Shown here piece by piece: positions 1 to 64,000 of a stretch of 64,000 nucleotides of DNA. The position numbers were made by a program, and so were the translations under genes. Source of the DNA: Candidatus Latescibacterota bacterium. Lineage in GTDB: Bacteria > Latescibacterota > UBA2968 > UBA8231. A model generated the notes under the pieces. It saw nothing but the letters and a program-made list of their open reading frames with translations, was not told the DNA's origin and made no database searches. The stretch covers positions 6,272,001 through 6,336,000 of the forward strand of contig OZ242214.1 in assembly GCA_965206595.1 (NCBI GenBank), given 5' to 3'. How positions within the stretch are numbered: the stretch's first letter is position 1; the number at the start of each line of letters is the position of its first letter.

Positions 1-87
1 AAGCGGGCCTTCTACCTGCGCGCCAGGCTGAACGGCGCCGCCCGCAGCGGGGAGTACACCCTGGCGATGGAGAGGGAAGCCGCCTGA
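1..87 (+). CDS. 3' end of a probable class I fructose-bisphosphate aldolase (partial)
   Basis: Frame 1 reads KRAFYLRARLNGAARSGEYTLAMEREAA*, resembling the class I FBA C-terminus (AFxxRAxxNxxAxxGxY); glycolytic neighbourhood (aceE). Confidence 0.55.
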   Translation, partial: KRAFYLRARLNGAARSGEYTLAMEREAA

Positions 88-170
88 CTCACGGTCGAGC
101 TGCCGTTCCGGATTACCCTCCGGGAAGGCGGATTAGAGCCGAAGATCCTGAGTCAGCAGCATCGCAAGCC

Positions 171-217
171 AGAAAAAAGGCGCGGTCCGCACGAAAGCGG
201 TCGCGCCTTCTTCTTTT
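171..217. terminator. Probable bidirectional intrinsic terminator
   Basis: agaaaaaaggcgcggtccgc-acgaaa-gcggtcgcgccttcttctttt: hairpin with A-rich and T-rich flanks between convergent genes. Confidence 0.7.
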
Positions 218-268
218 GCAGCTCAAATAACGGCCGGCGGTTGGAATGTCCGCCTCGGGGCCGGCGCC

Positions 269-2944
269 TCAGGCATGGAGCGGGTCGCACTTCTCCGGAT
301 CGATGTCGAGGTCGGAGACCGCGCGGCGCACCTCCTCCTGGCCGAGAATTCCCTGGCGGTGCAGGTCGGCGATCGCGGCATAGGCGATCGTCTCGGCGTC
401 GACCTCGAAGAAACGGCGCAGGGTGGCGCGCGACTCGCTGCGGCCGAAGCCGTCGGTGCCCAGGGCGACCGGCGGCCGCGGAAACCAGCGCGCGATCGAG
501 TTCGGCAGCGCCTTGATGTAGTCGGAGGCGATGACGAAGCTGCCGCTTTCCCCCTCGAGACATTCGCCGATCCAGGATTTACGCGGCGAGCCCTCCTGCT
601 GCCGCAGACCGAGCCGTTCGCAGGCGCCGCCGTCCTCGTGCAGCTGGCGGAAGCTGGTGATCGACCAGACGCTGGCGCCGACGTCGAAGCGCTCGGCGAG
701 GATCTCCCGCGCCCGCAGCGCCTCGTTGAGGATGCTGCCGCTGGCGAACAGGTGCGCCTGCCTGTGGAGCCCTTCCGGCGCTTCCCGCAACCGGTACATC
801 CCCCTGAGGATCCCCTCCTCCGCACCAGGCGGCATGGCCGGCATCGGGTAATCCTCGTTCTGAACGGTCAGGTAGTAGACGAGGTCCTCGCCGCGGCCGT
901 ACATGCGCTCGATCCCTTCCCGCACGATGACGGCGAGCTCGTAGCCGAAGGCGGGGTCGTAGGCGACCACGTGGGGATAGCTGTAGGAGAGCAGGTGGCT
1001 GTGCCCGTCCTGGTGCTGCAGCCCCTCGCCGTTGAGGGTCGTGCGCCCGGAGGTGGCGCCGATGAGGAAGCCTCGCGCCCGCTGGTCGCCGGCGGCGAAG
1101 ACGAGATCGCCGACGCGCTGGAACCCGAAGATCGAGTAGAAGACGAAGAACGGCAGGGTGTGAATGCCGTGGCTGGAATAGGCGGTCCCCGCGGCGATGA
1201 AGGAGGACAGGGCTCCGGCCTCGGTGATCCCCTCCTCGATCAGCTGCCCGTCCCGGGCCTCGCGGTAGTAGGTGAGGGTCTCGCTGTCGACCGGCTCGTA
1301 CAGCTGCCCGATATGCGAGTAGATCCCGTACTGCCGGAACAGCGCCTCCATGCCGAAGGTGCGCGCCTCGTCGGCGACGATCGGCACGATCAGCGGCCCG
1401 AGCTGCTTGTGGCGCAGCAGCTTCGCCAGGATGCGCACGAACATCATGGTCGACGACGCGCGGCGCTCACCGGTGCCGGCCAGGAATTCGTCGAACAGGT
1501 CGCGGTGCTGTGCATCCCCCGGCGGCGGCCCTGCCGAGCGGCTCGGCACGAACCCGCCGAGGGCCCGGCGGCGCTCGATCAAGTACTGGCTTTCGGGGGT
1601 CTCGGCCGCCGGCTGGTAGTAGGACAGCTGCTCGACCTCCTCGTCGGACAGGGGGATGGCGAAACGGGTGCGGATGTTCCGCAGGGCCGCGGTGTCGAGC
1701 TTCTTCTGCTGGTGGGCGCCCATGCGCCCTTCCCCGGCTTCCCCCATTCCGTACCCCTTGATGGTCTTGGCGAGCACCACCGAGGGGGCGCCGCGGAACT
1801 CGAGGGCGGCGCGGTAGGCGGCGTACACCTTCTCGGGGTCGTGGCCGCCGCGGCGGATGGTGCGGATGTGCTCGTCGGTCAGGTGCCGGGAGAGCTTCAT
1901 CAGGCTCTCGTCGACGCCGAAGAAGTGGTTGCGCTGGTAGTTGCCGTCGGAGACGCTGTACTTCTGGTACTGGCCGTCGACGATCTCCCCCATGCGCCGC
2001 GCCAGCAGCCCCTGCTCGTCCAAGGCCAGCAGCGGGTCCCAGTCGCTTCCCCAGATCACCTTGATGACGTTCCAGCCGGCGCCGCAGAAAACGGTTTCCA
2101 GCTCCTGGATGATCTTGCCGTTGCCGCGCACCGGGCCGTCGAGCCGCTGCAGGTTGCAGTTGACGACGAAAACGAGATTGTCGAGCTGCTCGCGGGCGGC
2201 CAGGGAGATGGCCCCGAGGGATTCCGGCTCGTCCATTTCGCCGTCGCCGATGAAGGCCCAGACCTTGGCGTCCGACGGCTGCTTGAGGCCGCGGTCCTCG
2301 AGATAGCGGTTGAAGCGGGCCTGGTAGATCGCCATGATCGGGCACAGCCCCATCGACGCCGTGGGGAACTGCCAGAAGTCCGGCATAAGGCGCGGGTGCG
2401 GGTAGGAGGACAGTCCCCCTTCCGGGCTGAGCTCGTGGCGGTAGTTGTCGAGCTGCTCCTCGCTCAGCCGTCCCTCGAGGAAGGCGCGGGCGTAGATCCC
2501 CGGGGCCGTATGCGCCTGCCAGAAGACGTGATCCCCCTCGAAACCGCGGTCGCGGCCGCGCATGAAATGGTTGAGAGCCACCTCGTACAGGGTCGCTACC
2601 GAGGCGTAGGTCGCAATATGGCCGCCGATCGTCGGGTCGGCGCGGTTGGCGCGCACCACCATGATCATGGCGTTCCAGCGGATGATGTTGCGGATGCGCC
2701 GCTCGAGGTCGTGGCTGCCGGGATAAGGGGGCTGCGCCGACGGGGGGATGGTGTTGACGTACGGCGTGCTGGCGGCGAACGGCAGCGACACCCCGCGCTG
2801 CCGGGCGTGGTCGCGCAGGCGCTGCAGCAGCTTGCGGACGCGCTCCGGTCCCGAGTGCTCGAGCACGTAGTCGAGGGACTCGAGCCATTCCCCGGTCTCG
2901 AGGCTGTCGAGCAGCTCCTCGTCGGTCCGCGGCATGCCGGTCAT
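269..2944 (-). CDS. aceE: Pyruvate dehydrogenase E1 component (homodimeric type)
   Basis: 891 aa; LSSYPHP, FPTASMGL, ThDP motif GDGEMDEPES, NLQRLDGPVRGNGKIIQELE, GRTTLNGEGLQHQDGHS, LGTDGFGRS. Confidence 0.97.
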   Translation of the reverse strand: MTGMPRTDEELLDSLETGEWLESLDYVLEHSGPERVRKLLQRLRDHARQRGVSLPFAASTPYVNTIPPSAQPPYPGSHDLERRIRNIIRWNAMIMVVRANRADPTIGGHIATYASVATLYEVALNHFMRGRDRGFEGDHVFWQAHTAPGIYARAFLEGRLSEEQLDNYRHELSPEGGLSSYPHPRLMPDFWQFPTASMGLCPIMAIYQARFNRYLEDRGLKQPSDAKVWAFIGDGEMDEPESLGAISLAAREQLDNLVFVVNCNLQRLDGPVRGNGKIIQELETVFCGAGWNVIKVIWGSDWDPLLALDEQGLLARRMGEIVDGQYQKYSVSDGNYQRNHFFGVDESLMKLSRHLTDEHIRTIRRGGHDPEKVYAAYRAALEFRGAPSVVLAKTIKGYGMGEAGEGRMGAHQQKKLDTAALRNIRTRFAIPLSDEEVEQLSYYQPAAETPESQYLIERRRALGGFVPSRSAGPPPGDAQHRDLFDEFLAGTGERRASSTMMFVRILAKLLRHKQLGPLIVPIVADEARTFGMEALFRQYGIYSHIGQLYEPVDSETLTYYREARDGQLIEEGITEAGALSSFIAAGTAYSSHGIHTLPFFVFYSIFGFQRVGDLVFAAGDQRARGFLIGATSGRTTLNGEGLQHQDGHSHLLSYSYPHVVAYDPAFGYELAVIVREGIERMYGRGEDLVYYLTVQNEDYPMPAMPPGAEEGILRGMYRLREAPEGLHRQAHLFASGSILNEALRAREILAERFDVGASVWSITSFRQLHEDGGACERLGLRQQEGSPRKSWIGECLEGESGSFVIASDYIKALPNSIARWFPRPPVALGTDGFGRSESRATLRRFFEVDAETIAYAAIADLHRQGILGQEEVRRAVSDLDIDPEKCDPLHA

Positions 2945-2954
2945 GGCCAGTACA

Positions 2955-3908
2955 TCAGTTCACGACGTTCTCGGGCTCGCCGGCGAGGAACGCCTTGACG
3001 TTGTCGACCAGGGTGTTGAGCAGCCGTGAGCGCGCCGACCGCGTCGCCCAGGCGATGTGCGGCGTGACGAAGCAGTTCCTGGCGCTGAACAGGGGATTGT
3101 CGCGCGGCGGAGGCTCCACCGAGACGACGTCGAGCCCGGCCCCGGCGATGCGGCCGGCGTTGAGGGCGTCGGCGAGCGCCCGGTCGTCGACGAGGGGGCC
3201 GCGGCTGGTGTTGATAAGCAGGGCCGATCCCTTCATCAGGTCGATGCGCCCGGCGTCGACGAGGTTCTCCGTTTCCGGGGTCAGCGGGCAGTGCAGGCTG
3301 ATGACGTCGCTGCGCCGGAAGAGGTCGTCGACGTCGGTGAACTCGACACCGGGAAAATCCGCAGGGTCGAGAAAGGCGTCGTGGGCGAGCAGCTCCATGC
3401 CGAGGGCGCGGCCGATGCCGCCGGTGCGCTGCCCGATGCGGCCGTAGCCGACGATCCCCAGGGTCAGCCCGTCGAGCTCGCGCAACGGGAAGTCCCAGTA
3501 ACAGAAGTCGCGGCACTCGCTCCAGCGCCCCTCCGTGACGGTGCCGGCGTGGTGGGCGACCCGCTGCGTCAGGTTGAGGACGTGGGCGAAGACCATCTGC
3601 GCCACCGAGGCGGTGCCGTAGGTCGGGATGTTGGTCACCGGGATGTCCCGCTCCCGGGCAGCCTCGATGTCGACGACGTTGAATCCGGTCGCCTGGACGC
3701 CGATGTATTTCAGATCGGGAAGCCGGCCGATCACCTCGCGCGAGAGCTCCACCTTGTTGGTCATGACAACCTCCGCTCCCTGGGCCCGTTCCACCGCCTG
3801 CTCGTTCAGGGAATGGTCGTAGACCGTGAGCTCGCCGAGGGCCTCCAGGCCCTCCCAGCTGAGATCGCCTGGATTGAGAGTGTATCCGTCGAGTACGACA
3901 ATCTTCAT
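2955..3908 (-). CDS. D-2-hydroxyacid dehydrogenase (glycerate dehydrogenase/HprA-like)
   Basis: MKIVVLDGYTLNPGDLSW start, GIVGYGRIG Rossmann motif, SLHCPLT, INTSRG, TPHIAW. Confidence 0.92.
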   Translation of the reverse strand: MKIVVLDGYTLNPGDLSWEGLEALGELTVYDHSLNEQAVERAQGAEVVMTNKVELSREVIGRLPDLKYIGVQATGFNVVDIEAARERDIPVTNIPTYGTASVAQMVFAHVLNLTQRVAHHAGTVTEGRWSECRDFCYWDFPLRELDGLTLGIVGYGRIGQRTGGIGRALGMELLAHDAFLDPADFPGVEFTDVDDLFRRSDVISLHCPLTPETENLVDAGRIDLMKGSALLINTSRGPLVDDRALADALNAGRIAGAGLDVVSVEPPPRDNPLFSARNCFVTPHIAWATRSARSRLLNTLVDNVKAFLAGEPENVVN

Positions 3909-4168
3909 CTATCGCGTCTCCTGTCGCCCCATGTGAGGGGATGGGCTTTCCGCTCGTTGCGGCGCCGCGCTGAACGGCCCGCGTGGTCAGGACAGGATAA
4001 ACGGATTTAGCGGGGGAGCGGGCAAGGGAGAAGGCGGTCCGCGCCTTTGTCATTGGTGCTGATGGCGGTGTCAAGTCGAGAGCGCGATAGACCCTCTGTA
4101 CTGACGTGTCATCCCTGGGAAATTCCGATTAGGTTTAGCCTTCTTTGACCGGAGGGGAGCAGAAGCCC

Positions 4169-5287
4169 ATGCAACAGACCCGGATGCATCGCACCGACCA
4201 AGGTCTTTCCATGACCAGGGGTTGGTACGAAGACTGCCGGCGGCTGGCGGCGCAGGTCCCCCGACTTGGGATCTGTCTCCTGAGCGCCGGGATGGTTGCA
4301 TGGGCAGGGTCGGCGGCGGCGCAGGATGGCGGGGCCGCGGAGCTGTGTCGGAACGGGGTTGTCGTGCCTGAGCCGCAGGACCATCCAGGCCTCGTGGCTG
4401 ATTGTGCAGCGCTGCTGGGCGCCCTGAGCCAGTGGGGGGATTCCGGTTTGAACTGGAGCGCGGAAAGACCGATCCGTCGATGGGAGGATATCTGGTTGTC
4501 GGAAACCTCAAACGAATTGCGGGTCACAATCCTGAGCCCGGAGTACCACAACTTGGAGGAGCTCCCCCCTGAAATAGGCCAACTGTCAAAGCTTGAGCAT
4601 CTGGATTTTTCACGGAATGAACTCAAGACCATTCCACCTGAAATAGGTCAACTCATCCAACTGAAGAGCTTGGACCTGCGTTCCAACAACTTGGAGATGC
4701 TCCCCCCTGAAATAGGTCAACTGTCAAAGCTTGAGTATCTGACACTCTGGGCGAATGAACTCAAGACGATCCCACCTGAAATAGGTCAACTCACGCAACT
4801 GGAGACTGCAACTGGAGACCCTGGTCCTGTCTACCAACGACTTGGAGGAGCTCCCCCCTGAAATAGGCCAACTGGCAAAGCTTGAGTATCTGTCACTCTC
4901 GGGGAATGAATTCGAGATGATCCCTTCCGAGTTAAGCCAACTTGGAAACCTGAGGACACTCTATATCGGCTTTTGTCGACTGAGGGGAGCGATCTTGCCT
5001 GATTTGGGCAATCTCGACCAGTTGGAGTGGCTTTACTTGGCGGGCAACTTTTTGTCGGGGGCGATTCCCCCGGAGTTGGGTCAATTGGCCTTGTTAGAGA
5101 TCTTGAACCTCTCCGAAAACGATCTGACGGGAGAGATTCCACCTGACTTGGGGTCGCATGGCTGCCTTGGAAAGGTTGGACCTCTCCCGCAATGCCTTGA
5201 GTGGACCGATTCCGCCCGAGTTGGGTCAATTGGCCTTGTTAAGGGTCTTAAATCTCTCCGAAAACGATCTGACGGGGCAGATTCCAC
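4169..5287 (+). pseudogene. Secreted LRR protein, doubly frameshifted and truncated by IS1380
   Basis: Signal-like hydrophobic stretch, LVADCAALL N-cap, [16 protein letters not shown] repeats spread over three frames (ORFs 4145, 4842, 5158); ends at the IS left end. Confidence 0.85.
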
Positions 5288-7147
5288 CCCTTGTTATTCA
5301 TGGAATTTTAGTGGAGAGGGCTGTACTGGGTGCCTCCCATGCTTAGATTTCAGAGGGAAACACAAGGCAGTATCGCCCTTTGAACCCATCACACAGTAGG
5401 ACACCCAATGGGTGAATTACCGTCACACACCGAGTCCGAGCAAGCCGGGCCGATTCAGCCGTCTTTCAACCGCTCCATCCACATCGAAGCCCGCCCCACC
5501 CACCTTGGCAGCGACACCGGTGCGCTGATGTTGCGTCAACTGCTCGAACACAGCCGGGTTCTGGATTGGCTCGACGCCCACTTCGAGGATCTCCGTACCC
5601 AAGACCAGATCACGCACCCGCTGCCGGAGCTGCTGCGCACACAGATCGTGCTGCTGGCACAGGGCTGGACCCACGCCGCCGACGCCGACGCGTTGCGCCA
5701 AGATCCGATCCTGCGTCTGGCGGTCAGCGATCGCAAAGGGCAGGCGCCGTTGCGCAGCGGCGACGAAGACCGGCCGCAGGGACTGGCCAGTCAGCCGACG
5801 CTGTCGCGCCTGCTCGAGCAAGCCTCGACTGCCTATAACCGCGAGGTGTTGGAGGAAGCCGTCCTGCGCAGCGCCCGGTCTCGTTGCCGGCTGCTGGAAG
5901 GACGGATGAAATACGAGGAGTTGGCCGTCGACATGGATGCCCTGCCGATGCCGGCGCACGGGCACCAGGCGGGGGTCGAATACAACGGCTACTTCCACGC
6001 CTCGGGGTACCATCCCCTGCTCCTCGGCTCGGCGCAGACGGGCGATTTCTTCGGTGCCGTGCTGCGGCCGGGCAACGTGCACGCCCATGAGGGCGCCTCA
6101 GAGGCTCTCGGCAAGCGCTTGGACTGGATTCAGTCGCATCTGGCCCGGCGCCTCATCCTGCGCTTCGACGCGGCCTCGGTGAGCGGGTCTTTCCTGAGTG
6201 AGCTGGAAGCGCGGGCCGACACCTCGTACGTGGCGCGCATCAAGAAGAATGCGCGCCTGGAGGAGCTGGCTCGTGCCTGGGTGGAAGGCTATCAGCAGGA
6301 GCTGGCGCAGCACCCGGAAGAGCTGCGGGAAGAGGGTTTTCGCTGTCGCGAGCTGCGCTATCAAGCCAGGTCCTGGGCGCAGCCCCGGCGGGTGGTGTTG
6401 GTCCTGGTCCCTTCCGAGACGGAAGAGCTGCCCATCGCCCGCCACTTCTTCCTGATCACCGACCAGAGTCCCCAGACGATGAGCGGCCGCGACCTGGTCG
6501 CCTTTTATCGTCAGCGCGGCCTTTTCGAGCGCATGCTCGGCGAGTTGAGCTCCACCCTCCAGCCTCAGCTCTCCTCTACCACCCGTCGCAAGCAACACTA
6601 CCGGGGTCGAGAGCCGCGTCAGCGCACCCCGTCCCGGGATGCCTTCGCTGCCAACCAGGCGCTTCTGACCTTGAACCTGCTGGCCTACAACCTGCTTCAC
6701 CTGGGCCGCCAGGCCGCCGAACGCGCCGAGGCCCGACGCGGGCGGCCCCGCACATACGGACGCTCGACGACGGCCCTGAGCCTGGACAGTTTTCGACGGC
6801 GCTACCTGCGCCTGCCGTCCCGCGTCACCTTGCATGGGCGCAGGGTGGGCGTCATCCTGACCCAAGGGACGGCGGCTGCCTGGGATCGTCTGTGGAGATT
6901 TCTGGCCACGCTCAAACCGGTGGACGCGGCGATGGCGTAAGCGCAGGCCGGGTCGGTCGGGATGATGGGCTCGCAAAGGCAAGCGTCTTCGAGAAGGCGC
7001 GTACAATTTCAACAAGGTCGGTAGAGATAAGGAGACGGCTCTACCCAAAAAGCCGACTATAGAAGGGACGCAAGCCTCTGAGGCTAAGCAAAGGGGTCTC
7101 GGAAGCGCCTATGTCCGCTTATGCGCGGGTTGAATGAATAACAAAGG
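5288..7147 (+). mobile_element. IS1380-family insertion sequence, copy 1 (1860 bp)
   Basis: Terminal IRs CCCTTGTTATTCAT / ATGAATAACAAAGG; near-identical inverted copy at 37382-39241. Confidence 0.9.
5408..6940 (+). CDS. IS1380-family DDE transposase
   Basis: 510 aa; SDTGALML, D.LR.DP, LASQPTLSRL, YNGYF..GYHPL, LRPGN, FY.QRG motifs typical of DDE_Tnp_1_4. Confidence 0.9.
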   Translation: MGELPSHTESEQAGPIQPSFNRSIHIEARPTHLGSDTGALMLRQLLEHSRVLDWLDAHFEDLRTQDQITHPLPELLRTQIVLLAQGWTHAADADALRQDPILRLAVSDRKGQAPLRSGDEDRPQGLASQPTLSRLLEQASTAYNREVLEEAVLRSARSRCRLLEGRMKYEELAVDMDALPMPAHGHQAGVEYNGYFHASGYHPLLLGSAQTGDFFGAVLRPGNVHAHEGASEALGKRLDWIQSHLARRLILRFDAASVSGSFLSELEARADTSYVARIKKNARLEELARAWVEGYQQELAQHPEELREEGFRCRELRYQARSWAQPRRVVLVLVPSETEELPIARHFFLITDQSPQTMSGRDLVAFYRQRGLFERMLGELSSTLQPQLSSTTRRKQHYRGREPRQRTPSRDAFAANQALLTLNLLAYNLLHLGRQAAERAEARRGRPRTYGRSTTALSLDSFRRRYLRLPSRVTLHGRRVGVILTQGTAAAWDRLWRFLATLKPVDAAMA

Positions 7148-7542
7148 TTCATATGGAGGCCCTCAATCGATCGCTCGGCGATGCCGGAGAAGCATTGGTT
7201 ATGAATTTCGAGCGCGCCAGGCTCCTGGGTGAAGGCAAGGACCACTTGGCCAGAAACGTCGAGCAGGTCTCCAAAACTGTGGGCGACCATGCCGGTTTTG
7301 ATATTCATTCGTACGAAGTCAACGGGCGGGACCGGTTCATCGAGGTCAAGACGACGCGTTACGGCAAGCTCACGCCGTTCTACATAAGTGAAGGCGAGGT
7401 CCGATTCTCCGATGCGAACGCACAAGCCTACCATCTCTACCGGCTTTTCGAGTTTCGGCAGAGCCCCAAGCTCTTCCAGTTACCAGGGGATGTCAGGCGT
7501 CAGGTGCAGTTACAGGCAGTCAACTACCGCGCACACCTCTGA
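7148..7542 (+). pseudogene. DUF3883 (NO VEIN C-terminal, PD-(D/E)XK nuclease-like) domain, 5'-truncated by IS1380
   Basis: LGDAGEALV..FE..RL, GDHAGFDIHSY, RFIEVKTT, FYISEGE. Confidence 0.8.
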
Positions 7543-7619
7543 GAACCGCCCTGTATTTATTCCGTCGTCGAGCCCGAATCCTGGGGAAGGATCAAACACC
7601 AGTGAGTTACCGGCCCTTT

Positions 7620-7800
7620 TTCGACAGTTTGGGATTATGACAAGGATTCGGTCGCCAAGGTCGAAGTGTGGGATGTGAGAACAGGCAGGAGAATCGCTAC
7701 CCTGCAGGGATCGGGGTGCAAGGACCAAGTGCTGTCGTTCTCACCCGATGGGACCTCGTTGGCCTGCGTATCCCCGTATGGGGTCATCCTTTGGGACGAA
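7620..7800 (+). pseudogene. WD40-repeat remnant
   Basis: KVEVWDVRTGRRIATLQG...SFSPDGTSLA...VILWD. Confidence 0.6.
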
Positions 7801-8046
7801 TCCGTTGCCCTGCCCGAAGGGGGCCTGAAAGGACGGTTGCAGTGCATCCCAGAAGGAGTGTCTGACGGGGACCATCGAGTTCGGGGGAACAACTTCGTCC
7901 AGCAGCTTCCTGTCCTCAGCCCCCCGCGCGGGCAGGACGTGATCGAATCAGACGTGGTGGTGGGAGTCTCGCCGGGAGAGAAAGAGCCATTGGCTTCGCC
8001 CAAGTCGACCCCTTCTACCTGGGGTCCAAGTCAAGGAGTCCGAGCG

Positions 8047-11000
8047 ATGAAAATGCACCGCACTCGAACGTACCGTCTGAGCTTGGTTGCCCTACTCGCA
8101 TTGCCGTGGCTGCTTTCGTGCTCAGACAAAAGCAAGGTGGTCAATACCCCTGATCAGGCGCGCGGCGAGGACCAGGCGCACGTCGACCTCAAGTCCCGGC
8201 CGTCGGTGTTCGCCCTGCCTCCCAAGCGCGACAGCAGCAGCGTGACGGTAAGCGAACCGGTGCGCGCGATCGACAACAACGCCGAACGCCGGGAACGAGC
8301 TTCCGCACTGGCTTCTTTGTACAAGGCGACCGAAGGGAAGAATTGGAAGAACAACACCAACTGGCTGAACTACGACGTGCCGCTGAGTAAATGGCATGGC
8401 GTCGAGACGGACCCCCAGGGTCGCATCATCGGGCTGGACCTCCGCGACAACGGGCTGGTGGAGGGATCCCTCCCGGCCGAACTGGGCCAGCTAACCGACC
8501 TTGAAAGGCTGGACCTTTCCGAAAACTGGATGAAGGGTTCCATCCCGCCCGAACTGGGCCAGCTGACCAACCTGAAACACCTGGACCTAAGCGAAAACGA
8601 CGATTTGAGGGGTTCCATTCCGTCCGAACTGGGCCAGCTGACCAACTTGGAATACCTGGACCTTGGTAGGCAAATTTACTTTTTGGAGTACGGCGGGGGG
8701 GGGTTTGGTCCTATTCCGCCCGAACTGGGCCAGCTGACCAACCTGAAATACCTGAACTTCTCCACTAGCGGCATTGACGGGTCCATCCCGCCGGAACTGG
8801 GCCAGTTGATCAATTTGGAAGAGCTGTACTTCTCCAACACCGAGTTTTTGTACATCACCGGGTTGAGGTTTCTCCCCCCCGAACTGGGCCAGCTGACCAA
8901 CCTGAGAGTGCTGGCCCTTTCCGCCAACCCGTTGAGCTCCCTCCCCCCGGAACTGGGCCAGTTGATCAATTTGAAAGAGCTATACCTCCGCAATACCTGG
9001 AAGTTGAGTTCCCTCCCGCCCGAACTGGGCCAGCTGACCAACCTGAAAAAGCTGGACCTCAGCGGCAGCCAGTTAAGTTCCCTCCCGCCCGAACTGGGCC
9101 AGCTGACCAACCTGGAAGTGCTGTACATCAGACGTATGGAGGAGTTGAGGGAAATTCCCCCCGAATTGGGCCAGCTGACCAACCTGAAAGTGCTGGACCT
9201 TTCCGAAAACTGGATGGAGAGTTCCCTCCCGCCCGAACTGGGCCAGCTGACCAACCTGATAAAGCTGGACCTTACCTCCAACTACTGGAGCGGTTCTATC
9301 CCGCCCGAACTGGGCCAGCTGACCAACCTGACAGAGCTGGATCTCTCCGGCAACCGGCACGGGCAACTGAGCGGTTCCATCCCGCCCGAGTTGGGCCAGA
9401 TGTTCAATCTGGAACGGCTGGATCTCAGCTACAACGACTTGAGCGGTTCCATCCCGCCCGAACTGGGTCAGCTGAACCACCTGGGATCGCTGAACCTCTC
9501 CGACAACGAATTGAGCGCCATCCCGCCGGAACTGGGCCAGCTGACCCACCTGAAAGGGCTGCATCTTCACGCCAACGAATTGAGCGGTTCCATCCCGCCC
9601 GAACTGGGGCAGCTGACCAACCTGGAAGGGCTGTATCTTCACGCCAACGAATTGAGCGGTTCCATCCCGCCCGAACTGGGGCAGCTGACCAACCTGGAAG
9701 GGCTGAACCTCTCCGACAACGACTGGAGCGGTTCCATCCCGCCCGAACTGGGGCAGCTGAACCACCTGGGATCGCTGAACCTCTCCGACAACGACTTGAG
9801 CGGTCCCATCCCGCCCGAACTGGGTCAGCTGACCCACCTGGGATCGCTGAACCTCTCCGACAACGAATTGAGCGGTCCCATCCCGCCCGAACTGGGCCAG
9901 CTGACCAACTTGAAATGGCTGGATCTCAGCGACAACGACTTGAGCGGGTCCATCCCGCCTGAACTGGGCCAACTGGTCAATCTGCGAGAGCTGCTCCTCG
10001 GCGGCAACCGGTTGAGCGGGTGTATCCCCGTCGCGCTGAATGGGATCTACGAAGAGGGGTTGTGGCCGTTCTGCGGGGACGGTAGCGAACCACCTGACGG
10101 CGATCCGGAATTATCCGCACTGGCTGCGCTGTACAGGGCTACGGACGGGGGAAACTGGGCGGAGAACACCAACTGGCTGAACTACGAGGTGCCCCTGAGT
10201 GAATGGCATGGCGTCGAGACAGACCCCAACGGTCGCATCACCGAGCTGTCCCTATCCGAAAACCAGTTGAGTGGTTCTCTCCCGTACAAACTGAGCCAGC
10301 TGGCCAACCTGGAACATTTGAACCTCGGCGCAAACGATTTAAGCGGTTCCATCCCGCCCGAATTGGGCCAGCTGTCCAACCTGAAATTTCTGGACCTCAG
10401 CCGAAACCGGTTGAACGGATCCATCCCGCCCGAACTAGGTCAGCTGAGCAACCTGGAAGTGCTGAATCTCGACTCCAACTACTTACGCGGTACCATCCCG
10501 TTGGAATTGGGCCAGTTGGCCAATCTGGAAGTGCTGAACCTTGCTTCATCCCAAATGGATTTGAGGGGCGGTATTCCGCCCGAACTGGGCCAGCTGTCGA
10601 ACCTGAAATTCCTGGACCTCAGCCGAAACCGGTTGAGCGGCTCCATCCCGCCCGAACTGGGCCAGTTGACCAACTTGGAAGTGCTGAATCTCAGGCAGAA
10701 CTGGTTAAGCGAATCCATCCCGGCCGAACTGGGCCAGATGACCAATCTGGAAGTGCTGGATCTCAGTGGGAACAGCTTTAGCGGATCTATCCCACCCGAA
10801 CTGGGCCAGTTGACCAACCTGAAAAAGCTGGATCTTTTCGACAACAGCTTTAGCGGATCCATCCCGCCCGAACTGGGCCAACTGGCCAATCTGGAATGGC
10901 TGTACCTTCGCCTCAACAGCTTTAGCGGATCTATCCCGCCCGAATTGGGCCTGATGACCAACCTAAAAGTGCTGGATCTCCCCGCCAACCGGTTGAGCGG

Positions 11001-11364
11001 ATCCATCCCGCCGGAACTGGGCCAGCTGGCTAACCTGGAAGTGCTGCATCTTGGCAACAACGGGTTGGAGGGTTCCATCCCGCCCGAACTGGGCCAGCTG
11101 ACGAACTTGGAAGAACTGGACTTTGACCACAACGAGCTGGGGGAGGGTATCCCGCCCGAACTGGGCCAGCTGACGAACTTGAAAGTATTGGACCTCAGCT
11201 TCAACAACCTGAGCGGATCCATCCCGCCCGAACTGGGCCAGCTGACCCACCTAAAAAGCCTTGACCTCCGGGGCAACGAGTTGACCGGGTGCGTCCCCGT
11301 CGCGCTGAAGGAAGTCTATGGAGGAGAGTTGCCATTCTGCGGATTTGACCTTTTCCGGCCATGA
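8047..11364 (+). CDS. Lipoprotein with two capped arrays of plant-type 24-aa leucine-rich repeats (about 1105 aa)
   Basis: AAGGAG RBS before ATG 8047; lipobox LLSC; two ALxxLY.AT.G.NW..NTNWL..W.GV N-caps; >30 [23 protein letters not shown] repeats; two GC(I/V)PVAL...PFCG C-caps. Confidence 0.9.
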   Translation: MKMHRTRTYRLSLVALLALPWLLSCSDKSKVVNTPDQARGEDQAHVDLKSRPSVFALPPKRDSSSVTVSEPVRAIDNNAERRERASALASLYKATEGKNWKNNTNWLNYDVPLSKWHGVETDPQGRIIGLDLRDNGLVEGSLPAELGQLTDLERLDLSENWMKGSIPPELGQLTNLKHLDLSENDDLRGSIPSELGQLTNLEYLDLGRQIYFLEYGGGGFGPIPPELGQLTNLKYLNFSTSGIDGSIPPELGQLINLEELYFSNTEFLYITGLRFLPPELGQLTNLRVLALSANPLSSLPPELGQLINLKELYLRNTWKLSSLPPELGQLTNLKKLDLSGSQLSSLPPELGQLTNLEVLYIRRMEELREIPPELGQLTNLKVLDLSENWMESSLPPELGQLTNLIKLDLTSNYWSGSIPPELGQLTNLTELDLSGNRHGQLSGSIPPELGQMFNLERLDLSYNDLSGSIPPELGQLNHLGSLNLSDNELSAIPPELGQLTHLKGLHLHANELSGSIPPELGQLTNLEGLYLHANELSGSIPPELGQLTNLEGLNLSDNDWSGSIPPELGQLNHLGSLNLSDNDLSGPIPPELGQLTHLGSLNLSDNELSGPIPPELGQLTNLKWLDLSDNDLSGSIPPELGQLVNLRELLLGGNRLSGCIPVALNGIYEEGLWPFCGDGSEPPDGDPELSALAALYRATDGGNWAENTNWLNYEVPLSEWHGVETDPNGRITELSLSENQLSGSLPYKLSQLANLEHLNLGANDLSGSIPPELGQLSNLKFLDLSRNRLNGSIPPELGQLSNLEVLNLDSNYLRGTIPLELGQLANLEVLNLASSQMDLRGGIPPELGQLSNLKFLDLSRNRLSGSIPPELGQLTNLEVLNLRQNWLSESIPAELGQMTNLEVLDLSGNSFSGSIPPELGQLTNLKKLDLFDNSFSGSIPPELGQLANLEWLYLRLNSFSGSIPPELGLMTNLKVLDLPANRLSGSIPPELGQLANLEVLHLGNNGLEGSIPPELGQLTNLEELDFDHNELGEGIPPELGQLTNLKVLDLSFNNLSGSIPPELGQLTHLKSLDLRGNELTGCVPVALKEVYGGELPFCGFDLFRP

Positions 11365-11839
11365 AACAGGGTCGAGGCGGTGGCGTTTTCGCCGGATGGC
11401 ACTGCCCTCGCTTCCGGGGTCCCTCGACCACACCATTAAGCTGTGGGAGGTGACGACTGGAGAAGAAATGGCCACTCTGAAAGGGCACTCGCTTGTGGTC
11501 TACCGTGTGGCCTTTTCACCTGACGCTACAACCCTCGCTTCCTCATCGCGTGACGGCACGATTCTGTTGTGGGATATGTCCCCGTACATCAACTCTACAC
11601 CCTCGGAGATCCAATCTCCTTCTCCTCCGTTACCGACGCAGACGGCGCTGCTAGCCAACTTTCCTAACCCCTTCAACTCAGGCACCAATATTCCCTATCA
11701 ACTTCACACGCCGGCCATGGTGAGCCTTAACATCTACGATATCCAGGGTGCCCTGGTCCGAAAAATTGACCTGGGCTATCGAGTGGCGGGACAAGCCGGG
11801 CGGATCGCCCACGTGCGCAAAATGCTTGTCCTGAAATAG
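11350..11839 (+). pseudogene. WD40-repeat protein 3' remnant with truncated FlgD/T9SS-like C-terminal domain
   Basis: SGHE..VEAVAFSPDGTALASG (frameshifted) SLDHTIKLWEV..LKGH..VAFSPD..ILLWD, then ANFPNPFN. Confidence 0.75.
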
Positions 11840-11963
11840 CGCGTAGGGCCATTTGCATTAGTTTGAGTTATCCTTTCCAAGCAATTTCTAAATGTGGGAA
11901 TTGTTTAGCCTGATTATTTCCCTGGCAAGAAACCAATTAACCCCGACACACGTCCGATGTCCG

Positions 11964-12008
11964 GTCCAGGTACATGCTTTACACATCAGTCCAGGTACAT
12001 GCTTTACA
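11964..12008. repeat. 20-bp direct repeat, two copies (25-bp period)
   Basis: GTCCAGGTACATGCTTTACA at 11964-11983 and 11989-12008. Confidence 0.9.
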
Positions 12009-12068
12009 ATTTCGCCCACCTTTATAGCACAATTCCTGTGAATTACTCACTCCGCCGAGGAAACCTGA

Positions 12069-13079
12069 ATGCCCCCTGCCTTTCTCCTGCTCCTGATCCT
12101 GCTGCCCGGTGCACTCCCGGGCCAGGAGCGCCCGCCGTCGCCGGTCATCGTCGCCGAGGTTCTCGAGCAACCGCTCGTCGAGGATCTCTCCTTTGTCGGG
12201 CGCATCCTGCCCATACGCTCCAGCCGCGTCGCCGCCGAGACCGAAGGGCAGGTGGTCAAACGTTTCAAGGACGCCGGCCAGACCGTGCGCGCCGGCGACC
12301 CCCTCTTCGAGTTGGCCAACGATCCGCTCCAGGCCGCCCTGGCCGAAGCAGAGGCCGATCTGGCGCTGCGCCGGTTCATGCACGACGGCAGCCACCGGTT
12401 GCGCGCCACCGACACCGTCTCCGAGCAGGATCTGCGCACCAAGGCCTTCGAGCTGGCTCGCGCCGAGACCAGGCTGAGCGGCCTCCAGGCCCAGGTAGAC
12501 AACCTCCTCGTCCGCGCCCCTTTCTCCGGGCACATCATCCGCACCTTTACCGAGGTTGGCGAGTGGGTCGGGCGCGGAGGTGAGATCGCCCAGGTAATCT
12601 CCATCGACACGGTGCGCGTGATCGTCGAGGTGCCCGAGCACGACGTGCCGCAGCTCGCTTTGGGGGACCGCGTCGGCATCGTCGTCGATGCCCTCGGCGG
12701 CGATCCCGTCGCCGGCCTCGTGACCGCCATCTCCGCCGAGGGCTACGCCTCCTCCCGCACCTTCCCGGTCATCGTCGAGGCCGCCAATCCGGAAGGCCGG
12801 ATGCGCAGCAATATGTCGGCGCGGGTGCGCTTCCGGATCGCGCAGGCCAAGGCGTCGCTTCTGGTGCACAAGGACGCTCTGGTCTCCGGACCGCAAGGAC
12901 AGGTCGTGTACCTCGCCCGCGACGGCAAAGCCCTGAGCCGCCCCGTCGAAACCGGGCTGGCGCACCAGGGCTACGTGGCCGTTACGGGAGACCTCGCACC
13001 CGGCGATCTGGCGGTGGTGCGCGGCAACGAGCGGCTGATGGACGGCCAGGCCGTGCGCATCATCCGCAGGCAGCCATAA
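12069..13079 (+). CDS. RND efflux periplasmic adaptor (MFP) subunit
   Basis: Signal/TM segment, VAAETEGQV, GQTVRAGDPLFEL, VRAPFSG, SRTFPV, GDLAVVRG; directly upstream of an RND permease. Confidence 0.92.
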   Translation: MPPAFLLLLILLPGALPGQERPPSPVIVAEVLEQPLVEDLSFVGRILPIRSSRVAAETEGQVVKRFKDAGQTVRAGDPLFELANDPLQAALAEAEADLALRRFMHDGSHRLRATDTVSEQDLRTKAFELARAETRLSGLQAQVDNLLVRAPFSGHIIRTFTEVGEWVGRGGEIAQVISIDTVRVIVEVPEHDVPQLALGDRVGIVVDALGGDPVAGLVTAISAEGYASSRTFPVIVEAANPEGRMRSNMSARVRFRIAQAKASLLVHKDALVSGPQGQVVYLARDGKALSRPVETGLAHQGYVAVTGDLAPGDLAVVRGNERLMDGQAVRIIRRQP

Positions 13080-13085
13080 TCCGCC

Positions 13086-16229
<3,144 letters not shown>

Positions 16230-16433
16230 GGGCCGGCAGCCCCTCCCCCTGGGGTATTTGAACGTTTTTGGTGGGTGCAGAAAGTGGGAGCTGCTGCGGT
16301 CAGCCGCCCGGCATTTCCAGCGGCGAGAACGGACGAGCGGCGCTGGAAATGATCATGGAGGTAAAACTTAGCACACAAAAAGGCATTAGAAACCGTGCTA
16401 CTTGGTCAAACATAACATAAGGAAACTGTCAAT

Positions 16434-17138
16434 TTGCAAAATTTAATTCAAAGCGGCCGCCTGCTGATTCCACTTTATCATGGTACTTCCACTGTTTTTT
16501 TGCATGGGATTTCACAACACGGACTGGGAGGGAGGAATCCCGTCAAGGACTGGAATCTTCTATGCCTCGCAAGCGAAGTATTGGCATTAAGTAAAGCACA
16601 CTTACAAGACGCTCCTCTGTATAAAGCGCGCAGTGAGACCTTTGAAAAAATGACAAAGCAGGAAATTCGCAGATGGAATTGGCAACATGGAGACACTTAT
16701 CTTTCTCCCGCAAAATCGACAGCTATAAGATACGCAATAGGTAAAAGATTTGGCTCAGAATTGCTGACATACACAGTGGACTTCCTTGAAGAACTTTACC
16801 GCCGAGAGGTGCCCGGAGTCAAAGATGATCTATTCCGTCGATATCCTGACGTTTTTGGCATTATGGAAGCATGTCCTTCACCCATCTTAATTGAGGCAAA
16901 CAATATACCTATCAAGTCGCTACAATCCGAGGATGGAAGTAATCCCGACTCAAACTTCAAACAGATGAATGATGTCCTACTCGATGGTGATAACAATGAA
17001 GAATTACTCTTGCAACAGACGAACTTTCGTCTGACTGGACCTGTTTCAACAGAAAATTTACGGTTCTGGTTAATCAACGTATTGCAGTGGCATCCCTGGA
17101 AACCTACTTATAAGCTTTACGAACTCACTGTATCATAG
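16434..17138 (+). CDS. Low-GC hypothetical protein with ADP-ribosyltransferase-like motifs
   Basis: TTG start after AAGGA; LYHGTS...I..HGL and TYLS....AIRYA motifs of PARP/Tpt1-like ART folds. Confidence 0.55.
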   Translation: MQNLIQSGRLLIPLYHGTSTVFLHGISQHGLGGRNPVKDWNLLCLASEVLALSKAHLQDAPLYKARSETFEKMTKQEIRRWNWQHGDTYLSPAKSTAIRYAIGKRFGSELLTYTVDFLEELYRREVPGVKDDLFRRYPDVFGIMEACPSPILIEANNIPIKSLQSEDGSNPDSNFKQMNDVLLDGDNNEELLLQQTNFRLTGPVSTENLRFWLINVLQWHPWKPTYKLYELTVS

Positions 17139-17360
17139 ATACAGCCTTTTAGATGTCCCAGAGTTAGTAAAACTGGACTATGGAAAAGCCCAGCTCGTAG
17201 TTTCAGATCGAGTATCAGGCGGACCGATACGTACAGCCCCAGCCGCTAACGGAACGCTGACCACGGACGGCCGGAGCGCCCGAGTGGGCCAGCACAGCGC
17301 CGGTCTCTTACTGGATTACGCCCAGGGGGTCCACCGGGGCCGGCCTGTGGCTTCGCGGCA

Positions 17361-17783
17361 ACGAATGGGAAGGAATCTTCACACTCCCGTGCGCACCAAC
17401 CCAGTCATATAGCAAGTCCCCGGAATACAACCGCCGCGAGCACGGGTGGTCCGCCCATTGCTGTTTGGCCGGCACCATGCTGGCCACCGCACCTGTCCGC
17501 ACGCCCGAGTACCGCCGCCGCGAACCGGAAAAAGAGCCCCTCTACCAGATCCTCGCCGGGCATCTGGAAACCTTTCTCCAGCACACCCGAACGTCCAAGC
17601 ACCAACTGCCGCTCCACGTGGAGAAGGAGATCCGCGCCTACCTCGAATGCGGCATTCTGGCCTACGGGTTCGTGCGCGCCCGGTGTGAGGACTACGGGAA
17701 GAGCCGGGCCGTTGCCTTTTCCTGCAAGAAGCGGGGGTTCTGCCCCTCGTGCAGCGGCCGGCGCATGGCCGATACGGCGGCGC
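17361..17783 (+). mobile_element. IS91/ISCR-family element, 5' fragment A (terminus plus Zn-binding domain)
   Basis: YRRREPE..LY, YLECGILAYGF, AFSCKKRGFCPSC.GRRM; homologous to 35903 onward. Confidence 0.85.
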
Positions 17784-17939
17784 CCTCAAATACCAGATTG
17801 CCCCCTGAAACGCGCGAAAATCCTTCACAACGGTGCTCGGAGCATGCCCGAACGATTCGGTGCGACGACAAACGATACATCAGGAACCCTGCCGAACCCT
17901 TGACAACAGTTTCAGCGAATTGATACTACCTCCTATAAT

Positions 17940-18165
17940 AGGTGTGGAGGTTTCGAGACAAGTGTATATCCAGCCGTGAGGGTCTCCCGTATGAGGGTAC
18001 CTGAGCACGTAAGATGCGCTTGCCTTGTTGGGGACCTGAAGCGATCCTGTCACCAGGGAGGCTGCTGGGGTTCGGCTGATGTTTCCTCGGGGCATCGTCC
18101 CCTGCGATATAGACTGTCGATGCCAGCATGTTGCACTTACCGCTTGACGGGACCCGGTTCCCTGA
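17940..18165 (+). ncRNA. Candidate IS110 bridge RNA (boundaries uncertain)
   Basis: About 200 nt non-coding left end directly downstream of the TATAAT that becomes a full promoter in the circle; position matches known IS110 bridge RNAs; structure not verified. Confidence 0.45.
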
Positions 18166-19292
18166 TACGGCACCCCGGTGTTCCGCAACTTCGCCGTGCC
18201 CCACAGTCGCCAGGGCTTCGAGCAGTTGCTGGCCAAGGTAGCCGACACCGCCGCAGCCGATGCCATCCGTGTCGGCATGGAAGCCACCGTCACTACTGGA
18301 TGGTGCTGTTCGAAGCGATGACTCAGGCCGGGTACGCCGTCGGCAGTCCTCAATCCGCTGGTCATCGCCGCCCGACGCAATATCACCATTCGGGGCACCA
18401 AGACCGACCGTGTCGACTCCCATCTCATCGCCCTGGTGCTGCGCGAATCCCACGTGAAAGTGTGCGCCATCGCCGACGACCAGGTGCAACAGCTGCGAGA
18501 TCTCACGCGCTTGCGTTTCGAATGCGCTCAAACCGCTGTGGGCGAAAAGCAACGTCTCATCAGTCTTCTCGATCTGGCCTTCCCCGAGTATCAGGCCCCT
18601 TTCTCCGACCTCTTTGGCGCCTCCAGTCGCGCGGTGTTGGCTGAGTTTCCCACCGCCAAGCAGCTGGCTAAAGTCGACCTCCGCCGGCTGACCCGACTGC
18701 TCCGGGAAAGCAGCCGCGGGTGCTTCGGCCGAGCGCCGGCGCAACGACTCAAAGAAGCCGCCAAGAACTCGTGGGCCCTGAGCCGTCGAGCTGAGGCCCT
18801 GGCGATGGAGATCCGCTTCGTCGTGGAACGGCTCAATGTGCTCATCGATCAGATCCGCCAGCTGGAGAAGCGTTTCCAGACCCTCATGGTCGACCAGCAG
18901 AAGCTGTTGCAAACCATTCCCGGCCTGGGAAAGGTGTGGGCACCCACCGTCCTCGCCGAGATCCTGCCCGTCTTTCAGCCCGACAGCAAGCACGGCGCCC
19001 GTACGTTGGTTGCCACCGCAGGCGTCGATGTGCGCCTCACCGAAAGCGGCGACAAGAAGGGATACGGAAAAGGTCAAAGCGGGGCAGTCGATATCTGCGC
19101 ACCGCGGTCATGCAGGCGGCTGAAATCGCCGTCTTTCGCAGCCACGATCCACTCTTCAGCGAGGTCTACAAACGACAGAAAGATCGTGGCAAGTACCACA
19201 TGGTAGCGCTGACACATGTCGCCAACAAGATGTTACACGTGATCTTCTCGGTCTTGAAGAACGACAGGCCCTACACCCCAATACTCACGTAA
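18165..19292 (+). pseudogene. IS110 DEDD recombinase, N-terminus missing and about three frameshifts
   Basis: Frame changes near 18290, 18345 and 19075; no GID start motif found. Confidence 0.8.
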
Positions 19293-19491
19293 CGTGAACC
19301 ATAGATAAAATGCCCACGATCGGTGCTGACTGTTTACCGCTTGTCTATACTTTGACAGGCCTGAAACAACTTGCTAAGTAACATCGGTGGAGGGAAGCTA
19401 CCATGGATTACCCCAGCCAATGGCACTTGACGACCGAATCGGGGGCCGACTTGAGCCGTCCGCGAGGGGGCGGGGAGGGTTTCCCTGAGAA

Positions 19492-22400
19492 ATGACTGGT
19501 GATCTCTTCACATCTGGATTTGGCCAGGAAGCTGATCCTAAGGGCGATGCCGCCCGGCAAGCAGTCAATGCGCTACGTGGATTCGATTACCAAGTTGTAG
19601 CGGCCACTCTCGCATGGGTGGACTTGGAAGAAAGTGGACGTCTGTACCTCGAAGTCGCGGAGGACTATGCCACCATTGCAGAGCAGGCAATTCGGGCAGT
19701 CCAAGTCAAGGATACGCAGGCATCAGGGTCCGTCACTCTGAACAGCCAAGACATCAAGAGTGCAATCAAAGGCTTTGTACATCTTGTGGAGATCAATCCC
19801 GACTATTCCGTACACCTTCGGTACTTCACGACTGCGAGAATTGGACTTGAGAGAGGGATTTGCAATCCCTTCGGGGGAATGCCGGGCTTGGAATTCTGGA
19901 AGTCAGCCGCTCGACCATCTGCGAGTGTGGACCCTCTGCGGTCACTATTGGAGAGCAGTCGGTTTCCAGAACCGGTACGACGGTTTTGCAGCAGTCGCGA
20001 CGACGCAAGCCTCCGGAGGGATCTATTGGCCCGGATCCATTGGGATTGTGGCAAGCCGGGCATTGGGACGCTGCGGGAAGAATTGGAGGCCCGGCTGATC
20101 GTGGTCGGGCGGGACCACTTCGGGCTGCCCGATTCGGAAGCGAGAGGGCTAATGGGTCCCCTAATTCTAAAGGTCTTGACAAGGAGTACTGTCCCCGATG
20201 CAGACGCACGGTTCCTTACACGGGCTCAACTCTATACAGCGATCGACGATGCGACTCGCTATTCGGTACAACGCTCCACACTGGAGGCGCTTGTCCAGGC
20301 GACGGCGGGAGTAGCGCCATCCATACGCCAGGGTCTCGAAGGCAACTTTCCTACATCCATTTCAGAGACGGGTTGGCTCATCACGGGCTCGAGTCTGCCT
20401 GCCCTTGAGAGGATGATTCCGCGACCAGTCATACAATCCGCTGTGGCCAAAGCTCTCGCGGAGTTTGGGGTCGGTGTCCTTGTGGGCAGCAGTGGCGTTG
20501 GTAAGTCGGTCGTTGCGAGGGCGGTTGCCGGTAGTCACGGGGCCGGATTCTACTTGGTAGACTTGCAGGGTACTGGTGTAGGTGAGAAACGTAAATGGTT
20601 AGACATGCTCTTTGCCCGGATAGGGGGGCTGGGCCCTTCCTCACTTATTCTTGACAATCTAAATCACATCGACCCAGGTGTCGTGTTGTCTCTCGCACGT
20701 CTCCTTGAAGCTGGGCGCAGGCATCATTGTGAGGTCCTGATGACCTGTTATCACATGCCTTCCCAAGAAATGCTGGGGCAGTTGGGGCTTGACGCAAATT
20801 GCATTGTTCACTCCCCGCACTTCTCCGAAGAGGAGACGTTTGCGCTCGTCCATATGTACGGAGGAGACACGGACAGATGGGGACGGCTGGCCTACGTTGC
20901 AGGTGGTGGTGGCCACCCCCAACTCACCCACGCATTCATTCGCGGGATGGCATCTAGGCGGTGGCCAATTGAGGAAATTGGAGAAATCCTTAGTCAGGGC
21001 CTTTCCTCCCCGGACCTTCTAGCCACCCGGGATGAAGCTAGGAGGAAAGTAGCCTCCGTGCTTCCACCGGAGACTAGGGATCTGCTATATCGTCTCAGCA
21101 TTACGATCGGTCGGTTTGATCGGTCCTTAGCTCTCAAGATTGCGAGCATCAGTCCACCTCTGAGTCGGGCCGGCGAGAGTATTGACCAACTTGTGGGGCC
21201 CTGGCTTGAGAGATCGGGTGCGAATGTGTTGCGGGTTTCCCCACTTGCGAGTCAATTCGGGCAGGAGATGCTGGAGGTTTCTGAGCAGGAGCTTATCCAC
21301 AAGACTATCGCAGAGGAGATGGTAAAGAGGGGCCGAGGTAGTGCGGATGATATGAATGTCATCCTCGTCCACGCGATTGCGGGCAAATCGGCAGAAGGCA
21401 TACGGGCAATTGCTACGGCTGTGCTGACCGCTGATCCTCGTACGCAGGAGAAACTTGCAGAGCTCTTTCTGTTACACTCTTACCGCACGGATAGGCAGAT
21501 TTACGCAGGGGATCCCGTAGGGTCTCACCTGCTTCGTGTCGCCCAATTCAAACTGACTGCAGCCGCTGGCGATTGGGAGAGGCTCCCAAAGGTCGTGGAC
21601 GCCCTCATTGATCAAACCAATGAACTACCCTGTGGCGACGAGGGGAAAGCCTTGGAGTCCTTTGGTACAGCCAGTGTCCTGAGCACTATGGCAGTCGGGA
21701 ACTATCTCGAAGACTGGCTCGAACTCCTTGTGGGATATGTGAATTCACAGGGAAAAAACGAGTATGTGCGGGCTACTTTGGCGGCCGTGGGGGATGGTAT
21801 AGGTGGAGTCGGAGCAGCCGCCTTGTTTAGCTTCGGAAGTATGGACTTGAAAACCGTAGAACGACTTGAGAAGGTCATCAATGAGCTCGACAGGGTCGAA
21901 CCCCAGCTCCGACGCCTCTTGCTGACCCCGGTTGATGCAACCTTCTCCGATTACTCTTTATTGATAAACCGTCCGTGGCAATTGCAGGAGAGCCAGGAGC
22001 TCGATGCTCTGGACGCTGCAATGCGCTACGAACGGATGGCAGCGAAGACGAGATCCTGGGATATTCAAGCCTTGGCCCTGCAGTGTTCTAAGGCTCAAGC
22101 GATCATGCTAGATGAGTACTTGAACGATAGAGATGGTGCCTTGGAGGTCCTTCGTGAGGCCGAAGCAACTCTGGGCAAGGATCCGATCATTACTAGGACC
22201 ATTGCAGGGATATATCATCGACATGGCGAACATCGGGAAGCCGTGGCGGCTTTTCGTGAAATCGTGGATGAAGTTGGTAGCGATAGTGAAACTGAGCGGG
22301 CGTTTGCCCTCCGTGAGGCGGCAATCAGCGCGGCTCTGTGTGGAGAGTGGCCGGAGAGCGAGAGATTGTTCGTTGAGGCGGAGACAGCCGCCTCTGCTGC

Positions 22401-23571
22401 TGATGGCGAGGACATGCAGGTGATGGCAGTCGGCTTGTGTGGTGATGCGGCGGTGGCTGCATTTCGGGCGGGGGATACCGCCCAAGCATTAGCCCGGCTT
22501 GATAGGGCTCTATGTGACTTAGGGGAGATCGACTTAGGTGCGAGCTTTCGCGCCGCATACTGCCACCGAGTGATCCGTCATGCCGTGCTTTGGCTGAAGT
22601 CACAGATCAAGGGTTCGAGTCAATCGGCGAGTGGGAGCCCGGTCAGAATGGAGGTGGGTGCCTGCAGTAATCCAGTGCCACCTGCGACAGGAGACCTTCC
22701 GCTCGTCCATATCGATTGCGTGTGGTACCTCCTAGTTGAGGCGGAGACACTATCACGCGAGGATGTTGGAATCGCATCAAGACTGGACGAACGGCTAATT
22801 GATGGTCCGATTATTACCCAGGAGATTTACATACGTAGGGAGAGAATGTTAGGCGATGTCCAACGCCTGGATGCCGTGGGATTCTCGAAGGGTTTGGTGG
22901 AGTACGTGGAGGCAGGGGTTTATTGGGCGGAGAATCGAAGCGAGCTTGAAGAGGAGGATGGGGAAATTGAGCCAAGAAGGGGGGAGGTACCAACTCTGGA
23001 CGATCCCGGGCGTGTCGATCCCCATGCTGAACGGTTTGCGAGGACGGCCATTCTAGCGTATTGCATCCAATCGGTCATTGGGGGTAAGGCCGAGGCTCTG
23101 GAGCATTTTGAGGATGCGTTACGTGAAAGATTCAAGGGAGAGTTTTGGGGCATGGCGGTACTCGATTCTGTTCTTGATCAGTCAGCCGATGAGTTCGAGG
23201 ATGCTGGCCCGTTGGAGGAAACGGTGTGCACGATCCTTAGAAGGCTAAGGCAAGTAGAACACGTGCGGCCGAGGGAGTTCTGGATGGCGGGGCTACGCCT
23301 GCATGAGTGGATTAGTCAATCGGATTTTGAGAATCTCCTCCGGCCTACCCTTGCTAGGTGGATGAAAGTAGGCTGGGAAGGGATACTGGCTCAAGAGTCG
23401 TTTGATCTCCTGACGCCGAATCTAACTGTGCCGCCTGTCAGAGAAGTGCTGCGTAGGTGGGCAGATGACGGGGCCTCGGCAGCAAGACTGATTCTTTCAA
23501 CCTCGGAGGCGGTGGGATGTTCTCTGGAGGAATCATATCGAGAGCTCCTCTCGACAATGGCTCGAGAGTAG
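19492..23571 (+). CDS. Nuclease-STAND NTPase-TPR protein (Avs/NLR-like candidate anti-phage protein)
   Basis: 1359 aa; N-terminal ALRGFDYQ..LYLEVAED..AVQVK (Cap4/DUF4297-like nuclease); Walker A GSSGVGKS; Walker B LILDN; GGHPQL (STAND GxP); helical TPR-like C-terminal half. Confidence 0.75.
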   Translation: MTGDLFTSGFGQEADPKGDAARQAVNALRGFDYQVVAATLAWVDLEESGRLYLEVAEDYATIAEQAIRAVQVKDTQASGSVTLNSQDIKSAIKGFVHLVEINPDYSVHLRYFTTARIGLERGICNPFGGMPGLEFWKSAARPSASVDPLRSLLESSRFPEPVRRFCSSRDDASLRRDLLARIHWDCGKPGIGTLREELEARLIVVGRDHFGLPDSEARGLMGPLILKVLTRSTVPDADARFLTRAQLYTAIDDATRYSVQRSTLEALVQATAGVAPSIRQGLEGNFPTSISETGWLITGSSLPALERMIPRPVIQSAVAKALAEFGVGVLVGSSGVGKSVVARAVAGSHGAGFYLVDLQGTGVGEKRKWLDMLFARIGGLGPSSLILDNLNHIDPGVVLSLARLLEAGRRHHCEVLMTCYHMPSQEMLGQLGLDANCIVHSPHFSEEETFALVHMYGGDTDRWGRLAYVAGGGGHPQLTHAFIRGMASRRWPIEEIGEILSQGLSSPDLLATRDEARRKVASVLPPETRDLLYRLSITIGRFDRSLALKIASISPPLSRAGESIDQLVGPWLERSGANVLRVSPLASQFGQEMLEVSEQELIHKTIAEEMVKRGRGSADDMNVILVHAIAGKSAEGIRAIATAVLTADPRTQEKLAELFLLHSYRTDRQIYAGDPVGSHLLRVAQFKLTAAAGDWERLPKVVDALIDQTNELPCGDEGKALESFGTASVLSTMAVGNYLEDWLELLVGYVNSQGKNEYVRATLAAVGDGIGGVGAAALFSFGSMDLKTVERLEKVINELDRVEPQLRRLLLTPVDATFSDYSLLINRPWQLQESQELDALDAAMRYERMAAKTRSWDIQALALQCSKAQAIMLDEYLNDRDGALEVLREAEATLGKDPIITRTIAGIYHRHGEHREAVAAFREIVDEVGSDSETERAFALREAAISAALCGEWPESERLFVEAETAASAADGEDMQVMAVGLCGDAAVAAFRAGDTAQALARLDRALCDLGEIDLGASFRAAYCHRVIRHAVLWLKSQIKGSSQSASGSPVRMEVGACSNPVPPATGDLPLVHIDCVWYLLVEAETLSREDVGIASRLDERLIDGPIITQEIYIRRERMLGDVQRLDAVGFSKGLVEYVEAGVYWAENRSELEEEDGEIEPRRGEVPTLDDPGRVDPHAERFARTAILAYCIQSVIGGKAEALEHFEDALRERFKGEFWGMAVLDSVLDQSADEFEDAGPLEETVCTILRRLRQVEHVRPREFWMAGLRLHEWISQSDFENLLRPTLARWMKVGWEGILAQESFDLLTPNLTVPPVREVLRRWADDGASAARLILSTSEAVGCSLEESYRELLSTMARE

Positions 23572-23613
23572 CAGGATCAACGAGAGTCTGAAAGGACGAT
23601 GAGGCTGTCCTCC

Positions 23614-24786
23614 CTAGTGTCCTGTCGCAGAGATTCGTTCACAAAGTCTCTTGATTTTGGCGAGGATGGAATCCGCCGTAGCCGTCCAGACGAAAGGGTG
23701 TGCGTTGGCGTTCCATTTGGCCGTGTAGCGTTCGATTCGCTCGATGAGCTCCGACACCTTGCGGAACGAATCGCGCCGAACCGCCTGGCGGGTGAGGATA
23801 TTGAACCAGATCTCCACCTGATTGAGCCACGAAGCATACGTGGGAGTGTAGTGAAGGTGAAATCGGGGACGCCGTGCCAGCCATCGCTTGACCTTGGCAT
23901 GCTTATGCGTGGCGTAGTTGTCGACGACGAGATGAATATCGAGGTCAGCGGGCACGTTGGCCTCGATGTGGCGCAGGAACTGGAGGAACTCCTGGTGACG
24001 ATGACGGGGCTTGCACTGGGTCATCACTTCCCCGGTGGCGATGTCCAGGGCGGCAAACAGGGTGGTGGTGCCGTGCCGCTTGTAGTCGTGCGTAATCCCT
24101 TCCACGTATCCCAGTCCCAGGGGCAGCATGGGCTGACTTCGTTCCAACGCCTGGATCTGGCTCTTCTCGTCCACGCACAGCACCAGGGCGTGCTCGGGGG
24201 GATTCAGGTACAAGCCGACGATATCCCGTACTTTGTCGACAAAGAAAGGATCGGTGGAAAGCTTGAAGCGCTTGTGTCGATGGGGCTGCAAACCATACGT
24301 GCGCCAAATGCGATGAACCGCGTCCTTGGTCAGGCCGGTTTCTTCGCCCATGGAGCGCACCGACCACTGTGTTTCGTCTTTGGGCTTGGTCTTCAGGGTC
24401 TTGTATACCACCTCGGCTACCTGCTCGTCCGTGATCGATCGCGGCGCCCCTGAACGTAGTTCATCATACAAGCCATTGAGTCCGTTGTCGAGAAAACGCC
24501 GGCGCCATTTGCCCACCGTAGCTCGCGTCACACCCACCGCGGAAGCGACCGCTTCATTGGGCCAGCCATCGGCGGCCAGCAGCACCATCTCGGCTCGCCG
24601 CACCAATCCGTGGGGAAGACTTCGTGATTTGGCCATCGATTCCAGTCGTTCCCGGTCCGACGGACTCAGCTCTAACGGCGTTAATGGACGCCCCGTCACC
24701 ATAGGTCTCTCCTTTCAGAAGGGGGATAAGGGAAACCTACGGCACTTTCAATTGTTTGTACAGTTAATTACACGACATGACACTAG
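23614..24786 (-). mobile_element. IS630-family element, copy 1 (transposase 23614-24702 intact)
   Basis: CTAGTGTCCTGTCG...CGACATGACACTAG ends; [30 protein letters not shown]. Confidence 0.93.
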
Positions 24787-24887
24787 CTGCGGGACTCTTA
24801 ACAGGCTGCGGTAGTAATGGGAAGCGTCCACTGAAAAACCCTCGCAGCGCCGCGGAGAGAGAGGGTCAGTGGCGAGAGAAACAAGGC

Positions 24888-25319
24888 TTATGACTCCGGG
24901 AACATCTCAAGTTGATTCTCTGGGTTGCTCGGGGATTGGTTCATCCTGGATTCGTGTCGGGGACGGTCCGAGCCCTGGACGCCCCGAGAGCTGTTTGGGC
25001 CTCGGTCAGCCTTAACTTCCCGCATAGTGGGAGGCCGATGCCTACCACCATCCGCCGGTAGGGGGGCGGACTGGTCCTCATCCGGAGTGCCCCAAAGCAA
25101 GCCAGGATGAGGGATTCGGTAATACCCGTCGTCCTCCTTCCTTGTTGCCTTTGGTTTTGCCGGGTCCATCGTCTCCTCAAACCGTCCCTTCGCCCCCTCC
25201 AGATACGCTTCAACCAGCTCCGCGCATATCCATCTGCGCCCGAGACGCTCAGCAACCTCTCCAGTGACGCAGCTCCCGGCGAAGGGGTCGAAGACAATAT
25301 CCCGCGGGTCGGTTACCAT
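24888..25319 (-). pseudogene. N4/N6 DNA methyltransferase C-terminal remnant
   Basis: TDPRDIVFDPFAGSCVTGEVAERLGRRWICAEL (SAM-binding motif I of beta-class MTases); 5' part replaced by an IS91 fragment. Confidence 0.75.
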
Positions 25320-26104
25320 GCGGCTTTTCCCTGCATGCGGCAACGCGGATCGCAGGCCCTGACCGGCGCGGGCTCGAACGCTTGTGCCGCTACGTGGCCC
25401 GGCCGGCCCTGGCGGGAGGGCGTCTGCGCATTCTCGATGCCGACCCTCTTTCCTTCGCGCTCAAAACGCCGTGGTCGGATGGGACCCGCCCTCTCCTGCT
25501 GTCTCCGATGGAACTGCTGGAGAAGCGGGCGGCTCTGGTTCCCCCCGCCCCGGTTTCATCTCCTGCGCTACCACGGGGTCCTGGCGCCCCGGGCCCGGGC
25601 CCGCGAGCGCATCGTGCCGGCCCAGCCGGTTGCCGAGCCGGCCGCGCGGCGGACGGCTCGGCGAGCCCTGCGTCCTGCGGCCATCGGCTGCGGTGGGCGA
25701 CCCTGCTGGCGCGGGTGTTTTCCTCCGACCTCAGCCAATGCGCGGCCTGTGGCCGGCGCCTGCGGATCGTCGCCGCCCTGACCGATCCGACCTCGATCCG
25801 GATCTATCTGGAGGGGGTAGGGCTGCCGGCGATGCCCCCGCCGAGGGCCCCGCCTGAGCCGCTGTTCGAGTTCGCCGCCTGACCTCCTCCGTGATTCGCT
25901 CCCGGCGCCGGGCCTACGGAGGGGTATGCCCTCAACAGTCCCTCAGGCCCCGGATTGATCCGGATACGGGCCGACAGGCAACTAAACTGTACTGCGAACT
26001 CGGTCGAAGGACGGGCAAACGATCCTCCGGGAGCTGCCGGACCCTGGCGGTGCGCTGTCCGCCTTGACCGAGAGTTCAAAAAAGGTGCCTCATTTTTCCT
26101 ATAC
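25320..26104 (+). mobile_element. IS91/ISCR-family element, 3' fragment 1 with oriIS
   Basis: GFSLHAATR..LERLCRYVARP, RYHGVLAP, WATLLARVF..C..CG; ends TTTTCCTATAC followed by TTG. Confidence 0.85.
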
Positions 26105-26800
26105 TTGCCTGGTGTGACACTGCGCTCGACCGTGCTGAAGACTTCCTCGAACAGTTTGGTGGGAAGTACGCAACAGCGGATGCTCAGCGGATCTTCGACG
26201 ATCCGGAGATCGATGCGGTCATGATCCAGACGGGAGAATTACACCATCCCGCACTTGGCATAGCGGCTGCCCGGGCGGGGAAGCACATGTTCATCGAAAA
26301 GCCTATCGCCCGCACGCTCGCGGAAGCGGACAAACTGGTGCATGCTGTTCACGAAGCCGGGGTGAAATTCCAGTTGGGGTTCTGTTTCGAGTACTCACCA
26401 ACAATTGAACGGGCCAAGCAGTTGATGCCACACCCGGCACTCCGTGTGCCAGTGTGCTGCGTCACTCACCGGTCAGGCCTGCCACAACATCGATCTGATC
26501 GTTCACAAGATCCATGATGCGCCACTCACAGCCGTATATGCCTCGGGCGGCAAGTATTTCGACTTCGAGCAGGATTTGCCCATCGACTCCTTCGCCGCGG
26601 TATTTCACTTTGACGATGGCTCTACATGCAGCTATGTACAGCATGGTGTGATGAATCCGCAGCTGAGCAAGTTCCAGTTCCAGCTTTTCGGTCCGGAGGG
26701 GTGTGTGTATGTAGCTGACCGCTTCCGTGAGGTGCTCTGGTATCCCGCGAGTGGTAGCCCTGCTGAGCCCCATCGCGACGATGTGCTCTACATGGGGCAT
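26105..26800 (+). pseudogene. Gfo/Idh/MocA oxidoreductase remnant
   Basis: IFDDPEIDAVMI..H...AGKHMFIEKP; 5' end lost at oriIS; frameshift near 26445. Confidence 0.7.
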
Positions 26801-27547
26801 CTACCGGCGCTGATGTGGAACCCCGGGTGGCCACAGGACAAGTTCGAGGCGTCGTACCAGAAGTTCGCCGAGCGTATGGCCAAGCAGGGTTACGTCGTCC
26901 TCATCCCGGACCACGGCCCGTTCGGCGAAACCTCGCAGGTGGGAGAAAAGAAGAGGGCAAACATGACGCTCGTGATGGGGATGGGACATGTGGTCGGCAT
27001 CAGTCAGCTCGCGCTTCGCTCGGCAGAGGCATCGCGGTGTGGTGAGTACCTGCGGTCGCGCGACGACGTGGACGCTGCGCGCGTCGCCATCTCCGGCCTG
27101 TGCCAGGGTGGGATGGACACGTGGCTGACGGGCGGGATGGACGACGGCTTCTGCGCCGTGGCCCCCATGTGCTCCGCCTCCACGATGGCCGTTCACTTCG
27201 CCGAGATGCTCTACAGCGCGAATGCCGACGTTTCGCCGTTTCCGTTCGGAATCCTGGACGTCTGTGACATCGAGCACCTGCACGCGGCTGTGGCCCTGCG
27301 ACCGCTGCTGGTCCGGGCGAATCTGCCCGACAACTGGTGGCCCATCAGCGGGCTCGACGACATCGAGAGCCTGACCCGAAAGGTCTACCGTCTGTACGGG
27401 TGCGAGGACAAGGCCGATATCCGGTCCGAGGTGCACGAGCACAACCTGACCGGCCCGTTCGCCGATGCGCTCGAAGCGTTTCTGCTGAAATACGTGTGCC
27501 CACAAAGGTCGCCGCGCGGTCCGACCATGCAGCAGGCCGCACAATGA
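26801..27547 (+). pseudogene. Alpha/beta hydrolase (dienelactone/acetylxylan esterase-like), 5'-truncated and fused to the upstream remnant
   Basis: GYVVLIPD..GFGE-like motif, YLRSRDDVDAARVAISGLCQGG nucleophile elbow, C-terminal His. Confidence 0.65.
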
Positions 27548-29487
27548 AGGACACAAAGTCCCCCTTCACGATCCGGGGCCTCTTCGTCGGGGCCATCATG
27601 TCCGTCTTCGTCGGCGTCGTTGCCCCGTATGGCATGATCATGGTACGGGCGGCCGAGTGGGGCTCTCATGCCTCACAACTGGGCGGCGTCTTCCTGTTCT
27701 TCGTCTTCACTTTCTTGATCAACACCCTTCTGGGACTCATCCGCCGTCCCCTGGCCCTGAACCGGGCCGAGCTCGTCCTCATCTACGTCATGATGCTCGT
27801 GGCGCTGACTGTGCCGACTCAGAACCTGCTCGTCTACATCATCCCGACGATTTGCGTCCCCTTCTACTCGGCCAGCCCCGAGAACAACTGGGCCTCTTTC
27901 ATCCACCCCTATCTTCCTGAGTGGATCGCGCCAAAGGATCTCGACTCCATCCGCCACCTCTACGAAGGTCTGCCGGCAGGTCAGTCGATTCCGTGGGAGG
28001 CGTGGTTGGTGCCGTTCGTCGCCTGGTTTTCCTTCCTCATTGCCCTCAGCGTGATGATGTTTTGTCTCTGCGCGATCCTGCACCGCCAATGGTCGACGAA
28101 TGAACGCCTCGCCTATCCCATGGTCCAGCTGCCGCAGCAGATGATCGAGTCGGGCGACGATCCGCTGGCGCGAGTCGCGCCGTTTTTCCGCAGTCCCGTC
28201 GTCTGGCTCGGGTTCGCATTGCCGTTCACTCTTTGGAGTCTCACCGGTCTCAATCACTATTTCCCGTCGGTGCCCGAATGGCCCTACGGCTTTGGCAGCT
28301 TCGAGCTGTTCAAAGGACATCACGGGGTCCTCTTGACTTTGAGCTTTTCCTGGGTCGGTTTCTTTTTTCTCGTCGACCACAGCATCGTTTTCAGCGTCTG
28401 GTTCTTCTACCTGTTTGCCAAGTTGGAGGGTGGGCTGCTCACAACGCTGGGAATCGCCGGCGACGAAGTCCTGAGCCAGTACGAGTTCTACAACACGCCC
28501 GACATGAACCATCAGAGTGTGGGCGCTATCCTCGTCTTCGTGTTGTTCGGTCTCTGGGTCGGCCGTGGCCATCTGCGCTTGGTGTGGGAGAAGGCCTGGC
28601 ATCCCGATCGAGATCGCGATGGCGTCGATGCAGAGGAGTTGCTCTCCTACCGGGCTGCCCTCTGCGGTTTTCTGATCAGCCTCGCGTTCCTGGCCATCTG
28701 GCTCTGGCTTTCCGGAGTACCGGGCGTGGCGCTGCCGTTCTTCCTTCTCCTGGTGCTCGTTTACTACATTGCGCTGACGAGGGTCACGGCAGCCGGGGGC
28801 ATCCCGTCGGCGCGACCGCCGATCGTCGCCCCGTACGCCGTCATCTCGGGGATGGGCAGCTCCTTGCTCGGGAGCAAGGGGATGGTCGCCCTGAATATGG
28901 CCATGGGGTGGCAGGGGGAAATGAGGCTTTTCCCCATGATCGCCTGCGCCAACGGCCTCAAGCTCGCGGAGATGGTGCAGGGCCCGAAGGGGCGTCTCTT
29001 CTGGGGCATGTTGCTGGCGGTCACGTGCAGTCTCGCAGGAGGGACCTGGATGTTGATGACGCTCGGCTACGAGCACGGCGGCATCAATCTGCTCGGAAAC
29101 TTTCTCAGCAACGGGTACACCTGGCAGTATCTGAACCCGATCCTTCAGAGCCAACCGGAGATTGACGTGCGGGGCTGGATCTTCACCGGCATCGGCGGCG
29201 CTATCGAAGGATTTCTGATGTGGGCGAATCACCGCTGGTTCTGGTGGCCCCTCCACCCGCTCGGGTTAGTCGTCTGCGTCGGTTACCTGGCCAGCCACGT
29301 CTGGTTCTCGGCATTCGTCGCCTGGTTGCTCAAGTTGGGTATCCTGAAGTATGGCGGTGGCTCGCTGTTCGCCAGTATCAAACCTTTCTTCCTGGGACTC
29401 ATCATGGGAGAGGCGACCTGCTCCGGCGTCTGGCTCGCTATCGACTACATGACTGGAACAGTCGGAAACCGTCTGGGTTTTATGTGA
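27544..29487 (+). CDS. Polytopic membrane protein, DUF6785/DUF6784 family (putative peptide transporter-like)
   Basis: EL..IY.M, IPWEAWLVP, RQW..NERLAYPMVQLP, WWPLHPLG, PFFLGLI.G. Confidence 0.75.
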   Translation: MKDTKSPFTIRGLFVGAIMSVFVGVVAPYGMIMVRAAEWGSHASQLGGVFLFFVFTFLINTLLGLIRRPLALNRAELVLIYVMMLVALTVPTQNLLVYIIPTICVPFYSASPENNWASFIHPYLPEWIAPKDLDSIRHLYEGLPAGQSIPWEAWLVPFVAWFSFLIALSVMMFCLCAILHRQWSTNERLAYPMVQLPQQMIESGDDPLARVAPFFRSPVVWLGFALPFTLWSLTGLNHYFPSVPEWPYGFGSFELFKGHHGVLLTLSFSWVGFFFLVDHSIVFSVWFFYLFAKLEGGLLTTLGIAGDEVLSQYEFYNTPDMNHQSVGAILVFVLFGLWVGRGHLRLVWEKAWHPDRDRDGVDAEELLSYRAALCGFLISLAFLAIWLWLSGVPGVALPFFLLLVLVYYIALTRVTAAGGIPSARPPIVAPYAVISGMGSSLLGSKGMVALNMAMGWQGEMRLFPMIACANGLKLAEMVQGPKGRLFWGMLLAVTCSLAGGTWMLMTLGYEHGGINLLGNFLSNGYTWQYLNPILQSQPEIDVRGWIFTGIGGAIEGFLMWANHRWFWWPLHPLGLVVCVGYLASHVWFSAFVAWLLKLGILKYGGGSLFASIKPFFLGLIMGEATCSGVWLAIDYMTGTVGNRLGFM

Positions 29488-29682
29488 TAGAAGTGCGATA
29501 CGTGCGCAGAGATCGATGCGGCCGATCAGTTGAAGGCACTACCTCGAAGCAGTCGGACTGCCAGCTCGGTCACCACCCTTCGCCTTGCCCAAAATACCGC
29601 CATCGACACAAATTCGTTTCAATGTAGACTAGCGATCTCTATGTCGCTTATGCTTCCTGTTCTCTAGTGAAGGAACAGCGAG

Positions 29683-31713
29683 ATGAGAACGTCCCTGTGC
29701 CTCATTTTGTGCGCCGTCTGCCTGGGTTGGGTCGCGGACTCCAGCGCCACCCTCTACGTCTATCGCCTTGGTGGTGCCGCCGACCAACCCGAACCGGCGT
29801 TTCCGGATGCGTGGGACGTGGAATTCGTCTCCCTTCCGTGGACACCTGTAGACGAGGGCAGCTTCGGCTCCGTCCAACTGATCGAGACAGCTGACGGCTC
29901 CATCGGCCCCGAGAAGATGGACCCCGAGGTGAATCTGACGCCGACCCTGAGGGGTCGGACCGGAGGGTGGATCAAGTCCTCGGACGGATATGGCTTCAAG
30001 GACGAACCGCAGCTGGATTTCATCTTCGACGGCGATCCGACGACGGCCTACGACGGCGGCGGCGGCCACTTCAGGGGCGGCCAGAGCTGCCCGGCGAATG
30101 GCTCTCGGTGCAACGACGAGACCAGAAACCTGCCCACGAACAGCGCCAAGGCGAGTTGGGGGGGCTCCAAGGCGGTCTGGTTCGACCTCGGTGGCGCCTT
30201 TCCGATCCGCCTGATCCGCATGTACCCGACCACCAAACGCTTCGACGAGCGCGTCCTGAAGGTATTCCTGATCGGCACGAGTGACGGCGATCCGCTCAAG
30301 GAGGGCACCAGAGACACGAACTTCTTCTGGCGCGAAGGCCCTTTCAATTTCAATCTGCGTCACCTGATGCTGGAGAACACGGTTCCCTTGCTCGAGCTCG
30401 ACATGGGTGACGTACCCGCCCGCCACATTTTTCTCGAGACCATCCCGGGCAGGTGGGAAATCGCCGAATTCGAGATCTACGGCGCTGGCGTTGCACCGTC
30501 GGCGACGTACACCTCCAACCTCATCCCTCTGGGTGAGCCCGCCAGCCTGGGGAGCCTGACGTGGTCAGGCTCGCGAGACGATGGAGCTGAGGTCGAGCTG
30601 ACCGTGCGCAGCGGCAGTGACGACGATCCCAACGTTTACTGGCGCCACACGTTTCGGGGGTCGGAGCGGTCGCGGTTCGACGCTTCCGGTAAACCGCTGA
30701 CGCGAGCGGCGTACCTGAAACTGGAAGGCGGCGAACGGGCCGGCATCGCGCCGGACACACGGAACTGGGAGTTCTGGACGCCGCCACTGGACTTCGATGA
30801 GCGCAATGCCCAGCTGGTGACGGAGCGTCCGCGCCAGTTCGTGCAGTTCAATGCCGACTTCCTCTCCGAACGGCCGGCAGATGCCGGCAGCCGACTCGAT
30901 TTTCTCGAGTTCACGGTCAGCAAGCCGCCGATCGTAAGCCAGCTGGTAGCCGAAATTTCCCCGGCGGCTGTGCTGCCCAGGGAGGTGACGCGCTTCACAT
31001 ATACCCTGCTGCCGGAGTTCGGAAGGGATGACCTCGGCTTCGACAGTATCGAGATCGAGACGCCGGTGCAGGCGGCGAGTGTTGACACGATCATCCTGAG
31101 CTCGCCGACGAATCCCCTGGCGATCGACACCCTCGATGTGACAGACATGGCGCAGCTGGGACCCGGCGGTTTCGTCATCACGCTGCCTGGAGCGTATCGC
31201 CGAGACCCCCAGAGCTCCCTGATTCCGATCCAAGTCATCTTCCGCGCCCAGGTGTTTCATTACGGCACCCTGTTCGAGGGCCGGGTGTTCGACAGCACGC
31301 GTGAGTGGGAGGTGCACCAGCGCTTGGCCGCAGGCGACGCCGATCCGCTGATCGATGGCAACACCTTGAGTGTGACCCTGACCGAGGTCGAAGCCAGGGC
31401 GGTGGGAGCGCTGCGTCTATCGTCGCCGGCACTGACGCCGAACGGCGATGGGATCAACGACGAGTTGACGATTGACTATGACCTCGTCAACATGGTCGGA
31501 TCCGTGCCGGTAACGGTCGGTTTCTTCGACCTCTCCGGCCGAAAGGTGGCCGAGGTCGTCAGCGAGCGGGCGAGCGGGCAATGGACGGATGTCTGGGATG
31601 GGACTGACGGGAGCGGCAATCTCCAGCCACCGGGGATGTACATCCTCCGCATGGAGGTGGAAACCGATGAGACGACAGACACGGTGACCGAGGCGGTGGC
31701 CCTCGTCTACTGA
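29683..31713 (+). CDS. Secreted protein with C-terminal FlgD Ig-like/sorting domain
   Basis: Signal peptide; EIAEFEIYG; C-terminal TPNGDGIND...FDLSGRKV...WDGTDGSG...PPGMYI. Confidence 0.8.
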   Translation: MRTSLCLILCAVCLGWVADSSATLYVYRLGGAADQPEPAFPDAWDVEFVSLPWTPVDEGSFGSVQLIETADGSIGPEKMDPEVNLTPTLRGRTGGWIKSSDGYGFKDEPQLDFIFDGDPTTAYDGGGGHFRGGQSCPANGSRCNDETRNLPTNSAKASWGGSKAVWFDLGGAFPIRLIRMYPTTKRFDERVLKVFLIGTSDGDPLKEGTRDTNFFWREGPFNFNLRHLMLENTVPLLELDMGDVPARHIFLETIPGRWEIAEFEIYGAGVAPSATYTSNLIPLGEPASLGSLTWSGSRDDGAEVELTVRSGSDDDPNVYWRHTFRGSERSRFDASGKPLTRAAYLKLEGGERAGIAPDTRNWEFWTPPLDFDERNAQLVTERPRQFVQFNADFLSERPADAGSRLDFLEFTVSKPPIVSQLVAEISPAAVLPREVTRFTYTLLPEFGRDDLGFDSIEIETPVQAASVDTIILSSPTNPLAIDTLDVTDMAQLGPGGFVITLPGAYRRDPQSSLIPIQVIFRAQVFHYGTLFEGRVFDSTREWEVHQRLAAGDADPLIDGNTLSVTLTEVEARAVGALRLSSPALTPNGDGINDELTIDYDLVNMVGSVPVTVGFFDLSGRKVAEVVSERASGQWTDVWDGTDGSGNLQPPGMYILRMEVETDETTDTVTEAVALVY

Positions 31714-31769
31714 GGGAGCGGCGAAGCTATGCCGCCCTGTTCAGGCCGGCTGGCATGGCATGGGCGGCC

Positions 31770-31881
31770 TCTTCTGGCGAACAGCGACCCAGCCGTACAT
31801 CAGGCGATCCGCGAAGAGCTGGAGCAGGTTATCGAGGAGGAAGGAAATCCCGGAAACAACATCTTGCCGCGGATTCCGGAG
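31770..31881 (+). pseudogene. N-terminal scrap of a PhyH(-HEAT) paralog
   Basis: VHQAIREELEQVIEEEGNPGNNILPRIPE matches HGNPGNNILPLIPE in 58944-60365; cut by an IS91 fragment. Confidence 0.6.
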
Positions 31882-32548
31882 CGATGCCGACCCTCTTTCC
31901 TTCGCGCTCAAAACGCCGTGGTCGGATGGGACCCGCCATCTCCTGCTGTCGCCGATGGAACTGCTGGAGAAGCTGGCGGCTCTGGTTCCCCCGCCCCGGT
32001 TTCATCTCCTGCGCTACCACGGGGTCCTGGCGCCCCGGGCCCGGGCCCGCGAGCGCATCGTGGCGGCCAAGCCGGGTGCCGAGCCGGCGGCGGCGGACGG
32101 CTTGGCGAGCGCTGCGTCCTGCGGCCATCGGCTGCGCTGGGCGACCCTGCTGGCGCGGGTGTTTTCCTCCGACCTCAGCCAATGCGCGGCCTGTGGCGGG
32201 CGCCTGCGGATCGTCGCCGCCCTGACCGATCCGGCCTCGATCCGGACCTATCTGGAGGGGGTAGGGCGGCCGGGGATGCCCCCGCCGAGAGCCCCGCCTC
32301 AGCCGCTGCTCGAGTTCGCCGCCTGACCTCCTCCCGCGATCCGCTCCCGGCACCGGGCCTGCGGAGGGGTGTGCCCTCAACGGTCCTCAGGCCCCGGATT
32401 GATCCGGATACGGGCCGACAGGCAACTAAACTGTACTGCGAGCTCGGTCGAAGGACGGGCAAACGATCCTCCGGGAGCTGTCGGACCCTGGCGGTGCGCT
32501 GTCCGCCTTGACCGAGAGTCCAAAAAAGGTGCCTCATTTTACCTATAC
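31882..32548 (+). mobile_element. IS91/ISCR-family element, 3' fragment 2 with oriIS
   Basis: Highly similar to 25435-26104; ends TTTTACCTATAC followed by TTC. Confidence 0.85.
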
Positions 32549-32686
32549 TTCCCCGCCATGGTCTAGGGCATCTAGTGCGGCATTGATGTTTTTGCGAACC
32601 GGCAAAGGGCGGACGACCCCCTGGGGCGTCAGTTCGACGCAGATGTTTGGGTTTCATCAAGGCCGCGGGCATTGGGCGCCAAGAGC

Positions 32687-34321
32687 TCACAGTTTGCTCG
32701 AGGGCCATGCAAAAGGGCACCGGCCGTCGTGCCCGTACGTGAAGAGCGCTGTCCGCCTCGGTGACTCAGCCTCCCAGCGGTACGCCCCGTGACAGACCGT
32801 CCCTCCCAAAAAGAAGAGAACAGATCCGCGACGCATTGGAATGTGGCGGATCGGCGCGCGCTCGTTGCAGACCCGCACCGAATGCGGTAAGGGGTAGTGC
32901 GATTTGTGACTGCCCGGCACTACGACAAATCCGCCATCGTCGGGCCCGACGTCGGTGAGCTGCCAGGCGACGTTGATGCCCGACCTCGTGTGCACGCGCC
33001 CGTTTACCATCTCGTAGTGCTTGCCGATGCAGGTCGGGTTGGCGTTCCCCGAGTGCAGCATCTGCCCGCTCGAGCCTTTGACGTGGCACAGGGCCGTGTT
33101 CTGAGTTGCCCTGTACCCTGGTCCAATCATCCAGTTCAGGCGCTGGATGACGGCCGGATGCGCCAGCATTTTGAGGAAAGGCGCATTGTGCGGCGCCGGT
33201 AACTGAAACAAGTCCTTCAGGTCCGGCCGGCCCGTGCCCGAGATCGTCGGCGCCCCAGGGATGTCGGCAAGCGTCACGTCCCCGTCAAGCTTGTCGCCTG
33301 CGCCCCGGTACACCAGACGGTCGAGGTTGGCGTCGATGCCCGCCACGGCCGCATCGACCCAATCATCGTCCATGACGCCCTCGACCAACAGGAAGCCCTG
33401 GGTGTCAAACGCCCAGCGCTCGGCATGATCATCTCGGCGTTCGAACTCGAGGGCAGAGGAGGCCCTCTGCGCCGCGTCGGCATCGGCGGCGGAGGTAAGC
33501 CAGGTGGCAGTGCCGTCCGACAGGAGCAGGCGACGCGAGTCGCCGCCCGCCAGCACGGTTTGCTCGGCCTCGCCCAGCCCTTCCGCCCATGCGGGCAGGG
33601 GCTGCTTGTCCCGCTCGTCAGGTGGCCCCTGTGACCGAGCCGTACGCGAGATGAAATTTGCCACGAGTAGCTCGCCCTCATCACCCTGCGGGCAAATCCC
33701 GTGCAGCGTGCTGGCGGCGCACAGCAGCACGTCGCCTGCCGCCAGCGCCGGGCGCTCGGCGAAGCGGCTGGAGGATGAAAGCGGTGGGGCAGGCAGCCCG
33801 CTCTTGTGCGAGGAGGGCACGACCACCAGCGGGCACTTGCCTTCTGCGGAGTTCGTGAGGGCGATGGCCACCACCAGCCCCTGACACTGTCGGATGCGGA
33901 CCTCTTCCCAAGTGCCGCCGGCTCGCGTGAGCGGAGTTCCGTCGGCGTTGCGGCCATTCCACCCCGCCAGGTTGATGTACGCCCGGTCCAGCGTGTGCAC
34001 CCCGCCTTCCAGTGGCAGCGAGGCTTCGTCGTACCCTCCTGCGGCGGCGGCAGGGACGTGCCTCGCAGGGCCGTCCTGGCGAAAGCCATCGCCGCACAGC
34101 TCGCGCACGTAGCGTCCGACGGCGCCGTCCTCGCTGCAGAGATCATCCAGCCCATCGCCGCTGTCGCGGCACGCGGACAGTTCGGCCTGGCTGAGGAGTT
34201 GCGGCAACACGACGAACCCGAGCGCGTCGAAGGTGAAGTTCTGCTCTATGGTAAGGATCGATGGCTCGTGTACGTGCGTCGCCTCGTTCCAGTGGTTCAC
34301 GGTGTAGGTGTCGATGTCCAT
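32687..34321 (-). CDS. Tandem phytanoyl-CoA dioxygenase (PhyH)-family protein
   Basis: Two F...GF..V starts, two VVPxSHKS motifs, C-terminal HG...W....RR. Confidence 0.8.
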   Translation of the reverse strand: MDIDTYTVNHWNEATHVHEPSILTIEQNFTFDALGFVVLPQLLSQAELSACRDSGDGLDDLCSEDGAVGRYVRELCGDGFRQDGPARHVPAAAAGGYDEASLPLEGGVHTLDRAYINLAGWNGRNADGTPLTRAGGTWEEVRIRQCQGLVVAIALTNSAEGKCPLVVVPSSHKSGLPAPPLSSSSRFAERPALAAGDVLLCAASTLHGICPQGDEGELLVANFISRTARSQGPPDERDKQPLPAWAEGLGEAEQTVLAGGDSRRLLLSDGTATWLTSAADADAAQRASSALEFERRDDHAERWAFDTQGFLLVEGVMDDDWVDAAVAGIDANLDRLVYRGAGDKLDGDVTLADIPGAPTISGTGRPDLKDLFQLPAPHNAPFLKMLAHPAVIQRLNWMIGPGYRATQNTALCHVKGSSGQMLHSGNANPTCIGKHYEMVNGRVHTRSGINVAWQLTDVGPDDGGFVVVPGSHKSHYPLPHSVRVCNERAPIRHIPMRRGSVLFFLGGTVCHGAYRWEAESPRRTALFTYGHDGRCPFAWPSSKL

Positions 34322-35255
34322 AGTTAGACCTCGATGGATTCTGGAGGGTGGACGGTGTTTTCTGGCATCTCTCCGTCCCACTCAACCCATTCAACATCCA
34401 CGCTATGCTACCTACCGAGAACACCGCTATGGCGGCAAACTAAACAAAGTTCGCGTATCTTACAACTACGGCTCCTATTGGGCAAACTTCAGGAGAAAAA
34501 TTGAAAGCCCAGACAAATCAGCTATTCGAGAATATGGGGGATGGCACCTTTGCCGAAGGGTCCCTGACCTCGAGTTCCTAGCTGTCTACCACCGGTTTGG
34601 TCTAGAACTCAAGAAGGACCGGCGGGAACGGCATCGGATGTCGATCGAACTGCCACTCATTCCCGATCGAGTCGCAGCACTCGCAGGCGACCTCGGGTTT
34701 ACTGAAGCAATCGTCGGCCAGCACTACGAGCCCTTCCGTGGAGAGGAGATCTCTGCCGTTCGGAGCGGACGGTGGCTTCTTGGTTGGATTCGCATTGGTG
34801 ACTACAAGGTGCACCAGACAGAGGTTTACGTTCAAGACAAGCAGGCGCTACTGGCGGATGCCCCAAGCAACCGCCAGTTCGAGATCGTCCAGAATGGAGA
34901 CAGGCGTGTTGTGTCAGGACACAACTGGCATCGAGCCGTGTCTGCTCTAGATGCCCGATTTCTGTTCAACATCGCTGATCCAAAGCCAACGGATGTCATC
35001 TTGGATCCATTTGCCGGATTTGGCGGGCTTGCCCTTGAAGGGAGACGTCGTGAACTCACAGTCTTCGTGTCCGACATCGATGATAGCCTGTCTCCAAGCC
35101 TCTCAGCGAACTTTCGGAACTTGTACGTAGTTGCCGATGCCAGACATCTGCCCATACGAACCGACCACTTCGATCTGATCATCACAGAACCGCCCTTCCG
35201 GAGTTCCTGCCGTCAGGCCGTCATGGACTCGTTGCCTGAGCTGTACGCGCCATGA
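34308..35255 (+). CDS. TRM11/UPF0020-like SAM-dependent methyltransferase (start uncertain, 3' frameshift likely)
   Basis: DVILDPFAGFGG, SDID, ADARHLP, DLIITEPPF. Confidence 0.6.
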   Translation: MSMSIVRPRWILEGGRCFLASLRPTQPIQHPRYATYREHRYGGKLNKVRVSYNYGSYWANFRRKIESPDKSAIREYGGWHLCRRVPDLEFLAVYHRFGLELKKDRRERHRMSIELPLIPDRVAALAGDLGFTEAIVGQHYEPFRGEEISAVRSGRWLLGWIRIGDYKVHQTEVYVQDKQALLADAPSNRQFEIVQNGDRRVVSGHNWHRAVSALDARFLFNIADPKPTDVILDPFAGFGGLALEGRRRELTVFVSDIDDSLSPSLSANFRNLYVVADARHLPIRTDHFDLIITEPPFRSSCRQAVMDSLPELYAP

Positions 35256-35474
35256 AGCACACGGGACGACTGATCCTACTAATTGCCATGGACATGTGCG
35301 ATAGGATTCATGGGCAGTTCGAGCAGATGGGAGCGAAAGTCGATGTCATCGGTGTCATTCCCCGCGGAGCTCGACGGAAGTGTCCAGTATTGAGGATAAC
35401 TCTCGGCTGAATGAGTGGGATTGCACAGTCGAGAGTATGTCTCTAATTGGTGCCAAGATTGGAACTGACACATC

Positions 35475-35863
35475 ATGGAACAGACCAGAATCGGCCTGAT
35501 CGGAGTGGGACGTTTCTGTCCGAAATATCACATTCCGAATCTCATCCCGCGGAGGGACGTGGAGATCACAGCAGTCTGTGACATCTCGCAGGCTCGTCTG
35601 GACAACCTGCCGGAGAGTCTGTGCGCAAGCCAGACCAGTCGGGATTACCGCGCCCTGCTTGACCCCGATCTCGTGGACGGTGTCGTCGTCAGCACCCCAA
35701 CTTCGTCGATGTGATCCAGGGAAAGAAGGTCATCGAGAGCGCACCCCGTGTGGACCCCACACAGCCGCGACGGACTACAGGCTCTAAGAGTGGTCGAGGC
35801 GATTCACGAGGCAGGAAGGACCGGCAGGTCGGTTGCCGTACCTCTGTCGGAGAGCTCGAAATG
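35475..35863 (+). pseudogene. Gfo/Idh/MocA oxidoreductase with large internal deletion
   Basis: RIGLIGVG..AVCD..VDGVVVSTP N-terminus joined to a DYRALRVVEAIHEAGRTGRSVAV-like C-terminus. Confidence 0.7.
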
Positions 35864-35902
35864 AATAAAACAGCCCAAAGATCGCGTTAAGGTGAGGGTG
35901 CT

Positions 35903-36859
35903 ACGTAATGGGAGGGAATCTTCACACTCCTGTGCGCTGACCGACCCAGTCATAGAGCAAGTCCCCGGAATACAACGGACGCGAGCACGGGTGGTCCGCC
36001 CATTGCAGTTGGACCGGCACCATGCCGGTCACACCTGTCCGCCCACCCGAGTACCGCCGCCGCGAACCGGAAAAAGAGCCCCTCTACCGGATCCTCGCCG
36101 GGCATCTGGAAGCCTTTCTCCAGCACACCCGAACGTCCGAGCACCAACTGCCGCTCCACGTCGAGAAGGAGATGCGCGCCTACCTCGAATGCGGCATTCT
36201 GGCCTACGGGTTCGTGCGCGCCCGGTGTGCGGACTGCGGGAAGAGCCGGGCCGTTGCCTTTTCCTGCAAGAAGCGGGGGTTCTGCCCCTCGTGCTGCGGC
36301 CGGCGCATGGCCGATACGGCGGCGCGCCTGGTCGACGACGTGCTGCCCCGGGTGCCGGTGCGCCAGTGGGTGCTCAGCTTTCCGTACGAGATTCGCTACC
36401 GCCTCGCCTACGACGGCGAGTGGGTCTCGGCCGTACTGGCGGTGTTTCTGCGCGTGGTGGGCGGCTGGTATCGACGTCAGGCGCAGGCCATGGGCCATGA
36501 CCGCGCGCGGTGGGGCTCGGTGACCTTCGTCCAGCGGTTCGGTTCCTCCCTGAACCTCAATCCCCACATCCACGTGCTCATGCTCGACGGGGTCTACGTC
36601 GATGGGGAGGAGGCTCCGGTTTTCGTTCCCGCCCCGCCGTTGTCCGACCAAGCCGTGCAGCAGATTGTGGAGACGAGTGCGCGCCGCATCATCCGCTTGG
36701 GCACCAAACGCGGCCTGCTCGACGACACCGTAGCGGATGGGCTCGCCGACGAAGAGCCCGTGCTGGCGGCTCTCACCGCGGCTTCGGTGCGAGGGATCAC
36801 CGCCACCGGGGCACGCGCCGGCCAACGCCTGCGCGGCTTTTCCCTGCATGCGGCAACGC
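35903..36859 (+). mobile_element. IS91/ISCR-family element, 5' fragment B (Zn-binding and HUH domains)
   Basis: CKKRGFCPSC, VPVRQWVLSFP, QRFGSSLNLNPHIHVL (HUH motif); truncated after GFSLHAAT. Confidence 0.88.
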
Positions 36860-36951
36860 TTTACCTTATTTACCAAGATACATACGTTCGTGTCAGATAG
36901 GGACAGGACCATTTCCCGAACCAATTGTTCGGATGCAAGGAGAGATACAAA

Positions 36952-39602
36952 ATGAAGAAAAAAGAAGCAGAAGCCTTCCTCGAAATGCCTTATGATAAAA
37001 GGAGATTGATCGTTGTAGTTGACGACTCTGCGGAAAAGGATTGGACCGCAGTTGTTGAGGAGGTCATTGAGATGTACTGGCGCTACATGACTATCCCTGG
37101 AGCGATCCAAGCAGTGATAAAGGCAGCACGAGATCAGGAGGTTAATGTGCTCCCTGTCCCAAGAAGTGAAAGCACTGTGCTTCAATTCCCTCTAGGGCAT
37201 CCTCAAGATGGTGTGCTCTACGTTGGTCATCCTGCGATCCGCGAAATCTACTACCCGACTGCTCAGTTCCATCAACTGACGTTCGAACACAAGCTCTCTG
37301 AAGCTATTGAATTACTTATGGCCTTGGGTGCCATTGAGGTCAGTGTGGAGCATCAAGTGGGATGGGGAAGAGAGTTCTCAACCTTTGTTATTCATTCAAC
37401 CCGCGCATAAGCGGACATAGGCGCTTCCGAGACCCCTTTGCTTAGCCTCAGAGGCTTGCGTCCCTTCTATAGTCGGCTTTTTGGGTAGAGCCGTCTCCTT
37501 ATCTCTACCGACCTTGTTGAAATTGTACGCGCCTTCTCGAAGACGCTTGCCTTTGCGAGCCCATCATCCCGACCGACCCGGCCTGCGCTTACGCCATCGC
37601 CGCGTCCACCGGTTTGAGCGTGGCCAGAAATCTCCACAGACGATCCCAGGCAGCCGCCGTCCCTTGGGTCAGGATGACGCCCACCCTGCGCCCATGCAAG
37701 GTGACGCGGGACGGCAGGCGCAGGTAGCGCCGTCGAAAACTGTCCAGGCTCAGGGCCGTCGTCGAGCGTCCGTATGTGCGGGGCCGCCCGCGTCGGGCCT
37801 CGGCGCGTTCGGCGGCCTGGCGGCCCAGGTGAAGCAGGTTGTAGGCCAGCAGGTTCAAGGTCAGAAGCGCCTGGTTGGCAGCGAAGGCATCCCGGGACGG
37901 GGTGCGCTGACGCGGCTCTCGACCCCGGTAGTGTTGCTTGCGACGGGTGGTAGAGGAGAGCTGAGGCTGGAGGGTGGAGCTCAACTCGCCGAGCATGCGC
38001 TCGAAAAGGCCGCGCTGACGATAAAAGGCGACCAGGTCGCGGCCGCTCATCGTCTGGGGACTCTGGTCGGTGATCAGGAAGAAGTGGCGGGCGATGGGCA
38101 GCTCTTCCGTCTCGGAAGGGACCAGGACCAACACCACCCGCCGGGGCTGCGCCCAGGACCTGGCTTGATAACGCAGCTCGCGACAGCGAAAACCCTCTTC
38201 CCGCAGCTCTTCCGGGTGCTGCGCCAGCTCCTGCTGATAGCCTTCCACCCAGGCACGAGCCAGCTCCTCCAGGCGCGCATTCTTCTTGATGCGCGCCACG
38301 TACGAGGTGTCGGCCCGCGCTTCCAGCTCACTCAGGAAAGACCCGCTCACCGAGGCCGCGTCGAAGCGCAGGATGAGGCGCCGGGCCAGATGCGACTGAA
38401 TCCAGTCCAAGCGCTTGCCGAGAGCCTCTGAGGCGCCCTCATGGGCGTGCACGTTGCCCGGCCGCAGCACGGCACCGAAGAAATCGCCCGTCTGCGCCGA
38501 GCCGAGGAGCAGGGGATGGTACCCCGAGGCGTGGAAGTAGCCGTTGTATTCGACCCCCGCCTGGTGCCCGTGCGCCGGCATCGGCAGGGCATCCATGTCG
38601 ACGGCCAACTCCTCGTATTTCATCCGTCCTTCCAGCAGCCGGCAACGAGACCGGGCGCTGCGCAGGACGGCTTCCTCCAACACCTCGCGGTTATAGGCAG
38701 TCGAGGCTTGCTCGAGCAGGCGCGACAGCGTCGGCTGACTGGCCAGTCCCTGCGGCCGGTCTTCGTCGCCGCTGCGCAACGGCGCCTGCCCTTTGCGATC
38801 GCTGACCGCCAGACGCAGGATCGGATCTTGGCGCAACGCGTCGGCGTCGGCGGCGTGGGTCCAGCCCTGTGCCAGCAGCACGATCTGTGTGCGCAGCAGC
38901 TCCGGCAGCGGGTGCGTGATCTGGTCTTGGGTACGGAGATCCTCGAAGTGGGCGTCGAGCCAATCCAGAACCCGGCTGTGTTCGAGCAGTTGACGCAACA
39001 TCAGCGCACCGGTGTCGCTGCCAAGGTGGGTGGGGCGGGCTTCGATGTGGATGGAGCGGTTGAAAGACGGCTGAATCGGCCCGGCTTGCTCGGACTCGGT
39101 GTGTGACGGTAATTCACCCATTGGGTGTCCTACTGTGTGATGGGTTCAAAGGGCGATACTGCCTTGTGTTTCCCTCTGAAATCTAAGCATGGGAGGCACC
39201 CAGTACAGCCCTCTCCACTAAAATTCCATGAATAACAAGGGATCAAGTAACCTCGACGTGCCAATCGGAAAGACCGGAGAACAAGCTGGCACCACTGGGG
39301 GTGGGAATACCGAGAAACAGCGACGGTTACTCTTCCAAATTTCCCTAGAAGGAACTTCAGATCCGTCAGTCCCAAGTGGACTGGTTTGGTACCCCCACGA
39401 GCCTACATGGAAAAAAGTCGCAAAGAGTAGGATAGAATACGGCATGAAGAATTTTTCGTTTCGCTTCCAATATAAGAGCGACTTCGGCGTCAATGCGGAT
39501 CTCGGAGTTAGGGCTGGAAAGGCAGGGCTTGACCTAGGAGGGAAATTTGAAAACCATGAATCGACTATCTGGAATGTTCAGGGTTCTTTCAAGACCTCCT
39601 AG
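36952..39602 (+). pseudogene. Hypothetical 261-aa protein interrupted by IS1380 copy 2
   Basis: AAGGAG RBS; TCAA duplicated at 37378-37381 and 39243-39246; removing the IS restores ...GWGREFS-SNLDVPIGK... in frame. Confidence 0.8.
37382..39241 (-). mobile_element. IS1380-family insertion sequence, copy 2 (transposase 37589-39121)
   Basis: Reverse complement of 5288-7147; identical 510-aa protein. Confidence 0.92.
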
Positions 39603-39824
39603 TGTCGCGTCCCACGGATAACTTGAAAAATTCCGGCGCTGAGGGGCCCGGCTCGCAAGGCGCCTGAGCGAGTCGTACCGGGGGTGTACGGCGAGCGGAG
39701 ACGGGATTGAGGGAAAAAATCGCACAGGATGAGGTTTCATTTATAAAACCGCTAAAACCGCGATTTTTTCCCTCGAACGGATCCGCGGCGAAAATTGCAT
39801 GGGATTCCTGGGACGCGACACTAG
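39599..39824. mobile_element. MITE (226 bp), IS630/IS5-like CTAG ends
   Basis: Perfect 16-bp terminal IR CTAGTGTCGCGTCCCA / TGGGACGCGACACTAG; no transposase inside. Confidence 0.8.
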
Positions 39825-39836
39825 GGGGTTTCCAAA

Positions 39837-40434
39837 ATGGAGCGCAGAGACAACCAGGTTTACCAATCGGCACGAGGGCACTTGAAGGCAGCCGAAATAC
39901 TACGAAGCGTCAATGAAAATGATCCTTCGGTGAATGTAGTAGGCATGACGTCGTATCTCGTATCCATTGAGCAATACCTAAATCTTGTCACAAAACTCTG
40001 GGTGTTAGACGGTGTACCAAGGGACCGCGGCAAATCCCACCCGATAAGCAACAAATTCAAAAAAAGCAATGAGGAACGAAGACCTCAGACTAACCATTAA
40101 ACACGAATGGCATGCCCTTGTACGTTGTATCCAACTGCAAAATCAAGGTTGGCGTGCCTCTGATTGGTTACACGTTGAAGACACCATACAGAGACTGGGC
40201 AGCAAATACGTCAAACTTCGCAACTTTAACTTTCCCACGTGGTCGGTACGGGATCAACAGTGCCTGGCCTCGTTGGCGGTAGCGTTGGATTCGGTCGTGC
40301 GTAGTAAAGGAGGATTCTCTCCCCTTGTCCGTGATCCAGAGTCAGATATAGCCCTTTCACAAGAGGACGCCGACAGGGCCAGGAGCGAGGTTGGCTATCT
40401 GATGCGCCTTGTTAGGGGCAACACAAAGGACTAG
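39837..40434 (+). pseudogene. Low-GC hypothetical (HEPN-like) gene frameshifted in an A7 tract
   Basis: ORFs 39837-40100 and 40069-40434 join in frame if A7 (40059-40065) is read as A6; helical pattern HLKAAE..SIEQYL..SH..YVKLR. Confidence 0.45.
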
Positions 40435-40473
40435 CCGTCCAGAAGTGTTTCCCCGATACGCTGGTCTGCAGTA

Positions 40474-40985
40474 CGCTACCACGGGGTCCTGGCGCCCCGG
40501 GCCCGGGCCCGCGAGCGCATCGTGGCGGCCAAGCCGGTTGCCGAGTCGGCGGCGGCGGACGGCGATGCGAGCTGCGGTGGGCGACCCTGCTGGCGCGGGT
40601 GTTTCCTCCGACCTCAGCGCATGCGCGGCCTGTGGCGGGCGCCTGAGAATCATCGCCGCCCGGACCGATCCGGCTTCGATCCGGACCTGTCTGGAGGGGG
40701 TAGGGCTGCCGGTGATGCCCCCGCCGAGGGGCCCCCTGAGCCGCTGTTCGAGTTCGCCGCCTGACCTGCCTTCTCGACCCGTCGCCGTCGCCGGGTACGG
40801 CTGGGTGTGCCCTCAACGGTCCCTCAGGCCCCGGATTGATGCGGATACGGGCCGACAGGCAACCAAACTGTACTGCGAGCTCGGTCGAAGGACTGGCAAC
40901 GATCCTCAGGGGAGTTGCCAGACCCTGGCGGTACGCTCAGCCCCTTGACCGAGAGTCCAAAAAAGGTGCCTCATTTTACCTATAC
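40474..40985 (+). mobile_element. IS91/ISCR-family element, 3' fragment 3 with oriIS (more degenerate)
   Basis: RYHGVLAP..., same ~225-bp tail ending TTTTACCTATAC followed by TTC. Confidence 0.82.
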
Positions 40986-41651
40986 TTCGATCCCGAACTC
41001 AAGGCCGGAGACCTGCTGCTCGTAAACGAGCATACCTGGCACAAAGCGCCGAGCGGCACTTCCTCGGAAGATCGGTGCGGAATCTTCAACAAGTATTGTG
41101 CAGTCGACGCGCCTCCAGCTGCTGGCTACTATCCGTATAGCCCGGCAGCCCTCGACGCCCTGAGTGATGCCGGCAAGCGTCTCATCCCCGTCTGTTTTGA
41201 CAAACCGATCACGACGACGCGCCTTCTAATAGAGCATCCATCCGGTCAGGAATCGAGATACCTGATGCTGCATGACGACGAGCACGACCGCTGGGAACTT
41301 CCGGGGGGAGAAGGCTGGGAAGAGGAAGGGGTTGGCTGGGATATCGGCGCGCGGATCGGCTCTCTGCAGGAACTCACAAAGACACAGCTCGGACTGGACA
41401 TCCCGTGGATGTCCTACATCGAGGATGTTGAAACGAAAGACGGTGTCTGCCGACTGTACGGCTACTCCGATGAAACATTGCCTCCTGACCAACTGGCCCG
41501 CGATCGGCATGAGTGGTTCACGAAAGACCAGCTACGGCGACTCCTCGGTGAGAGCGACTGGATCTGTCGCGCCGTCCAGACCTGGAAACGCCGGGATATC
41601 ATTCGAGGCAAAGGCAAGGCGGTCCGCCAGAGCGAACGGCAGTTCGAGTGA
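40986..41651 (+). pseudogene. PhyH C-terminus plus NUDIX-like domain, 5'-truncated at oriIS
   Basis: LKAGDLLLVNEHTWH...DRCGIFNKY; WELPGG. Confidence 0.55.
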
Positions 41652-42253
41652 CGCACACTGGCTTACCGACCGGCCACAGGATTCACATAGTTGGGAATAG
41701 CTGCGCTGGAAAAAGCACCTTGGGAGCGCAGCTGTCGGCCGCCCTCGGCGTCCCCTTGGTGGAGTTGGACGCGCTCAATTGGCAACCTGGCTGGGTCGCT
41801 CTGAGCGACACAAACCCCGAGGAACTCGAACGGAGAATAGGCGAAGCAACCCGTGGTGATGGATGGGTTGTGGCCGGCTCCTACATGCAATTTTCACAAC
41901 GCATTTTCTGGCCACGCCTGGAGACGATCGTCTGGCTGGATTTGCCCATGGTTCCACTCATCTGGCGAATGCTGATTCGATCGTGGCGTCGCTGGCGGTC
42001 GCAGGAGCCGCTTTGGGGGACAAACTACGAGCGTTTCTGGCCCCAGCTCATGGTCTGGCGCAAGGAGGATTCGCTGCTATGGTGGATTGTCACGCAGCAC
42101 CGGCGCAAGCGTCGCAGTATGCTGGCATATACTACTGAATCGTCTTGGAACCACATACGATTTGTGCGTCTTAGATCTTCTGCTGAGGTCGGGGCGTTTT
42201 CACAGGCTGTGGCACTCAGGACTGACAGCCTGACAGGCCTCAACGAGCTTTGA
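41648..42253 (+). CDS. Adenylate kinase-like P-loop protein (FlaR/topology modulation family)
   Basis: RIHIVGNSCAGKSTL, ELDALNWQPGW, WVVAGSY, IVWLDLP. Confidence 0.85.
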   Translation: MTHTGLPTGHRIHIVGNSCAGKSTLGAQLSAALGVPLVELDALNWQPGWVALSDTNPEELERRIGEATRGDGWVVAGSYMQFSQRIFWPRLETIVWLDLPMVPLIWRMLIRSWRRWRSQEPLWGTNYERFWPQLMVWRKEDSLLWWIVTQHRRKRRSMLAYTTESSWNHIRFVRLRSSAEVGAFSQAVALRTDSLTGLNEL

Positions 42254-42270
42254 TCACATGAAGGAGTGAA

Positions 42271-43260
42271 GTGGAATACCGGAGGCTGGGCAATTTGGGT
42301 ATCGAAGTCTCGGTGATGGGTCTGGGTTGCTGGCCCTTCGCGGGCGGCTCGATCTGGGGCGATCAGGACGACGATCAATCGATTGCGACGGTGCGCGCCG
42401 CACTGGACGCGGGCATCAACCTCTTCGACACGGCAGAGGCATACGAGAAAGGTGAGTCCGAGCGTGTTCTCGCACGTGGTCTTGAAGGGAGGCGCCAGCA
42501 GGCGGTGATCGCAACCAAGGTAGCTCCGAACCACCTGACTGCGGAAGGGATCGCGTCCGCCTGCGAGGAGAGCCTCAAAAATCTGAATACGGACTACATC
42601 GACCTGTACCAGATCCACTGGCCAAATCACGACATCCCGATCGACACGTCCTGGCGCGCGCTCGAGGATCTGGTGAGGGAGGGCAAGGTGCGCGCGCTCG
42701 GTGTCGCGAACTTCGCCGTCGGCGACCTGTCCGATCTGATCGAGGTTGGCCGGCCGGAGACGAACCAGCTGCCCTTCAGCCTTCTGTGGCGGGCAATCGA
42801 GTTTGAAATCCTGCCGCTCTGCCGCGAGAGCGCGATCGGGTTGATATGCTACAGTCCGCTGGCGCAGGGGCTGCTGACGGGAAGGTATGCGACGGCTGAC
42901 GAGGTTCCGGAGGGGCTGGCCCGGACGCGATGGTATGCGAGCTCCCGCGCGCAGGCCGGACACGGCGAGCCGGGATGCGAGGCAGCTGTTTTCAGCGCCA
43001 TCTCCGGCATTCGCGAGTTGAGCCGCCAGGTTGGCGCCCCGATGGCGAGCGTGGCACTCGCCTGGGTGAGACAGCAGAGGGGAGTGACATCCTTCCTGGT
43101 CGGCGCCCGGGATGCGGACGAACTGGAGACCAACCTGCCGACGCTTTCGTTGGAGCTCGACGCAGCTACGATGGCCGAGTTAGAACGCCTGACACAACCT
43201 GTCAAAGACGCCATCGGCCGGAACCCTGACATGTGGATGTCCGACTCCCGGATGCGATGA
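42271..43260 (+). CDS. Aldo/keto reductase
   Basis: GINLFDTAEAY, IATK, DYIDLYQIHWP, GKVRALGVANF, YSPLAQGLLTG. Confidence 0.93.
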   Translation: MEYRRLGNLGIEVSVMGLGCWPFAGGSIWGDQDDDQSIATVRAALDAGINLFDTAEAYEKGESERVLARGLEGRRQQAVIATKVAPNHLTAEGIASACEESLKNLNTDYIDLYQIHWPNHDIPIDTSWRALEDLVREGKVRALGVANFAVGDLSDLIEVGRPETNQLPFSLLWRAIEFEILPLCRESAIGLICYSPLAQGLLTGRYATADEVPEGLARTRWYASSRAQAGHGEPGCEAAVFSAISGIRELSRQVGAPMASVALAWVRQQRGVTSFLVGARDADELETNLPTLSLELDAATMAELERLTQPVKDAIGRNPDMWMSDSRMR

Positions 43261-43315
43261 GCCGGGCTGCGCCAGCGCCTCGGGGCTCGTTCGACCAAAG
43301 AGGAGGTAGGCGAAC

Positions 43316-43514
43316 ATGATCAAACAAACTCACACCGTCGTCGACATCGCCATCGTCTGCAGCGACTTCGACAAATCGCTGGAGTTTTATCGCGATCATG
43401 TTCCGCCGCTGCGTGTTTCGCGGCGGCGCAGACACCATGGCCGCGATCGGTGCAATCGATATCGCGCTATGGGACATCAAGGGCAAGGTAGCCGAGCTAC
43501 CCGTCCATTCGCTG
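43316..43514 (+). pseudogene. Fused scraps of a VOC-family gene and a mandelate racemase/enolase-family gene
   Basis: [18 protein letters not shown] followed (other frame) by [25 protein letters not shown]; cut by IS630. Confidence 0.65.

Positions 43515-64000: not shown

Follow-up and report, generated by a model that had tools for sequence, protein, structure and literature searches.

The window analysed here is a stretch of 64,000 nucleotides from a Candidatus Latescibacterota bacterium, and positions refer to it unless another genome is named. On its forward strand, the remnant of an IS91-family transposase gene is fused to a right-end repeat of the same family, and this repeat is interrupted by a decayed insertion sequence of the IS110 group. 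The insertion extends from 17932 to 19344 (1413 nt) and comprises a left end (LE) with a putative bridge RNA gene, a frameshifted recombinase frame at about 18178-19292 recognizable from its open reading frames and Pfam matches, and a right end (RE). It is bounded by the dinucleotide CT and lies 4 nt inside the right terminus of the IS91-family element. We judge this reading, in which intact relatives are excised through an RE-CT-LE joint that rebuilds a promoter for a two-loop guide RNA, to be about 90% probable. The parts of the locus are as follows.

17465-17780, + strand: N-terminal remnant (zinc-binding domain) of an IS91-family transposase, fused by an internal deletion to the right end (Zn_Tnp_IS91, E 1.1e-14; homology breaks near 17780)
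17781-17929, + strand: IS91-family right-end repeat that serves as the left arm of the IS110 target (10 or more further copies in the genome; about 22 nt missing before the core relative to uninterrupted copies)
17930-17931, + strand: left core dinucleotide CT (flank-CT-CG(C)TATAA in 13 of 14 related copies, TT in one)
17932-18166, + strand: LE with the bridge RNA gene, truncated at 18166 (alignment of 14 LEs; genomes G001 and G012 have 138 nt more at 18166/18167)
17934-17939, + strand: −10 hexamer TATAAT (all 12 elements have TATAAT, TATAAA, TATGAT, CATAAT or TATATA in this position)
18167-19292, + strand: IS110-family recombinase pseudogene, without the start codon and about 23 first codons including the Asp of GIDV (in-frame stops; Pfam DEDD_Tnp_IS110 and Transposase_20 on fragments)
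19293-19344, + strand: RE, with a −35-like CTGACT at 19326-19331 and a conserved tail CCGCTTGT that forms the left donor arm (tail kept in all 11 relatives with an RE)
19345-19346, + strand: right core dinucleotide CT (RE ...CCGCTTGT-CT, then diverging flanks, in 12 of 12 elements)
19347-19350, + strand: ATAC, the right target arm, which closes the interrupted IS91-type end (uninterrupted ends read CT-ATAC; G001 has the same ATAC and then diverges)
19352-19357, + strand: TTGACA in the host flank, formerly read as a −35 hexamer (comparison with G001; enrichment count)

Ends and core of the element

Both ends are known for eleven related copies, which read flank-CT-CGTATAAT...CCGCTTGT-CT-flank; the LE of the window opens at 17932 with CCTATAAT where the family has CGTATAAT. 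Among them, three intact copies from G016 are 1532-1534 nt long and encode a 396-aa recombinase. These copies and more distant relatives share a left junction of the form flank-CT-CGTATAA and a right junction of the form GGnGTTGAC(A/T)...CCGCTTGT-CT-flank, and elements at 50-65% protein identity occur in metagenome-assembled genomes labelled Planctomycetota, TA06, Deltaproteobacteria, Desulfobacula and 'bacterium'. CT is present at both junctions in all 12 two-ended elements, and empty targets read ...C-CT-ATAC. The right flanks that follow CT vary among relatives (ATGC, AAGC, AACC, TTCC, TTCT, TTGC, TCGG). Since neither the base before the left CT nor the base after the right CT is shared, the common core is exactly two bases.

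A preliminary description of this DNA had proposed different boundaries, with ends at 17921 and 19364, a core within TGA, and a TTGACA-17-TATAAT promoter formed on circularization. The four strings concerned are indeed present (TTGACA at 19352-19357, TGA at 19362-19364 and 17921-17923, TATAAT at 17934-17939), and joining them at TGA does give a spacer of 17 nt. By our own estimate, a shared trinucleotide with a resulting spacer of 16-18 nt turns up readily. On the left, TGA and the 6 nt that follow it sit in a repeat that has at least 10 further occurrences in the genome and extends to 17930. Uninterrupted copies of the repeat pass through this same TGA and on to GATAGTACCGATATCGGTGCC, ending ...ATTTTTC-CT-ATAC, so that 17921-17930 belongs to the IS91-type repeat rather than to the insertion. 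The right boundary is set by a 95-98% identical copy in G001, a genome of the same genus (locus L014), whose homology to the window covers only 17927-19353. Past ...GTCTATAC, which ends at 19350, the window continues with TTTGACAGG and G001 with ATTACGCAAG, and the flanks are unrelated; the TTGACA and TGA on the right are therefore flanking DNA, and of the four strings TATAAT alone is a conserved piece of the insertion. Furthermore, TTGACA is not enriched in the 64-kb window (16 occurrences on both strands versus 18.8 expected from shuffles), and alignment to the 11 related two-ended elements places the ends elsewhere, with TGA at the ends of none of them, an outcome that the preliminary description had itself named as refuting its boundaries. 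An element spanning 17921-19364 is thus extremely improbable, and the core is CT, as in IS621. We likewise see very little likelihood in a core of TA or TATA (17934-17937 and 19346-19349) with an LE that begins at TAATAGG. TATA does occur at both junctions of the copies in the window and in G001, as does TA in those of G016, but relatives from other phyla read CT-TT... or CT-TC... at the right junction and have no TA there. Such a core would also leave a 14-nt promoter spacer, versus 17 nt with CT, and would conflict with a junction in G012 that retains CT-CG between RE and TATAAT and with the CU and AG that the RNA guides carry at their core positions.

The G012 junction (locus L017, 1476-1520) is a natural chromosomal RE-CT-LE joint, in which about 29 nt of RE tail directly abut CT and the LE. 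It reads TTAACT-17-TATAAT, and behind it come the complete LE and a recombinase gene that is truncated; it may be the relic of a tandem insertion. In copy G016d (L037 961), the left junction has TT for CT and the core position of the first RNA loop is also different; its RE was not found, and it may be a natural core variant.

The window genome has a single copy of the element plus fragments of about 72% identity at 1.225 and 1.246 Mb. Solo LE fragments comprising the first 35-50 nt lie behind IS91-type ends in G000 at 5971190-5971241 and 4276088-4276121 (both − strand), one of them immediately before an ordinary gene whose product looks secreted. A copy in G013, a member of another genus (L019/L027), agrees with the G000A fragment (1.225 Mb in G000) both in its 25-nt left flank and in its match coordinates. 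Either this region is common to the two genera or one assembly contains foreign DNA.

A putative promoter completed at the junction

Joining RE to LE across one CT places a −35-like hexamer upstream of the −10 hexamer with a spacer of 17 nt in 11 of the 12 elements and 18 nt in the remaining one. Of the 17 nt, 13 come from RE, 2 from the core and 2 from LE. The −35 hexamers are TTGACA (three elements), TTGACT (six), TTTACA (one) and CTGACT (two, the window and G001 copies), and a perfect TTGACA-17-TATAAT arrangement is found in 3 of 12. The hexamer of the window copy matches consensus at 4 of 6 positions. A sigma70-like promoter would be completed only when RE meets LE. The kind of promoter predicted earlier, and its −10 element, are consistent with this geometry and its conservation in relatives; the ends, core and −35 had been misassigned, the −35 candidate within the element being CTGACT at 19326-19331 and not the TTGACA of the host flank.

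Contigs from four of 24 public sequencing runs (X4, X6, X8 and X19) contain no RE-to-LE joint of either the earlier or the corrected form, a result that is silent on circles because assemblies drop rare forms. A metagenome scan with an 18-nt junction word returned 17 contigs, none with an IS110 recombinase match (tblastn, E 1e-5) or RE/LE context. These contigs were taken as chance matches, and most carry one common unrelated context.

Two further observations concern transcription near the LE. A promoter-like TTGACA-16-GATACT (10 of 12 positions) lies at 17900-17927 inside the IS91-type right end and points outward to the IS110 LE; its TTGACA is also present in uninterrupted copies of that end, and it might drive read-out. 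The RNA-library run X19 contains two short contigs, 18025-18166 and 18167-18323, that cover the loops and gene start of an undeleted G001-like copy. DNA carry-over is possible, and we take these contigs as a weak hint that an LE is transcribed somewhere and do not count them as expression.

A bridge RNA in the left end

The preliminary description had suggested that the non-coding left end encodes a bridge RNA, and covariation together with matches between guides and flanks argues in its favour. The 14 available LEs align well over their 3′ two-thirds. The structure evaluated on this alignment consists of a 5′ and a 3′ stem-loop, each with an internal loop, plus a pairing between the first six bases of the LE (as DNA) and a segment of the second loop. 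Its parts in the window, all on the + strand, are the following.

18061-18127: target-binding loop (compensatory changes in the helices; guides match the flanks of their own copies)
18061-18076 with 18116-18127: outer stem of the target loop
18079-18085: left target guide, followed by the core-equivalent CU at 18086-18087
18089-18102: distal hairpin of the target loop
18106-18110: right target guide, followed by AG (complement of the core) at 18111-18112 and AC (complement of the last two RE bases) at 18113-18114
18134-18166: 5′ half of the donor-binding loop, with the left donor guide block at 18134-18148 (matches the RE tail) and a distal hairpin at 18149-18162; the 3′ half and the right donor guide are deleted

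The fold has 27 pairs. Standard pairs occupy 95.8% of its 377 cells, and 12 of the 27 pairs are changed on both sides. None of 500 shuffles reached any of five measures, and partners slid by 1-3 columns were at most 54.6% paired. These compensatory changes support the folding of the LE into a bridge RNA with two internal loops. In our reading, the GCCAGC segment can pair differently according to RNAalifold, and the outer stems are therefore provisional.

On the 5′ side of the first loop, the 7 nt before CU repeat the top strand of the left flank of the same copy. The match is 7/7 in G001 and G010, which have different sequences, 6/7 in copy L045 and 5/7 in the Planctomycetota copy and L044. 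Poor matches are seen for G016c (2/7), G016d (1/7, in part through alignment register), the TA06 copy (3/7) and G016a and G016b (3/7 each); we read the G016a left guide as fitting with one base bulged. On the 3′ side, AG is preceded by the complement of the right flank, with 4/5 matches in 7 of 11 copies and 3/5 in the other 4. The left guides and left arms match at 58 positions in total versus a shuffled mean of 33, and the right guides and right arms at 39 versus a mean of 22.4 (0 of 20000 flank permutations in both cases); copies within one bacterial family are related, share targets and are not independent. With eight representatives, flank permutations reached the observed totals in 1 of 20000 cases on the left and 2 of 20000 on the right. 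For copy L040, the guides were taken from the row of L039, with which it has an identical first loop though not an identical LE.

The second loop relates to the ends of the element itself. Its 5′ side repeats the RE tail UUACCGCUUG, followed by one mismatch, and its 3′ side in relatives, (U/C)(A/G)CGAG, complements the CT-CGTA at the start of the LE, with 89% of cells paired. Within the first loop, the AC after AG complements the last two RE bases and the C(G) after CU repeats the first LE bases; we take these to be the 'handshake' positions of IS621.

In a different view, the LE would be a cis regulator that supplies only the promoter and 5′ leader of the recombinase mRNA, and the flank matches would be a by-product of target conservation. 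That copies within the family have one target type in common fits this view, but guides and flanks co-vary across unrelated targets, the Planctomycetota, TA06, Desulfobacula-type and L045 copies each matching 4/5 of the right arm with different sequences. In addition, the two loops, the CU and AG core positions and the 7+2 and 4+2 lengths agree with IS621 as set out in the portions of Durrant et al. (2024; PMC11208160) drawn upon here. We therefore consider a mere leader very improbable and retain the bridge RNA.

This RNA is represented by no model in Rfam. Rfam models gave no match in window 17000-20000 at E values up to 1, and in the LE of an intact relative they matched at chance level only. 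The latter includes sR42, an archaeal C/D-box sRNA, in the donor-loop region (L039 1100-1162; E 2.9, 11.4 bits versus a gathering threshold of 38). By its title, a preprint reportedly links IS110 transposases to Nop5/C-D box systems.

The target is an IS91-family tip

Repeat comparisons and domain matches indicate that the target of the element is the tip of IS91-family right ends. In addition to the Zn_Tnp_IS91 domain encoded in the window, a Y2_Tnp domain (38.7 bits) is encoded by an ORF about 230 nt upstream of one uninterrupted copy of the repeat. Four other IS110 insertions (G016a, G016b, G000A and G001) are preceded by ORFs that match the C-terminus of this Y2_Tnp ORF with E values of 1e-20 to 3e-4. 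The IS91-type right end concerned is presumably the ori-side end. A loose pattern for the empty tip occurs at 17 places in this genome, 9 of them with clear IS91-end context, and all 9 read ATTTTTC-CT-ATAC. The LE-start pattern occurs at 10 places, of which 5 continue as LE.

The left guide of the window copy, ATGTTTC, matches the canonical IS91 tip at 6/7 positions versus 4/7 for the present left flank. This better fit to the canonical tip, together with the missing 22 nt or so of flank, suggests that the flank deletion came after the insertion.

About 7 kb downstream, at approximately 26094-26104 (genome position 6298094), the window contains a further right end of the IS91 type, in which the IS110 target ...CATTTTTC-CT-ATAC is empty. 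A BLAST search of the genome with the right flank (19351-19491) found no other copy, and an ORF of 1359 aa (19492-23571) begins about 145 nt past the right boundary of the element.

Decay of the window copy

The preliminary description was right to call the locus an IS110-family element with a pseudogenized recombinase. The intact G016 recombinase has the two domains expected of the family, matching PF01548 (DEDD_Tnp_IS110, RuvC-like and N-terminal) with 134.5 bits and PF02371 (Transposase_20, C-terminal) with 60.2 bits, and fragments of the window match both weakly. In a tblastn comparison, residues 25-323 and 325-395 of the G016 protein are found in two frames of the window. There are in-frame stops in the pseudogene, including one internal TGA, and single-base indels relative to contigs of a relative (run X8), at about 18288, 18345 and 19067, amount to three frameshifts.

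The largest defect is the absence of 138 nt between 18166 and 18167 relative to G001 and G012. With these nucleotides the copy lost the 3′ side of its donor loop, which contains the right donor guide, as well as the ribosome-binding region, the start codon and about 23 codons, among them that of the first catalytic Asp (GIDV). Contigs from X4 and X6, which derive from two other studies, span 17896-18598 or more and also lack the 138 nt, so the deletion is a property of the lineage and not an assembly error.

A search of the whole genome found no intact cognate recombinase, only fragments and one distant IS110-family frame (31-34% identity) at 256 kb. Judged by its sequence, the window copy cannot work and is an inert fossil in this genome, because the right donor guide is lost, the recombinase lacks its start and first Asp and is frameshifted, and no intact cognate gene is present. 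Use of the ends and RNA in trans, which had been raised earlier, is unlikely for the same two reasons of a half-deleted donor loop and a genome without an intact cognate recombinase.

Model for intact relatives and comparison with known systems

By analogy with IS621, the intact relatives would operate as follows. Excision would join RE to LE across one CT, bringing the RE −35 (TTGACW) exactly 17 nt from the LE −10 TATAAT, and the junction promoter would then transcribe an RNA of about 290 nt. In the target, loop 1 would read 7 nt of the left arm with CT and, on the other side, CT with 4 nt of the right arm. Loop 2 would read the donor, as the RE tail with CT and as CT with the LE start, and the DEDD/serine 'bridge' recombinase would exchange strands at CT.

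IS621 targets REP sequences. IS4321 and IS5075 insert in Tn21-type inverted repeats, and IS1111-attC elements insert in integron attC sites; IS4321 and IS1111-attC belong to the IS1111 group, in which the RNA lies downstream of the gene. ISPpu9 and ISPpu10 are described, in the part of the literature consulted, as IS110-family elements that insert in REP sequences. As far as these accounts go, site-specific insertion into a repeated sequence is common to ISPpu9/ISPpu10, IS4321/IS5075, IS1111-attC and the present element, and such insertion makes the left flanks of different copies alike. The repeated target of the present clade differs from those of ISPpu9/10, IS4321/IS5075 and IS1111-attC in being the right, transposase-distal end of a rolling-circle element with a Y2 transposase (IS91 family).

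The likeness to IS621, to the extent that it is described in the sections of Durrant et al. (2024; PMC11208160) used here, is extensive. Both have a two-domain recombinase (judged by the Pfam domains of the G016 protein), a CT core and, ahead of the gene, an LE whose bridge RNA has the target loop on the 5′ side of the donor loop. In IS621, left guides pair with the bottom strand and right guides with the top strand, core included; correspondingly, in both systems the left guides have top-strand sense, the right guides are complementary, the core is contained in the guides and the right target pairing covers 4 nt plus the core. The −35, a candidate in the present clade, lies in the RE as it does in IS621, and a promoter would likewise be rebuilt across the core. 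In contrast, the LE of this clade is longer (254-339 nt from core to ATG in 13 relatives versus 191 nt in IS621) with extra variable 5′ hairpins, and the target is an IS91-family tip. The element is otherwise an ordinary RNA-guided IS110, and what is specific to the clade is its lineage, its longer LE and its target class.

Implications

For this element, the annotation of the ends, core and promoter is now corrected. The architecture of IS621, with its junction promoter and bridge RNA, appears from sequence comparison to hold base for base in a clade from uncultured lineages. A worked guide code is available for the clade (7+2 in the left arm, 4+2 in the right arm, core CT), and IS91-family tips are documented as a target class.

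We tentatively propose, at slightly less than even odds, that a clade of bridge-RNA IS110 elements is specialized on the last bases of IS91-family rolling-circle elements, with target guides that track variants of the tip. The variants ATTTTAC in G001 and ATTTGCC in G010 are each matched at 7/7 positions by the guide of the copy concerned. No description of IS91-family tips as IS110 targets was found in the portions of the literature on IS110, IS91 and bridge RNA that were consulted, where mentions of IS91 concerned IS911 or were of a general kind, and the supplements of Durrant et al. may include this clade. If the proposal is true, insertion 4 nt from the IS91 terminus would split the end used by IS91-type transposases, and the IS110 element would disable, or ride on, another insertion sequence. 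The intact G016 copies would then be ready-made natural bridge recombinases whose guide code is fully readable.
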